DNA of 61,011 bases, filler included. It is 3 parts of 3 records of this genome, joined end to end, with 100 filler letters (N's around TTAATTAATTAA, not from the genome) between each part and the next. Parts side by side here need not be neighbours in the genome. Positions count along the whole stretch, not along the records: positions 31,853 to 54,075 come from SRR31156797_4691; 2 more parts are not named here. The stretch is one strand, 5' to 3'. Positions within the stretch are counted from its first letter, which is position 1. Each line of letters starts with the position of its first letter. The notes beneath the pieces were generated by a model. It had not been told where the DNA came from. It did not search any database and saw nothing but the letters and a program-made list of their open reading frames with translations. Made by a program: the position numbers and the translations under genes. This document shows positions 1 to 61,011 of this stretch, piece after piece.

Positions 1-477
1 TTCAACACCCATTACCACATCACCATACATCTGGATAAACCGACGATATGAATCCCATGCAAAACGTGCATTTCCTGATTTTTCAGCAACTACTTTAACC
101 GCATCGTCATTCATACCCAGGTTCAAGACTGTATTCATCATACCAGGCATCGATACCCTGGCTCCTGAACGTACTGACAACAGGAGTGGAAAGGCTTCAC
201 CTTTCGATCCAAACTTAGCATTCATCGCTTTTTCGGTAGCAGCAATGCCAGCTTCTACCTCACCTTTCATCAATTCAACCACTTTATCTTGTCCTAAAGT
301 GTTGTACTCAGTACATACTTCGGTTGTAATGGTAAAACCCGCCGGAACGGGAACACCAATCAAATTCATTTCTGCAAGATTTGCTCCTTTTCCACCAAGG
401 AGATTTTTCATTTCAGCTTTACCTTCGGCTTTTCCGTCTCCGAAAGTATAAACACGTTTTCTGTTATTATCCATCAT
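1..477 (-). CDS. ppdK: Pyruvate, phosphate dikinase, N-terminal part (runs off the window edge)
   Basis: Not in the ORF track; hand translation from ATG 477 (or 474) gives [55 protein letters not shown]...[25 protein letters not shown]...[14 protein letters not shown], all classic PPDK motifs. Confidence 0.95.
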
Positions 478-540
478 TAAATTTGTATTATGATTTAACG
501 TTAATAGTTGATTTTCAACACTATAAATTTTATGAGGTGG

Positions 541-548
541 CAAAATTA
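541..548 (-). promoter_or_regulatory. Bacteroidota -7 promoter element (TAATTTTG) for ppdK
   Basis: Matches the TAnnTTTG consensus about 65 nt upstream of the ppdK start. Confidence 0.5.
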
Positions 549-688
549 AAAATTAATATAACTCATACCCCAAAATGTTTGTTAAGATAAGGTGAATTCG
601 AATCAGCCTGAAAGGCAATAGCAAATGAACTGTTATCTTCGGAACGAAAATTGGTAAAAAACAGCGCCTCACTTAACATAATGATAAC

Positions 689-3055
689 ATGCGAAAGATT
701 TTGTTAATACTTTTTGCGATTATAATAAATTATGGGCCGTTAGTCATCGGTCAAACCATAAAACCCAAACTTAGAAAAGAAGTCAGGTCAACATCGGAAA
801 AAGGGAAATTCCAAAGTTCAGAAAACAAAAAAGTAGAGAAAAAATGGACCTGCCTTGGACCAACGGGCATGCCAAACGTTGTTACCAGTTCAAATACATA
901 CGGCCACGGACAAATCAACCGGCTGGCATTTGACCCACGTTACGACAGCGAGACCAATCATACCGTGTACGGATGCTCTTTTTTTGGAGGGTTATGGCGC
1001 AGCGAAGATAACGGCGAAAACTGGCACAATGTCAACACCGATTTTTTACCATCTACCTCAGTTGCTGATGTTTGCATAAATCCATTCAACCCTGAACAAA
1101 TATTTATTTGCACAGGGTATGGAGACGGAGGAATTTATGACGCACGAGGCCCAAATTGGGCACATATCAACCCGATTTTTACCACCGGCGTTTTTAGAAG
1201 CAACGATTATGGTGAAACCTGGGAAGACATTTCCGGTAATTTTCTTGGTTTTTTCCCCAAAGGCGGGATGTGCCGGAAAATGGAGATAAACCCATTAAAC
1301 CCTGACCAGGTTTTGGTGGCAACCACCGAGGGTGTCATCAAAACTGAAAATGCCACTTCTAAATCGCCGAAATGGGAAAATGTTTTTGCTGGTTTCGATG
1401 CAAAACTAAGAGATACAAGGGGAATCGCTTTTAAGCCTGGAGATGCCAATACCATTTATGCCAGTGGAAAGGAGATATTTATTTCCAGAGATGGTGGAAA
1501 ATCCTGGCAACCGCTTACCGGAGAAAAATTTGGCCTCGATCTTGAGAACCTACCTGAAGAATTTAAAGTGCGAAGGATTAACATAGCTGTTACCCCGGCA
1601 AATCCAAAGCGGCTCTATGCATACATTCTGGGGGAAAAAGAATTTAGAGAAAAGGAATTGATGGGGGCACATATCGCCATTTTCGAGAGAGGGCAATGGC
1701 GGATTATAGAATCCAGATTTTCAGGTGGATTAACCTATTTTGCAGACAACTGGATTGCCATTGCGGTTTCACCGGTAGATGCCAATGCTGTTTTTTATGC
1801 CAACACCAGATTAATAGGCTCCGAGAACATCGACAGCATAAAATTCGGGCTGCGTTCACCCTATTGCGGAAACGGGTTCCACGCTGATGTACACGATCTT
1901 GTATTCCAACCCCATGTGAAAAACCCGAAATTGTTTTCGGCAAACCATGGCGGGGTGAGTGTTAAAACCTTCCCCAATCCCAACAACAAAGGCTGGGAAT
2001 ATAAAAATGAAGGTCTTCAGGTTGCCACAATCTGGGCATTTGATGATTCTGAAAATGATGAAGATTTAGCCATTATTGGATTGCAGGATAATGGGACTTT
2101 ATTTAGATATGATACGTTGGGAAATATGTGGCATTTTATTTTTGGCGGTGATGGCGGAGCAAGCAGGATAGATCCGAATCAGCCCGAAAAACTCTATTTT
2201 TCGCCAGGAGACAAGTCGCTTTTTAGTTTCGATTTAACAACCTTCAGACGAAAAAATGAAGCCACCAAATTACCTTTTGATCCCCGGATTAAAAAAGACC
2301 GTGTTGGCACTTCAAAAACTACAGCCATGGTAAACCATCCCAAAACCGGCAGGCCCTGGTTTGGATTTACGGAATTGTTTTCACTTGAAATTGAAAACCC
2401 CACAGTTACGGATAAACCCGAAGAAATCTGGACATTACAATCTGACATTCACAAAACCGAGCCTTTTCAATGGCGGCGACAAATCACCGAAATTGAATTC
2501 TGCAAAGCACAGCCTGAAAACATTTACGTTGTAACCGGAGGCCAGCAGAACTCTCCATGGTATGATTGGCAACTTCCTTCAAAACTTTACAAAACCACAG
2601 CTGGCGGATTAAATGGAATTGTATCAGATGAAATACAATTTAAGATCATAAACTACCCGGGCATGAAATATGACAACGACACACTGGCCATCATCACAGG
2701 AATTGCTGTTTCTCCGTTTACTTCCGATCATGTTTGGATAACCTATACCGGCATTCCCGGCGAATACCGTGTTTGGTTTTCATCCAATGCTGGCAAAACA
2801 TGGAAAAACGCTGATCCGCGAGGCGTTTTTATTGATAATCCGGTGAATGCAATTGCTTACCAGGAAGGCAGTGCAGACAGGCTTTATCTTGGAACTGACC
2901 GGGGGCTGTACACCAGAAACCGATTCTCGGGCTGGGAGAAAGTTGAAGGCTTCCCAAATGTCCGTATTACCGAAGTGAAGATAAATTATAATTTCAACAA
3001 ATTGCGTGTTGCCACTTTTGGCAGAGGACTATGGGAAGGAGAACTTTTAAAATGA
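689..3055 (+). CDS. Secreted BNR/Asp-box (VPS10/GH74-like) beta-propeller protein
   Basis: Signal peptide; repeated SxDxGxxW Asp-boxes (SEDNGENW, SNDYGETW, SRDGGKSW, SSNAGKTW); HADVH, GLQDNG, GGDG and terminal ATFGRGLW motifs typical of this Bacteroidota family. Confidence 0.75.
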   Translation: MRKILLILFAIIINYGPLVIGQTIKPKLRKEVRSTSEKGKFQSSENKKVEKKWTCLGPTGMPNVVTSSNTYGHGQINRLAFDPRYDSETNHTVYGCSFFGGLWRSEDNGENWHNVNTDFLPSTSVADVCINPFNPEQIFICTGYGDGGIYDARGPNWAHINPIFTTGVFRSNDYGETWEDISGNFLGFFPKGGMCRKMEINPLNPDQVLVATTEGVIKTENATSKSPKWENVFAGFDAKLRDTRGIAFKPGDANTIYASGKEIFISRDGGKSWQPLTGEKFGLDLENLPEEFKVRRINIAVTPANPKRLYAYILGEKEFREKELMGAHIAIFERGQWRIIESRFSGGLTYFADNWIAIAVSPVDANAVFYANTRLIGSENIDSIKFGLRSPYCGNGFHADVHDLVFQPHVKNPKLFSANHGGVSVKTFPNPNNKGWEYKNEGLQVATIWAFDDSENDEDLAIIGLQDNGTLFRYDTLGNMWHFIFGGDGGASRIDPNQPEKLYFSPGDKSLFSFDLTTFRRKNEATKLPFDPRIKKDRVGTSKTTAMVNHPKTGRPWFGFTELFSLEIENPTVTDKPEEIWTLQSDIHKTEPFQWRRQITEIEFCKAQPENIYVVTGGQQNSPWYDWQLPSKLYKTTAGGLNGIVSDEIQFKIINYPGMKYDNDTLAIITGIAVSPFTSDHVWITYTGIPGEYRVWFSSNAGKTWKNADPRGVFIDNPVNAIAYQEGSADRLYLGTDRGLYTRNRFSGWEKVEGFPNVRITEVKINYNFNKLRVATFGRGLWEGELLK

Positions 3056-3171
3056 AAAATCAGTTTATCAATCTGACAATCATCCCATACCCCGGGATAT
3101 GTTTGGTTTTTTCAGTGTTGGACAATCTCCAACGTTTTTGAACCATCCTGAATAACTAAGGTTATGCTTCT

Positions 3172-4611
3172 ATGAAAACCAGAATCTTGCTCACCGGAGC
3201 AAACGGATACATCGGGAAACGGTTATTGCCGGTCCTTTCAGAAAAGGGATATGAAATAACCTGCCTTGTACGCGACAAAAAGCGTTTTCAACTCAACGAA
3301 AATTTGCGTAAAAACGTTAGCGTTGTAGAGGCTGATTTGTTGGATCACAACAGCCTAAAAAATCTTCCCAAAAATATTGATGTAGCCTATTACCTGGTTC
3401 ATTCCATGACCACATCATCTGAAAAGTTTTATACCCTCGAAAAGCAGGCTGCTGAAAATTTTGTTGGTTTTATTGATCAAACCTCATGCAAACAAATCAT
3501 TTACCTGGGTGGTATATCAACCGATAAAAAGCTATCGAAACACCTTGAATCAAGAAAAAACGTGCGTGATATTCTGGGAAGAGCCAAAGCTTCCTTGACA
3601 TCCCTTGGTGCTGGAGTAATTGTGGGTTCCGGCAGTGCATCATTTGAGATCATCCGGGATATCGTTGAAAAACTTCCGATTATGGTAGCACCACGCTGGT
3701 TAAAAACCCGAAGCCAGCCCATCGCAGTGCGTGATGCAGTAACGTTCCTTACTCGGGTTATGCTGAATAAAAACTGCTACAACCAGCATTTTGATATTGG
3801 CGGCCCGGATGTACTGACATACAAAGAAATGTTGCTGTTGTATGCCAGGGTCCGTGGCTATAAAAGATGGATCATCACGCTGCCGGTGCTTACCCCCAGA
3901 CTCTCGGCTTACTGGCTCAACCTGGTCACATCAACACCTTATAAACTGGCTTCTACACTCGTTAACAGTATGACCACTGAGGTTATCAGCAACGACAACA
4001 GGTTGCAACAAATGCTTGATATTAAGCCGGTGGATTACGAAACAGCAATCCGCCGTGCCTTCGATAAAATCGAACAAAACATGGTATTATCGAGTTGGAA
4101 GGATGCCATGGCATCAACGATGGACGACAGCAAAATTTCACATTATATTGAGGTACCATCCTTTGGATGTTATAAAGACCAGCAAAAATTTGAGGTGAAG
4201 GAACTAGAAAAAACGAGCCGGAACATCTTTTCCATCGGAGGTGATCATGGCTGGTACTATGGCAACTGGCTCTGGAAATTACGTGGGTTTATTGATAGTG
4301 CAATTGGAGGCGTTGGCCTTCGCAGGGGCAGGACACACCCCGACACCATTCAGGCCGGTGATGCACTGGATTTTTGGCGGGTAATCGACGCAAATCCTAA
4401 AAATGGCCGATTACTCCTTTATGCTGAAATGAAGTTACCCGGAGAGGCATGGCTTGAATTTAAGATCAACCATGAAAATGATAAAACATATCTTCACCAA
4501 ACCGCCACTTTCAGGCCGCGTGGAATATTAAGCCGGATATACTGGTTCGCATCCCTGCCATTTCACCTTTTTATCTTCTCAGGAATGGCCCGGCGTATTG
4601 CCAATAATTAA
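3172..4611 (+). CDS. Atypical SDR/NAD(P)-binding oxidoreductase with C-terminal DUF2867 (YbjT-like)
   Basis: GANGYIG Rossmann motif, GSGSASFE, C-terminal DFWRV...AEMKLPGEAWLEF. Confidence 0.85.
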   Translation: MKTRILLTGANGYIGKRLLPVLSEKGYEITCLVRDKKRFQLNENLRKNVSVVEADLLDHNSLKNLPKNIDVAYYLVHSMTTSSEKFYTLEKQAAENFVGFIDQTSCKQIIYLGGISTDKKLSKHLESRKNVRDILGRAKASLTSLGAGVIVGSGSASFEIIRDIVEKLPIMVAPRWLKTRSQPIAVRDAVTFLTRVMLNKNCYNQHFDIGGPDVLTYKEMLLLYARVRGYKRWIITLPVLTPRLSAYWLNLVTSTPYKLASTLVNSMTTEVISNDNRLQQMLDIKPVDYETAIRRAFDKIEQNMVLSSWKDAMASTMDDSKISHYIEVPSFGCYKDQQKFEVKELEKTSRNIFSIGGDHGWYYGNWLWKLRGFIDSAIGGVGLRRGRTHPDTIQAGDALDFWRVIDANPKNGRLLLYAEMKLPGEAWLEFKINHENDKTYLHQTATFRPRGILSRIYWFASLPFHLFIFSGMARRIANN

Positions 4612-4646
4612 AATTCGAGCCGCGTTTTTTCGCAGGGCATTGTTTT

Positions 4647-4654
4647 TATCTTTG
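4647..4654 (+). promoter_or_regulatory. Bacteroidota -7 element (TATCTTTG)
   Basis: TAnnTTTG match about 25 nt upstream of the GNAT gene. Confidence 0.5.
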
Positions 4655-4677
4655 CTGAAATTTGAACAACGATTTCA

Positions 4678-5214
4678 GTGATGATCGACATCATCAAAAT
4701 ACATAAGGGACTATATCTTAGGCGCATCAGCCATCAGGATGCAGAAGAAGTATTTGATCTTATCGATCAAAACCGCGATCATTTGAGCTATTGGCTTCCT
4801 TTTGTGGAAACAACCCATTCTCCGGATAATACTCATGCTTTTATTGACCAGCTTCATAATACCTGCAGCCGCGAAATAGTGTTTACGATTTGCTACAATG
4901 ATGCGATAACAGGCCTTATTGGGTTCAAAGATATAGACCGTACAAATCAAAGGCTGGAAATCGGATACTGGATTTCAAAAGAGAACGAAGGAAAAGGAAT
5001 TATTACAGACGCCTGCCGGGGATTGATTGATAAGGCGTTTAAGAAAATGAACATGAACCGCATCCAGATAAAGTGCGGTGTTGGAAACGAACGTAGTAGC
5101 AACGTCCCCAAAAGGCTTGGGTTCAGATTTGAAGGTATTGAACTGGATGGCGAAAAGCACAAAAACAGATTCATCAATCTCGAAGTTTACAGTATATTAA
5201 AGCGGAACTGGTAA
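4678..5214 (+). CDS. GNAT N-acetyltransferase, RimJ/RimL family
   Basis: EIGYWI...EGKGI, NERSSNVPKRLGFRFEG. Confidence 0.85.
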   Translation: MMIDIIKIHKGLYLRRISHQDAEEVFDLIDQNRDHLSYWLPFVETTHSPDNTHAFIDQLHNTCSREIVFTICYNDAITGLIGFKDIDRTNQRLEIGYWISKENEGKGIITDACRGLIDKAFKKMNMNRIQIKCGVGNERSSNVPKRLGFRFEGIELDGEKHKNRFINLEVYSILKRNW

Positions 5215-5272
5215 TTACCGGATATTAGATTTTGGAAGGCGTTTTCAAAAATAATTTTACCCAAAAAAATGT

Positions 5273-5280
5273 TAACTTTG
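5273..5280 (+). promoter_or_regulatory. Bacteroidota -7 element (TAACTTTG)
   Basis: TAnnTTTG match 21 nt upstream of the Uma2 gene. Confidence 0.5.
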
Positions 5281-5301
5281 TGATTATCAAATCCTGAAAC
5301 G

Positions 5302-5892
5302 ATGAGTACACTAAACCTTGACCTCAATAAAAAATACACCTACGCCGACTATCTCACATGGGTGGATGATGTAAGGCGTGAGCTCTACAATGGATTTATA
5401 AAACTGATGACCCCGGCACCATCAAGAAAGCATCAGAAAATATCGTCGAATCTACATGGCATTTTTTGGAGTTTTCTGCGGCAAAAAAAATGCGACATCT
5501 ATTCAGCTCCTTCAGATGTAAGGTTTACAAGTAGCAAAACCTCGAAAAACGATAGACAGATTGACACCGTACTCCAGCCAGACCTTTATATCGTTTGCGA
5601 TCTGGAGAAACTCGATGACCGTGGTTGCCTCGGCGCTCCTGATCTTATTGTGGAAATCGTTTCACCATCGAGTTCGAGAAAAGACCTGAAAGATAAATTT
5701 GAGATTTACCAGGATCATGGGGTACGCGAATACTGGATCGTAAATCCAAACGACGAGAATGTGAATGTTTTTGTGCTCAACAAAACCGGAAAATTTGAAT
5801 TGAAGGGACTATACCCAGGTGATGATATAATTCTGGTGAATATTTTTGATGGCAACCTGATCATTGATTTGAAAGAAGTTTTTACTTCCTGA
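5302..5892 (+). CDS. Uma2-family (DUF820) PD-(D/E)XK endonuclease-like protein
   Basis: YTYADYLTW, PAPSRKHQ, QPDL, PDLIVEIVSPSS...D...K...Y...GVREYWIV. Confidence 0.9.
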   Translation: MSTLNLDLNKKYTYADYLTWVDDVRRELYNGFIKLMTPAPSRKHQKISSNLHGIFWSFLRQKKCDIYSAPSDVRFTSSKTSKNDRQIDTVLQPDLYIVCDLEKLDDRGCLGAPDLIVEIVSPSSSRKDLKDKFEIYQDHGVREYWIVNPNDENVNVFVLNKTGKFELKGLYPGDDIILVNIFDGNLIIDLKEVFTS

Positions 5893-5927
5893 AATGAACG
5901 CTGCACTTTGAGAACAATTTCACTGGA

Positions 5928-6617
5928 TTAATCCCCCACATCCTTCCGATATATATCCCAGGGATCATAGTATTTTTCCATAAGAATATCAATACTCCGG
6001 CAAACCATCCAATAGGTTTCAAAAAAACGATTTGGAAGTGCCAAAGTTGGTAAAACAGGTTTTGGTTCAGCCTTCAGTACCTCAAAATGCAAATGATTAA
6101 ACTGCCATCCAAACCGGTTCAATTCCTCCTGATTCATAAAACTGGCAATGGATTCAAATGGCTCAACCTTGTCTCCGGGAAGCACTGAAATCGCTGACAC
6201 ATGTTCATAAACCGTCCAGATTTTCTCACCACCTGCAACATGGTGCTCAATGATAATCTGTGCAAAGGGCCCGTCATCACGTACACTAATCACCATACCA
6301 ACTGCTGCCGGAAAAACAGGCTCATATGCAAAATTTTCTGATGGTGGTTTTATGTCATTCCCTGTATGCAGGTGCGCTGGTATTCCGGGCCTGGCCTGAC
6401 GCTCGAGCCCAAATGCTCCAATTGTTGTCAGTTGGATTGAATGTATATTTTTCCTGTCAAAAGTCTGAACAGGCAGCCACCAATCATCAAATGTATCGAC
6501 ATTGGGAAAATGATTCTGAGGAAGGAAATTTTTGATAGATTTTTGATCTGAATACTCGATATTTATTGATGACAGGTTCATCAGCACGCATAGAAATATC
6601 AATATACCAGAGATCAC
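5928..6617 (-). CDS. M23-family metallopeptidase
   Basis: HTGND (HxxxD), YEHV and HLHFE zinc motifs; N-terminal hydrophobic signal; GTG start 3 nt after the HmuY-like gene stop. Confidence 0.75.
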   Translation of the reverse strand: MISGILIFLCVLMNLSSINIEYSDQKSIKNFLPQNHFPNVDTFDDWWLPVQTFDRKNIHSIQLTTIGAFGLERQARPGIPAHLHTGNDIKPPSENFAYEPVFPAAVGMVISVRDDGPFAQIIIEHHVAGGEKIWTVYEHVSAISVLPGDKVEPFESIASFMNQEELNRFGWQFNHLHFEVLKAEPKPVLPTLALPNRFFETYWMVCRSIDILMEKYYDPWDIYRKDVGD

Positions 6618-6620
6618 TTT

Positions 6621-7655
6621 TTATGGAGCCAGTTTTTTAAACTCAAATTGCGGATAGCCGTTTTCGCCGTCGGCATTGAAATAGCTAAGGAAGTGCATTT
6701 TATAAAAATTCCCATACAAACCCTGGATTATATAAACCTTATCAGAATCAACCGTATAGAAGCCCTGCTCAAGGTCGTAATCTTTCCACTCGTGGCCAAT
6801 GTTATCCAGGTTTTCATCAAATATAAGATTCATGGCATCAGCATATTCCACTTCTTCGAATGATTTTTCTGATTCAAGGAGGTGTGCCTGCACACCCTGC
6901 CTGTTGGTTAATACGCCTCTCACAACATACGGATAAGGTTCGGTGCCTGCATAAAGCAGCGTTGTGTATTGCCCGAAAAATAAATCCCAGTTTTGTTTTT
7001 CAGGTTGAAAGTGTACCACCTCTCCCCCATTTGCAAAAGTAAAACCCACAAAATTCACGGTTTCGTCTTTTGGTATTTCCGTTATAAAATCTTCACTTCC
7101 ATCCAGGTTTGCATGCCTGATCTGGTAATTTCCTTGAGTCAAATTCTGAAAAACAACTTTTTTATAGCCCAATGGGTTTCCGTCCTGATCTATTCCCAAA
7201 TCAATCACATACACATGATTCAGGTAAGTGGTATCATTGCCGTTGACGGATAACCAGTTGCCAACAGCGGTTGAATCCAGATGACCTCCTGAAGGGTCGA
7301 ATTTCATGTCCAGTCCGGTATGACTTGTAACTTCCTCGAAGCTCTTGGTTTCGGCATCTGCAGCATGCATAAACTTTGAAGTGTTGAGCAAAATATGCCA
7401 TCCATCAGGTGAGCTTTCAAAGGCCAGGTCATAATCGTTTGTAGTGCCTGTTTTCACTATTGCATTGGTAGCGAGGTTGTAAAAAGCAGTATTCGTATAT
7501 TTCGGGCCCAATTCAACCGTCCCTATTTTTACACCTTCAGGTATGGGTATGGGTTCTACCATTTCATCATCTTTCAACTCATCCATACAGGATGAAAGCA
7601 TCACCGAAAGGGTCAACAACAGCAAAAAGATTTTATATGAAAAAAATATTTTCAT
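6621..7655 (-). CDS. HmuY-family lipoprotein with two tandem HmuY-like domains
   Basis: Lipobox LSSC; YDLAF..HILLN and WDLFF..GVLTN repeats; C-terminal YIIQ...FYKMHFLSYFNADGENGYPQFEF typical of HmuY. Confidence 0.8.
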   Translation of the reverse strand: MKIFFSYKIFLLLLTLSVMLSSCMDELKDDEMVEPIPIPEGVKIGTVELGPKYTNTAFYNLATNAIVKTGTTNDYDLAFESSPDGWHILLNTSKFMHAADAETKSFEEVTSHTGLDMKFDPSGGHLDSTAVGNWLSVNGNDTTYLNHVYVIDLGIDQDGNPLGYKKVVFQNLTQGNYQIRHANLDGSEDFITEIPKDETVNFVGFTFANGGEVVHFQPEKQNWDLFFGQYTTLLYAGTEPYPYVVRGVLTNRQGVQAHLLESEKSFEEVEYADAMNLIFDENLDNIGHEWKDYDLEQGFYTVDSDKVYIIQGLYGNFYKMHFLSYFNADGENGYPQFEFKKLAP

Positions 7656-7658
7656 GGT

Positions 7659-9929
7659 TTAGATTTTAAATTTGAGGCCGGCAAAAAATGACCTTCCCCA
7701 GGCAATTGGCATGCTTGTACCTCCTGATCCGTGTACACTTCCGCCGCCTCCGCCCGAAGTTTTAATATCCGTGACATCAAATACATTTTTTACACCAGCA
7801 GAAACGGATATTTTTCCATCCAGAAAATCACGCCCCAGGGTAATATCCAGCATGTTGTAGCTTTCTTCAACATACTTTTCCACCTGGTCCTCGGATGTTA
7901 ATCGATCACGGGTAACCTCCCCGGTAAATTTATAAACGATCCCCAGCCTAATGCCGGTCAGCCTGTTATCATAGCTGCCGTTGAGGGCAAATTCCGGGTA
8001 ATAATAAAATTTATTGGACGCTTCCAGCCCGGAAACAAACTCGTTATAGATTCCAATATAGGAGGCACCAAATCCAAGGCTGAAAACACCCTTATGCCGA
8101 TACGTTACGTTGAGCCGGCCACCATAGGTTTTAAAGGCATCAGCATTGGTATAAACCCAAATCTCAGTGGTATCGCCAGTCCCTCCAACAACAGTTTTTG
8201 GCAGAAGGTCTATTTTATCCTTCATGGAGTTGTAAAAGAAATCCGGTTCAATTTTAAAAGCCACTTTTTCTGTCTGACTGTAATAACTCAAACTGAACTG
8301 GTAACTGTTTGAATGCTCAGCTTTCAGAGAATCCGAACCAAAAATCTTGTGATTGAGGTCCACAAAATCCAGATAAAGTTCTTTTAAAGACGGTGCCCTG
8401 AACCCTCTGCCATAAGATGCCCGGGCGGTCCAGCGATCGCTGACATTGTACAGTACATTAATGGAGGGCGTAAGGGGGGCGTCATATTTTGAATTGTATG
8501 CCGCACGCAATCCGGGCTGAATTGTAAGCTCCGGAACCGGCCTGTACTTTATACTGCCGAAAACTGCATAGTCCTGTATGCTTGCTGAGCCACCTTCTAT
8601 CTTTTGCCCTTTTCCGTTTTCAAGGTTTAAGTCTATCCCTACCTGGTAATTGAATTTTACAGTGTCCATCCTGAAACGGCTCAAAGCTCCTCTGACGGTC
8701 CACGAATCGAAGGTAGTGGTATCGAAATCAGCGGATGACCCTGAAGGCTGCTCATTGAGTGTTGCCAGATTTTTTATGGTCGTCTCACGCTTACGCTCAT
8801 AAAATGAGTAGGCCGCCATCACATCGATATACTTTTGTCCGCCGACAATACCGGTCCAAGAGAGGCTGTTATCCCAGCGTTTGGTGTAATAATGACCATC
8901 CCGTGCTTTATAAAAATAGTAGCCATTTTCGGTGTCGGCATCCAGCACAGGCGTGCCTTTATCCAAAACATATTCATCAAAATAGCGGCTCGAAACCCGG
9001 AGGTTTGTTCTGCCTATCCTGCGTTTGTATTTTAATTCGCCAAACCACTGTTCTTTGGGTTTCCACTGCTGGTAGCGGGAAGTGTCGTTTGTGGTAAATC
9101 CATTAAAGAAGTAGCGCCCGCCACTGATGAGCAAGCTGTTTTTCCCTTTGTACAGCCCAACCAGCCCGTCCACATTATACTGCCCAACGGATTCAGCGTA
9201 GGTATTGATGTTAGCATCCACTTTATCCGAAACATGATCGCGGGTGATCAGGTTTACTACACCTGCCAGTGCATTGGTACCATAGCTGACCGACATCGGG
9301 CCTTCCACCATTTCGATGCGCTCAATGTTGGAAGTGGTGATCTGGGAAAGATCAATATCACCGTTCATCCGGCCAATGACCGGAACACCATCCACGAGGA
9401 TCTTCACATTTTCGCCGCCAATACCCTGAAGTTTCATTTTGGTTCCCAGCGCGGCATCGTGGGTCATTTTCACGTTAAGCTGAGCAGAAAGCACTTCCTG
9501 AAGATTTACCGCCGCCTGCGACCGGATCTCTTCGGCTCCGATAACCTTGATTTTGTATATGGAACGATCGGTTCGCTGGGGTGTGTACTGCCCGGTAACC
9601 ACCACTTCATCCATATTCAGGATAGCCGGCTGAAGCTTAAATGTGTATGACTGTCCCGGTACCACAGTTTCGATGAGGGTGTGGTATCCCACAAAGGAAA
9701 TTGCCACGGTAGATTTCTCATTGGCCAGATTTTTCACTTCACCCTGATCATCCGTTACAGCATGATGTTGGATACCGGATTCAATTCCTTCGAAACACAC
9801 ATTGGCATAAACCACAGGTTGTTTATTACGGGAATCGATCAGCTGAATGGTAGCTGCCTGGCTAAAAACCAATATCGGTAGCTGAAGAAAAAGAACCAGA
9901 ATTATTAAGCGGAAAAATATTTTACCCAT
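7659..9929 (-). CDS. TonB-dependent receptor (HmuR-like, probable heme/iron uptake)
   Basis: N-terminal carboxypeptidase-regulatory-like domain, DEVVVTG TonB box, plug IERIEMVEGPMSVSYGTNALAGVVN, GFRAPSLKELY, C-terminal beta-strand GRSFFAGLKFKI. Confidence 0.9.
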   Translation of the reverse strand: MGKIFFRLIILVLFLQLPILVFSQAATIQLIDSRNKQPVVYANVCFEGIESGIQHHAVTDDQGEVKNLANEKSTVAISFVGYHTLIETVVPGQSYTFKLQPAILNMDEVVVTGQYTPQRTDRSIYKIKVIGAEEIRSQAAVNLQEVLSAQLNVKMTHDAALGTKMKLQGIGGENVKILVDGVPVIGRMNGDIDLSQITTSNIERIEMVEGPMSVSYGTNALAGVVNLITRDHVSDKVDANINTYAESVGQYNVDGLVGLYKGKNSLLISGGRYFFNGFTTNDTSRYQQWKPKEQWFGELKYKRRIGRTNLRVSSRYFDEYVLDKGTPVLDADTENGYYFYKARDGHYYTKRWDNSLSWTGIVGGQKYIDVMAAYSFYERKRETTIKNLATLNEQPSGSSADFDTTTFDSWTVRGALSRFRMDTVKFNYQVGIDLNLENGKGQKIEGGSASIQDYAVFGSIKYRPVPELTIQPGLRAAYNSKYDAPLTPSINVLYNVSDRWTARASYGRGFRAPSLKELYLDFVDLNHKIFGSDSLKAEHSNSYQFSLSYYSQTEKVAFKIEPDFFYNSMKDKIDLLPKTVVGGTGDTTEIWVYTNADAFKTYGGRLNVTYRHKGVFSLGFGASYIGIYNEFVSGLEASNKFYYYPEFALNGSYDNRLTGIRLGIVYKFTGEVTRDRLTSEDQVEKYVEESYNMLDITLGRDFLDGKISVSAGVKNVFDVTDIKTSGGGGGSVHGSGGTSMPIAWGRSFFAGLKFKI

Positions 9930-10042
9930 TAAAATTTTGCTAAGAAACGTACAAATGAATTTGACGTAATTGAAACAGAAAACTTACAGATATCCGTCTG
10001 GTTACGAAAACTCATCGTTCAAAAACCAGCTATAATAAAAAA

Positions 10043-11332
10043 CTAATGGATAATAAGTTTATTTTGGAGACGAACAACACCATTGTTAACAATCACAACA
10101 TAGGCTCCTGATGGAATTGCTGAAACATTTAAGCGGTGATTGTTGAGGCCACTCTGATAATTTAGCCTGCTTTGGAGCACTTTAGAACCAGTAAGGTTAT
10201 ATACCGTAAGTTGCGCGTTACCATTGTCTTCAGCATTGAAAAGCAAATCCACCGTATTTCCTGATGCGGGATTTGGTGAAATGGCCAACCTTCCGGATTG
10301 CTGATCAGTAATTTCAGAGATCGAGGTGTTATCTTCTATCAACTGCTTTTTAAACCCAATTTCTCCCAGGTTGCTTTCGTAGTATTCAATGACAAGTTTC
10401 CAGATACTGCTCTCTTTATCGCTGGCGAAATAAACCAGTGAATCGCTTACCACGTAGGTGGGAGGCATTCCGCCCTGTAATTCGTACCAGGTATTTCCAA
10501 TGGTGGAAATATTGAAAGAATCGAGTGCCTGAACTGTATAATCCACAAACGAAGTGTCAACTTCAGGATAGCTGGCTACCTGCACATTGAAGTTTTGAAG
10601 GATTCCTGTGATCGGGTACCATGCAACGCCGGCGTAGAAAGTGATATACTTGGTAAATACAAGGTCCCAGTCGGTGCTCATGGGTTCGCGGTCAACAAAA
10701 TCGTTGGTTTCAAAAGAGTAGCCGATGAAGTTTTTATCAGACCACTGGTTTAGTTCAACCACCTTTTCCATTTCGTTTCCACCATCAAGGTCTGCATATT
10801 TAAAAGTGCAAGCGTTATCAAGTGGGTTTTTCTCAACAATCCATACCTTTTTAAACTTATTATCAGGTGTTTGCAGGATAAACAGTGAGTCTCCTGTAAT
10901 GTGATGGGTTATCATATTATAAACGCCCCAACCAAAATCCAATTCATCACCTGTGGAATTCAGGTTAAATGCGCCATTTTCCCAGTCAGTGTCGTCGTTA
11001 TACATTTCGGGCCAGGTGCTCAGTCCTGTTGTATCTATGTCGTCCCACCCTGAGATGTCAGCATTTGGATAGGTAAAAAGTTTAACACCGTTGGCACCAT
11101 TGGTACGAATGGTAACATCCATAATACGGGTGCTGAATCCAATATCCCAGTTGCTGCGGACAACCTGGGCTGTTTCGCCAGTTGAGAATGAATAATATAC
11201 ATCATGGGTCCGGCCGGGCTCCATACTTATGGTATCCCGAACTGTATTGTTATCCTGTGCAAACGAAGAGCCAATCAAGCAAAAAAGTATTGTAATGCTT
11301 AAAGTTAGTTTTAGTACTGAGTTTTTTATCAT
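10043..11332 (-). CDS. T9SS type-A CTD protein with two HmuY-like domains
   Basis: Sec signal; WDIGF..IRTNG and WDLVFTKY repeats paralleling the HmuY lipoprotein; CTD ISPNPA...VYNLTG...GAYVV...KLIIH. Confidence 0.75.
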   Translation of the reverse strand: MIKNSVLKLTLSITILFCLIGSSFAQDNNTVRDTISMEPGRTHDVYYSFSTGETAQVVRSNWDIGFSTRIMDVTIRTNGANGVKLFTYPNADISGWDDIDTTGLSTWPEMYNDDTDWENGAFNLNSTGDELDFGWGVYNMITHHITGDSLFILQTPDNKFKKVWIVEKNPLDNACTFKYADLDGGNEMEKVVELNQWSDKNFIGYSFETNDFVDREPMSTDWDLVFTKYITFYAGVAWYPITGILQNFNVQVASYPEVDTSFVDYTVQALDSFNISTIGNTWYELQGGMPPTYVVSDSLVYFASDKESSIWKLVIEYYESNLGEIGFKKQLIEDNTSISEITDQQSGRLAISPNPASGNTVDLLFNAEDNGNAQLTVYNLTGSKVLQSRLNYQSGLNNHRLNVSAIPSGAYVVIVNNGVVRLQNKLIIH

Positions 11333-11383
11333 GATTTTAAAGCTATTAATTAGTGAAATTTAATTATTATCAGGTTTGGATGG

Positions 11384-11391
11384 CAAAATTA
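11384..11391 (-). promoter_or_regulatory. Bacteroidota -7 element (TAATTTTG) for the hmu-like operon
   Basis: TAnnTTTG match about 50 nt upstream of the 11332 start. Confidence 0.5.
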
Positions 11392-11721
11392 GCAATTCTT
11401 AAACAATCAAAAAATCCACATGTTTGCTATTTATATTGATATTTATGATCCAAAACAGAAAAATGAATGACATTTGTCAACGTTAAATGAAATCATAGTT
11501 TCTGGTTCGTTGGAACAGGTTGTATTTAACCATTTGTAAGCTTTAAAATACTAGTAGCAGAAAAATAAAATTAAAGCATCCGGGTTTAAAATTGTAATGT
11601 AGTTAAGCAGAATTAATTGTGCCAACGTAAAACCATTTTGGGAAATGCACCAGGAAACCTACGGTAGAATCTTTTTGTCAGTCCCATTAATAAGTGTGGT
11701 AATAAAATAGAAGCGGAATAT

Positions 11722-12129
11722 TTGATGAAAGCTGAAGATCTCATTTCAGAAATTAATTTTAAAGCTTCCCGGAGTAGCGGCCCTGGCGGACAAAATGTTA
11801 ACAAGGTTAATACAAAGATCGAGTTGCGTTTTGATGTGATAAAATCACAGGGCCTTTCTGCAGAAGAAAAGGGGCTCATCAAAGAGAAACTGGCAAACAG
11901 GATCAGCCAGGATGGTGTCTTAACAGTAACAGTCCAGCGATCACGTTCACAACTAAAAAATAAGGAACTGGCAATCAAGAAATTCATTTTGCTTGTTACG
12001 GATGCACTCACACCCGATAAACCCAGAACTCCCACTAAGCCTCCTGCAGGGCAAAAAAAGAAACGCCTGGAAGACAAGCAAAAACTATCAGAAAAGAAAA
12101 AGCTGCGAAAACCTCCTGAAATGAATTAA
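11722..12129 (+). CDS. arfB: Alternative ribosome rescue peptidyl-tRNA hydrolase ArfB (YaeJ)
   Basis: SRSSGPGGQNVNKV, RSQLKNK, basic C-terminal tail RTPTKP...RL..K...SEKKKLRK. Confidence 0.95.
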   Translation: MMKAEDLISEINFKASRSSGPGGQNVNKVNTKIELRFDVIKSQGLSAEEKGLIKEKLANRISQDGVLTVTVQRSRSQLKNKELAIKKFILLVTDALTPDKPRTPTKPPAGQKKKRLEDKQKLSEKKKLRKPPEMN

Positions 12130-12151
12130 CTGCACGAAAACAACACACAAT

Positions 12152-12487
12152 ATGACACCAGAACAAAAACAACAGTTGCTCATAAAGCTGGAAAACGAAA
12201 AAATAAAGCTGGAAGCTAAGATCGCTGAACTGCGTGACCTTACCAAACCCATTGCGCCGGATTGTTCCATTGGCAGGGTGAGCCGGATGGATGCCATCAA
12301 CAATAAAAGTATCAATGAGGCTGCATTGCGCAAGGCTGAAGAAAAGATTAAAACCATCCGGTTTGCCCTTGATGACATTTATAAACCTGAATTTGGCAAT
12401 TGCAGGCAGTGTGGGGAAGAAATCCAGTTTGGCAGATTAATGGTGATGCCCGGAAGCAGTTTGTGTGTGCGATGCGCGAGGAGGTAG
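12152..12487 (+). CDS. TraR/DksA C4-type zinc-finger protein
   Basis: Coiled coil with GRVSRMDA tip; CRQC...RL..MP...CVRC. Confidence 0.85.
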   Translation: MTPEQKQQLLIKLENEKIKLEAKIAELRDLTKPIAPDCSIGRVSRMDAINNKSINEAALRKAEEKIKTIRFALDDIYKPEFGNCRQCGEEIQFGRLMVMPGSSLCVRCARR

Positions 12488-12536
12488 AGGAGTTATGACA
12501 TATGAATTTAAATTTGTGAATCAGAAAGGTTTTCAT

Positions 12537-12752
12537 ATGACCCCTAATGCTGAAATACTAAAATCACTTGTAACAGAAAAAATGCCCTACGGAAAATTTA
12601 AAGGGTGGATGTATTGCAATTTACCGGAACCCTACCTGGTTTGGTATCATCGCAAAGGTTTTCCGAAAGGAAAAACCGGGATGCTATTAAATACAATTTA
12701 TGAGATCAAACTCAATGGACTGGAATATTTGCTCGATCCTCTGAAGGGTTGA
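12537..12752 (+). CDS. DUF3820-family small protein
   Basis: KMPYGKFKG...LPEPYLVWY...GFPKG...YEIKLNGLE; ATG 12537 preferred over the upstream ORF-track start. Confidence 0.85.
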   Translation: MTPNAEILKSLVTEKMPYGKFKGWMYCNLPEPYLVWYHRKGFPKGKTGMLLNTIYEIKLNGLEYLLDPLKG

Positions 12753-12759
12753 TAGTAAA

Positions 12760-12998
12760 AGTTGTGAGTTATGAGTTTGACTGGTTAGAAACTGGTTCTC
12801 GCCTGTGAGTGGGCTTGCCTGAAAAAAAGATCCGGATTGTTGATCCATCGAGACAAGCATTTTCCTGACCTCATCATATCCCTCTCTTAATGATTCATAA
12901 ATCTTATCTTAGATATATTTGCAACCTTTTGAATAATCCAACAATTCACCCGCCTCCGGCGAGGCAAGCTCACTACTCATCACTCAAACCTCACAACT
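12760..12998. repeat. Large imperfect intergenic inverted repeat
   Basis: AGTTGTGAG (12760-12768) / CTCACAACT (12990-12998) and AGTGGGCTTGCCT (12808-12820) / AGGCAAGCTCACT (12962-12974) are nested reverse complements. Confidence 0.6.
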
Positions 12999-13054
12999 AC
13001 TCTTGGTAAGAAAAACTTAACATCCCTTATCACTTTGTGCTCATTGCATTAACC

Positions 13055-13062
13055 TATCTTTG
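13055..13062 (+). promoter_or_regulatory. Bacteroidota -7 element (TATCTTTG) for typA
   Basis: TAnnTTTG match with an upstream TTTG at 13034-13037. Confidence 0.55.
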
Positions 13063-13124
13063 CGCGCTATTTTCAAAATTGGGCTTTATGCCTGTTTTTC
13101 AGATAAATAATTAGAAAACAACAA

Positions 13125-14945
13125 ATGTACGACATAAGAAATATCGCAATAATTGCCCACGTTGACCACGGCAAAACAACTTTGGTCGACCGCATTTTAC
13201 ATCAGGTAAAATTGTTCAGGGACAATCAGGACATGGGTGATCTCATTCTGGATTCAAACGACCTGGAGCGGGAACGTGGAATTACCATACTTTCAAAAAA
13301 CGTAGCCGTAAGGTATAAGGACACAAAAATTAATATCATCGACACCCCGGGCCACGCTGATTTTGGTGGTGAGGTGGAACGTGTGCTGAACATGGCAGAT
13401 GGCGTTCTTCTTGTTGTGGACGCTTTCGAGGGGCCCATGCCGCAAACCCGCTTTGTTTTGCAAAAAGCAATCCAGCTGGGGCTTAAACCTATTGTGGTCA
13501 TCAATAAAGTTGACAAACCCAACTGTGCTCCCGAAGAAGTGCATGAGGCCGTTTTTGATTTGATGTTCAGCCTGGATGCCACGGAGGACCAGCTGAATTT
13601 CCCGGAAGTTTACGGATCATCAAAACAGGGATGGATGGGTCCCGACTGGCAAAACCCGACCCAGGATATCCACTACCTACTTGATATTATCCTTGAGCAT
13701 ATTCCTCCTCCAAAAGTTTTAGAAGGTACACTGCAAATGCAAATCAGCTCACTGGATTATTCCTCATACCTTGGCAGGATCGCCGTGGGGCGGATTACCC
13801 GCGGGAGCATTAAAATGGGCACACAGGTTTCGGTGGTAAAGAGAGATGGTACCATATTAAAATCCAACGTGAAAGAGCTCTATCGGTTTGAAGGCCTGGG
13901 AAAAGAAAAGGTAAAACATGAGCTCGAGGCCGGTGAGATTTGTGCAGTACTCGGTCCGGAAAATTTTGATATTGGCGACACCATTGCAGATTATGAAGCT
14001 CCTGAAGCCCTGACACCTATTGCTGTAGATGAACCCACCATGAGTATGTTGTTTACCATCAACAACTCGCCATTTTACGGTAAGGAAGGTATATATGTTA
14101 CCTCGCGCCACATTCGGGACAGGCTGTTTAAAGAGACAGAAAAAAACCTTGCATTGCGGGTGAAAGAAACCGAAACACCGGAAAAACTGCTGGTATTTGG
14201 CCGTGGTATCCTGCACCTCTCCATCCTGGTTGAAACCATGCGCCGCGAGGGTTACGAGTTTCAGGTCGGCCAACCACAGGTGCTTACACGAGAGATCGAT
14301 GGCGTAAAACATGAACCTGTTGAATCACTCACTGTTCATGTGCCTGAAGAATTTTCAGGCAAGGTTATCGAAATTGCCACCCGTCGGAAAGGGGAAATAG
14401 CCAACATTGAAACACGGAACGAGCGCACAGCACTTGAATTTACCATTCCTTCGAGGGGCTTAATCGGCATCACCAATTCTGTGCTTACAGCTACCGAAGG
14501 CGAAGCCGTGATTGCCCACAGGTTTAAAGCTTACGAACCCTGGAAAGGGGAAATTGAAAACCGAAGGAATGGATCACTTATTGCCATGGAAACCGGCACT
14601 GCCATCACCTATTCCATCGACAAACTACAGGACCGCGGTAAGTTTTTTGTTGAGCCCAACGATGAAATTTATGCTGGTCAGGTAATCGGTGAACATACCC
14701 GTCAGGGTGACCTCGTTATAAACCTGATTAAGACCAAAAAACTCACCAACGTGCGGGCTGCTGGATCCGATGACAAAGCTTCCATAGCCCCTGCAATTAA
14801 GTTTTCACTGGAAGAATCCATGGAATACATCAAGGAGGACGAATACGTTGAAGTGACCCCAAAATCAATCCGGCTACGGAAGATTGTTCTGAATGAACAC
14901 GAGCGTAAACGCATGAAAAACCGCGCTAACTCGGAGGAAAGTTAA
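13125..14945 (+). CDS. typA: Translational GTPase TypA/BipA
   Basis: IAHVDHGKTT, ERERGITI, DTPGHADF, NKVD, GRGILHL, EVTPKSIRLRK. Confidence 0.97.
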   Translation: MYDIRNIAIIAHVDHGKTTLVDRILHQVKLFRDNQDMGDLILDSNDLERERGITILSKNVAVRYKDTKINIIDTPGHADFGGEVERVLNMADGVLLVVDAFEGPMPQTRFVLQKAIQLGLKPIVVINKVDKPNCAPEEVHEAVFDLMFSLDATEDQLNFPEVYGSSKQGWMGPDWQNPTQDIHYLLDIILEHIPPPKVLEGTLQMQISSLDYSSYLGRIAVGRITRGSIKMGTQVSVVKRDGTILKSNVKELYRFEGLGKEKVKHELEAGEICAVLGPENFDIGDTIADYEAPEALTPIAVDEPTMSMLFTINNSPFYGKEGIYVTSRHIRDRLFKETEKNLALRVKETETPEKLLVFGRGILHLSILVETMRREGYEFQVGQPQVLTREIDGVKHEPVESLTVHVPEEFSGKVIEIATRRKGEIANIETRNERTALEFTIPSRGLIGITNSVLTATEGEAVIAHRFKAYEPWKGEIENRRNGSLIAMETGTAITYSIDKLQDRGKFFVEPNDEIYAGQVIGEHTRQGDLVINLIKTKKLTNVRAAGSDDKASIAPAIKFSLEESMEYIKEDEYVEVTPKSIRLRKIVLNEHERKRMKNRANSEES

Positions 14946-15214
14946 TTGGTTATTCGCTAAGCAAAGCAAAGTGCCGCTGCAGGTGGGATAATTTGTTTTT
15001 CGCTATTCGTTTAATCACAGGGGTTTTTCAGCACCGCCAAAGGTTATTAACGGTCAAACAGTTACTGTGTGTTTTTTTTAAAGAATACATGGATTTACTG
15101 GAAGATATTGATTTTTTGGAACCATAAATAACTGTCTGACAGTTTCAGAAAATTCCGCCAATCTTCCAGTTATCCTGGTTATTGGTTATTCGTTAATTGT
15201 TTGATCAATTCGAT

Positions 15215-15243
15215 AAAAAAAAAGCCTCACAACGGAGGCTTTT
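15215..15243. terminator. Bidirectional intrinsic terminator
   Basis: AAAAGCCTC-ACAACG-GAGGCTTTT hairpin flanked by A and T runs between convergent genes. Confidence 0.8.
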
Positions 15244-15265
15244 ATACATATTTTGTTTATTCCAA

Positions 15266-15685
15266 TTAGTCTTTGTATTTGATCAGCACGGCTTCAATAC
15301 TTTTCATTTCACTGTCGCTAACCTTGCTTGCACTACCTCCAAAAAATCCCTTTTTACCACCACTTCCTGCACTTCCAGTTGCCCGCGTGTAGCCGGTTGA
15401 GCGGATATTTACATCAGAAAACAAAACAGCGTCCGCACCATACCGGGCAGCCAGGTTCATCACTTTATTCTGGATGTACTTGAGCTTCTTCTGATAAGGA
15501 ACCTCAGCCATTACCTTACCCATTACTTCATAATCACGTTCGATATCCTGGTCACGCATGAATATTTCAGGGTTGGCAGTCGGAGGATAAGATTTACCCA
15601 AATAATCAAATGTTGATTTACTGCAAGCCATAAATGAAGTAATCACCATGGCGATCAGAATAAGGTATGCAAAGCTGTGTTTCAT
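15266..15685 (-). CDS. Small lipoprotein of unknown function (YbjQ/DUF4156-like pattern)
   Basis: Lipobox FMAC from ATG 15685; YEVMG...AARYGADAV pattern. Confidence 0.55.
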   Translation of the reverse strand: MKHSFAYLILIAMVITSFMACSKSTFDYLGKSYPPTANPEIFMRDQDIERDYEVMGKVMAEVPYQKKLKYIQNKVMNLAARYGADAVLFSDVNIRSTGYTRATGSAGSGGKKGFFGGSASKVSDSEMKSIEAVLIKYKD

Positions 15686-15704
15686 GTTCGGAGTTTTGAT
15701 TGAT

Positions 15705-18494
15705 TTATTCAACTACAAACTTAATACTTTCGGAGTTCAACCCAATCCTTAACATGGCAAAATACAATCCCGGTTTGAGATTTCCTGCTGCGTTCCAGTT
15801 TACCTGATGCTGTCCAGCGCCCAGCTCACCCTTATCTATTTCGGAGACTTTTTTACCGGTCAGGTCATAGATGTCGATGATGACTTCCGAGGTATTGCTC
15901 AGCTCAAAATCGAAATACATATTTCCTTTGGTGGGGTTTGGAGACACACTGAACGTTGATTCTACCAGGCTTTGTGGAATTTCTTCAACAGAAGTATTGA
16001 GCCATTCCGGTTTCTCGATGTACTCAGTGGTGTAAATCCTGTATTCACCACGCTCAAGGTTAACCAGTTGATTTGTGCTGGTAACATCCATTTGTGTTTG
16101 TGTAAAAAACTCGTACCAGGTACCTGTGTTTGGCCAATCAGGCTGATGGTCATAATTAACCACCCCAAAATTCCCCACAACCACAACGTTCATATCCGAA
16201 TCACGCAGGGTGATTGATTTAGTAGCATTGTGCACATCAAGGGTGAAATCATCGGTGCTGAAAACTTCATATTCCTTTTTAAGCTGAATCAGTGCCGCAT
16301 ACACATTGAACAGGTATTCCCTCCTCCAGTCGTCCAGGTAATCCCAACGGATGGGTTTTGGGCCTGTCCGGCCGTTATACTCGATGGTGTAATCATAGCC
16401 CAATTCCCCAAATTGCCAAACCATTTTTGGGCCGGGAATCGTGAAAAAGAATGAAGCTGCCAAACCAAGCCTTTCAAGGCCAATGGTGGTATCCTGAATA
16501 TTGTACCCGCCTTCGCTACGGCCATAGGTTATATTTTTAAATTGGAGTCGCTCTTCGTCATGACTTTCCATATACCCAACCACATGCGGGTCATCCCAGC
16601 CACGCTGTTGATAGGAAATCCACGAAAAATCTGATTTCCCATCTTCAGTCCAGCCCATGGTACCTTCGTTGTAGTTATGGTTTGAGTTACCCCAAATCAT
16701 CATTCCATTATTTGATAATACCTTTTCTTCGGAGTTATCAGCAAAATGTTCAAGAATTATGTATGCATCCGGATTAACATCCCAGATGGCCTGTGAATAG
16801 TCGTTCCAGATATCAATCCTTGTCTGATCATATTGACCCCACTGGCCGGTATTACCCAAAGTATTCTTTTGGGTAAACCCTTTTGACAGGTCAAACCGGA
16901 AACCATCCACCCTGAATTCTGTTAACCAGAATTCATTAACACGTTTTGTGAATTCACGGGTTTGCGGGCTTTCGTGGTTAAAATCAAAACCTACATTAAA
17001 ATCATGCTTTGCTATTTGATTATACCAGGGGTTATTCTCGGCAGGCCGGTTGTTGTCGTAATCCCAATAAAGCATCACCATGGGAGAGGTTCCGAATGAA
17101 TGGTTGAGCACCATATCAATTACCACTGCAATTTCATTGGCATGACATACGTCGATAAATTCCTTGAGCTTGTTTTTATGGCCGTAATATTTATCTACAG
17201 CAAAATAGTAGTTTGGATTGTAACCCCAGGATATATTGCCTTCAAATTCATTTACAGGCATCAATTCGATAACATTTACGCCCAATCGCTGGAAATAACC
17301 CATTGTATCGATGAGACTTTGAAAGGTATGTTGATCGGTGAAATCACGAACCAAGAGTTCATAAACAACCATATCCTCAACTACCGGTGGCTCAAAGTTT
17401 TCCACCTGCCATTCATAGTCCTCCTGTGCGGTTTGCAGAACAGTAGCAATACCTTCTGCCTGACCTTCGGGATAATCCAGCATACCGGGATAGGTATCCT
17501 CGTCAATATATTGATCATTCCACGGATCGCTCACTTTTTCAGCATACGGATCACCAATCTGCAGCCAACCATCAACCAGATACTGAAAAATATATTCCTG
17601 TCCTTCAACCAGGTTGTCGATCTGAATCCAATACCTGTCGCCATCGCTGGTGTTTTTCATATACTGAGCTTCTGTGGCTTCCCAGTTGTTAAAATCACCA
17701 ATTACAAATACGAAATCTTTTTCAGGGGCATAAAGCGATAGGATGGCCGAGTTGTTGTCAATATAATTAATTCCATCCACAACTCCAGCAGGGAGATCCT
17801 CAACAGTTGGTTCAGGAAAAACTGTCAACGTACCTTCATCCAAAATTGTGTCAGTTGCATTCACTGCCATTAATACCACAGGAACCGGATTCCAGTATCC
17901 ATATTCACCAGAAACCTCAGTTTCGTAAAAAAGCTCAACCTCATCTGTACTTTGGATCAATTCATCATTAATAAAGAGAAACATCGAATCAGCCTGGGGG
18001 CTAACTGCATGCAATCGATAAGTATCCCCCTCAAGCACATTAGCATCACCTTCGCCCCAATAATAAATCACCTGTAGTTCATTACCAAAAATGGGGATAA
18101 AAAGATCAGCTGATTGGGTACCTGCGTCAGCACTGCGAAACACAAAAGAAAGGTTGACCACATCGAGGCCGGAGGGCATGGAATAAAATTCATAAAGAGA
18201 GGGGGAAATAAGTAATTCCCATTGATCATTGCCAAGGTTTGTAAGTTCGGGTTGTGTATCGTTGTTACCCCAACCGCCAATCACATAATTCCAGTTGTCA
18301 TCCCCTGGCAGGCCAACTCCGGTATGCGTGTACATCTGGCCATTGTAACCCTCAAGGGGAGTATCTGTGGCATCGAATACCACCGTTATTTCATCGTTGG
18401 CTGTTGGGTATAGTGGTGAAGTGCTTATGTTTTGGGATATTGCTACCAAACTCAGGAGCACTGAAAACATAAAAGTAAAAGTTGTAAGCTTCAT
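15705..18494 (-). CDS. T9SS-secreted GH13 alpha-amylase-family glycoside hydrolase with CBM48-like domain
   Basis: YELLVRDF, IELMPVNEF, WGYNP, DMVLNH, catalytic GFRFDLSKGF / ILEHF / SHDE; CTD VSPNPT...IYDLTG...GLYF. Confidence 0.92.
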   Translation of the reverse strand: MKLTTFTFMFSVLLSLVAISQNISTSPLYPTANDEITVVFDATDTPLEGYNGQMYTHTGVGLPGDDNWNYVIGGWGNNDTQPELTNLGNDQWELLISPSLYEFYSMPSGLDVVNLSFVFRSADAGTQSADLFIPIFGNELQVIYYWGEGDANVLEGDTYRLHAVSPQADSMFLFINDELIQSTDEVELFYETEVSGEYGYWNPVPVVLMAVNATDTILDEGTLTVFPEPTVEDLPAGVVDGINYIDNNSAILSLYAPEKDFVFVIGDFNNWEATEAQYMKNTSDGDRYWIQIDNLVEGQEYIFQYLVDGWLQIGDPYAEKVSDPWNDQYIDEDTYPGMLDYPEGQAEGIATVLQTAQEDYEWQVENFEPPVVEDMVVYELLVRDFTDQHTFQSLIDTMGYFQRLGVNVIELMPVNEFEGNISWGYNPNYYFAVDKYYGHKNKLKEFIDVCHANEIAVVIDMVLNHSFGTSPMVMLYWDYDNNRPAENNPWYNQIAKHDFNVGFDFNHESPQTREFTKRVNEFWLTEFRVDGFRFDLSKGFTQKNTLGNTGQWGQYDQTRIDIWNDYSQAIWDVNPDAYIILEHFADNSEEKVLSNNGMMIWGNSNHNYNEGTMGWTEDGKSDFSWISYQQRGWDDPHVVGYMESHDEERLQFKNITYGRSEGGYNIQDTTIGLERLGLAASFFFTIPGPKMVWQFGELGYDYTIEYNGRTGPKPIRWDYLDDWRREYLFNVYAALIQLKKEYEVFSTDDFTLDVHNATKSITLRDSDMNVVVVGNFGVVNYDHQPDWPNTGTWYEFFTQTQMDVTSTNQLVNLERGEYRIYTTEYIEKPEWLNTSVEEIPQSLVESTFSVSPNPTKGNMYFDFELSNTSEVIIDIYDLTGKKVSEIDKGELGAGQHQVNWNAAGNLKPGLYFAMLRIGLNSESIKFVVE

Positions 18495-18651
18495 AATTCA
18501 AAATTTTAAACTACTTGTGTAGATGTTATTTTGCACAAAAATATCTCTAACAATACGTTTAAAAAATAATGATTATTGGATTTATAAAAAGAATGATAAT
18601 TACCCGCTAATTACCAGCGTGTTACATTTCAAGAATCAAAGCCTGATAAGA

Positions 18652-19368
18652 CTAAGCCCTTGATTTTAAACTGGCAATGGAAAGAATAATGCCCAGAACG
18701 ATGCCCAATAAAGCCGCGAAAAGTATCCTGTATTCCGAAGGAAGTAAAAAGGTGATGGTGTGTGCCGGATACCAAAAAAGGGGGATGGTTTTTTTAAACA
18801 CAAAATTCCACTGTACGTCCCAGTTCATGGTATTGAAAATTTGCCGGAAACGTATCGGACGAAAAAAGCCTTTTAAAGTACCTCCATTTTCCAGAATGTG
18901 GGTATCGGTGATCTTATGTAAGGTCATAAAAACAGGCGCAAAAAAGGTGTTCATCGTAACACTTACCGTGAAGGCTGTGAGTAACTGAAGCCCTGACCGA
19001 GTTTCTAAAAAATCCTGTTTTAGAATATCGGAAGGATTGGTTGTTGGAAACTGAAAACCAAGTATCGCCAGCACATTGGGGGCACCGCTCGCAAAGATGA
19101 TAAAAGCAATCTTAATACCTACGCCAAGAAATCCCCAAACAATTGCCCGGGGTAAAATACCAAATCCGGGTTCATAATATTTTCCCTTCCTGATGCGTAA
19201 ACCAATCACCTCACCTAATGTGGAAAGTATGGCAAACTTGATAAAACTGATTAAAAAAGGGAAATTTTGATTGAAGTTCTTATAAAACTGGTACACCGGC
19301 TCAAAAACAAAAAACGGCAGAAAAAAAAGTATGATACCAATGGCAAATACAACATCCTGTTTTTTCAT
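18652..19368 (-). CDS. Mpv17/PMP22-family membrane protein
   Basis: KFAILSTLGE, MNTFFAPVFMTLHKITD, FWYPAHTITFLLP; multiple TM segments. Confidence 0.75.
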   Translation of the reverse strand: MKKQDVVFAIGIILFFLPFFVFEPVYQFYKNFNQNFPFLISFIKFAILSTLGEVIGLRIRKGKYYEPGFGILPRAIVWGFLGVGIKIAFIIFASGAPNVLAILGFQFPTTNPSDILKQDFLETRSGLQLLTAFTVSVTMNTFFAPVFMTLHKITDTHILENGGTLKGFFRPIRFRQIFNTMNWDVQWNFVFKKTIPLFWYPAHTITFLLPSEYRILFAALLGIVLGIILSIASLKSRA

Positions 19369-19487
19369 AAATCAAAATTTGGGCTGCAAACATAATTCTA
19401 AATTGTAACTGAATTGTGATTTTTTCATTTTGCTTAAAATCAATTCCTGTTCTTGTCGTTAAACCCTTCATAACATTTTTGGCATTT

Positions 19488-20372
19488 ATGAATATTTGGC
19501 TACCATCGGGGAAGATAATCACATCAGCAGTTATAGGTTTCAGCGTGATGCTGCTATTTTTTTTGGCTTCATGCGAAAAAGAAGAAACCTCTGATTTTGT
19601 AAAGGTGGCAGAAGTTGCTTCAACGCACCTGGGAGCCGATCTGGATGCAACATACCTGTTTTCGGTTTTGCATAAAGCCATCTATGACACTGCATTGATT
19701 CGTACGGATACCGCCATGATCGACAGCGCGTGGGTTTACAGTTCAACAACAGCTATATCAAATGGCACAAGCTACCTGTTCGATTACGGCGACAGCACGG
19801 TAAGCCCTGATTTCAATCGCAAATCCGGGCAGATAGAAGCCGTTCTGGATATGCCATTCTCTGAGGAAAATGCAACCATCGAAGCCACTTTTAGCAATTA
19901 CACGGTTAATAATTTCAGGCTCGAAGGAAGTGTGAGGTACATAAACACTGGCGAACTGGTTGGTGGAAGTTTAAAGCTATCGCTTGAAAGTGATGTAAAA
20001 TTTTACATGGGCAACCAACTCCTGATTGATTACTCAGGAAACAAAACCATAATGTGGACCGGGGGATTCGACCAAACTGAAAATGCCGAATTACAGGTAT
20101 TCGAAATTTCCGGAACTTCTGAAAGCACCTATAATAATCCCGAGAACCCGGATATCAGCCAGGCAGATATGGACATGGAAATTGATGGTGTACTTGATGT
20201 TTCTTTCGACTGCCACAAAATTGTCAAATACGGCAAAGTCCTGATTAATGAATCAATTCCCGAATTTAACGAAAGCCTTACAGGCGACTTTATCGACTCG
20301 GATATTGACGGCTGCAGTGATAAAGTAATGATAAAAAATGCTGATAATTACGGATATCCTTACTATTTTTGA
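19488..20372 (+). CDS. Hypothetical lipoprotein
   Basis: Lipobox LASC; acidic, beta-rich; start uncertain (19416, 19488 or 19548). Confidence 0.6.
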   Translation: MNIWLPSGKIITSAVIGFSVMLLFFLASCEKEETSDFVKVAEVASTHLGADLDATYLFSVLHKAIYDTALIRTDTAMIDSAWVYSSTTAISNGTSYLFDYGDSTVSPDFNRKSGQIEAVLDMPFSEENATIEATFSNYTVNNFRLEGSVRYINTGELVGGSLKLSLESDVKFYMGNQLLIDYSGNKTIMWTGGFDQTENAELQVFEISGTSESTYNNPENPDISQADMDMEIDGVLDVSFDCHKIVKYGKVLINESIPEFNESLTGDFIDSDIDGCSDKVMIKNADNYGYPYYF

Positions 20373-20408
20373 GATCGAATAGCTGATTCGTTCTAAAAAT
20401 AACAGGAT

Positions 20409-22088
20409 ATGAAACACAATTTTACTCCAAAATCCGGCCCGGGAAAGGCAATTCCCTTTTCCCTATTAACAGGTATAATCATCATCATTTTTTCGATCTC
20501 CTGTAAAAAACTGGAAGAAAACTTCGATTTCAACAAAGTAGTAAAACCTACGTGGAACCCTGAATTTGCGATTCCATTGGTTAATTCACAATTATACCTG
20601 GCCGACTTTCTTGAAGATTCGAGTAACCTGAGTATCATCACCCATCCGGATCAAAGCATCAGTTTTGTATATTCTGACGATAGCATCATTTCAGCCACTG
20701 CCGGTACTTTCATCGATTTCCCGGACCAGGAATTTAGCTACGCACTGGATTTTGATCTTCCTGCGCTGCCTCCCGGGTTTTTCGATACCATAAACTTCAC
20801 CGAAACCTATACTTTTAAGACAGCCCGGGAAACCCAACGTATCGATTCAATCTTCCTATCTGACGGACAATTGAGCATTAGTGGACGCACCAACCTGAAC
20901 CGGGATCATGCAGACATGAAACTCACTGTACTTGATATTAAAAACATTGCCACGGGCGAACCCATAGTAATTTATGCAGGCCTGGATAACCCCGGTGGCC
21001 AGAACAGCTGGGTTTATTTTGACACCACTTATAACCTGAGTGAATATAAAATGACCCTCAATGATACACAGGATTCACTTATGAATACACTCACGTATTT
21101 CATTGATGTAGTGATTGAAGGTGACGAAAACCCGGACCTTTCGCCTTACACATTTGAATTGGATGGAACACTTACAAGCCTGGAGTTTAATGAGGCTTTC
21201 GGATATTTTGCAAAATATGAATTAAACTTTTCCGATTCGCTGAACATTGGTTTATTCAACGACGCCATCGGCGGAGGCATTAACATTGGTGAAGGCTCAG
21301 TAAAACTTTCCTTTGACCTACGGAATTCATTTGGCCTTCCCGTGAAATTTGAGAGCAATGCATTGTTTGCGTATTCCCAGTCAACACCACCTTATGTAGT
21401 AGAAATTGAACTGTTCGGGCCGGGCATTCCTAACGTTTTTGATATCGATTCACCGGATTTCGGTCAAATGGGTCAGGCCGTTGAAACAAAGCTTGATTTC
21501 ACACAGGCCAATTTTGCCGAAGCTTTCAACATCGGGCCACAAACACTTTTTTACGACCTGTCGGGTTACACCAATTATGATGAAGACACCACAGCACAGA
21601 ATTTCATTTTGAATGACAGCAGGATTGTTTTGGATGTCGATCTCGAATTTGATCTGTTTGGTGCCATTGCCGATTTTACGATACAGGACACCGTATTGCT
21701 CAACTTTGATCAATATCCGGATGAAATCGACCACATATTATTCAGAATCAATGCCATTAATGGTTTTCCGATCCGTGCCAGGGCACAGATTTATTTTGCC
21801 GATAGTGATTATCAGGTACTCGACTCACTGATGGCCGACGACAGGAAAATTCTGGCAGCAGCACCGGTTGGAGGCCCACCAGAATACAGGGTTACCGGTA
21901 CGAACCAGGAAATCACAGATATATTGATTGATAAAGACCGGCTCGATAATATCGTTGCAGCCAGATATTTACTGTTCAAAACCAGACTCTCTACCACCGA
22001 TCAGGATTTAATTAAAATCTATGACGACTACAATATCACATTGAAATTGGGTTCAATCATTGGTTTAACTGTTGACAACGAAAATTAG
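20409..22088 (+). CDS. Hypothetical lipoprotein, partner of the DUF5723 barrel
   Basis: Lipobox SISC, WNPEFAIPL motif, repeated NSFGLP / NGFPI beta-sandwich motifs. Confidence 0.7.
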   Translation: MKHNFTPKSGPGKAIPFSLLTGIIIIIFSISCKKLEENFDFNKVVKPTWNPEFAIPLVNSQLYLADFLEDSSNLSIITHPDQSISFVYSDDSIISATAGTFIDFPDQEFSYALDFDLPALPPGFFDTINFTETYTFKTARETQRIDSIFLSDGQLSISGRTNLNRDHADMKLTVLDIKNIATGEPIVIYAGLDNPGGQNSWVYFDTTYNLSEYKMTLNDTQDSLMNTLTYFIDVVIEGDENPDLSPYTFELDGTLTSLEFNEAFGYFAKYELNFSDSLNIGLFNDAIGGGINIGEGSVKLSFDLRNSFGLPVKFESNALFAYSQSTPPYVVEIELFGPGIPNVFDIDSPDFGQMGQAVETKLDFTQANFAEAFNIGPQTLFYDLSGYTNYDEDTTAQNFILNDSRIVLDVDLEFDLFGAIADFTIQDTVLLNFDQYPDEIDHILFRINAINGFPIRARAQIYFADSDYQVLDSLMADDRKILAAAPVGGPPEYRVTGTNQEITDILIDKDRLDNIVAARYLLFKTRLSTTDQDLIKIYDDYNITLKLGSIIGLTVDNEN

Positions 22089-22099
22089 GAGGAAAGATC

Positions 22100-23515
22100 A
22101 TGAAGAAAGTAAGCAAAAAAGCAATGACAACCGCTGTGATCGTTTTACTGGGATTTTTACTCCTTGGCCTCAAACCTATACATGCACAATACGACCGAAC
22201 CCTGAGCTTTATGCCCATTGTTCCACAAGGCCGGAATATAAATCCGGGCTTTATCCCTGACCACAAATTTTATATCGGCATACCGCTTTTATCCTCAGTA
22301 AAAACCGGTTTTGAGAACTCCATCAATTACGAGGATGTATTCCTCAGAAAAGGCGATTCACTGATTTTAGACCGCGACCACATCCTGAGTAATATCGATG
22401 ACAAGACCAACCTCAACCTTAATTTTCTTGAAGAATACATTGCTTTTGGGTTTAAGGCAAATAAGAACTATTTCCACTTCAGGGTGGCTGATATTGTTCA
22501 AACCAATTTTGTGGTGAATAAAAGCCTGATTCAATTCCTGTTGTATGGCAACGGAAGTGAAGAGTTTTTGGGCCAAAATATAGATTTGGGTGGGAATGCC
22601 ATAAATGCAACCTACTACCGGGAATATGCATTTGGATACAGCAGGCAAATCAACGAAAAACTCTCAGTTGGTACAACCCTGAAATACTTGCAGGGTATGG
22701 CAAACATCACCACTGCGAACGATGAGATTTCACTAAACACAAACGAGGAAGACTTTGCTCTGACCATGACCTCCAATATCGAGATCAACTTGTCAGCACC
22801 TGGAATCGGTGACTCGGATTTCGAGGTTAAAGATTTAATGCCAAACCCAAAAAATGGCGGTTTCGCATTCGATCTGGGTGCTGAATATAAAATCAATGGA
22901 AAGTTTGACACCTACGCCAGTTTGCTTAATGTCGGCTCCATCAAATGGAAAGAAAATGTAAAAAATTTCGTAACTGAAAATCCCAATGAACCATTTGTTT
23001 ATGAGGGTTTCGATATCAACGAATATTTTGAAAATAATGAATTTGACAACGACAGGATTGAAAATATCCTGGACTCCATCGTAGATGAAGTTGGTATTAA
23101 TGAGACCGAAAATGCGTATAAAAGTAAACTTGCTCCAATGCTAAACCTGGGTGGCCGGTTTAACCTTAATGAGAAAGATATGTTCAGTGCACTTTTCCGG
23201 AATCAGTTTCAAAAGAGTAAGGACTGGACTACCTTTTCGATCGCCTACACCCGGAAATTTTCTCCCGGTCTGAACCTGATGGTATCAAACACTTTTTTTA
23301 CCGACAGCTATTTTAATCCGGGAATTGGTTTTGCCGCCAACATTGGCCCGGTGCAACTTTACCTGGTAAACGAAAATGTGATCGCCCCATTCATGCTCAA
23401 CAACAGCAATGTTTTCCTGGTGCGTTTTGGTATCAATCTGACCTTCAATCAAAAATTCAAAGACCTGGAAGAGGGTGATGTTGAAATCATGGACGACTCA
23501 ACAGGAAAGGAATAG
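22100..23515 (+). CDS. DUF5723-family outer-membrane beta-barrel protein
   Basis: Signal peptide, INPGF, YYREYAFGYSR, GTTLKYLQG, GFAFDLGAEY, FGINLTF. Confidence 0.8.
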   Translation: MKKVSKKAMTTAVIVLLGFLLLGLKPIHAQYDRTLSFMPIVPQGRNINPGFIPDHKFYIGIPLLSSVKTGFENSINYEDVFLRKGDSLILDRDHILSNIDDKTNLNLNFLEEYIAFGFKANKNYFHFRVADIVQTNFVVNKSLIQFLLYGNGSEEFLGQNIDLGGNAINATYYREYAFGYSRQINEKLSVGTTLKYLQGMANITTANDEISLNTNEEDFALTMTSNIEINLSAPGIGDSDFEVKDLMPNPKNGGFAFDLGAEYKINGKFDTYASLLNVGSIKWKENVKNFVTENPNEPFVYEGFDINEYFENNEFDNDRIENILDSIVDEVGINETENAYKSKLAPMLNLGGRFNLNEKDMFSALFRNQFQKSKDWTTFSIAYTRKFSPGLNLMVSNTFFTDSYFNPGIGFAANIGPVQLYLVNENVIAPFMLNNSNVFLVRFGINLTFNQKFKDLEEGDVEIMDDSTGKE

Positions 23516-23519
23516 GCAT

Positions 23520-23593
23520 AAAAAAAACAGGGAACTACGCACATAATTGGTATTACCAGTCCCGGTTTCCCGCTGGACTCATGCGATCCCCTG
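23520..23593 (-). terminator. Branched stem-loop ending in a U-tract (terminator or small structured RNA)
   Basis: Minus strand CAGGGGAU/GUUCCCUG closing stem followed by a long U-tract, with internal AGUCC-AG-CGG-GAAA-CCG-GGACU and GGU-AAU-ACC arms. Confidence 0.55.
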
Positions 23594-23616
23594 CTCTTCT
23601 AATTATAAATACTTTA

Positions 23617-24081
23617 TTAATCCAATTCATCAAAAGGGAATTCTCCCCAGCTAACTGCTGTAAGAATATCACCTTCGAAGAAAAAATCGGTCATGGCCTC
23701 GTCAAAAGAAACCCTGTTTTCGTCCGGGTATTCATGGTCATCTTCATGAACCTCAGTATCCATGTCTTCAAAACCTTTTCCCTTCATCATTACAATAATA
23801 TCGTCCTTCTTCAGGGCAAAAACCTTTTTACCATACATGGTTGCGTCAGGGTTATCAGTCTCGATATTTACAAGGATTTTCTTTTTACCTTCTCCTTCGA
23901 AAAACAATGAAATGTCCTGTTCGTCATAATGATAAATAAGCGTTTCCGCCAGTTCGTCATCGTCAAGCAGTTCTTCATCATCAGGCTTTCCCACAATTTC
24001 GATTGCCTGTGCAGTAGTCATTCCAAATTTAAGAGCTCCCAAACCATCCTGAGGTTTGATGTCTAAAGTTAGTGCTTTCAT
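23617..24081 (-). CDS. Conserved acidic hypothetical protein
   Basis: Clean 154-aa ORF 13 nt downstream of the SDR gene; GLGALKFGMT...VGKPD N-terminal pattern. Confidence 0.65.
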   Translation of the reverse strand: MKALTLDIKPQDGLGALKFGMTTAQAIEIVGKPDDEELLDDDELAETLIYHYDEQDISLFFEGEGKKKILVNIETDNPDATMYGKKVFALKKDDIIVMMKGKGFEDMDTEVHEDDHEYPDENRVSFDEAMTDFFFEGDILTAVSWGEFPFDELD

Positions 24082-24094
24082 GATTTATTATTTG

Positions 24095-24907
24095 TTAATT
24101 TAATGGTGAGTCCGGTTCTTTGGCAAAAACGTTATAAACTATTTTATCAAGTTGTTTCGGGAAGAGTTTATTTAAGAATACGGTAAGTCTTCCCTGTGTT
24201 GTTAAGGTGAGCCTGTTTTTACGCTTTTTAACCGCATTGGCAATTTTGCTGGCCACCTTTTCGGGCGACATCATTTTTTTTTCGTCTCTGGGCGATTCTC
24301 CCTGTAACGACCCATCGGCTGCACGTGCTGTATTCCGGATATTGGATGAGGTAAAACCTGGACAGGCGATCAGAACATGCAGTCCGGTTTTCAGGTTTTC
24401 GGTTCGAATCACTTCGAGTATACCATGAATGGCAAATTTTGAAGATGAATATGCTGTTCTGCCTGGTAAGCCCTTATATCCTGCAATTGAGGAAACACCG
24501 ACCAGGGACCCCTTGGATTGCAACAGGTAAGGCATGGCAAATTTGGAGCAATATACCGTTCCCCAAAAATTCACATCCATCACCTCCCTGATCACTTTCA
24601 TTTCAACATCTTTGAATAGTGCCCGCATGGATATACCGGCATTATTTATCAGCACATCAATTCGACCACATTTCTCCACTGCCGTATCAATGAAGTTTCT
24701 GCACGATTCCTCACTGCTTGCATCAAGTTTTACGGGAAGTACTTTATGGCCGGAAGGCTCCAGCTCAGTGCGGATTTGATCCAGCTTGTCATAAGATCTG
24801 GCTCCGGCAACAACACAAGCACCACGACGGGCAAACTCATATACCAGGGCTCTGCCAATACCCGAGGATGCTCCTGTGACAATAACTACCTTTTCTTTAA
24901 AATCCAT
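24095..24907 (-). CDS. Classical SDR oxidoreductase (DHRS7B-like)
   Basis: TGASSGIG, NNAG, YSSSK catalytic motif. Confidence 0.92.
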   Translation of the reverse strand: MDFKEKVVIVTGASSGIGRALVYEFARRGACVVAGARSYDKLDQIRTELEPSGHKVLPVKLDASSEESCRNFIDTAVEKCGRIDVLINNAGISMRALFKDVEMKVIREVMDVNFWGTVYCSKFAMPYLLQSKGSLVGVSSIAGYKGLPGRTAYSSSKFAIHGILEVIRTENLKTGLHVLIACPGFTSSNIRNTARAADGSLQGESPRDEKKMMSPEKVASKIANAVKKRKNRLTLTTQGRLTVFLNKLFPKQLDKIVYNVFAKEPDSPLN

Positions 24908-25063
24908 TTTTTGAGAAAAACTTCACAATACTAATTTAAATTTCGCATATCGCATTTTTTTTCGCTTGCTTTTTACTGAACGATTCCTTACAGCTTAATG
25001 GGAACAGGCCTTCAGATCATTTTATTTTGCCGGATAAAAACATATAATTTTTAGATGCCCGGA

Positions 25064-27988
25064 TTACTCAAGCAACTTATCAGCACGTTTTTGAGCATCA
25101 GCTCTTATTTGATCTGCTTGCTGCCTTGCCGCAGTCATTATATCTTCTGATTTTTTATTGGCTTCGTTCACAATATTATCAGCCTGCTCATCAGCTTCTG
25201 CAAGCATTTTATCCGTTGTGGCTTTGGCAGCCATTTCTGCTATCGGGCCTTTCTTTTTGGCTTCAGCCATCAGGTCATCAGCCTGCTTCCTGGCTTCTTC
25301 TTTTGCTTTGGCTGCAGATTCCTGTGCAGTTTTATTGATGGCATCAACCTGCTTTTGGGCATCAGTGATGATCTTGTTGGCTTGCTTTTCTGCATCAGCA
25401 ATAATTTTATCGGCCTCAGCACGTGCTTCGGCCTTTTTATTTTCAAGTTCTTTCCTGGCTTCCTCCTCCAGCTTTTGCTTTTGTTTTTCCAGTTCTTCCT
25501 GTGCCTTCTTTTTCAGTTCTTCAGCCATATTCTTGCCTGAACCTTCACCCGGCAACACCTTTACCTTCGGTTCCATGGTAGTTCCAGTGATTGTAGCCTT
25601 CAGGTTTATCTCATCTCCCAGGCTAAAGTTCGTGCCCATTTTATTGGCTTCCGAAACCAGGTTATCCAGTAGGGCATTGGCCTGCCCGCCAAACTTATCA
25701 CGCGGCACAGTCATCACCATATCGTAATTGATGGATTGATCGAATGAGGTCCAGCCCCCCAGGTTTGCTTTCATATCCTGGAATGTGATATCAAACGGCT
25801 TAACATGTAATTTCCCGTCAATGAATTCGAAAGACAGCTTAATGTGTGAAAGTAACAAACGCTTCAGATCCGGCATCTTCAGAATATCAGCCAGTTTGTT
25901 GATGGAATTCACATTTTCGATGGTGATCTCCGAAGTGTTCAGGTTGCCACCGCCGTTCATCGAACTGTATACAGGCATCAGATCCTGGCCCAGCAGCGCA
26001 TTCAGGTTGAAGCTCGTCGAAAACGTACCATCGGTTTTTTGGGCTATGGGTGCAAATTTCTCCAAAGCGCCAAATGTGTTGTAAGCTTCTTTAATGTTGA
26101 TCCCCCGGAGGTTGATAGCCATTGCAGCCTCAGGTTTCGATGGAACTTTGGTATCGTATTTACCATCTATTTTTACCGTTCCATCAAACACACCCATATT
26201 CAGGTTTTGCAGAATCACAGCCTGATCTTTGACCAGCAATTTACCTTTCATATCTTTCAAAACAATATCGTCGTAAATCACTTCCTGATAATCCGCAGTA
26301 AGTGTAAAATCGATGTTTGCAGGTATTTCGATGATCCCGTGCGATGTGGTATCAACGACAGGCATTGTGATTGAATCTCCACCTGTTTCCGGTGTTTCTT
26401 TCGCTGTTTCTTCAGGCATCAGATCAGATAAATTCAGGTATGTTGAAGATGTCTCCAGGGTTCCCTTGAGTGTTCCGTGGGCCAATGCATAGGGCATAAA
26501 CTGTTCAATCTTTCCTTTGGCAAAAAATGTGCTCTTGCCCAGGTTCATGCTGAAGTTAACCAGATCGAGGTATTCAGGAGAAAAGTTGAGCTGGGCTTTT
26601 TGTATATTCACACGCTGGGGTAGCATGGAGGTGGCATAATTCAGCTCTTCGAGCAACACCGAACCCAGTAATGTAAATTCGTTGTAATTCTCCTGTTCCA
26701 GTGCCGACATTTTCCCCTCAAATGAAACATTGGATGTAATCCGCCCAGACAGTGCATCGCCCTCTTCCAGCGGGTAAAATTCCTTTACCTTCGACAAATC
26801 CATTTTCCCGTTCACCTCCCCTTTTAAATCCACATCAGTCATGGGCTTTTTTACGGATAATGAAGCAGAAACACGGCTACCGGCCATGGTCATCTCCATT
26901 TTTGAAACATCAATGGTCATATTATCAAAATCACCGCCGGGATAATCAATTTTGGTGCTGATATTCACATTTTCAACAGCTTTGGGCAGATCGGGGTATT
27001 GGAAATATCCATCCTGCACAAGCAGGTTAAAAGCAAATGCCGGATAAGACTCGTCATTGTATATTCCTTTCACATTTCCTGTGATTGCCAGCGTTCCGGA
27101 AGTTTTTAATCCTTCCAGGTCGGTGGCATACATGGCCGGAATCATGGAAAGGAAATTGCTGAAATCCGATTTTTTGGATGAGTAGGTGAGCATGAGGTTG
27201 ATATCACCATTCTCCTGCATACCCACGGAACCATCAAAGCCGATGAACAGATTGTTGAGCCTCAATTCGTTGTTTTCGAGTGTGTAAATTGAATTTGCCA
27301 GGTCTGCACCAACAACGGCATCAAGTTCGGCATCCACCCTGTTGAGGTACTTCACACCATCATAAATTACTGTCAACTCACCGATTGTGGTATAGGTATC
27401 AAGGTTGGTAAAATCAAGGGTAAAATCACCACTAAGTCTGTGATCAACACCTTCGAGCAATGCATAGGTTACCAGGCTCTTGTCGTCGTAAACAATCCGG
27501 GCATCCGATATTTCTACACTCCGGAGTTGGATCACAAAAGGCGAACTTTCGGATGCGTCGGGTTCCGGCGCAGCTTCGGGTTCCTCACCTGATTCAAGCG
27601 CAATATCCCAGTTTGCAGCGCCATCCTCAGCTACCAGTGCATTTATGGTTGGCTTTACGATGGTGATTTTGCGAAGCTCGTAATCCTCACCCCGGAAAAC
27701 ACTATTCAGATCCAGGGTTAACCGGAATTCGGGAATCCAGGCCAGGGTATCACCGGCAAACGGGCCTTTGTTCACCACCGACAAACCCTCCAACCTAAAA
27801 TCGAAATTGGGAAAACTCCTGAAAAGGGAGAGGTCGAAATCCGCAAAGTCCACGGTGGCATTTACATTATTGTTGATTTCCTTCTTTACTTGTTCAACAA
27901 TCTGATCTTTAAAAAAATAAGGCACTGCAACCATTGCGAGCAGAATCACAACAATCAGCACACCCAGAATTTTGAATAACAGTTTCAT
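25064..27988 (-). CDS. AsmA-family protein with C-terminal coiled-coil
   Basis: N-terminal TM anchor, LSLFRSFP, beta-rich AsmA-like body, A/E/K/Q-rich helical tail. Confidence 0.85.
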   Translation of the reverse strand: MKLLFKILGVLIVVILLAMVAVPYFFKDQIVEQVKKEINNNVNATVDFADFDLSLFRSFPNFDFRLEGLSVVNKGPFAGDTLAWIPEFRLTLDLNSVFRGEDYELRKITIVKPTINALVAEDGAANWDIALESGEEPEAAPEPDASESSPFVIQLRSVEISDARIVYDDKSLVTYALLEGVDHRLSGDFTLDFTNLDTYTTIGELTVIYDGVKYLNRVDAELDAVVGADLANSIYTLENNELRLNNLFIGFDGSVGMQENGDINLMLTYSSKKSDFSNFLSMIPAMYATDLEGLKTSGTLAITGNVKGIYNDESYPAFAFNLLVQDGYFQYPDLPKAVENVNISTKIDYPGGDFDNMTIDVSKMEMTMAGSRVSASLSVKKPMTDVDLKGEVNGKMDLSKVKEFYPLEEGDALSGRITSNVSFEGKMSALEQENYNEFTLLGSVLLEELNYATSMLPQRVNIQKAQLNFSPEYLDLVNFSMNLGKSTFFAKGKIEQFMPYALAHGTLKGTLETSSTYLNLSDLMPEETAKETPETGGDSITMPVVDTTSHGIIEIPANIDFTLTADYQEVIYDDIVLKDMKGKLLVKDQAVILQNLNMGVFDGTVKIDGKYDTKVPSKPEAAMAINLRGINIKEAYNTFGALEKFAPIAQKTDGTFSTSFNLNALLGQDLMPVYSSMNGGGNLNTSEITIENVNSINKLADILKMPDLKRLLLSHIKLSFEFIDGKLHVKPFDITFQDMKANLGGWTSFDQSINYDMVMTVPRDKFGGQANALLDNLVSEANKMGTNFSLGDEINLKATITGTTMEPKVKVLPGEGSGKNMAEELKKKAQEELEKQKQKLEEEARKELENKKAEARAEADKIIADAEKQANKIITDAQKQVDAINKTAQESAAKAKEEARKQADDLMAEAKKKGPIAEMAAKATTDKMLAEADEQADNIVNEANKKSEDIMTAARQQADQIRADAQKRADKLLE

Positions 27989-28015
27989 TCTGAAAAATAT
28001 TTTTGTTTTTATTGT

Positions 28016-29101
28016 CTATTTAAAAGAAGCATAAGTTTCGCTTCGGAGATAATGATCGGCGACCACAAGTGCTGCCATGGCTTCAACCACCGGGACAGCA
28101 CGCGGCACCACACAGGGATCATGGCGGCCTTTCACGGATAGTTCAACCTGCTTACCTTCCTTATCAACACTTTGCTGAGTTTTTGAAATAGAGGCGGGTG
28201 CCTTAAAGGCCACCCTGAAAATGATCTCTTCTCCATTGGAAATACCGCCCTGTATACCGCCCGAATTATTGGTCGCTGTTTTAATTTGATCACCTTCGGT
28301 TATAAAAGCATCATTGTGCGCCGATCCGCGTATTTGGGCGCCATTAAACCCCGAGCCGATCTCAAAACCTTTGGTGGCATTGATGCCCATCATGGCTCCG
28401 GCCAGTTCGGCACTTAACTTGCCGTAAACCGGCTCGCCCAGGCCAACCGGAGCTCCTGTTACCCGGCATTCTACTACACCGCCAATAGAATCACCTTCAG
28501 CAGTAAGCCCTTCCAGCATGGTTATAATTTTTGAAGCAGTTTCCTGATCCGGGCACCTCACCGGGTTGGATTCGATGGATTCAAAGGTGATATGCTGTAT
28601 GTTTCCGCGCATTTTCATTTCACCCACACTTTGTGTAAAGGCCAGTATCCGGATACCTGCCTTTTTCAACAGCAGTTTGGCGAATGCCCCGGCAGCCACA
28701 CGCACCAGCGTTTCGCGCGCCGATGATCGTCCCCCACCCCGGTAATCGGCAATGCCATATTTTTTGTGGTAGGTATAATCAGCATGAGACGGGCGATATA
28801 CGTTGGCAATATTGCTGTAATCCCTGGACCGCTGATCTTTATTACGAACCATAAAGGCAATGGGTGTTCCGGTTGATTTGCCTTCAAAAACACCAGATAA
28901 AACCTCCAGTGTATCGCTCTCTTTGCGTGGCGTAGTTATGGAGGATTGTCCGGGTTTGCGGCGATCCATTTCAGACTGGATAAAATCCATATCAATTTCC
29001 AGCCCGGGCGGAAAGCCGTCTATCAATCCACCCACTGCTTTTCCGTGTGATTCTCCAAAGCTTGTTACCCTGAGAATTTCCCCAATACTGTTAGACGCCA
29101 T
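28016..29101 (-). CDS. aroC: Chorismate synthase
   Basis: FGESHG, RPSHAD, GGGRSSARET, NNSGGIQGGISNG, GRHDPCV. Confidence 0.97.
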   Translation of the reverse strand: MASNSIGEILRVTSFGESHGKAVGGLIDGFPPGLEIDMDFIQSEMDRRKPGQSSITTPRKESDTLEVLSGVFEGKSTGTPIAFMVRNKDQRSRDYSNIANVYRPSHADYTYHKKYGIADYRGGGRSSARETLVRVAAGAFAKLLLKKAGIRILAFTQSVGEMKMRGNIQHITFESIESNPVRCPDQETASKIITMLEGLTAEGDSIGGVVECRVTGAPVGLGEPVYGKLSAELAGAMMGINATKGFEIGSGFNGAQIRGSAHNDAFITEGDQIKTATNNSGGIQGGISNGEEIIFRVAFKAPASISKTQQSVDKEGKQVELSVKGRHDPCVVPRAVPVVEAMAALVVADHYLRSETYASFK

Positions 29102-29201
29102 CGATTCTTCGTTTTAATTTTCAACTTCACTCTCATCAAATAAACGTAAAAATCGAAAGTTATTCATGTTATAAAAGGTTAATTTTGGCAAAATACTTCT
29201 T

Positions 29202-29678
29202 ATGAAAACACAACTGTGCCTTAGCCTTGTACTTGCTGCAATTTTCCTATTCTCATGCTCCAACAAAGATTTTGGTGAATACACTGAGATCCTTAAAAAA
29301 CTGGAGGGCGAATGGCAGGAAGCGCCGGGTATCGGCTATCGCGAAGTCTGGAAAAGCGATAAAAACGGCCTGAGTGGAGCAGGATTTATGCATTCAGGTA
29401 ATACCTTCTCTCAAACCGAAACCCTGGCCATTGTGATTTCCGACTCCACACTGGTGTACCAGGCAACGGTTGCTGACCAGAATGACGGGAAAACCATTCC
29501 ATTTCATCTCAGCCGGCACACCGATTCCACAATGGTTTTTACCAACCGGACGCATGATTTCCCCAATGTGATTGCATACCGCTTCATCAGCAACACCCTG
29601 CTGCATATCGATGTGCAAAGCCTTACAGACAGCAGCAGGAATTTTTCGTTGAGGCTTAAGAAAACCACAATCCGCTAA
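29202..29678 (+). CDS. DUF6265-family lipoprotein
   Basis: Lipobox LFSC; LEGEW, E.W, V.DQNDG..IPF, FTNRTHDFP motifs; TAATTTTG promoter element at 29180-29187. Confidence 0.75.
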   Translation: MKTQLCLSLVLAAIFLFSCSNKDFGEYTEILKKLEGEWQEAPGIGYREVWKSDKNGLSGAGFMHSGNTFSQTETLAIVISDSTLVYQATVADQNDGKTIPFHLSRHTDSTMVFTNRTHDFPNVIAYRFISNTLLHIDVQSLTDSSRNFSLRLKKTTIR

Positions 29679-29693
29679 GTCATTTAAAAAAAG

Positions 29694-29810
29694 TCAGATG
29701 TCTGATGTATGATCTGTGATCTGCGATTGTACATCCCGGGAACCAGCATGTTTCAAGCAGAGAGAAAAAAATATCATACATCAGACTTCTTACATAGGAC
29801 AACTGACATC
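29694..29810. repeat. Inverted arrays of degenerate heptamer tandem repeats
   Basis: TCAGATG TCTGATG TATGATC TGTGATC on the left; ATCATAC ATCAGAC TTCTTAC ATAGGAC AACTGAC on the right; 29700-29713 is the exact reverse complement of 29773-29786. Confidence 0.75.
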
Positions 29811-29827
29811 AATGGGTAACAAACAAC

Positions 29828-29860
29828 AAAAAAGCCGGAGTACTTTCGCATCCGGCTTTT
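29828..29860. terminator. Bidirectional intrinsic terminator
   Basis: AAAAGCCGGA-(11 nt)-TCCGGCTTTT between convergent genes. Confidence 0.8.
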
Positions 29861-29879
29861 ATTATGTGGTGAAATATTT

Positions 29880-31751
29880 CTAATCGTTTAAAAACTTGAG
29901 CTTTTCCTGAAGCACCTCCAGTTCCTTGCGGGCTTTTGCAATCTTCTTTTCAAACTCATCTTTAAACAGACTCGCTTTCTTGGAATCGGCAAGGAAACCG
30001 ATGTTGTTTTCCCAAACGTTGATATCATCTCTCAACTGTGTAATCTTACCCTGTATAAAGCTGCGCTCACGGCCCAGTGACTTGTTGCCGTCACGTGATC
30101 CTTTAAGTACCTCCATTTTGGATTTGTAATTCTCCATGGAGACTTCAGTACTGCTGATGTTGAGCTTATCGAGTTGCTTATCCACAGCGCTCCTGAACTC
30201 GTTTTGCAGGCGGTCTTTTTCTTTGAACGGAACAAACCCGATGTCAGTCCACTGGCGCTGGAAACTTTTAAGTTTATTGAGGTTTTCGTTCCTGTCGGCA
30301 CCAAACTCAGTTTCCTGAACCAGTTTGATCAACTCTTCTTTCTTCTTCAGGTTTTCATTTTCCTCATCCCGGATACTTGAAAAATGCTCTGATTTGCGGT
30401 TGAAGAACTCATCGCAGGCTGCACGAAAACGCTTCCAGATTTTATCTGAGTGCTTGCGCGGAACCGGACCAATTTCTTTCCATTCCTTTTGCAGGTTGAT
30501 CAACTCACGGGTGGTCTGACGCCAGTCATCGCTGTCTTTGATGGCCTCTGCCCTTACACACAAATCAAGTTTCAGGTTATAGTTATTGATTTGCTGCTCT
30601 TTGAGCTTACCAAAATATTCCTTTTTATCCTTGAAAAACGTATCCAGGGTATTTTTAAACCGCTCCCAGATTTCGTCGTTTTGCTTTTTTGCAGCAGGCC
30701 CAATGGTTTTCCACACACCAAAAAGCTCGTTAAACTGTTTGGTTTTATTCTGCCATTCCCTTATGGTTTTCACCTCGGAAGGCAACAGCTCTTCGGCTTT
30801 TTCGCAAAGGCCAACCTTGGCCTCATAATTTTTATCGTGTTGGTCCTGTAGTTGCTTGTAGTGCTCACGGCGACGCTGATTGATCTTATCGGTGGTTGAT
30901 TTAAACCGCTCCCACAGGTCTTCATTTTTATCTGCCGGAACCGGCCCGATCTCTTTCCACTTTTCGTGCAGGCGTTGGAGTTCCTTAAAGGATTTTATAA
31001 TAGAATTTTCAAGTAATAGCTCTTCTGCTTTTTCGCAAAGCTCGATCTTCTGTTCCAGATTTTTCTTCAGATCAAGATCCTTTAATTCTTTATTGATCTT
31101 CACCTTGTCAAAAAACTTCTCAACCAGGAAATGGTAATTCTGCCAAAGGTTGTTTACCTCCGACTTTGGAACCATACCAATGTCCTTCCAGCGTTCCTGC
31201 AACTCCTTGAAATCGTCGTAGGTCTTTTTCAGGGTTTCTTCAGAAGCGATCAGGTTTTTTAAATCCTCGAGAATTTGTTTCTTTTTGTCCAGATTAACCA
31301 GTTTCTCCTTTTCAAGGTTTTCGAGGAAAATGGCACGCTTCTGCTTGTAAATGTCGAACAGCTCATTGAACTTTACTTCCAGGGGATCTTCCACCGGCTT
31401 TGCTTCGGCCTTCTCATCATCATCTTTATCATCACCCGAAAGTGTCTCGTCGATATGTGCTTCTTTTTCTGCTTTTGTTTTTTTGATGTAGGTAACCTTT
31501 ATTTGCGACACTTTCGATTTTATCGCATTCACATCATCAGCACCAACCAGTTCCTCAAGTTGCGCAATAAGTTCTTCACGCGAAAGGCTGTTATAATCCA
31601 CAGTTTCATCATGCTCATGATCCTCATCATCATCTTCATCATCATGATGTTCATCGTCCACCTCCGCTACCTCAGCGTTTGCTTCCGTAGATGCTTTTTC
31701 CTCTGCTTTCGGTTCTGGCTTTTCTTCTGTCTTTTCAGCCTCAACAGTTTG
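29880..31751 (-). CDS. DUF349 repeat protein, 5'-truncated by the contig end
   Basis: Repeated LQ..WK.IGPVP......W.RF motifs; the frame stays open to the contig edge (QTVEAEKTEEKPEP...), so 31661 is not the true start. Confidence 0.9.
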   Translation of the reverse strand, partial: QTVEAEKTEEKPEPKAEEKASTEANAEVAEVDDEHHDDEDDDEDHEHDETVDYNSLSREELIAQLEELVGADDVNAIKSKVSQIKVTYIKKTKAEKEAHIDETLSGDDKDDDEKAEAKPVEDPLEVKFNELFDIYKQKRAIFLENLEKEKLVNLDKKKQILEDLKNLIASEETLKKTYDDFKELQERWKDIGMVPKSEVNNLWQNYHFLVEKFFDKVKINKELKDLDLKKNLEQKIELCEKAEELLLENSIIKSFKELQRLHEKWKEIGPVPADKNEDLWERFKSTTDKINQRRREHYKQLQDQHDKNYEAKVGLCEKAEELLPSEVKTIREWQNKTKQFNELFGVWKTIGPAAKKQNDEIWERFKNTLDTFFKDKKEYFGKLKEQQINNYNLKLDLCVRAEAIKDSDDWRQTTRELINLQKEWKEIGPVPRKHSDKIWKRFRAACDEFFNRKSEHFSSIRDEENENLKKKEELIKLVQETEFGADRNENLNKLKSFQRQWTDIGFVPFKEKDRLQNEFRSAVDKQLDKLNISSTEVSMENYKSKMEVLKGSRDGNKSLGRERSFIQGKITQLRDDINVWENNIGFLADSKKASLFKDEFEKKIAKARKELEVLQEKLKFLND

Positions 31752-31752
31752 A

Positions 31753-31852
31753 NNNNNNNNNNNNNNNNNNNNNNNNNNNNNNNNNNNNNNNNNNNNTTAA
31801 TTAATTAANNNNNNNNNNNNNNNNNNNNNNNNNNNNNNNNNNNNNNNNNNNN
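31753..31852. other. Artificial contig spacer (N44-TTAATTAATTAA-N44)
   Basis: Exactly 100 bp with stop codons in all six frames; identical to the second spacer; composition and taxonomy change across it. Confidence 0.97.
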
Positions 31853-31898
31853 AATCCGGCGTCCACTTCCATAAAGAAGGGGAAAAAAGGAGGACGTC

Positions 31899-31997
31899 AT
31901 GTTGCTTAAAAGTTACAGAAAAGAGATATTCCGGCCCGAATGCAATCCGGGATTCCAATCGGTACACTGCATCGCCCATCTGGATCAGGAAGATTGA
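31899..31997 (+). pseudogene. Truncated remnant of a deltaproteobacterial Fe-S-cluster-domain/metal-binding protein
   Basis: Strong RBS AGGAGG, then MLLKSYRKEIFRPECNPGFQSVHCIAHLDQED-stop; resembles the N-terminus of a longer family ending in a LPxTNCxxCG Fe-S motif (recognised from memory). Confidence 0.55.
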
Positions 31998-32083
31998 TGA
32001 ATATATTTTCATCATGAACCGGGCTTATCCGGCGGCCTGTGAACCGCCAGCCGATGAAATACTGGAACCCATGATTTTACGCG

Positions 32084-35000
32084 TTAAACCGAATCCGTAA
32101 CGGCATCTTTGTTCTGATTGGGTCTTCTCTCAATCCAATCCATCATGGCGGGAATGACAAAGAGCGTCAGCAGGGTGGAGGTGGCAAGCCCGAACACCAC
32201 CACAATGGAAAGGGGCCGCTGCACTTCCGATCCCATACCCCGGGAAAGCAGCAACGGCAACAGCCCCAGGATGGTGGTGGCGGCCGTCATGAGGACCGGT
32301 CGCAGCCTGAGCATCCCCCCTTCCAGGATGGCGTCCATCGGTTTTCGGCCTTCAACCATCAACTGTTCGATGGTACTGACAAGGACCATACCGTTTTGAA
32401 CGGCGATGCCGAAGAGTGCGATAAACCCCACGGCCGCTGGAACGGACAGGTATTCACCCATCACATACAGACCGATGATACCGCCGGTGAGGGCCAGGGG
32501 AACGTTCAGAATAATCACGAAAGCGTGTCTAAAGGTCCCGAAAGTCATCCAGAGCATGATGAACACCGTGAAAATCACAATGGGCACAATCACCATGAGA
32601 CGCGCCACGGCCCGCTCTTGATTTTCAAACTGCCCACCGTATTCGATGGTGTATCCCGGGGGTAATACCACCTTTTGTGCAATCCGTTCACGGATCTCTT
32701 TAAACACGCTCCCCAGATCCTTTCCCCGGATATTCCCGTACACAATCCAGCGACGCTGGTTTTTTTCACGGCTGATCTGCATGGGTCCTGTCACCCGGCT
32801 GATTTTCGCCACCCGGGAAAGGGGGATCAATGACCCGTCCCCCGTGTGAACCAGTAACGCGCCCAGCGTTTTCGGATCCTCCCGGTAGGGGGCCTGGTAG
32901 CGGATATGGATGTCGAATCGCCGGGTATTGAGGTAAATGCCGTCAACGGCCTCTCCCCCCACGGCCAGTTCCACGATTTCAAGGATCTGGGACACGGTGA
33001 TCCCGTACCGTGCACAGGCGGCCCGGTCCGCAATCACCTGAACCTGGGGCTGCCCCAGGGCCTGCTCCGTGTTCAAATCCACCAGGCCGGGGACATCCTC
33101 AATGGCCTCCTTGATTTCAAAAGCCTTTTCCTTCAGTACCGCCAGATCCTCACCGAAAATTTTGATGGCCACCTGGGCCTTGACCCCTGACAGGAGTTCA
33201 TCAAACGCGTTCTGTATGGGCTGGGTGAAATTCAGTTTCGCGCCTTTATAAGCGGAAAGATCCCGATGCAGGGCCTGAACAAGCGCTTTCTTGTTTCCCC
33301 CTGAAGGCCATTCTTCCATGGGCTTCAACTCAACGTGGATCTCAGCGTAGTTGACGGGATGGGGATGACTCCCTGCCTCGGGACGACCGATGCGGGAAAC
33401 GGTTTCCGACACCCCTTTGTGCCCCTTGATAAGGCGCTCCATTTTCATGACCGTTTCGGATGCCCTTTCCAGGGAAATGGAAGGGGCCATGGTGACCCCG
33501 ATCATAATGGAGCCTTCCTCCAGGGTGGGAATGAATTCCGTTCCGATCAGGGGCAGTACGGCAAGGCTTGAAAGAAAGAGGATCAGGCTCAAGCCCATCA
33601 CCATAAATTTATTTCGAAGGGCACCTTTGAGCAAAGGCTCATAAAGCCGTTTTAATATCCTTGTGAACCGGAACTCACTTTTATTGTCCCCCTTGAGCAA
33701 AAAGGAGGATAAGGCCGGTGCAACAAAAAGAGCACTCAGGATGGATCCGAACAGGGCGAAGCAAATGGTGAATGCCATGGGGGTAAACATCTTCCCTTCC
33801 ACATCCTTAAGGGAAAAGATGGGAAGAAAAACGATGATGATGATGGCAATGGAGAACAGAATGGGCCGGCTCACTTCCCTGGCCGCCTGTAGGACCGTGT
33901 TGATCCGGCCCGCGTTGGATACCCCTTTCCGGTTCAGGTGGCGGTGGATGTTTTCCACCATGACGATGGCCCCGTCCGCCAGCATGCCGATGCCGACGGC
34001 AATCCCCCCCAGGCTCATGAGATTGGCGGAAATGCCGTATATGCGCATAAAGATGATGGATATGAGGGCGCAGATGGGGAGGGACAGGGCAACGATAAAG
34101 GCTGAACGCAAGTTACCCAGGAAAATCAAGAGGGTTGCCATGACCAGCAGCGCCCCCTGGACCAAGGCTTTTTTGATGGTCCATGTGGCCTGGCGCACCA
34201 GTTCCGCCTGCTCGTAATAGGGATGGAGGGTCACCCCGGGGGGCAGGGACTGTTTGACTACCTCAACTTTCCGGTAAAGATCTTCAATAACCCTGGAACT
34301 GTTTTCCCCGAACAGCTTGAGCACAATACCGGAAACCACTTCCTCCCGGCCGTTGTGCGTGACCACACCCCTGCGGATGGCGTTACCATAACCTACCCGT
34401 GCCACATCTTCCATGCGGATGGGAACCCCCTCAATCACCTTAATGGGAATTTGTCTGATCTCATCCAGATTTTTCAGAAGCCCGATACCCCTGACCAGGT
34501 GCTCCTCGGCCCCCAGCACCAGGAATTGCCCCCCGGCGTTTCGATTGTTTTCCCGGACCGCCGCAATGACATCCTCGAGTCCGAGGTGGTATTTTTGCAG
34601 GGCAAGGGGATCCACGCGAATCTGGAATTGAAGGACATGCCCCCCCATGGAAAGGATATCCGTGACGCCCGGTACCGTGCGAAGCTGAAATTTGACCACC
34701 CAGTCGTTGATTTCGCGCAAGTATGTTCCGGGGTCTTTACCATGCGTGTCAATCCCTTTCCCAAGGGTCAGATAGTATATGAAAACCTGTCCGAGACCCG
34801 TGGATATGGGGCCCAGTTTGGGCGCTTCTTCCATATGGGGCAGTTCCGATGCAGCTGCTGCAAGCCTTTCACCCACCAGCTGTCTTGCAAAATAGATATC
34901 CACGTGGTCTTGGAAATAGACGTAAATGACAGCCATGCCGAAGGCGGATGTGGACTTGATCAGGGTCACATGGGGGAGACCGTTCATGGCCGACTCAATT

Positions 35001-35203
35001 GGGTAGGCGATCAAACGCTCCACCTCTTCAGGGGCCATGCCATGGGCCTCGGCAAAAACGGGGACCATAATGGGCGATATATCCGGAAACGCTTCAACGG
35101 GCATTTCACGGTATTCATAAATGCCGAAAGCCAAGATCCCGATGATGGCCAGAAGCACCATTGAGCGGACTTTAAGAACGGTTTCAAGGAGTTTATTGAT
35201 CAT
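32084..35203 (-). CDS. czcA: CzcA/CusA-family heavy-metal RND permease
   Basis: EAFPDI, APEEVE, ANLMSLGG, DGAIVMVEN, GFIALFGIAVQNG, RLRPVLMTA; ATG 35203 preferred. Confidence 0.93.
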   Translation of the reverse strand: MINKLLETVLKVRSMVLLAIIGILAFGIYEYREMPVEAFPDISPIMVPVFAEAHGMAPEEVERLIAYPIESAMNGLPHVTLIKSTSAFGMAVIYVYFQDHVDIYFARQLVGERLAAAASELPHMEEAPKLGPISTGLGQVFIYYLTLGKGIDTHGKDPGTYLREINDWVVKFQLRTVPGVTDILSMGGHVLQFQIRVDPLALQKYHLGLEDVIAAVRENNRNAGGQFLVLGAEEHLVRGIGLLKNLDEIRQIPIKVIEGVPIRMEDVARVGYGNAIRRGVVTHNGREEVVSGIVLKLFGENSSRVIEDLYRKVEVVKQSLPPGVTLHPYYEQAELVRQATWTIKKALVQGALLVMATLLIFLGNLRSAFIVALSLPICALISIIFMRIYGISANLMSLGGIAVGIGMLADGAIVMVENIHRHLNRKGVSNAGRINTVLQAAREVSRPILFSIAIIIIVFLPIFSLKDVEGKMFTPMAFTICFALFGSILSALFVAPALSSFLLKGDNKSEFRFTRILKRLYEPLLKGALRNKFMVMGLSLILFLSSLAVLPLIGTEFIPTLEEGSIMIGVTMAPSISLERASETVMKMERLIKGHKGVSETVSRIGRPEAGSHPHPVNYAEIHVELKPMEEWPSGGNKKALVQALHRDLSAYKGAKLNFTQPIQNAFDELLSGVKAQVAIKIFGEDLAVLKEKAFEIKEAIEDVPGLVDLNTEQALGQPQVQVIADRAACARYGITVSQILEIVELAVGGEAVDGIYLNTRRFDIHIRYQAPYREDPKTLGALLVHTGDGSLIPLSRVAKISRVTGPMQISREKNQRRWIVYGNIRGKDLGSVFKEIRERIAQKVVLPPGYTIEYGGQFENQERAVARLMVIVPIVIFTVFIMLWMTFGTFRHAFVIILNVPLALTGGIIGLYVMGEYLSVPAAVGFIALFGIAVQNGMVLVSTIEQLMVEGRKPMDAILEGGMLRLRPVLMTAATTILGLLPLLLSRGMGSEVQRPLSIVVVFGLATSTLLTLFVIPAMMDWIERRPNQNKDAVTDSV

Positions 35204-35249
35204 ATTTTCTCTCTTTTTCTTAGGTGTCTTGTGAATCTTTTCCGTCCAC

Positions 35250-36572
35250 TCAGTGCCCGTGCCCCGCATGGCTGTCCATTTTATCGGTCGTGAGCGCGGC
35301 TTTCAGTTCAAAAGCTCCTTCAGCCACATAGCGGTCTCCCGTGGACAAACCTGAAATAATCTCCACATGGGTTTCATCGGATCGCCCCGTGGCAATCACC
35401 TTTCCTTCAAACCCACCTTCCACTGGAACGAATACCATGGATTCCTCCCCGATACGCTGAACCGCTTTTTTGGGAACCATCAGGGGGATGTCTTTTTCTC
35501 CGGCCTTGATCCTGGCCTTCACGAACAGTCCGGGCCGCCACCGCCCATCCGGATTGGAAAGGGTCGCACGCCCAATGGCCGTACGGGTTTCCCGTCCCAC
35601 AAGCGGCGCAATGAACGTGAGCCTGCCCGTGGCGGCGGGCATGGGTTCATCACCCCGTATGTGGACGGCCATACCCTTTTTCAAATGGGGCAATTGTTTC
35701 TGGAGCAGGTTGATCCTCACCCAGACGGTATTCATATCCGCCACCCGGTATACGGAAGTGGTGCTTTCCACCATTTCCCCAAGAGACAAATTTTTTTCCA
35801 GGATCTGCCCATTCAAGGGTGAGACGATCTCATAGCGGGTAAGGGAGGCATCCGCCCGTCGAGGCAACCTGTCAATGGCAGCCTTGGAGAGACCCAAAGC
35901 CATGAGCTTCTGCCGGGCGGACCGCGCCTCTATCCCGGCACCGGAGAGGGCCGTCTTGCTTGCCAGATAATCCTGCTCCGGCGATATCTTTTTTCGCCAG
36001 AGGGACTCTTCCCGCTCAAAGGTCTTCTCCGCCAACAATACCCGCTCCCGGGCCGCCAGGTAGGCGGCACCGGCATCCGCCAGCTCGCGGCTCTCCAGAA
36101 CCGCCATCACATCCCCTTTTCGGACCGCATCTCCCTGGCGTTTTTTGATTTCCCTGACATAACCCGATACGTACGGCGTTACGAGGGCATGGGCGTCATC
36201 ATTGAGGATAATCTCACCGGGCAGGGTCAATGCTGTTTCCAGTTTCCCCGGGCCCGCTTCCGCCACCACAACACCCAGCGCCCGGATCTGATCTTGACCC
36301 AGCAGAACATGGTCTTCATCCGGATGGGTGGGTTCGGGTTCATGGGAATCATGTCCCTGCGCCTGTTCCCGGTGCTCCGGTTGCTCCTCATGTTCCCCTT
36401 CATCATGACCCTTTTCCCCATGACCCTCGTCGTGATCACGGACTTCTCCCTGAAATGGATGGAAAACAGCCGTGCGCCCATAATAGAGGGCACCAATAGC
36501 GGCCGGAACCGCCACAGCCAAACAGATCAAAACCATTTTTCCTATTTTCACGGGACAACTCCTTTTTTCCAT
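35250..36572 (-). CDS. czcB: CzcB-type membrane fusion protein with His-rich segment
   Basis: TM anchor, His/Glu-rich tract, LPGEI, WRPGLFV, C-terminal HAGHGH. Confidence 0.9.
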   Translation of the reverse strand: MEKRSCPVKIGKMVLICLAVAVPAAIGALYYGRTAVFHPFQGEVRDHDEGHGEKGHDEGEHEEQPEHREQAQGHDSHEPEPTHPDEDHVLLGQDQIRALGVVVAEAGPGKLETALTLPGEIILNDDAHALVTPYVSGYVREIKKRQGDAVRKGDVMAVLESRELADAGAAYLAARERVLLAEKTFEREESLWRKKISPEQDYLASKTALSGAGIEARSARQKLMALGLSKAAIDRLPRRADASLTRYEIVSPLNGQILEKNLSLGEMVESTTSVYRVADMNTVWVRINLLQKQLPHLKKGMAVHIRGDEPMPAATGRLTFIAPLVGRETRTAIGRATLSNPDGRWRPGLFVKARIKAGEKDIPLMVPKKAVQRIGEESMVFVPVEGGFEGKVIATGRSDETHVEIISGLSTGDRYVAEGAFELKAALTTDKMDSHAGHGH

Positions 36573-37885
36573 TTTTCAGCCGCCGAAACCAGTGCATCCA
36601 TATCAAGACCGATCAACCGCTCCACCTGTGTCCGGGCCTGCTGGTATGAGAACAGGGCATTGATGTGACGCAAATTCACGGATACCAGGGTTCTCTGGGC
36701 ATCCAGCAGATTCAGGTAGTCAAATTTCCCATGGCGAAACCCTTCTTCAGACGCCTTGAAAGCCGCTTCAGCCCCGGGCAGCACATGCTGCGCCAGATCG
36801 GTGGCCTCCATATGGGCCCGGGACAATTCCTGGTATGTTTCGGCCAGATTGTTGACCACCCGCAGCCATACGGCCCTCGATTCCTCTTTTGACTTGCTCA
36901 ACCTTTCCCGGGCCTCAAGGGTGGCACCCTGGTTGTAATCGAAAATGGGGATGGGGATGGACACCCCCATGACAAAGGCCGTATCGTCCACCTCATTGTG
37001 GTGTTTGGCCCCCATACTCACCGTCAAATCGGGGACACCCCGGGCCTCCTCCAGGTCCACGCCGGCGCGGTGCTGCTCGATGGCCACGGCCCAGCGGGCC
37101 ACATCCGGGTTTCGGGACACCATTTTTTCCAGTGTCTCCAGGGAAGGGAGCGGCATCAGCTTCCCCAGGCGGCCGCTGGCTTCCCCGAAGGTGGGGGTCG
37201 TCCCCCCCCAGGACCCTGAAAGCTTTCTTCGAGCCACCTTCAGATCATACCGGGCGTGTTTTACATCGATCCGGGATGTGGAACGGTCAACCTCCGCCTT
37301 CACCGCTTCCACGGGAGAAATTTTTCCGGCCTTCACCCGTTCCGAAGTGGTCTGAAGGACTTCATCCGCCAGATACAGCAGTTTTCCCATGAGGTTCAGA
37401 CGCTCCTGGGCATACAGCACGCCTATAAATGCCAGTCGCGTCCGGGCCACCACATCCGCCCGTGTCACCTCATAATCCAACTGTGCCAGATCACGACCCA
37501 GGAGTGCATGGGTACTCCTTTTGGCGCGTTTCCCTCCCAGCTCGATCAACTGGCTCAACTGCACCGTGGTCTCGGCCGCATCAAAGCCTTTGAATACCCC
37601 CGAGCCGGCGAAGTTTTCCGTTTCAGCCTCAATTTCGGGGTTGGGAAGGAGCCCCGCCTGAAGCACGCGCCCTTCCATGGCACGCCTTTCCCAGCGTGAG
37701 GCGTTCAATTGGGGGTTGTTTTCAATGGCCAGGGCAATGGCTTTTTGAAGGGTAACGGGGCTTCCGCCGAAATCGAAAGCTGGTGAAGGAACCTCTGCAC
37801 GGACATCCGGGTGAAACCAGGCGAATAAAAAGAATAACAGCAACCCCCGGAACAAATCAGGGAATCCGGATTTTTTCAGGTACAT
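36548..37885 (-). CDS. czcC: CzcC-type TolC outer-membrane efflux protein
   Basis: AGLLPNP, LSQLIELGGKR, SIPIPIFDYNQG, GKFDYLNLLDAQR. Confidence 0.9.
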   Translation of the reverse strand: MYLKKSGFPDLFRGLLLFFLFAWFHPDVRAEVPSPAFDFGGSPVTLQKAIALAIENNPQLNASRWERRAMEGRVLQAGLLPNPEIEAETENFAGSGVFKGFDAAETTVQLSQLIELGGKRAKRSTHALLGRDLAQLDYEVTRADVVARTRLAFIGVLYAQERLNLMGKLLYLADEVLQTTSERVKAGKISPVEAVKAEVDRSTSRIDVKHARYDLKVARRKLSGSWGGTTPTFGEASGRLGKLMPLPSLETLEKMVSRNPDVARWAVAIEQHRAGVDLEEARGVPDLTVSMGAKHHNEVDDTAFVMGVSIPIPIFDYNQGATLEARERLSKSKEESRAVWLRVVNNLAETYQELSRAHMEATDLAQHVLPGAEAAFKASEEGFRHGKFDYLNLLDAQRTLVSVNLRHINALFSYQQARTQVERLIGLDMDALVSAAEKWKKGVVP

Positions 37886-37972
37886 GAATCATCTCTCCAT
37901 ATTCCAATGTTACGGCCCGCAAAAAAAGATGGGGCTTCCAAGAAAAATGGGATGGAACAAAAAGAGAAATGA

Positions 37973-38389
37973 TCAGATGATCAAAATGGTGGTATCGGTA
38001 AAAGCGGTGTCGGGAAAAACAAGGAAAGGGTCTTTAAAACCGTATCCACCATGGCTAATGGCGGGTGGATCCATTGTGGACTCGGGGCTGAGGTGCCCCG
38101 CATACGGAAGCAAGCTTAAAACACGCTTAAAAGAAGCCTGAACATTCATGAGGGTTTCCGGAGCCAGGGAAAAATGCCGCGGCCCTTCCTCCCGGGTTTC
38201 ATGGCATAATCCTTCCCGGGATTCGCCGCACGGCTGATCCGGCAGTTGGCCGAAATGGAGATGTACCGCCTTCTCCCCATAACCGCCATCCCCATGGATG
38301 CAAACCATCATGTTTCGAAAGTAGACATTCCCCAGCACAACGCACACAACCAGTGAAATAACAATTCCCGTTGTCAGTCTTCGATTCAT
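37973..38389 (-). CDS. Small membrane-anchored His/Cys protein preceding czcCBA (CzcI-like position)
   Basis: From ATG 38389: TM segment, CIHGD..HLH..C..CH, ends TTILII; downstream of a good promoter. Confidence 0.55.
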   Translation of the reverse strand: MNRRLTTGIVISLVVCVVLGNVYFRNMMVCIHGDGGYGEKAVHLHFGQLPDQPCGESREGLCHETREEGPRHFSLAPETLMNVQASFKRVLSLLPYAGHLSPESTMDPPAISHGGYGFKDPFLVFPDTAFTDTTILII

Positions 38390-38423
38390 GATAGATATTT
38401 CCGAAAATTTCATAATGGGTAAA

Positions 38424-38451
38424 ATCTTATCATTCTTTTCCAAATAGTCAA
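38424..38451 (-). promoter_or_regulatory. sigma70-type promoter for the czc operon
   Basis: TTGACT-16 nt-TAAGAT with extended TG. Confidence 0.5.
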
Positions 38452-38469
38452 GGTGCGAAAATCCCATCC

Positions 38470-38500
38470 TTGACACCCTTTTTTCAAAGGGATATATCTT
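38470..38500 (+). promoter_or_regulatory. Divergent sigma70-type promoter with a dyad in the spacer
   Basis: TTGACA-19 nt-TATCTT containing CCCTTT-N4-AAAGGG. Confidence 0.4.
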
Positions 38501-38582
38501 TGCCGAACTATCCCCGTCGTCGTTCGCAAACAGTCCATGTGATGGCAAGATGGTCCATGCCGTTGAGACGAAAGAGGATCGC

Positions 38583-39030
38583 ATGATCATTACCACAACC
38601 CCACAATTCCCGCGAAGGTTTCTGCTTTCCGCAATTATCATTACGGCTTTATCACTTTACCACCCCGTTTCCGCAAAAACGCTTTCCCCGGCCCCAAAAA
38701 AAATCGCTATCCTTTCAGATGGAGAAAGTGAACCCTCAGACGATCTCACGCTTCGCTTTAAAAAGGCCCTGCATATCCTGGCGGAAGGGGAAATAACACC
38801 TGTTTTCAAGAAAAGCAATGGGGCCCACCGGCGGAAAGAAAAGGCAGCGGCGGCAAAGTGGTGGATGTGAGAAAAAACAGGGCCACCCTTCGAAAGCTGG
38901 CATCCCTGCACCGGGAAGCCGGCCAGATGGTTGAAGAACGGACTCATCAAAGCCTCCACGGCCCGGTCCGACATGGATCTGGCCCGCATGGCCGCGGAAT
39001 CGGCCGGGAAAAATTACGTGGAGCGATCCA
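38583..39030 (+). pseudogene. Internally deleted, frameshifted remnant of a TolC-family gene
   Basis: Signal peptide + KKIAILSDGES...FKKAL..LAEGE, then pieces in other frames (VRKNRATLRKL...MVEER; LIKAST...DLARMAAESAGKNY) resembling TolC C-terminal helices. Confidence 0.4.
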
Positions 39031-39132
39031 TGAATCGGATTGCGGCCCTGGTACCCTCCGGGAAAAAGGGCGTCATTCCGGTTTCGAAAAATGGATCGCG
39101 GAACTAAAACCCTTTTCCATAAGGGGAGTATA

Positions 39133-39858
39133 ATGAACGGAAAACAGACCATGATGAAACCGGATCACCCACCGTATGGCAACCAAAACAACCGTTTCGG
39201 CCTCTTACTGGCTCTATTTATCATGCAGTTGATCACGACACCTTTCTTTGAAGGGAGCCTGGCCGCCGGCTATGCGGGAGACACGGTTTTTTATCTTTTT
39301 CTGGCGGCAGCCGCCTATTCCGTTCGAAAGAGCCGGTTTTTCAAGCTGACCATTCTACTGGGCGTCTGTACCATTCTGGGAGAGGGGAGCAGCTATTTCA
39401 CCCAAAACAGGCATATTCTCATCGCCACCAATTTCATATCATGCGCCTATCTCGGCCTGGTGACCTTTTTGATCGCCGCCGCCGTTGCCCGGCAAAGGGA
39501 GATCAGTACGGACAGCGTCCTGGGGGGCTTATGTGTTTACATCCTGTTGGGGATATTCTGGACAATTTTATTTGTGAACATTGAGATCCTCAATCCCGGC
39601 TCCTTCAGTTTCGGGGTGCACGGGCAGCCCCAAAACTTGCAATCCATGTACAAACTCATGTTTTTTTACAGCTATGTGACCCTATTGACCATCGGCTACG
39701 GCGAGGTGGTGGCACTTACGGGCATGGCACAAACCCTGACCATTCTGGAAGGGCTTATCGGTCAGTTTTATCTGATCTTCTTTATGGCTTCCCTGGTGGG
39801 CCTTTATGTTTCGGAGCGGCAATTCCATCGTTTTGATAACAAAAGGGAAGATTCATGA
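39133..39858 (+). CDS. Potassium channel family protein (Ion_trans_2)
   Basis: Several TM helices; pore FFYSYVTLLTIGYGE, EGLIGQFY; RBS GGGGAG before ATG 39133. Confidence 0.85.
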   Translation: MNGKQTMMKPDHPPYGNQNNRFGLLLALFIMQLITTPFFEGSLAAGYAGDTVFYLFLAAAAYSVRKSRFFKLTILLGVCTILGEGSSYFTQNRHILIATNFISCAYLGLVTFLIAAAVARQREISTDSVLGGLCVYILLGIFWTILFVNIEILNPGSFSFGVHGQPQNLQSMYKLMFFYSYVTLLTIGYGEVVALTGMAQTLTILEGLIGQFYLIFFMASLVGLYVSERQFHRFDNKREDS

Positions 39859-39943
39859 GAAGGGTCATTACGGCAGCAATGATAGGCGGTGATCCGCGCT
39901 CATGATCATTATTCTCAGATGATGGATATGGGCGTGGCTTGAT

Positions 39944-41137
39944 TCAGGATTCAATATACCTTTCGATTTCCGTTCTGGGAATCCCGAGACAGTACAAAAG
40001 ATGGATGATCTGATCCCCGTCCAGCATGCCATCCGTGGCAAAGTCTTTTTCCTCAGGTTTGAATGCGATGGAAAGCCCTGCGTTTTTTATGAAATGGGAG
40101 CGGATGGAGCCGTCTCCCACGGCAATGATCTGGTCACGGCTGATACCCTCCGCATCTCTGATGAAATCAAGGATCTCTTCCTTGGTGTCATCGGTAATAA
40201 TGGGTTCAAGCATTTGCCCTGTCATCTTCCCCGCCTCATCCACCTCCAGTGTATTTGAAAAGGCGTAGTCCACGCCCGCCTTCTGAAGGACTTCCTCCAT
40301 GAAGAGATCGATGCCCGATGAGAGGAGGGCCGTTTTGAACCCCATGGATTTCAGAATCCTGATCAACTCGAATGCATCCGGGTTTAATTGCAGGGCTTCC
40401 CTGAATCGCTCCAGCTCGGAGGCCGGAATCCCTCTGAGCCTTTCCACATGCCGGGAAAGTGTTCCGTTGTCATAAGCTGCTTCCCCACTGATACGATCAA
40501 TAAACCGCTTCAGTGAAAAGTCATGAAGCAGGGTGGTTTCCACATCAAACACCACGAGCTTTTTCATCTTACGATAGATATTTTCGCTCTGAATGACCAC
40601 GCCTTGACCCATCTCGTGGCACAGCGCTTTCAGCTCGGCTTTCATTTCAGAAAGGGCTTCCCGGCGTGTTGTCCCTTCCGTTTCGACCATTTTCCTTGTG
40701 TCTATGGTCATTTCCATGGAGAAGAATTTGCCCCGGGCGATCATTCTGCACGTCTCGATGTTGATGTGGTATCGGAGGAAAAATGAGGAAATTCGTGCGA
40801 TGATCCCCGGTTGATCAACCCCCAGGACCGTCACCAGATGGTTCTGCTTTCCAGGGGAGTGGGCAGGGTCCGTCTCCTCATAAATGCGAAACATGACACG
40901 AAGTTTTGTTTCTTTTTCAATATGTTTCAGCCGGTCCGCCAAGGTATCAGGGGAAAAGGGAGAAGCGGAAAAATCGATGATAAGGAAGATGGAGAAAAGT
41001 CCCCTGCGGGAGTTCTCTTCCACATCGATGATATTCCCGCCCATCTCAAAAATCCTCTCTGTAATAACCGACATGAGCCCCGGCGCATCAATGCCGACTG
41101 CCGAAAAACTGAAGGTTTTCGATATGTCACGCATCAT
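39944..41137 (-). CDS. ACT-ACT-HAD protein, SerB (phosphoserine phosphatase)-like with degenerate catalytic motifs
   Basis: Two ACT domains (GIDAPGL, GVDQPGI); HAD motifs FDVETT, LLSSG, K, AVGDGSIR. Confidence 0.8.
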   Translation of the reverse strand: MMRDISKTFSFSAVGIDAPGLMSVITERIFEMGGNIIDVEENSRRGLFSIFLIIDFSASPFSPDTLADRLKHIEKETKLRVMFRIYEETDPAHSPGKQNHLVTVLGVDQPGIIARISSFFLRYHINIETCRMIARGKFFSMEMTIDTRKMVETEGTTRREALSEMKAELKALCHEMGQGVVIQSENIYRKMKKLVVFDVETTLLHDFSLKRFIDRISGEAAYDNGTLSRHVERLRGIPASELERFREALQLNPDAFELIRILKSMGFKTALLSSGIDLFMEEVLQKAGVDYAFSNTLEVDEAGKMTGQMLEPIITDDTKEEILDFIRDAEGISRDQIIAVGDGSIRSHFIKNAGLSIAFKPEEKDFATDGMLDGDQIIHLLYCLGIPRTEIERYIES

Positions 41138-42051
41138 CCCTCCCCTTTCCGGCCCGCAAGGTTCTCTCTTTTATTGAAAAATACAAAGAGTTCTTCTTCA
41201 TAATATCTCCCATCAATGATCTGGCCCGGTGGAAATCTTTTCAGTCCTTTGTTCCTTAAAAACTTAAAGAATTTTTCATTGATGATTTCCAACGGTACAT
41301 CTCCTTTCAGCCAGTTCATGGGAAGATTTACATTGAGAGGACGCGCCGGAATAAGGTGCCTTGTTGCCTTCGGTGTGAACCGTTTGTTACGGTTCACGGC
41401 GTCCATAACCATTTCTTTGGAAATCCGCGGGGTCCAGAGGATCAGGTCATCTTTACCGATGGAATTTTGGCAATCTCCCGTCAATACCGACTGGCAGGGG
41501 ATATATTCAAGTTGATCGCCTTCATGTAAAAGCTGGTTCTGAAGGCGATTCGTCATGTGATAGGCACTCACCGCATCATGTACCGTTTCCTCGGGAAAAG
41601 CGATGAAGAAAAAACGGTCCTTGTGCTGAACCCCCAGATAAAGTCTGTTTTTTTCAAGCACCTTCTTGAGCTTAAACATGTCGGCTACCGGCTGCATGGT
41701 GGTGTTCAACGCCTGCATCAAGCCCTTGAGTTTGTCTGTGTCCCTGACCCTGGGAATGCAACGGAACCAGTATCTCAACTTAACGGTATGGTTAAAATAA
41801 TCAATCTTGCAAACCGGGATATAACGGAAATCCAATTTTTCTATGACGAAAGCCCTGTGGTGCCCGTCTATGACGGTGAACTTTTCATCGACAATGACCG
41901 GGTTCTGCAACAAGGCCCAGTTTCTCAACTGGAAGACCAATTGCTCGGTCTTTTGAGGGATGATTTGTTCATGCTGCCTCAGGTCGGTGACGGGCACGAT
42001 ATCCAAGTGCAAATGCATGTGGGTGGTCTTTATGGTAAACATTTTGCACAC
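41134..42051 (-). CDS. ParB/Srx-fold protein, SerK-like free serine kinase homolog
   Basis: HEQ, NPVIV, IDGHHR, IDYF...VKL..W, SKEMVMDAV...FTPKATRHLIP motifs in the same order as archaeal SerK; start GTG 42051 or ATG 42042. Confidence 0.75.
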   Translation of the reverse strand: MCKMFTIKTTHMHLHLDIVPVTDLRQHEQIIPQKTEQLVFQLRNWALLQNPVIVDEKFTVIDGHHRAFVIEKLDFRYIPVCKIDYFNHTVKLRYWFRCIPRVRDTDKLKGLMQALNTTMQPVADMFKLKKVLEKNRLYLGVQHKDRFFFIAFPEETVHDAVSAYHMTNRLQNQLLHEGDQLEYIPCQSVLTGDCQNSIGKDDLILWTPRISKEMVMDAVNRNKRFTPKATRHLIPARPLNVNLPMNWLKGDVPLEIINEKFFKFLRNKGLKRFPPGQIIDGRYYEEELFVFFNKRENLAGRKGEG

Positions 42052-42103
42052 TCAATCCGAAAATTGCCTGGTTTGCTCGAAATCTTGGGACGGCTAAATC
42101 AAT

Positions 42104-43519
42104 TCATAAAGTACCTGAACCATCTGATCGTGGCAATTTGACAATAAAGGCGGAACCTTCCTTCAATCGGCTTTCCACATGAACCGTGCCCCCGTGGGCC
42201 TCCACAATGGCTTTGACGAAACTGAGACCCAGACCGAGGCCCCTCCTGGAGCGGCTGAGATCGCCACGATACAACCGTTCCCAGATTCTGGGCACCTCGT
42301 TTTCAGCAATACCCATGCCTTCATCGGACACGGATATCACAACGTTGGGGCCTTTTATTGCGGCTTCAACCTTGACTTTGCCGCCCTTCTCCCCGTATTT
42401 AAAAGCGTTGTCCAGAAGGTTGGCCAGGACCTGCTGGAGCCGGGTTCGGTCCGCAAGTACCATGAGCGTTTCATTTACATTCACGACCACTTCCGTATCC
42501 TGCTCTTCCGCCACAATTTCATAGAGATCCACCACATCGCGGATCATGTGGGATACGGACAGCCGGGTTTTGTCCAACCGCATGGCACCTGTTTCCGCTT
42601 CCGCCACATCCATGAGGGTATTGAGCATGGTCAATACCCGTTCCGATTCTTCCATGCAGTCGCCCAGGGCTTCACGGCAGGCTTCAAGGTTTTCGGGGTC
42701 CTGAAGGGCAAATTCCGCCACCCCCCGAAGGCGCGTCATGGGGGTCCGCAAATCGTGGGCCACATTGTCCAGGGAATTGTGCATGGCCTGAATCAGCAGG
42801 TCGTTCTTATCCAGCATTTGATTGAACAGACCCACCAGTTCATCCATCTCCCCCCTTTCCCGGCGGACCGGTACACGAAAACTCATTTCACCGGTTTTCA
42901 GAATATTCTTAACGGTCTCAATCAAATTCCGGATGGGCTTGATGGCGCGAAAAGTGACCATGCCGCCGCCGATTACGCCCAATAGAAGGATGGGAATCAT
43001 GAAGATCAAGAAAACGGTTCTGAAATAGGAGAGCAGTTCCCGGCTCCGGGCTGAACTTTTGCCCACCTGAAGGGTAATGCCGCCGGGGAACGCTGCCATG
43101 CCGACGGTCCAAGACCCCTTTTCAGCGGATCCTTCGAGAGAAAGCCAGAAATCCTTCTTACCCGGCTGAACGGCACTCAAACGGCGCGGATCCGGACCTT
43201 CAAATCCGGGAGGAAATTTCACAAACAGAACCTGGTTCAGGGGCCCCACAATACGGACGAAAAAGATATCACCGGCGGGATTGGCCTGTTCATCAAATCG
43301 GGCTTTGAGGGCTCGAATCCCCCCTTCCTCATACCACGCCCGGTATTCCAGGATCCGATCCTTTACAATCTCCTTTTCACGCTGTTCAACCAGGTTACCG
43401 ATCAGGTAATAGGCCACCAGAAAGAGTCCACCCGAAGCGATAACAAAAAAGAGCGCGTACAGTACGCTCAGTTTCAGGCTGAAGGTCAGCCCGATCTTGC
43501 TACTGCTCTTTGAGGACAT
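42104..43519 (-). CDS. HAMP sensor histidine kinase (CusS/CzcS-like architecture)
   Basis: Two TMs, HAMP, AHDLRTP H-box, NLLDNA, DEGMGI, GLGLGL. Confidence 0.92.
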   Translation of the reverse strand: MSSKSSSKIGLTFSLKLSVLYALFFVIASGGLFLVAYYLIGNLVEQREKEIVKDRILEYRAWYEEGGIRALKARFDEQANPAGDIFFVRIVGPLNQVLFVKFPPGFEGPDPRRLSAVQPGKKDFWLSLEGSAEKGSWTVGMAAFPGGITLQVGKSSARSRELLSYFRTVFLIFMIPILLLGVIGGGMVTFRAIKPIRNLIETVKNILKTGEMSFRVPVRRERGEMDELVGLFNQMLDKNDLLIQAMHNSLDNVAHDLRTPMTRLRGVAEFALQDPENLEACREALGDCMEESERVLTMLNTLMDVAEAETGAMRLDKTRLSVSHMIRDVVDLYEIVAEEQDTEVVVNVNETLMVLADRTRLQQVLANLLDNAFKYGEKGGKVKVEAAIKGPNVVISVSDEGMGIAENEVPRIWERLYRGDLSRSRRGLGLGLSFVKAIVEAHGGTVHVESRLKEGSAFIVKLPRSDGSGTL

Positions 43520-44174
43520 AACCCATACCGCGCACCGTTTGGATCAGTTTTTTATCAAAATTTTTATCGATTTTGTTTCGCAAACGGCAGACCAGCACAT
43601 CCACCACATTGGTCTGAGGATCAAAGCTGTAATCGTAGACATGCTCCAGAATGGATGTTTTGGAGACAATGCGGCCCTTGTTCCGCACCAGGTGTTCCAG
43701 GAGGGCAAATTCACGGGAAGGGAGACTGATCTCCTCTTCCCCCCGTTCCACCTCCCGGGTCAGAAGATCCAGGGTCAGGTCCCCGGCGTGAAGGGTGCTG
43801 GGTTCCGCAACCCGGGTTGATCTTCGTATGAGCGCCTGAATGCGGGCCAAAAGTTCGGAGAATGAAAACGGCTTGGTCATGTAGTCATCTCCCCCGGTTT
43901 GAAGCCCCTTGACCCGATCATCCACCGAACGCCTGGCGCTGAGAATAATAACCGGGGTGGTGATTTTTTTCCGGCGAAGCCTCTCAATGAGAGACAAACC
44001 GTCGAGCCCCGGGAGCATGATATCCACAACGGCCGCATCATAGGGCTCGGTCTGCCCCAGGTGTAGCCCATCCACACCATCGTGGGCCACATCCACGGCG
44101 AATCCTGCCTGTTTTAAACCATTTGCAACAAATGAAGCGATTTTATGATCATCTTCAACGACTAAAATTCTCAT
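43500..44174 (-). CDS. OmpR-family response regulator (CusR/CzcR-like)
   Basis: VVEDD, DIMLP phosphoacceptor, KPF, NVVDVLVCRLR, TVRGMGY. Confidence 0.93.
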   Translation of the reverse strand: MRILVVEDDHKIASFVANGLKQAGFAVDVAHDGVDGLHLGQTEPYDAAVVDIMLPGLDGLSLIERLRRKKITTPVIILSARRSVDDRVKGLQTGGDDYMTKPFSFSELLARIQALIRRSTRVAEPSTLHAGDLTLDLLTREVERGEEEISLPSREFALLEHLVRNKGRIVSKTSILEHVYDYSFDPQTNVVDVLVCRLRNKIDKNFDKKLIQTVRGMGYVLKEQ

Positions 44175-44194
44175 GGTGTGATCGCTCTAAAAAC

Positions 44195-44235
44195 AAAAAA
44201 AAAGGGCGCTCTCCCGAAACCACGAAAGAGCGCCC
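44195..44235 (-). terminator. Intrinsic terminator after the cold-shock gene
   Basis: GGGCGCTCT / AGAGCGCCC 9-bp stem followed by a U9 tract on the minus strand. Confidence 0.8.
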
Positions 44236-44261
44236 CTGATACTCAAAAAAAATCGTTCAGA

Positions 44262-44462
44262 CTAACTTACCTTAACATTAGCAGCAGAAGGACCTTTCTG
44301 TCCCTGCTCAATATCAAACGTAACCTGGTCTCCCTCGTTCAGGGACTTGAAACCTTCCATAAGAATTGCAGAATGATGGACAAACACATCCGGACCATCT
44401 TCTTGCTCGATAAATCCAAAACCCTTTTGATCGCTGAACCACTTTACTGTTCCATTCGCCAT
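44262..44462 (-). CDS. Cold-shock protein (CspA family)
   Basis: [15 protein letters not shown]...[18 protein letters not shown]. Confidence 0.95.
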
Positions 44463-44591
44463 AGTGACATCTCCTTTTCTTTCCAAATAAATCCACACTA
44501 CCATACTTGCGGCTGCCACTTTGAAAATGGAATTTCGTCTGAGAACGAAGCCAGCCCACGAGCTAGGGGAGGAAAATTAATAATGGTTTGG

Positions 44592-44619
44592 AAAGTAACA
44601 TGATTTAAGAAAAAATCAA
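44592..44619 (-). promoter_or_regulatory. Putative csp promoter, implying a long (about 120 nt) 5'UTR
   Basis: TTGATT-16 nt-TACTTT with extended TG. Confidence 0.4.
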
Positions 44620-44671
44620 GCTTTTTTTCATCATTTTGCAACATATACTGCATTTTTTCGTGAACACTCTT

Positions 44672-45922
44672 TCACACTTTCGCCCACAGACCACATAACC
44701 GCACAATCACCTCCGATGCTTTTTGAAGCGCAACTTCCGGAATCCATTCGGTTTTTGAGTGAACCATCATGGCGCCGGTGAATATATTGGGGGTGGGCAC
44801 TCCCAGAAAACAAAGCCGTGCGCCATCCGTCCCGCCGCGAATGGGATTCTCCCGGACGGCGATACCGGATGCTGCAATGGCTGTTTTGGCCATATCCGCC
44901 ACATGCGGATACCGGCGCAGAACCTCGTTCATGTTATTGTATTGATCTCTGGCCTTGACATTTATTGCCAGACCGCCGTAACGGAGCTCGAATATCCGTG
45001 CCAATTGTTTCAGGTAGTCCATTCGGCGATTATTGACGGTTCGGTCAAAATCCCGAATGATCAATTTGACCGTGGCCGAATTCTCATCACCTTCCATTCG
45101 GGTCACATGATAGAATCCTTCGCGATTCTCCGTATGTTCAGGGCTTTCCCATTCCGGCAGTGCCGCAACGAAACGGGCGGCCAGGGCCGCGGCATTGACC
45201 ATCCGGTTTTTAGCATATCCGGGATGAATATTACGGCCATTGAACGTAATGGACAATTCCCAGGCGTCAAAGCACTCCTGTTCAATTTCCCCCATCATGC
45301 CCCCATCCATGGTGTATCCGAATTCTCCCATCCGTTTCATTTGGATGAAATCCGTACCGGCGCCGATCTCTTCATCAGGGGTGAAAACGATTTTCAATTC
45401 CGGATGGCGCAGCTCCGGAAAAGCCTTAAATGCACAGAGCGCAGCCATAATCTCGGCAATACCCGCCTTGTCATCGGCCCCCAGAAGGGTACTCCCATCG
45501 CTGATGATGATCGTTTCTCCAATGAACGCCGATAGTTCGGGTGATTCCGCACATGTCAGCAACCGTTTTCCGGAGCCGGGAAGCCGAATATCGTCTCCGT
45601 CGTAATTCTCAATCACCACCGGTCTCACATCAGCGCCCGATTCGGACGGAGAGGTGTCGAGATGGGAACAGAATGTAATGGCGGGTCCGGCAAAACCGAT
45701 GGAAGGCGGCAATGATGCATACACATAGCAGTGGGCGTCTAGTTCAACATGCGACAACCCCAGCTCAATGAGTTCCTCCTTCAATAGTCGGGCCAGCATC
45801 CACTGCCCTTCCGAAGAAGGACGCATTTTGGAGGCGGGATCGGATCGTGTGTTAATCCGTACATACCTGAGGAAACGCTCTCTACCCTGATTTCTTAAAA
45901 AGGTCCTGATGGTTTCATTCAT
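44672..45922 (-). CDS. pepT: Peptidase T (M20B tripeptidase)
   Basis: SHLDTS, LLGADDKAG, FTPDEEIG, HPGYAK, IRGGTDG, PNIFTG...HS..EW. Confidence 0.93.
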   Translation of the reverse strand: MNETIRTFLRNQGRERFLRYVRINTRSDPASKMRPSSEGQWMLARLLKEELIELGLSHVELDAHCYVYASLPPSIGFAGPAITFCSHLDTSPSESGADVRPVVIENYDGDDIRLPGSGKRLLTCAESPELSAFIGETIIISDGSTLLGADDKAGIAEIMAALCAFKAFPELRHPELKIVFTPDEEIGAGTDFIQMKRMGEFGYTMDGGMMGEIEQECFDAWELSITFNGRNIHPGYAKNRMVNAAALAARFVAALPEWESPEHTENREGFYHVTRMEGDENSATVKLIIRDFDRTVNNRRMDYLKQLARIFELRYGGLAINVKARDQYNNMNEVLRRYPHVADMAKTAIAASGIAVRENPIRGGTDGARLCFLGVPTPNIFTGAMMVHSKTEWIPEVALQKASEVIVRLCGLWAKV

Positions 45923-46581
45923 CTGTTATTATTGAGATGGGCGATGTTCTCGAGATAGCCATCAATCACTTTCTGGGAATCCAACTTGAAAAGTTCCGCA
46001 TAAGCCTTGAGAAAATTCCTTAGATAAAACTCTTGGGGCAGGGATGCAACATCATCACTTTCCATGGCCGTCAATACTTTTAAACTGATCCGGGTCACTT
46101 CAAAGATCTCTTCAATAACGATTCCCACATGTTTTCGAAGCCGTTCCAGATCCTTACCGGAAATCAAATCTTTTGACAGAATCCCTTCCGAAACCTCAGA
46201 AAAGTCTTTTCTCTGAATTCGATCCCTGACCCTTGCGCGCAACATCTTTTGTCCTCCCGTTTTCTTTAGGGAAAACAATGGTATGGGTCCCTTCGGTTTA
46301 GACTTGTCAGTATCCAGAAACGACGCATCAATGGCGCCCTGATCGACCATTTCCCTGTTGTATGCCGCCCTTTGACGCTTGTCGATTAATGTGGAGAAAG
46401 CCTCTTCTATCCTGCTCAGAATCGTGCTCCTTTCCTCATCGGTGAAAAAAGAATCGGAAATCATTGAATCTTCTTCATAGATGGAAAGCGCATCCCGATA
46501 GGCCTGTCTGATTTCGAAAGACGAAGCATTGACGGGGATTTCCAGGAGTTCGTAAAAATTGAGTGTTTCAAACCGATCCAT
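45919..46581 (-). CDS. J-domain-like + RodZ-type HTH protein
   Basis: NFYELLEI...EIRQAY...EAF..L.D...R..Y J-like fold; C-terminal LERLR...TRIS...LP.EFY.RNFLKAYA. Confidence 0.75.
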   Translation of the reverse strand: MDRFETLNFYELLEIPVNASSFEIRQAYRDALSIYEEDSMISDSFFTDEERSTILSRIEEAFSTLIDKRQRAAYNREMVDQGAIDASFLDTDKSKPKGPIPLFSLKKTGGQKMLRARVRDRIQRKDFSEVSEGILSKDLISGKDLERLRKHVGIVIEEIFEVTRISLKVLTAMESDDVASLPQEFYLRNFLKAYAELFKLDSQKVIDGYLENIAHLNNNR

Positions 46582-47506
46582 ATTTCCCGATGGGGCTTGA
46601 TGTTTCTTCTGTTTTCTTCAACATCCGTTCCGTAGCTTGTTTCAGGTCGGTGGAAGTGGGGGTATAGGGATACTTATTGGCAAAGATGGTCTTGGCAAGG
46701 ACTGAGTTATGGACCCGTTCATCATAGGCGATATTGCCCAAAAATTGGAATCCCGCATAGAAATGTCGGTTGCAGACCTTTTCAATCTTATTGCCGAGCA
46801 TCTCATCAATATGTTTCCGGTATTGGTTCAAAACAAGCTTAAAAACCAGTTTGCGCAATTCCCTTTCAAGCACTTCCCCCCGGACAGGGTCTTTTGTCAT
46901 GACCCGATCAACGATATCCACGGGAGATCTGACCACCCCGGCCTCGGTTTCCCGGGCAAGTTCCTTGACGACATTACTGAAGGCATACTGTTTCAGGATC
47001 TGCTTTACACGTCTCAGATAGATGGCTTTGATAAATTGAACGGTGTTTTGTATGGAAGTGGGTTCCGGCGTAAAAACAAAAATGCCCTCATGGGCCGAGA
47101 GGAAAAAATCGAGCACATTATAGGTGGAACCGGCGCCAAGATCTACAAGAACGATATCGAACGGCAGTCTGCGGATGGCGTTGACGATCTTCACTTTCTG
47201 AGCGTAGAAAAGGTTCCCGATCTCCAGGGAACAGTCCATGGAACTAATGATGTGAAGGTTGGGTATCTCCGTGGGAACCGCGGCCTCTGAAAGGTCACTG
47301 ACGGTCTTGTTCAGATAGCTGTTAAGCCCTTTTTTTACCTGACGGAATCCCAGGAGAGAATGGAGATTGGAACCTCCCAGATCCAGATCCACCAGGACCG
47401 TATTATGCCCCTGCCTGGCGGACAAGGCACCAAAATTGGCCGCCAGAAAAGTCTTGCCGCTCCCCCCCTTGCCCCCGCCGATGGCATAGATCCGAGCCAT
47501 TGTCAT
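46568..47506 (-). CDS. MinD/FlhG-like P-loop ATPase
   Basis: Deviant Walker A GGKGGSGKT, DLDLGGSNLH, DLGAG, PEPTS; start 47506 or 47500. Confidence 0.85.
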   Translation of the reverse strand: MTMARIYAIGGGKGGSGKTFLAANFGALSARQGHNTVLVDLDLGGSNLHSLLGFRQVKKGLNSYLNKTVSDLSEAAVPTEIPNLHIISSMDCSLEIGNLFYAQKVKIVNAIRRLPFDIVLVDLGAGSTYNVLDFFLSAHEGIFVFTPEPTSIQNTVQFIKAIYLRRVKQILKQYAFSNVVKELARETEAGVVRSPVDIVDRVMTKDPVRGEVLERELRKLVFKLVLNQYRKHIDEMLGNKIEKVCNRHFYAGFQFLGNIAYDERVHNSVLAKTIFANKYPYTPTSTDLKQATERMLKKTEETSSPIGKYGSV

Positions 47507-47658
47507 CACCTGCACGGTTTTGTGATGTTTCCAAATGCCACTTTCAGCCAAAGATGGTATATTTTCACGGAATTATTAAATATGTCAAGGAAAAGAATTC
47601 GATTTCCAAGGGCAGTCGCATAAAATCCAATTGATTCCCGGAATCTTACAAGCTCCCC

Positions 47659-50600
47659 TTATGCAAAGTTATCCCCGTTACGCCGAATGAAAAGCCCGCC
47701 GGCTGCAGCCAAAAGCATCACGAAAATGATCAGCCCCCACTGGGTGAGGGTGGGAATCCGGCTGTTGCCCTTCGTCAGGGCAAACACCAGTTGACCCATG
47801 TCCGATATTTTGGGCTGAGTGGACTCCGTGACGGTTATCCGAAGGGAGTTGTTTTCGTATGCCTGCCGGGAGCATGGCTGCCAATTATTCCCGTCCCGGT
47901 AATAGACGACGTCCGTTGATGCCGCGGGGCAAAAGCGAAAGGTCAGGGTCGTCAGGCCCGTGGGGTTTGTTACATCCACCACCCACCAGTCCGAGGCCCC
48001 GGAGAGGGCGGATGTGCCCGACGGTTGCGCTGCATATTTACCGGTGGTGACGGTGTGCGACCCGGTGCCTTCCAGGGTGATGTCCCCCAGACCCGCGGCC
48101 GTATCCGCTTCCCCGATGGTCCCGGAACCGGTGACTGTTTTTGCCTTTGCATCCCCCACAACCGCGGACACCGGGCCGTGCAGGCTACGGCTGCCGGAGG
48201 TGCTCACATCCTCCAGTTTGTAGTAATAGACCTTGGTAGGCGTCACGGCCATGTCGTTGTAGGTGTAGGCGGCGCCGCATGTGGCGTTCCCTTCCGCCGG
48301 GATGAGGGCGCTGGTAATTTTAATATAATCGCCGCTGCTCCCGTCCCGCCGCCACAGGTGAAAGCCGGCGGCGTCCATTTCGGATGCCGTTAGCCAGGTG
48401 AGGGTGACGGCATTCAAAGCCCCTGTTGCGGAGAAGGAAACCAGGTCCACCAGAAGGGGGTTGTCTGAATCGCCTGCCGTCCAACGGGAAAAGCCGTCCA
48501 AACCGGTGGCCGTGAGTGTATTTTCGGTGGTATTCAGTGCCGCGGTAATCTCGGTCCACGTGGACCCGCTGTCGGTGGATTTGTAAAGGAGCAGCCGGTT
48601 CTCGGTTATACCATTCAATTCGGATTCGTCGTAATGGAACACCAGTGTGGCATTCAAGCCGGAGTTGTTGGTGGGATCGATATGGTAATAGCGTTTGATT
48701 CCCGTGTGTCCCGCCCCGGTCTGCGCCGCAACACCCCGGGTGACGGTGGTGCTGCCGAGATCCTTACCCGATGCGGTGATCTCAGCGCCTAGGCCGGCAA
48801 CATTGAGCGAAGAAGGATTGTTAATGTCCCTTGTGGTGGTGATGACGCCGGATGAACCGCCCGCAAGGCCGCCGTCCTCCATCAGATACCCTTCTGTTCC
48901 CAGGGTGATAATCTGTCCATTCAAATCCAGATTGTTTTCAAGGATCAAGTTGCCATTTACCGTCAGGTTCGATGAAAGGGTCATGGAAGAGGAACTTTCC
49001 AGAACCAGGTGGTTGACCACGGGGGTGCCGGAAATGGCCGGGGCGTTCCCGGCCGGGTAGCCGGTGGCATTGGAGAAATCCGGAATGCCCACATTGTCAT
49101 ATGGGGAAGATACGGCCGGCGTACTCCCCCGGCTCCAGTTGGTGGCGGTTGCCCAGCCGGTACCGCTCGAACCGATCCAGGCGTTGAAGGCGGTTGACTG
49201 AACCCAGTCGGTTTCGGGATCCATGTTGGTCAAGGTGCCGTCATTGCCGTTGGGGGTCTGGTCGTAAAGCGTCGTCTCTCCGGCCGCGGCCTGCTGATCC
49301 ATGCGGAAATAGGCCGCCAGGCCGGGTTCGTCTCCCTGCAGGGACTGGCACAGATTGTCCCTGATTTCCTGTGCGGAAAGCGCCTTGTCCCAGAAACTCA
49401 GTTCGTCCACCTGACCGTCCAGCGTCTCAGCGTACGGACTCGTATGATCACTCCCGATCATGTTGCCCACGGTAAATAAATCGTAAGGGGACTTCGGCGC
49501 TTGCAAGGTGTATGAATAGCTCAACAGTTTTCCGTTCAGGAAGAACCGGAGCGTCCCGTTTTCCCGCCGCATGGCCACATGGTTCCATGTCCCGGCGGAT
49601 ACGGTCACACCCGTGTTGTGCCAGGAGACTGCACCATACAGACCCAGCAACTCACCGTTGTTGAAGCAGAAGCCGTATCCTCCGGAATCGTCTCCGTTGT
49701 ATGTGACAAATTGGTACTGATTCGCGACGATCCTATCCAGCCTGACCCACGCCATGATGGTCCAGTTGTCCGTATTGGTCATGATGCGGCGGGAGCCGAG
49801 CACGTACTCATCCGGGTCGGAAGGGTCAAAATCCAGGGCATTGCCCGGGCCCCTCACGGCCCCGGAGGTCTGCCAGGCAGGGGCACCGGTCAAGGTACCG
49901 TCGTTTTCGCCGACGCCGGAATCATGGGCCGTGGTCCCGGTGCCGGTGTCCAGCTTGTAGTAGCTCACAAGACCGGTCTCGTTACCCTGCAGTTCTCGGT
50001 GCATGTTGGCCCGGATCTCATCCGCTGATCTCGCTACGTTCCAGACACGGATTTCATCCATATGACCGTTCAAATAACGACCCGAACTTACCGCGCCGAT
50101 CCGGAAGGAACTGTTCGCCGTGATATCACCGGTCTGTGCTTTGGAAGCATCCTCTTTTCCATTGATGTAGATTTTCATATGGCTGCCGTCATAGGTGGCG
50201 GCCAGATGATGCCAGTTGTTGGTACTCAATTTGGTGTTTCCGTTCAGCTTTGTTTCGCCGCCCGCATATAAAACAAACTGGGGCTTTTCCTTGTCCAGAC
50301 CTGCGTCTCCGAATCTGAAAAGCGCCGTGTCATTACCATCTTCCTCGCCCATGACACTCGATATATTGGGAAAAACAGATTGAAACGCCACAGGCCTGAC
50401 CCATGCCTCCAGGGTCAGGGCCGATCCGCTCAGATTGATGGTACCGCAATCCACATAATCATCCGTTCCGTCAAGACTCAAGGCATTGTTCCCGCTGATC
50501 CGGACCGGCAAGGTGCCGCTGCCCAGCGCCATCCCGCCGGTGCGGGTGGCGGTGAGGGTCGGTGTGCCGAAGGTGTCGTCGCGGCAGTAAAAGGTGACCG

Positions 50601-53574
50601 AACTGGAACCATCGGGGATGGTGGCGCTGGTGATGGCCGTGGTTCCGGCTGAATCGCTGTAAAAGGCGGCCCCCGAGGGATTTGAGGTCAGGCTGAATAC
50701 CGTGTTCTGATTCACATTGGAGGCCTGGTTCACCGAATCCAGCGCCGTGAGGGTAAAGGCGCCCAAGCCGTCCTTGAGGATGGTGGCCGGCCCGGTCAGT
50801 TGCACATGGGTGGGGAGTTCCACTTCCGTGGTGAAACTGACCTCATTCCCATAGGCCGTGGTCACGGTGTTGGCGGCATAGGCCCGGACATAATATGTGG
50901 TATCGGGATTCAGCCCGGCAATGTCGGTACTGAAGGTCCCGGTTCCGGCGACAGCGCCCTCAGTGGTGCAGTCGTCATTGATATCCGGAGATGTCTCCGT
51001 GCTCCAGCAGACCCCGTGCTGGGTGGGGTTGGGGTACCCGTTGTTGGTGATGGCGCCGTGGCCGGTGGCGGTCTTGTCCGCGATGTTGTCCACGGCCTGG
51101 GTGGTCACCGTGGGCGCGGTGTTGTCGAAGATCCAGTTGACATTATTGCCCGAGGTGACGCAATTCTTGGACGATGCGTCGATTTCCGTTCCGCTGGTGT
51201 TATTGGAATCTTTGACGTTCAGGTAAGCGATGGTTGGCGGGTTAGCAGGGTTGATGTTCCAGCGGGCGCCCTCCGATGAGCTGCGCAGGGACAGGAGTTC
51301 TCCGCTTGCCCCCTGGAAATTCATGGTATTGGTGATGGTGGTCGTGCCGCCGGCGGCAAAAGTCAGGGCAGCGGCCGAGGAAACCGTCTTGGTGAGGTTG
51401 TAAAAGGAGTTGTCCCCGCTGACGGATTGATTCGTACCGTCAAGGGCGACGGTGTGGGTTCCGGGCGTCAGGGTCCCTGAATTGGCCCAGGCGCCGCTCA
51501 CCGTGATGTCGCCTGAAAGCTCCAGCGTGGTGTTTGCGCCGATGGTCACGTCATGGTAATCCGAGGCGCTGACGAAAATGCCGTCCGTGATGTTCAGCCA
51601 ATTGGCGACGGCCAGGGTGCTGCCCGCGGCGGACACTTTTTCCAAGGCATGGGTGTTGCTGATGGTCAGATTGTAAAAGGAAGTATCCCCGCTGATGCTT
51701 TGAGTTGAAGCTCCGTCAAAGGTCACCGTTCCCGACCGCCCGTTGAACGTCCCGCCGTTGCTCCAGTTGCCCGCCGCATTGATCCCGTGGTTGCTGCCGC
51801 TAGCATCAAGGGTAACACCGCCGCCAATGCTCAGGTTGCCATTCGCGTCAACCGCCCCGGCCAGGGTTTTGGTGCCGGAGCCTCCGAAGGCCAGGTTGTT
51901 GTAGTTGGCGCCGATCACCGTCTGCGCCCCGCCGGCATCGTAGGTCACGGTTCCCGTCCCCGGCGTCAGGGTCCCCAGGCTGGTAACGGCGCCGCCCAGA
52001 TTGAGGGCGCCGGCATCCGTAAAGGTCACCACGCCGTCTGTGGCGTCAAACCCGCCGTTGACGTCCACGGTGCCGGTGGAAATGGTCAGGGTCCCGGACA
52101 CGGTCAGATCCACGCCCTCGCCGTCGGCCACGGTGAGGGTTTGGCCGCCGGCCACGGCCAGGGTACCGCCGGATGCCACCGTGGTCTGATCGGTGGTGAC
52201 ATCGGCGCTTACGGTGACCGTGTGTGTGTTCCGTATGGTCGCCCCGAGGCTGGTTTCATCGGGCGTGGCGGTGGCGTCTTCCCAGGTCGACCCATCGGAA
52301 GACTGCTGCCAGGTAGCGGTTTCACTCCAGTTGCCGCCGTCCTTGCTGCGGAAGTAGAACGCCGGAATATAGTTCGCCGAATACGCCCCGATGCTGGTGT
52401 TTTGATTGTTCATGCGCAAAATGCCCCGCTGATCGGTATAAGCGCCGTCAATCCGGGGGCTGTTGTTCCAGCTGTTGGCCGGAGGGATACCCGTGGTCGG
52501 GCTTGCCGCGGCGAAGCTGTCCGATGCCAGAGCCAGGGTCGGGGTGGGGCCTCCGTTGTCGGCAAGACCTGTGGCAAGATTCAGGTTTTGATTGCCAAGT
52601 TCAACACCTCCCTGAGTCCAGGAGGAAAAGCCGGTTCCGCCCTCGCCGTACTTTGTATTATATAGGATGGAAGTAGCTGAGTTGAAACCGCCGGCCCAAG
52701 CGGCGGCACCTGTATTGGAATTTTCAACCACGTTGTAACCGTTGTCGACCAGGCCCCCCATTCCCATCATATCGTTAAACTGATAGTCAGAACCACCTGA
52801 ATTATTGGCAATAATCGTGTTTCTCAAAGATGCCTTGGAATCCTGCAGCGTCAACCCTCCACCACAAAATGAACTGCCGGTAATGTTATTGGCTATGGAA
52901 GTATTTTCTATTACTGAATTTGTATTACCCCCACCCAAACATACCCCGCCACCATCAAAATCGGCACGATTATCATGTATTGTTGATAACTGAATATTGA
53001 TACCTGAATTAGATCTATCATATATTCCACCGCCATGATGTGTTGCCGCAGAATTTCCGCTTATTGTGGATTCTCTTATGGAGAGATTTCCATTGTTATA
53101 ATTAAATATTCCACCGCCCCAATTCCCCTTATTATTTTCTATGACGCATCTGATAATATTCAAACCTGCATTGTTATATATCCCCCCGCCATCACTGGCA
53201 ACATTTCCATGCCTGATGGTCATATCTTCAAGGGTAACTGTGCCGCCGGTGATGTTGAACACCCGCCACGAGGCCGTATCGGGGGTCGCCGAGGCCTGAA
53301 TGATCGTCAAACCCGCGCCCGTCCCGGTAATGGTCAGGTCTTTGCCGATGGCCAGCTCAGAACCCAGGGTTATGGTGTAGTCCGAATCAAAATCAATGGT
53401 GTCTCCGGATGCGGCATCGGAAATGGCCTGCCTGAGAGAGCCCGATCCCGAATCGGCGTCATTGGTCACTGTGATGGTGTTCGCCCATGCCGGAGACAGC
53501 GTTCCTGCTCCAAGGAGCGCAAAAATAATGGAAAACCCCAGAAACCGGGGCATTTTTGAAAACAAATGGCTCAT
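47659..53574 (-). CDS. Large modular surface protein with IPTL-CTERM anchor (beta-helix/choice-of-anchor-Q-like, FN3-like, two LamG domains)
   Basis: Signal peptide; GSLRQAI; GGGI repeats; LADNGGPTPTLAL...DQRG; YYVRAYA; two LamG modules (W.HLAATYDG / DEIRVW; WNHVA / DELSFW); IPTLTQWG-TM-RR. Confidence 0.88.
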   Translation of the reverse strand: MSHLFSKMPRFLGFSIIFALLGAGTLSPAWANTITVTNDADSGSGSLRQAISDAASGDTIDFDSDYTITLGSELAIGKDLTITGTGAGLTIIQASATPDTASWRVFNITGGTVTLEDMTIRHGNVASDGGGIYNNAGLNIIRCVIENNKGNWGGGIFNYNNGNLSIRESTISGNSAATHHGGGIYDRSNSGINIQLSTIHDNRADFDGGGVCLGGGNTNSVIENTSIANNITGSSFCGGGLTLQDSKASLRNTIIANNSGGSDYQFNDMMGMGGLVDNGYNVVENSNTGAAAWAGGFNSATSILYNTKYGEGGTGFSSWTQGGVELGNQNLNLATGLADNGGPTPTLALASDSFAAASPTTGIPPANSWNNSPRIDGAYTDQRGILRMNNQNTSIGAYSANYIPAFYFRSKDGGNWSETATWQQSSDGSTWEDATATPDETSLGATIRNTHTVTVSADVTTDQTTVASGGTLAVAGGQTLTVADGEGVDLTVSGTLTISTGTVDVNGGFDATDGVVTFTDAGALNLGGAVTSLGTLTPGTGTVTYDAGGAQTVIGANYNNLAFGGSGTKTLAGAVDANGNLSIGGGVTLDASGSNHGINAAGNWSNGGTFNGRSGTVTFDGASTQSISGDTSFYNLTISNTHALEKVSAAGSTLAVANWLNITDGIFVSASDYHDVTIGANTTLELSGDITVSGAWANSGTLTPGTHTVALDGTNQSVSGDNSFYNLTKTVSSAAALTFAAGGTTTITNTMNFQGASGELLSLRSSSEGARWNINPANPPTIAYLNVKDSNNTSGTEIDASSKNCVTSGNNVNWIFDNTAPTVTTQAVDNIADKTATGHGAITNNGYPNPTQHGVCWSTETSPDINDDCTTEGAVAGTGTFSTDIAGLNPDTTYYVRAYAANTVTTAYGNEVSFTTEVELPTHVQLTGPATILKDGLGAFTLTALDSVNQASNVNQNTVFSLTSNPSGAAFYSDSAGTTAITSATIPDGSSSVTFYCRDDTFGTPTLTATRTGGMALGSGTLPVRISGNNALSLDGTDDYVDCGTINLSGSALTLEAWVRPVAFQSVFPNISSVMGEEDGNDTALFRFGDAGLDKEKPQFVLYAGGETKLNGNTKLSTNNWHHLAATYDGSHMKIYINGKEDASKAQTGDITANSSFRIGAVSSGRYLNGHMDEIRVWNVARSADEIRANMHRELQGNETGLVSYYKLDTGTGTTAHDSGVGENDGTLTGAPAWQTSGAVRGPGNALDFDPSDPDEYVLGSRRIMTNTDNWTIMAWVRLDRIVANQYQFVTYNGDDSGGYGFCFNNGELLGLYGAVSWHNTGVTVSAGTWNHVAMRRENGTLRFFLNGKLLSYSYTLQAPKSPYDLFTVGNMIGSDHTSPYAETLDGQVDELSFWDKALSAQEIRDNLCQSLQGDEPGLAAYFRMDQQAAAGETTLYDQTPNGNDGTLTNMDPETDWVQSTAFNAWIGSSGTGWATATNWSRGSTPAVSSPYDNVGIPDFSNATGYPAGNAPAISGTPVVNHLVLESSSSMTLSSNLTVNGNLILENNLDLNGQIITLGTEGYLMEDGGLAGGSSGVITTTRDINNPSSLNVAGLGAEITASGKDLGSTTVTRGVAAQTGAGHTGIKRYYHIDPTNNSGLNATLVFHYDESELNGITENRLLLYKSTDSGSTWTEITAALNTTENTLTATGLDGFSRWTAGDSDNPLLVDLVSFSATGALNAVTLTWLTASEMDAAGFHLWRRDGSSGDYIKITSALIPAEGNATCGAAYTYNDMAVTPTKVYYYKLEDVSTSGSRSLHGPVSAVVGDAKAKTVTGSGTIGEADTAAGLGDITLEGTGSHTVTTGKYAAQPSGTSALSGASDWWVVDVTNPTGLTTLTFRFCPAASTDVVYYRDGNNWQPCSRQAYENNSLRITVTESTQPKISDMGQLVFALTKGNSRIPTLTQWGLIIFVMLLAAAGGLFIRRNGDNFA

Positions 53575-53918
53575 AATCCTCCCTTTTTAGAACAATTTTC
53601 CACGTGATTTTGATGTGCGCCGGTTTCAGATCCTTGGATGGCATGACAACTGAATCATACAGATCCTAAATCCCATGAACGTCCCAAAAAGAGAAAAAAG
53701 TGAGATTTTTTTCAGATGTTCCGTCTTCAGGTAGAAGCTTTACGGCTACGTTTCCATTGAGCATGAACAATTCCTTGCCCATATTCAACGGCCGGATGCA
53801 CAAGCCATGGATGTGATGGAGAAGAAAATCAGGTGAATGAAAAGATTTGTCAAAATTCCCGTTGCGGACCGGGGAGGCTGATACAGTGACCGTTTCCTCC
53901 CTTGGTTCCCTGGGTCAC

Positions 53919-53996
53919 ATGAGCGTCCTTCTGGCCGAAGACGATGGGAGCATGCGCAAAACCCTGACCAGAACCCTTGCTCATTCGAAGGAATAA
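53919..53996 (+). pseudogene. Possible remnant of a receiver domain
   Basis: MSVLLAEDDGSMRKTLTRTL then stop; matches the first strand/helix pattern of REC domains. Confidence 0.3.
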
Positions 53997-54075
53997 ACCA
54001 CTGCATGCCAGTGGTAAGAACAATGGCTATGCCGTACATTAGTGCCGAGAAAAAAGAAATCTCCTACAATGAGAG

Positions 54076-54175
54076 NNNNNNNNNNNNNNNNNNNNNNNNN
54101 NNNNNNNNNNNNNNNNNNNTTAATTAATTAANNNNNNNNNNNNNNNNNNNNNNNNNNNNNNNNNNNNNNNNNNNN
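54076..54175. other. Artificial contig spacer (N44-TTAATTAATTAA-N44)
   Basis: Identical 100-bp structure to the first spacer. Confidence 0.97.
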
Positions 54176-54352
54176 CATGGCTGACGGTCATGTTATTGAT
54201 ATTCGTTTTGCGAATACCAATTATATATTCCTCCGGGTAAAATTTAAGATCTCCTCGACCTTGGAAAAAATTCCGCATTATGGACAGGCGCTAATAGAAT
54301 TTAAAAATTATACAGGCCTGACCGATCCCCCCTAGATCCGGCCTTATACATC

Positions 54353-55732
54353 CTACCCTAATCCATATTTTTTCATTTTCTGATACAGTCCGGTTCGGTG
54401 TATATTCAATCGTCTCGCGGCTTCGGCCCGGTTGGATGTTTCAGCCAGAGCTTCCTGAACGGCCAGTCTTTCAGTTTCTTCCATTAAATATTTTAAAGTC
54501 TGTTTTCCGGTCCTATTATTCGCGTCTGTTGACGGCCCTTCCCCTATTTCGGGTATATCGCCGCGCTTTATGTTTTTTTGATCGCATACGATCAAGGCTC
54601 GTTCGGCCGAGTTGCGCAATTCGCGCATATTACCAGGCCAGGAATAGTTTTCAAGGGATTCTTTGACTCCGGCCAATACTTCCGGCGTTTTTTTCCCCAC
54701 GGTCAATACACGGACAAAATGTTTGAAGATTGGGAATATATCGGATTTACAATCACGAAGAGGAGGCAGGTCGAGCATCATGACATTGATTCTGTAATAC
54801 AGGTCGTGGCGGAAATCACCCGATTCAACAAGGGATTTCAAATTCTTATTTGTAGCGCAAATCAACCTGAAATCCACGTTTCTGGGGCGGCCGCCGCCGA
54901 GCCGTTCAACTTCCTTTTCCTGGAGCACCCTTAAAAGCTTCATTTGCATGGAAGCGGGCATATCCCCTATTTCGTCCAATAAAATGGTTCCATGATGTGC
55001 AAGTTCAAATTTGCCGGGCTTGCCCGATTTTGAAGCGCCGGTAAAAGCTCCTGGTTCATAACCGAATAATTCGGATTCAAAAAGCTCGCCCGGAAGAGCG
55101 GCGCAATTGACCTTGATGAAATTTCTGCTTCGCCGGTCGCTTAACCGATGTATGGCATGGGCGAACAATTCCTTACCTGTTCCCGATTCACCGGTAATAA
55201 TAACGGGGGAATCGGTTTGAGCGGCCCGGCGGGCCAGGCGTTTGACTTTCAGGATGGGCTCGGACGTCCCCATTATGTTTTCAAAAGAATACCTGGTTTC
55301 GTGGAAGCGGTTCAATTCGGACTTATAATAATCGATGCGCTGTTCCAGCCGGTGGATCCGTTCATGCAGTTCCTTGAGCTTGCCCGGATGCATAAACATG
55401 AGTTTCCCGGCTGCGCCGACAAGCTTGCCGTCTTTTAAAAGGGGGATGCGGGATATAATCCGCGGCTTTTCGTCCAGGACCATGCGGCGGCCGATTTCCG
55501 CCGTTTGAGTGCGCAGAACCCGGTCCATTCTCGTTTGCGGAGAAACCTCGCGAATGTGCTTGCCGATCGCCTCATCGGGCGTCACGGAATATACGCCTTT
55601 ATTTGAGCTGGACATGTATTTTACGATTCCCTGCGCGTCCACAAGAATGAGGCTTTCGTAGGGATTGTCCAGAAGAGCGTTTAGCAGTTCCGGAGGTATC
55701 CCCATTACATCTTTTTCATCTTTGTTATCCAT
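54353..55732 (-). CDS. PAS-domain sigma54-dependent Fis-family activator
   Basis: PAS-like N-terminus, GESGTGKE, ESELFG...GAFTGA, LLDEIG, WPGNMREL, C-terminal HTH. Confidence 0.95.
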   Translation of the reverse strand: MDNKDEKDVMGIPPELLNALLDNPYESLILVDAQGIVKYMSSSNKGVYSVTPDEAIGKHIREVSPQTRMDRVLRTQTAEIGRRMVLDEKPRIISRIPLLKDGKLVGAAGKLMFMHPGKLKELHERIHRLEQRIDYYKSELNRFHETRYSFENIMGTSEPILKVKRLARRAAQTDSPVIITGESGTGKELFAHAIHRLSDRRSRNFIKVNCAALPGELFESELFGYEPGAFTGASKSGKPGKFELAHHGTILLDEIGDMPASMQMKLLRVLQEKEVERLGGGRPRNVDFRLICATNKNLKSLVESGDFRHDLYYRINVMMLDLPPLRDCKSDIFPIFKHFVRVLTVGKKTPEVLAGVKESLENYSWPGNMRELRNSAERALIVCDQKNIKRGDIPEIGEGPSTDANNRTGKQTLKYLMEETERLAVQEALAETSNRAEAARRLNIHRTGLYQKMKKYGLG

Positions 55733-55757
55733 AGGTTATCGTCCAGTCTTTTATCAA

Positions 55758-55865
55758 TGTCTAATTATTTATACATGTATAATAAATACTACTCTAAACG
55801 AGTGACGCAGTAATTGTAAAGCTATAAAATGATTTATGCGTTTATTATGTATATGATCTTCTACA
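55758..55865. promoter_or_regulatory. Two TGT-N12-ACA sites, candidate activator binding sites
   Basis: TGT-CTAATTATTTAT-ACA (55758-55775) and TGT-ATATGATCTTCT-ACA (55848-55865). Confidence 0.55.
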
Positions 55866-56084
55866 CGCCCGGTTATTAATGCTTCGTAATTTTTGTTTAC
55901 AATCGCCTTACCCAAAAAAAACCTGGCGGAAGGTCTACCGAGGCAAACCGCACGCCCCTTATCGTCTTTTTCCTACAAATTATGCGTATTAGACCTGAAA
56001 CAATCTTTTTCATTTACAATTGAATCTGAATAGGCCTATCATTTTCATTAATCAATTTTAAAAGCTCCATTCTTAACCCGGTTT

Positions 56085-56100
56085 CGGCAAACATTTTGCC
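56085..56100 (+). promoter_or_regulatory. sigma54 -24/-12 promoter
   Basis: CGGCAAACATTTTGC = GG-N10-GC with TTGC, 80 nt upstream of the operon and divergent from a sigma54 activator. Confidence 0.75.
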
Positions 56101-56179
56101 TTAAGTCGGGCATGTCCCAACAAGGGAATGCTTTCGGCCTCGGGGCCGGTAGTGTTTTGTTCTTGAAAAGGAGGGGTTT

Positions 56180-57058
56180 ATGTCCATTAATTCAGTGTTT
56201 GTAGTCGGATCGGGCCTCATGGGTTCGGGCATCGCCCAGGTTTGCGCCCAGGCCGGGATCAACGTTTATTTGAATGACGTCTCCGGGGAAGCCCTGGATA
56301 AGGCTGTGAAGTCCATTGCCTGGTCTTTGGGCAAGTTTCTGGAAAAGGGAAAAATCAAGGAAGATGTTGACACGGTCATGGCCCGAATTGAGACGACATT
56401 GGATATGTCGCCGGCTGCTGAAGCAGATTTGGCCATTGAAGCTGTGTTTGAAAACATTGATGTAAAGAGCAAGGTGTTTACCGAGTTGGATAAGGCCTGT
56501 GGAACGGACGCCATGATTGCCTCGAATACATCGGCCATTCCCATAACCGACCTGGCCGCTTTCACCGGCAGGCCGGATAAGGTTCTCGGCCTGCACTTTT
56601 TTTCTCCGGTTCCAATGATGCAGGCGGTGGAGGTCATCAAGGGCGTCGCCACGTCGGAAGAAACAGCAAAAGCCGGGCGGGGCTTTGTCCAACAAATCGG
56701 CAAGGAGCCGATCATGGTCAACCGCGACATTGCCGGCTTTGTCATCAACCGCATCAATTTTCCATCCACCATAGAGGCGATGCGGCTGGTTGAAGAGGGC
56801 GTGGCAACTTGCGAAGACATAGACAAAGGGCTGAGACTGGGTTCCGGAAGAAGAATGGGGATATTTGAAACAGGCGACATGGTGGGTCTGGACGTAACCT
56901 ATGGGGCCATGATGGCATGTTACAAAGAGACCGGCGATCCCAGGTTTTATCCGCCTTTGTTGTTAAGGCGCAAGGTCAAGGCCGGCCATTTGGGAAGAAA
57001 AACCGGCAAAGGCTGGTATGAATATAATCCTGACGGGTCTCGAAAAGAAAGTTCGTGA
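56180..57058 (+). CDS. 3-hydroxyacyl-CoA (3-hydroxybutyryl-CoA-type) dehydrogenase
   Basis: GSGLMGSGIAQ, IEAVFE, ASNTS, GLHFFSPV, GRKTGKGWY. Confidence 0.93.
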   Translation: MSINSVFVVGSGLMGSGIAQVCAQAGINVYLNDVSGEALDKAVKSIAWSLGKFLEKGKIKEDVDTVMARIETTLDMSPAAEADLAIEAVFENIDVKSKVFTELDKACGTDAMIASNTSAIPITDLAAFTGRPDKVLGLHFFSPVPMMQAVEVIKGVATSEETAKAGRGFVQQIGKEPIMVNRDIAGFVINRINFPSTIEAMRLVEEGVATCEDIDKGLRLGSGRRMGIFETGDMVGLDVTYGAMMACYKETGDPRFYPPLLLRRKVKAGHLGRKTGKGWYEYNPDGSRKESS

Positions 57059-57100
57059 GCCCCGCCGATTCAATAGTCAATCAGGCATTGGAGAGAACAC

Positions 57101-58876
57101 ATGAGTCATTTCAAGATAAATGAAGACGACCTGTTTTTTATTCTGAAGGATCAACTCAATTACGGTTCTTTATGCGGGCTTGAGCGTTATAAGGATCTTT
57201 CCGAAGAGACCCTGGATATGCTGGTGAACGAGGCATTGCGTTTTGCCCGGGGTGTAGTGGCCCCGCTTAATGAAATAGGCGAGTCCAGGGGATTGAAATT
57301 TGAGGACGGCCGTGTGGAATGCCCTCCCGAGTACAGGGAGTCTTTTTTACAATACGGCCGGTTGGGCTGGACGGCGGCGGCCAGGGATGAAGAATACGGC
57401 GGCCAGGGCTTCCCGCACATGATGCGCATAGTAATCAATGACTTGATGTACGGCGCCTGCCAGTCTTTCAACATGGCGCCGAGTCTGACCCATGGGGCGG
57501 CCCATTTGATTGAATCATTCGGAGCGGCGGAATTGAAGGAGAAATACGTCCCGAGGATGTTTAACGGCGAGTTTGCCGGAACCATGTGCCTGACCGAGCC
57601 CAATGCCGGTTCCAACCTGGCCTCCCTTAAAACGACAGCCTTTCCCGAAGGGGATCATTACCGGATTAAGGGGAACAAGATATTCATTTCCTGGGGCGAG
57701 CACGATCTGGCTGAAAATATAATTCATCTTGTTTTGGCCCGTATTGACGGCGCGCCCGATGGAATCAAGGGGATATCACTTTTCGTGGTCCCGAAATACA
57801 GGCTGAATGAAGACGGAAGCGTGGGCGACCAAAACGACGTGGTTTGCACGGGCATAGAAAAAAAGCATGGGCTTCATGCTTCGCCGACTGCGGCCTTGAG
57901 CATGGGCGGCCAGGACGGCTGCATCGGTCATCTATGCGGCCAGGCAAACATGGGGCTGGCTCACATGTTTCAGATGATGAATTCGGCGCGCATCAATACC
58001 GGGGTTTCGGGCATGGCCCTGGCCGGAACCGCTTATCGAAACGCGCTGGAATATGCAAGGGAAAGAATCCAGGGCGTGGATATCGCGAAAAGAAAGCCGG
58101 GTTACGTCCCCATCATCGACCATCCGGACATTCGGCGGATGCTGCTGTGGATGAAGGCCCAGGTGGACGGGATGCGATCCATGATTTACACATCTGCATA
58201 TTGGGCCGATTTGGCCCTGGAGATGCCGGATTCCGAGGAAAAGTTACATTATGCGGCATTGACGGAATTTATGACGCCGATTGTAAAAGCCTATTGTTCC
58301 GACATGGGCTTCCGGGTGTGCGAGACAGCCATGCAATGTCTGGGGGGTTATGGATATTGCAGCGACTATCCGATTGAACAATACCTGCGCGATGTGAAAA
58401 TTTTGAGTCTGTATGAAGGGACTAACGGAATACAGTCCATTGATCTGATGGGAAGAAAAATGTTTCTTAACGGCGGGGCGCCATACCAGGCCTATGCCGG
58501 CGAAATGAACAGGTTTTGTGAGAAAAACAGGGACCATGAGGGATTGGGAATACAGGTCCGTGCCCTGGCCGACGCTTTCGCGCGGGTTCAAAACATGGTC
58601 GAAGAAATGAACGAACGAAGGAAAGCCGATCCATTACAGTGGGCGTCGTACACGCAACCCTGCTTACTTACCTTTGCCGAACTGACCATGGTCCGTCAAC
58701 TTTTGGACATGGCCGTGATTGCTTACGATCTAGAACCGGAAAAGGACTTTTATGCGGGCAAAATAATGCAGGCGACTTTTTTCGCGGACATAACGCTGCC
58801 TCACGTGCTCGCCCGGGCCCAGACCAGCACCCGTTTGGGCAGGGAAATTATCCAGATGCCGGATGAAGCTTTTTAA
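57101..58876 (+). CDS. Acyl-CoA dehydrogenase (long, about 590-aa class)
   Basis: GTMCLTEPNAGS, KIFIS, KGISLF, MQCLGGYGY, YEGTNGIQ. Confidence 0.93.
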   Translation: MSHFKINEDDLFFILKDQLNYGSLCGLERYKDLSEETLDMLVNEALRFARGVVAPLNEIGESRGLKFEDGRVECPPEYRESFLQYGRLGWTAAARDEEYGGQGFPHMMRIVINDLMYGACQSFNMAPSLTHGAAHLIESFGAAELKEKYVPRMFNGEFAGTMCLTEPNAGSNLASLKTTAFPEGDHYRIKGNKIFISWGEHDLAENIIHLVLARIDGAPDGIKGISLFVVPKYRLNEDGSVGDQNDVVCTGIEKKHGLHASPTAALSMGGQDGCIGHLCGQANMGLAHMFQMMNSARINTGVSGMALAGTAYRNALEYARERIQGVDIAKRKPGYVPIIDHPDIRRMLLWMKAQVDGMRSMIYTSAYWADLALEMPDSEEKLHYAALTEFMTPIVKAYCSDMGFRVCETAMQCLGGYGYCSDYPIEQYLRDVKILSLYEGTNGIQSIDLMGRKMFLNGGAPYQAYAGEMNRFCEKNRDHEGLGIQVRALADAFARVQNMVEEMNERRKADPLQWASYTQPCLLTFAELTMVRQLLDMAVIAYDLEPEKDFYAGKIMQATFFADITLPHVLARAQTSTRLGREIIQMPDEAF

Positions 58877-58918
58877 ATTCCGATTTAATGGATTACTAAA
58901 ACCTAAAAGAGGCAACCG

Positions 58919-60172
58919 ATGAAAGACATAGTAATTGTCAGCGGAGTGAGGACGCCGGTAGGCCGGTACATGGGCTCATTAAAAACAGTGGAGGCGTATG
59001 ACCTGGCCGCCCTGGCGTTAAACGGGGTTATAGCTGTGGCGGGAATCGAGCCGGACATGGTTGACGAAGTAATAATGGGTCAATCATATCAAAGCGGGGA
59101 GTATGTCAATATTGCCCGCATGGCGGCATTGACGGCCGGTTGGCCGGAAGACGTCCCGGGTTTTACAATCGACCGCCGATGTTGCACCGGGCTGGAAGTG
59201 GTTCGGTTGGCGGGCGCCTTGATTTCGTCCGGCCAGGCCGAAATTGTCGTGGCGGGCGGAGTGGAAAGCATGTCCAATGCGGAATTCTATTTCCCGGGTA
59301 ATATCAAGTGGGGAATAGGCGGAAGAAAGGGCATGCCTCGAGGACACGGCGACCTGTCCATGTGGGGGATTCCCATGTTTGACAGGATTCAAAGGGCGCG
59401 GGTGATGAGTCAGCCTGAAAAACGGTATGGAATACTGCCTTCGATGATGTCTTGGGCGGAAACCGCGGCCAGGGAAGAAAACATCAGCCGGCAGGAGTGC
59501 GACGAGTGGGCTTGCCTGAGTCATCAAAAAGCATCCGCGGCCCAAAAGGAAGGCAAATTCGAGGATGAAATAATACCTGTTGAAATTCCTCAAATAAAGG
59601 GCGACACGGTTATTTTCAACACTGATGAAGGCCCCCGGCCGGACACAAGCCTGGAAAAGCTGGCCCGATTAAAGCCGGTTTTGGGCGGGGTATGTACGGC
59701 CGGCAATTCATCCACGGAAAATGACGGGGCCGCGGCTGTAGTTGTTATGTCGGCCGACAAAGCGGAAGAGCTCGGTCTTGAGCCTTTGGTTAAAGTGCAA
59801 GCGGTCGCAGCAGCAGGCGCCGACCCGACCAGGACCTATTTGACCGTTGGCAAGGCGGCCCGTAAAGCTCTTTTAACGGCCGGCTTGAAAATGGAGAACA
59901 TGGACCTGATTGAGGTCCAGGAAGCTTTTGCCGCCCAGGTGCTGGCCGATTTAAAAGACATGTGCGTGCCGCCGGAAGATTACGATAAAGTGAATGTGAA
60001 CGGATCCGGGCTTTCCCTGGGGCACCCTGTGGGCTGCACGGGCGTAAGGGTTTTGGTGACGCTAATAAACGAAATGCGCCGCCGCGGGGCCAGGTACGGC
60101 CTGGAATGTATTTGCGGCGGAGGCGGGCTTGGCATTGCCGCGGTGCTGGAGCGGTTTGGGGAAGGAGAATAA
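58919..60172 (+). CDS. Thiolase (acetyl-CoA C-acyltransferase)
   Basis: RTPVG, RRCCTG nucleophile, GGVESMS, TAGNSS..NDGA, QEAF, GHPVG, CGGGG. Confidence 0.93.
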   Translation: MKDIVIVSGVRTPVGRYMGSLKTVEAYDLAALALNGVIAVAGIEPDMVDEVIMGQSYQSGEYVNIARMAALTAGWPEDVPGFTIDRRCCTGLEVVRLAGALISSGQAEIVVAGGVESMSNAEFYFPGNIKWGIGGRKGMPRGHGDLSMWGIPMFDRIQRARVMSQPEKRYGILPSMMSWAETAAREENISRQECDEWACLSHQKASAAQKEGKFEDEIIPVEIPQIKGDTVIFNTDEGPRPDTSLEKLARLKPVLGGVCTAGNSSTENDGAAAVVVMSADKAEELGLEPLVKVQAVAAAGADPTRTYLTVGKAARKALLTAGLKMENMDLIEVQEAFAAQVLADLKDMCVPPEDYDKVNVNGSGLSLGHPVGCTGVRVLVTLINEMRRRGARYGLECICGGGGLGIAAVLERFGEGE

Positions 60173-60173
60173 G

Positions 60174-60944
60174 ATGAGCTACGAAAACCTGGTATTTGAA
60201 AAACTAGGGCATGTCGCCTTGATCACCATTAATCATCCGCCGGCCAATGCCTGGAATTTGGGGACGGCGAACGATTTCGAGGATGCCGTCAACAGGGTGG
60301 AAGAAGACAAGGATTTAAGAGTCATGGTTTTAACCGGCGCCGGGGAAAAATGTTTTTCCGCGGGCTTTGACGTATCCGATCCTGTGAACGGGCCTGAGGC
60401 CAGCAAGATATGCAGACGATTATGGACCCGCATCGACCGCTTAAGAAAGCCCTCGATCGCGGCCATTAACGGACATGCACTGGGCGGCGGTTTGGAACTG
60501 GCTCTCTGCTGCCATTTTCGCTACATGGCCGACAATCCCCGGGCCAGGCTGGGTTTGACCGAACTTAACCTGGGAATTATTCCCGGTTGGGGCGGAACCC
60601 AGCGGCTGATGCGGGTTGTCGGAAAATCCAGGGCCCTGGATATGATTATGTTTTCAAGGCGGCTGACAGCCCGGGATGCGTTGGATATCGGCCTGGTAAA
60701 CCAGGTTTGCAGCCCTGAAACCCTGATTGATGAAACAATGGCCCTGGCCGAGGCTTTGGCTAAAAGGCCGCCTTTGGCCGTGGGATATGTTCTCGAAGCC
60801 ATGGCGGCCGGCCAATACGAGGGAATAGACCGGGGGCTTGAGGTTGAAGAAGAGGCCAGCATGTCGTTAAGGGGCAGCCAGGATGCAAAGGAGGGATTTC
60901 AGGCATTCCTGGAAAAACGGGAGCCGGTTTTTACAGGGGAGTAA
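60174..60944 (+). CDS. Enoyl-CoA hydratase/isomerase (crotonase family)
   Basis: FSAGFD, GGGLE, TELNLGIIPGWGGTQRL (both catalytic Glu present); RBS AAGGAG before ATG 60174. Confidence 0.93.
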   Translation: MSYENLVFEKLGHVALITINHPPANAWNLGTANDFEDAVNRVEEDKDLRVMVLTGAGEKCFSAGFDVSDPVNGPEASKICRRLWTRIDRLRKPSIAAINGHALGGGLELALCCHFRYMADNPRARLGLTELNLGIIPGWGGTQRLMRVVGKSRALDMIMFSRRLTARDALDIGLVNQVCSPETLIDETMALAEALAKRPPLAVGYVLEAMAAGQYEGIDRGLEVEEEASMSLRGSQDAKEGFQAFLEKREPVFTGE

Positions 60945-61011
60945 ATGCGTATTATAGTGGTTCTCAAAAGTATTTTCCAAATAACCAGGGCATAAGAAGG
61001 GCACGGCGCGC

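Follow-up and report, generated by a model that had tools for sequence, protein, structure and literature searches.

A SerK/SbnI-family kinase homologue encoded next to a remodelled SerB2-type paralogue in Desulfobacterota: a candidate serine kinase with a dedicated partner

The DNA analysed here, referred to as the window, is a stretch of 61,011 nucleotides, filler included, in which three parts of one genome are joined end to end. Positions 31,853 to 54,075 derive from SRR31156797_4691 and contain two intact open reading frames on the minus strand. The upstream ORF (41134..42051) encodes a SerK/SbnI-family kinase homologue of 305 aa when read from the GTG at 42051. The downstream ORF (39944..41137) encodes a 397-aa ACT-ACT-HAD(IB) protein that Pfam, TIGR00338 and a tree identify as a paralogue of SerB2-type phosphoserine phosphatases with a remodelled active site. 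The 4-nt ATGA overlap noted in the preliminary description was confirmed from the ORFs: it lies at 41134..41137 (minus strand) and consists of a TGA at 41136-41134 and an ATG at 41137-41135. A second in-frame ATG immediately follows the first in the HAD gene, so the overlap is either 4 nt or 1 nt. At the other end of the pair, kinase homologues in the alignment begin at Met4 of the window protein, and the true kinase start is for this reason probably the ATG at 42042, yielding 302 aa, rather than the GTG at 42051. The −4 overlap recurs in loci L004, L006, L008 and L029, and spacing in most other paired loci, based on ORF calls, ranges from an overlap of a few nucleotides to approximately 190 nt. 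Such an overlap is frequent in operons and unremarkable on its own; the conserved adjacency is the part that exceeds chance.

The family of the upstream protein was evaluated using profile and structure searches. The protein matched the NCBIfam SerK model, NF053625, with an E-value of 1.2e-20 (73.7 bits; residues 16-248 against profile positions 16-243 of 244) and the SbnI model, NF033589, with an E-value of 1e-8 (34.9 bits; residues 11-109). The corresponding equivalog cut-offs, 380 and 350 bits, were both missed. SerK structures in the PDB were matched at E-values of 3e-12 to 7e-11 (1vk1, 3.2e-12; 5x0b, 1.1e-11), with query residues 20-244 aligned to chain residues 22-237. The AF2 model of the protein had a pLDDT of 93, and a Foldseek search with this model placed only SerK and SbnI structures at ranks 1-9 (E-values from 6e-16 to 1.5e-13; TM by target 0.67-0.79). 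Judged by sequence and predicted fold, the protein belongs to the SerK/SbnI family, as the preliminary description had proposed, and is not a DNA-binding ParB; by the profile cut-offs, it is an equivalog of neither characterised enzyme. Because its SerK score of 73.7 bits is far below the cut-off of 380, the identity of the substrate is not assured. The long-form family to which it belongs is both bacterial and archaeal and comprises 359 clusters at 50% identity (E = 1e-10 or better). In all, 406 homologues of the kinase and 595 of the HAD protein were counted.

It is extremely unlikely that the protein is instead a ParB-like DNA-binding protein or nuclease of non-metabolic function, lying next to the HAD gene incidentally. 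Some records do call homologues "ParB N-terminal domain-containing" or "ParB/RepB/Spo0J family partition protein", and there are weak PDB matches to the N-domain of pNOB8 ParB (E = 0.007-0.015). In the Foldseek search, however, DNA-binding ParB ranked after SerK and SbnI (E = 5.5e-5), with TM values of 0.23-0.27 and a match limited to the N-terminal Srx-like part. Clustering with DNA-binding ParB, which the preliminary description had named together with a lack of serine kinase activity as refuting its proposal, was not observed. No Pfam family matched the 305-aa protein at an E-value of 0.01 or better, whether ParBc, HTH or DUF1015, and the linkage to metabolic genes, described below, is kept across phyla.

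The motif series on which the preliminary description had based the comparison with SerK, HEQ, DGHHR, DYF and KE.VM..V....F.PK.TRH, is present in that order and aligns with the SerK proteins of Thermococcus and Pyrococcus. The first motif, H27-E28-Q29 (41965..41973, minus strand), places E28 opposite Glu30, the catalytic base of T. kodakarensis SerK; the correspondence follows from chain 5x0j, an E30Q variant with HQQ in place of the HEQ found in both the wild type and the query. The second, D62-G63-H64-H65-R66 (41854..41868, minus strand), is the ParB/Srx-type phosphate/nucleotide motif common to SerK, in which D62, G63, H65 and R66 are invariant. These are followed by D84-Y85-F86 and by K212-E213..V215-M216..V219....F225.P227-K228.T230-R231-H232. 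Across 28 kinase sequences, with identities down to 22%, H27, E28, D62, G63, H65, R66, K212, K228, R231 and H232 are all invariant. The protein ends in a C-terminal extension of approximately 50 aa (residues 245-295; 41167..41319, minus strand), delimited from the secondary structure of the model and absent from the 242-aa archaeal SerK.

SerK of T. kodakarensis (TK0378) is an ADP-dependent kinase of free L-serine (PDB 5x0b and related entries; 1vk1 for Pyrococcus). The window kinase shares with it the two-domain ParB/Srx-type fold, the HEQ motif with its catalytic Glu, the DGHHR, DYF and K..PK.TRH motifs and the proposed role of converting serine via phosphoserine to 3-phosphoglycerate. It differs in being bacterial, in being only about 18-19% identical in structural alignments and in its additional ~50 aa, which form a C-terminal beta-hairpin domain. 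Further, the long-form kinase has a dedicated SerB-like partner and, in relatives, clusters with glycine-cleavage system (GCS) and SHMT genes. SbnI of Staphylococcus is a free serine kinase and a regulator in staphyloferrin B synthesis that binds DNA and haem. The window kinase has the same fold as SbnI (PDB 5uje, 5ujd and 6nr6; TM by target 0.72-0.79) and matching N-terminal motifs; by contrast, sbnI lies in a siderophore operon, whereas nothing near the gene here relates to siderophores, and only the N-terminal domain matches in sequence.

The downstream protein matched the Pfam families ACT_6 (two stretches), ACT and HAD, and aligned over its full length with M. avium SerB (5is2; residues 13-392 against 9-390). 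It thus has the three-domain architecture of SerB2 from M. tuberculosis and M. avium (PDB 3p96, 5is2), including the conserved ACT ligand loops. Unlike that of SerB2, its gene always stands next to a kinase gene. Against the serB model TIGR00338, it scored 103.1 bits, under the cut-off of 144.15. Across five genomes, the kinase-linked paralogues scored 86.5-118.8 bits with this model versus 248.7-258.5 bits for the canonical SerB copies. The two ACT domains (approximately residues 10-85 and 99-181; 40595..41110, minus strand) carry invariant GxDxPG ligand-loop motifs, in which G15, D17, P19, G20 and G106, D108, P110, G111 do not vary.

The HAD domain departs from SerB2 in its catalytic motifs. 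Motif I is D198-V-E200-T-T (40532..40546, minus strand), with DxE in place of the phosphatase DxD (DxDx(T/V)), whose second Asp, at +2, serves as general acid/base. Among 120 homologues examined, 101 fit the motif I pattern and were scored; DxE was found in 100 of these. Motif IV is G341-D-G-S-I-R-S347 (40097..40117, minus strand), in which the Asn and second Asp of the canonical GDGAND are replaced by Ile and Arg, respectively. GDGS is present in every one of the 120 homologues, the next two positions vary (T/I/V/S.. and R/G/S/H/Q), and GDGAND occurs in none. The cap is also rewritten, including the helix-loop that recognises the serine moiety in SerB2; this helix-loop is 13 residues shorter in the subclade of the window protein. 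In the tree, the DxE proteins form one monophyletic group (support 100/100). The motif changes are fixed throughout a monophyletic family and are therefore not the result of decay. These motif counts, together with the Pfam matches and the SerB alignment, bear out the claim of an ACT-ACT SerB-like partner with altered catalytic motifs. Modelled by AF2 from few aligned sequences, this protein reached a pLDDT of 65.8 and a pTM of 0.47, too poor a model for a fold search.

The further claim that the partner looks catalytically crippled is not secure. Motifs I and IV are indeed changed, but the nucleophile D198, S274 of motif II, K319 of motif III and D342, the first Asp of motif IV, do not vary. 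Together with E200, these four make up the HAD core, and all five residues are invariant in 25 sequences in which 25% of columns are invariant, corresponding to a hypergeometric P of about 0.001-0.002. Moreover, ThrH, an active enzyme, also has DxE. ThrH of P. aeruginosa is the sole characterised PSP-group enzyme verified here with Glu at Asp+2 of motif I: its motif I is D-L-E-G-V in a ThrH orthologue (NF010109, 321 bits) as well as in PDB 1rku. PMC1079889 ascribes to ThrH both phosphoserine phosphatase and phosphoserine:homoserine phosphotransferase activities.

It is accordingly possible, though in our view doubtful, that the partner is itself an active, ThrH-like DxE enzyme, which would take the phosphate of phosphoserine onto its Asp as a phospho-aspartyl intermediate and then hydrolyse this under ACT control or hand the phosphate on to an acceptor alcohol. 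The pair could then constitute a reciprocally regulated kinase/phosphatase node allowing a reversible Gly-Ser-3PG conversion to proceed in both directions, or a serine-recycling relay in which Ser + NTP -> Sep is followed by Sep + X-OH -> Ser + X-P. The invariance of the core residues beyond expectation and the near-fixation of E200 favour such activity, and the predicted complex described below would suit channelling of phosphoserine. The Glu of motif I is, however, the only feature that ThrH and the partner have in common. ThrH is a single-domain protein of ~205 aa with neither ACT domains nor a kinase partner. It also retains the Asn-Asp of motif IV (GDSYND); the partner family has variable residues at both positions, which points to relaxed constraint there. 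The partner scored only 22.6 bits with the ThrH model, NF010109, for which the cut-off is 133. Gene context likewise suggests no acceptor, and homoserine is unlikely to be one because HomK is above cut-off in four of the five pair-bearing genomes. A related idea, that the kinase and DxE-HAD bypass ThrB by replacing homoserine kinase, was not supported: ThrB was above cut-off in 0/5 genomes but HomK in 4/5. Finally, canonical SerB, with DxD and GDGAND, is already encoded above the TIGR00338 cut-off in 4/5 related genomes. For the same reason we rejected a role of the pair in compensating for the serB gap known from sulfate reducers.

The pairing was next surveyed across genomes, the genome scan being seeded with a 12-sequence alignment. 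Of 44 Desulfobacterota loci, 37 have the HAD gene immediately after the kinase gene and five do not, the other two being untestable (37/42 testable). Among 401 genomes sampled evenly from the phylum, three contain the kinase. The same three genomes have an HAD copy of at least 56% identity adjoining the kinase gene, and 16 others have only copies of at most 36% identity. The adjacency on which the preliminary description had relied is therefore kept, in most of the testable loci and in all three carriers. The kinase is nevertheless not strictly dependent on the partner, as five loci have no adjacent HAD gene and, in three of the genomes concerned, the partner was not found at an E-value of 1e-10. 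A metagenome scan using the single protein yielded one distant locus, L091. The pair had been put forward as undescribed, and the literature searched indeed contained no description of it.

Complex prediction, which the preliminary description had suggested as a check, points to physical association of the two proteins. Three runs gave ipSAE values of 0.69, 0.75 and 0.75, and the best of three controls gave 0.00. The mark used in this test was reached by 51/78 solved complexes and by 2/108 mismatched pairs; it was also passed by 7/44 neighbour pairs drawn blindly. Contact agreement between runs was at least 87% and the pLDDT of the partner at least 82. The predicted contact is a hairpin within the C-terminal extension of the kinase (residues 271-281, KRFPPGQIIDG). 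Its motif, PGQ[IV][IV]xGRYY, is kept in the Desulfobacterota clade that has the partner and is specific to that clade; in archaeal relatives that lack the partner, the hairpin is altered or shortened. Based on these predictions, the partner probably binds the kinase.

In related loci, the pair sits among genes of glycine and serine metabolism. A GcvT-SHMT fusion is encoded directly upstream of the kinase in 22/40 testable related loci, and genes for GcvP, GcvH, Lpd and Lrp occur near the pair. In 10 related loci, an aminotransferase of the AGXT family is encoded downstream. The nearest known enzymes to it are alanine/serine-glyoxylate aminotransferases (1vjo, E = 9.5e-121) rather than phosphoserine aminotransferases. 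A PGDH is encoded inside locus L018 (591.9 bits, above cut-off), and the dehydrogenase of L066 scores 329.5 bits as PGDH. More distant relatives have a class-V aminotransferase neighbour in 13/35 loci and a PGDH-like dehydrogenase in 6/35; Makino 2016 reported the same types of neighbour for serK of Desulfurococcales. The cluster of glycine-cleavage, SHMT and aminotransferase genes in relatives argues for a metabolic role of the kinase, and the context fits a route from glycine via serine and phosphoserine to 3-phosphoglycerate. Such a route via SerK (Gly -> Ser -> Sep -> 3-PGA) has been proposed for T. kodakarensis (PMC11032457). The pair may thus feed serine into central metabolism via phosphoserine.

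We favour, with a probability of roughly 45%, a reading in which the upstream protein is a SerK-family serine kinase and the partner a docked sensor derived from SerB2, operating in most relatives in a glycine-to-3-phosphoglycerate route. The kinase, a bacterial long-form member of the SerK/SbnI family, would most likely convert L-serine to O-phospho-L-serine. The partner appears to have kept the phosphate/Mg-binding pocket and two amino-acid-sensing ACT domains while losing the features of an efficient phosphoserine phosphatase. It would dock on the C-terminal hairpin of the kinase as a regulatory subunit that hydrolyses phosphoserine barely or not at all, tuning the kinase to levels of serine, glycine or phosphoserine and averting a futile cycle with the separate canonical SerB of the cell. 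In most relatives, glyoxylate or glycine would be converted to serine by GCS and SHMT, serine to phosphoserine by the kinase, and phosphoserine to 3-phosphoglycerate by the aminotransferase and PGDH, if flux runs in this direction. The earlier argument that a kinase co-expressed with an active SerB would cycle futilely is reasonable, but decides nothing between a regulator and an enzyme of changed chemistry. Several observations weigh against the favoured reading. The invariant core residues and the DxE of ThrH both suggest that the partner is an active enzyme rather than a sensor only. The AGXT-like aminotransferase also fits a non-phosphorylated route. Further, five loci have the kinase without an adjacent partner, the glycine-cleavage context is absent from the window, blindly drawn neighbour pairs also pass the complex test at times, and that test made no use of our own alignments.

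In another reading, the kinase acts on a different small molecule of this metabolic neighbourhood: glycerate, at the end of a photorespiration-like route from glyoxylate via glycine, serine and hydroxypyruvate, or else homoserine or threonine. We consider this unlikely. The AGXT/SGAT-like nature of the clustered aminotransferase speaks for it, as do GlcD/GlcE-like oxidase genes (upstream of the kinase in L022 and L023, downstream of the cluster in L011), 2-hydroxyacid dehydrogenases that recur nearby, and the missed SerK equivalog cut-off. The kinase nonetheless keeps every residue common to the motifs of archaeal SerK and SbnI, the partner descends from a phosphoserine-binding enzyme, and the nearby dehydrogenases of L018 and L066 score best as PGDH. 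In archaea, class-V enzymes of the AGXT type serve as phosphoserine aminotransferases. By our own reasoning, moreover, L-serine and D-glycerate are not isosteric at C2.

A further reading inverts the reaction: the kinase would substitute for SerB by converting phosphoserine to serine while phosphorylating a nucleotide, assisted or backed up by the HAD protein, in an operon leading from 3PG via serine and glycine to C1 units. The other enzymes of the cluster, besides the kinase and the HAD, are reversible, and a proposed precedent is SerBK, a DUF1015 protein with a remote SbnI-like kinase fold that is encoded with serA and serC and complements an E. coli serB mutant (GapMind 2026, PMC13759103). 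SerBK poses the same question as the pair, namely what place a kinase has next to SerB chemistry. The same source gives the reverse reaction as thermodynamically unfavourable, with K of about 4e-4. The window protein, lacking any Pfam match at E = 0.01 or better, is not a DUF1015 protein and belongs to a different family. SerBK also replaces a missing SerB, whereas canonical SerB coexists here, in four of five related genomes, leaving no gap to fill. We judge this reversal very unlikely.

A further-reaching proposal can be put forward tentatively. The pair might be a heteromeric serine kinase whose SerB-derived subunit has become either a sensor of phosphoserine and amino acids or a module that transfers phosphoryl groups as ThrH does. 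Its reaction would be the point of commitment and regulation in a phosphoserine branch, hitherto undescribed, that takes glycine from a (reductive) GCS via SHMT to 3-phosphoglycerate in anaerobic Desulfobacterota. If so, bacteria would have a natural counterpart of the route that has to date been no more than a proposal for Thermococcus, and the reductive glycine pathway would gain another outlet, the third after serine deaminase and glycine reductase. The Fe-S serine dehydratase was above cut-off in 0/5 pair-bearing genomes. Only 3/151 genomes of the phylum carry this Fe-S enzyme, so its absence is uninformative and was discarded as support for the kinase route.

Kinases of free serine have been described from a small number of hyperthermophilic archaea and, in staphylococci, from the synthesis of a siderophore. 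Clear homologues of SerK were not found in bacteria according to Makino 2016. The data described here show that one Desulfobacterota clade of long-form kinases, whose genes lie in glycine-cleavage/SHMT clusters, has gained a SerB paralogue that is remodelled and dedicated to it. Should the biochemistry be borne out, C1/glycine assimilation would have a natural and ATP-economical connection to gluconeogenesis, joining it at 3-phosphoglycerate, and the pair would be an instance of a phosphatase converted to the partner of its opposing kinase. It would also supply a second data point, besides ThrH, on the effect of the Asp+2-to-Glu change in HAD enzymes.

The setting of the pair in the window is atypical: it separates a two-component system of the heavy-metal type from the efflux pump that belongs to this system. 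Directly upstream is a histidine kinase of the heavy-metal type (42104-43519, minus strand; TIGR01386, 227.8 bits, below cut-off), preceded by a response regulator (43500-44174, minus strand; TIGR01387, 258.2 bits, below cut-off). No terminator was predicted in the 52-nt gap between the histidine kinase and the kinase homologue, and the two-component genes may be co-transcribed with the pair. This context occurs in 0/44 related loci; the two-component genes are probably unrelated to the pair in function. Finally, one source annotates HAD proteins of the partner type as "phosphoserine phosphatase". This label is probably wrong, which bears on the automatic annotation of the family.

The pair consisted of two intact ORFs on the minus strand: the kinase homologue at 41134-42051 (305 aa from GTG) and the partner at 39944-41137 (397 aa). 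A 4-nt overlap, ATGA at 41134-41137, comprised the stop of the kinase homologue and the start of the partner, as the preliminary description had read. The true start of the kinase homologue is probably the ATG at 42042, because homologues begin at Met4 of the window's protein (alignment A1). The motifs that had been listed for this protein, H27-E28-Q29, D62-R66, D84-F86 and K212-H232, were indeed present and aligned with the same motifs of SerK, the free-serine kinase of Pyrococcus and Thermococcus.

The family and fold of the kinase homologue were evaluated using profile, sequence and structure searches. No Pfam family matched at E 0.01 or better. The NCBIfam model of archaeal SerK matched along its whole length (E 1.2e-20, 73.7 bits; residues 16-248 on profile positions 16-243 of 244), and that of SbnI, the staphylococcal free-serine kinase, matched over the N-terminal part of SbnI only (E 1e-8); both scores were far under the equivalog cut-offs (380 for SerK, 350 for SbnI). 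Using phmmer against the PDB, SerK chains (1vk1 and 5x0*) were found at E 3e-12 to 7e-11 and SbnI at 3.5e-7 to 1e-3, the best ParB N-domain reaching only 0.007. HQQ in the chain of the SerK E30Q mutant lines up with HEQ in the kinase homologue, which makes E28 equivalent to the catalytic Glu30. In an AF2 model based on a 28-sequence alignment (pLDDT 93, pTM 0.89), the top nine Foldseek matches in the PDB were SerK or SbnI without exception (E 6e-16 to 1.5e-13; TM by target 0.67-0.79), and next came DNA-binding ParB (E 5.5e-5, TM 0.23-0.27). Judged by sequence and predicted fold, the kinase homologue belongs with the free-serine kinases, which upholds the preliminary assignment; it did not group with DNA-binding ParB, the outcome named beforehand as refuting that assignment. 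Two homologues were automatically annotated 'L-serine kinase (ADP)' by one source and others were labelled hypothetical or ParB-like; beside the TM values, a ParB-like DNA protein is extremely improbable. The low equivalog scores count against the reading that we prefer below, and action on a different substrate is an improbable alternative.

A word-index protein search yielded 406 homologues at E 0.001 or better from 715 candidates, and an exhaustive HMMER scan against representatives clustered at 50% identity yielded 1014 at E ≤0.001, 359 at ≤1e-10 and 37 at ≤1e-30. Most members in the latter scan were about 280-300 aa, with alignments reaching query residue about 291. By these alignments, the family is a long form, the C-terminal ~50 aa being an extension absent from the 242-aa archaeal enzymes.

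The partner contained two ACT domains and one HAD-IB domain (Pfam) and aligned end to end with Mycobacterium avium SerB (residues 13-392 versus 9-390). Its score on the SerB model TIGR00338 was 103.1 bits, under the 144.15 cut-off. It differed from canonical SerB in motif I (DVETT versus DxDST), in motif IV (GDGSIRS versus GDGAND) and in a rewritten serine-moiety cap segment, which in the window's protein was also 13 residues shorter than in most of its family. Among the 120 best partner homologues, motif IV was GDGS plus two variable residues in all; the motif I pattern, too strict for 19 of them, matched 101, of which 100 read DxE and one DVDTT. Since DxE and GDGS are fixed across the homologues, the active-site changes are not decay. 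In a maximum-likelihood tree of hand-picked sequences, midpoint-rooted for drawing only, 26/26 DxE sequences formed one clade (100/100 support) on a long branch apart from six canonical SerB sequences of related genomes. The window's partner, P0121, P0123 and P0124 made up a subclade (100/100) sharing the 13-residue HAD-cap deletion, and the Arg of the NAR-x-LKG segment was not retained there.

Canonical SerB was above the TIGR00338 cut-off in four of five related genomes (248.7-258.5 bits), the ORFs reading DMDST or DCD[NS]T plus GDGAND; the kinase-linked paralogues of the five scored 86.5-118.8 bits. Because canonical SerB coexists, the partner appears to be a specialised paralogue distinct from the organism's SerB. 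The same count led us to reject the pair as filler of the 'missing serB' gap of some sulfate reducers, and beside it we consider it very improbable that the kinase homologue runs in reverse as a SerB substitute.

Conservation of the pairing was evaluated by scanning a single genome from each GTDB species, which gave 79 kinase-homologue loci. Forty-four of these (L001-L043 and L046; 40-65% identity) belonged to Desulfobacterota-type MAGs (among them Desulfatiglandales, 'Desulfobacteraceae' and Ca. Desulfacyla). By tblastn, the HAD paralogue lay directly 3' of the kinase homologue on the same strand in 37/44; two loci (L019, L041) ended too early to judge, and L021, L022, L034, L036 and L039 had none despite at least 2 kb of 3' sequence. 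In one of these five genomes a DxE paralogue lay on a separate contig (57% identity), one had only a 25%-identity match, and the other three had none at E 1e-10, which for MAGs is incomplete evidence of absence. When 401 genomes were sampled evenly across the phylum, three had the kinase homologue, and exactly the same three had a HAD with 56% identity or more adjoining it; 16 further genomes had only HAD copies of 36% identity or less. No HAD partner was found by tblastn in the 35 more distant loci (24-32% identity) from Bathyarchaeia, Nitrososphaerota, Micrarchaeota, Hadesarchaea and some bacterial MAGs. The adjacency noticed in the window thus recurs across its relatives.

Complex modelling of the pair gave ipSAE values of 0.69, 0.75 and 0.75, the best of three controls scoring 0.00; the mark used is reached by 51/78 solved complexes and 2/108 mismatched pairs, and by 7/44 blindly drawn neighbour pairs. 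The runs shared at least 87% of contacts, with partner pLDDT of at least 82, and our own alignments were not an input. To our knowledge, no SerK-SerB complex has been solved that the model could have memorised. The predicted interface joins a C-terminal hairpin of the kinase homologue (residues 271-281 and 283-295) to the HAD core of the partner beside motifs II and III (271-296, 309-314 and 321-329). The hairpin motif PGQ[IV][IV]xGRYYEEELFVF was retained across the partner-bearing clade; partner-less archaeal relatives had EGS..GSRRY or a shortened hairpin. Among partner-less loci, it was altered in L039, the most divergent, and retained in L034 and L036. This pattern fits co-adaptation with the partner, confounded by phylogeny.

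In relatives, the dominant neighbourhood held glycine cleavage system (GCS) genes. A GcvT-SHMT fusion (880-aa class) lay directly 5' of the kinase homologue in 22/40 testable loci, preceded by Lpd, and a divergent Lrp-type regulator, GcvH, GcvPA and GcvPB were nearby. The fusion, joining the glycine-cleavage T-protein to serine hydroxymethyltransferase over 880-900 aa, is at L001:3297-5972 and in 21 other loci; a literature search found no published description of it in these bacteria. In 10 loci the HAD was followed by an AGXT-family class-V aminotransferase (best PDB match 1vjo, E 9.5e-121). L018 had a bona fide PGDH (TIGR01327, 591.9 bits) a few kb off, homologous 2-hydroxyacid dehydrogenase genes were near the pair in L010 (205.9 bits, under cut-off), L033 and L042, and GlcD/GlcE-like oxidase genes in L011, L022 and L023. 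Of the 35 distant loci, 13 had a class-V aminotransferase and 6 had a PGDH-like dehydrogenase, frequently strung together with the kinase. Makino et al. described the same aminotransferase and dehydrogenase neighbours for Desulfurococcales serK and read them as supporting the assimilation of serine to 3-phosphoglycerate (PMC5120207). For T. kodakarensis, Michimori et al. proposed a route from glyoxylate to glycine, to serine (GCS and GlyA), to phosphoserine (SerK) and to 3-PGA, with 'phosphorylation preceding transamination and reduction' (PMC11032457). By gene content, the Desulfobacterota cluster places genes for most of this route side by side.

Our preferred reading, held at a probability of about 45%, is a serine kinase with a non- or barely hydrolysing SerB-derived sensor partner, feeding 3-phosphoglycerate. 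The kinase would phosphorylate serine made or delivered by GCS and SHMT, and phosphoserine would pass onward to 3-phosphoglycerate. The partner would bind the kinase, its ACT domains sensing amino acids and its altered pocket sensing phosphoserine or phosphate; it would hydrolyse little or nothing, so that futile cycling with the separate canonical SerB would be avoided. Against this reading stand the AGXT-like nature of the aminotransferase, the five loci with a kinase lacking an adjacent partner, and the window itself, which has no glycine context.

The sensor role is also opposed by an invariant HAD core and the precedent of ThrH. In a 25-sequence alignment, D198, E200, S274, K319 and D342 were invariant, as were both ACT ligand loops (GxDxPG); only 25% of columns were invariant, and a chance origin for all five core residues is unlikely (hypergeometric P about 0.001-0.002). 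A ThrH orthologue (NF010109, 321 bits), present in 7/151 genomes of the phylum, reads D-L-E-G-V at motif I, as does PDB 1rku. ThrH is active as a phosphoserine phosphatase and phosphoserine:homoserine phosphotransferase (PMC1079889), so Glu at Asp+2 is compatible with phosphoryl transfer. At motif IV, ThrH retains Asn-Asp (GDSYND), whereas the partner family varies at both residues, suggesting that this portion of the site is under relaxed constraint. The preliminary view of a crippled SerB is uncertain, and the evidence on activity is mixed. The main rival keeps the kinase role and makes the partner catalytic, either a regulated phosphatase in a two-way node or a ThrH-like phosphotransferase; we regard it as possible but rather unlikely.

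Among five pair-bearing genomes, ThrB was above cut-off in none and HomK was present in four (G001, G002, G004 and G150; TIGR02535, 484-498 bits), so a homoserine-kinase bypass by the pair, which we had considered, is superfluous. HomK possibly uses phosphoserine as phosphate donor (GapMind 2026, PMC13759103) and might also consume the kinase's product. Fe-S serine dehydratase was at cut-off in 0/5 and is rare in the phylum (3/151).

In the full-text literature searched, main articles with few subscription papers among them, neither the pairing of a SerK-like kinase with a SerB paralogue nor a serine kinase within Desulfobacterota glycine-cleavage clusters was described, in line with the preliminary remark on the pair. 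A passage in Makino et al. (2016; PMC5120207) states that clear SerK homologues were not found in bacteria, and a 2025 ParB-fold survey names SerK as an example only.

The window's arrangement around the pair was shared by 0/44 related loci. On its 5' side were a heavy-metal-type response regulator and histidine kinase (42104-44174), with a 52-nt gap before the kinase homologue in which no terminator was predicted; on its 3' side were a convergent ion-channel-like gene and then an RND efflux operon (32084-37885; OEP, HlyD-type and AcrB-type genes). The two-component system and efflux operon are kept apart by the pair, the channel-like gene and two unannotated ORFs, and an insertion of the pair may have split a regulator from its target operon. 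A strong terminator-like hairpin at 44202-44237 (minus; 15 pairs, 9 G-C, then a T run) separates a cold-shock-protein-like ORF (44262-44519) from the response regulator and is the likely 5' limit of a possible transcript through the response regulator, histidine kinase, kinase homologue and HAD. At roughly 32.1 kb (about 31600-32800), the 3' end of the AcrB-type gene, G+C stepped abruptly from ~0.40 to ~0.56. The left 32 kb (41-46% GC) had a Bacteroidota-like gene content (two T9SS Por_Secre_tail proteins, a TonB receptor carrying a CarboxypepD_reg domain, HmuY and DUF5723), and the right 29 kb (46-58% GC) looked Desulfobacterota-like; the step may reflect either chimeric joining or a large transfer.

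In L001, the closest complete-contig relative (65% identity), the partner gene shifts frame near codon 348, just past motif IV (L001:7930-7975), reflecting a pseudogene or assembly error, with no in-frame recoded stop. In one MAG, L042:4250-5731 is a single 466-aa ORF: the kinase homologue ends at about residue 249, before the C-terminal hairpin, and continues in frame as the partner from about residue 99, so that ACT1 is missing; a natural fusion or deletion and an assembly artefact at a KE(N)H microhomology are both possible sources. In the eight Bathyarchaeia-type loci (L045, L047, L048, L050-L052, L055 and L067), the long-form kinase homologue was followed by a conserved 105-121-aa protein matching no Pfam family and was preceded, in six of the eight, by the gene for ribosomal protein S17e.
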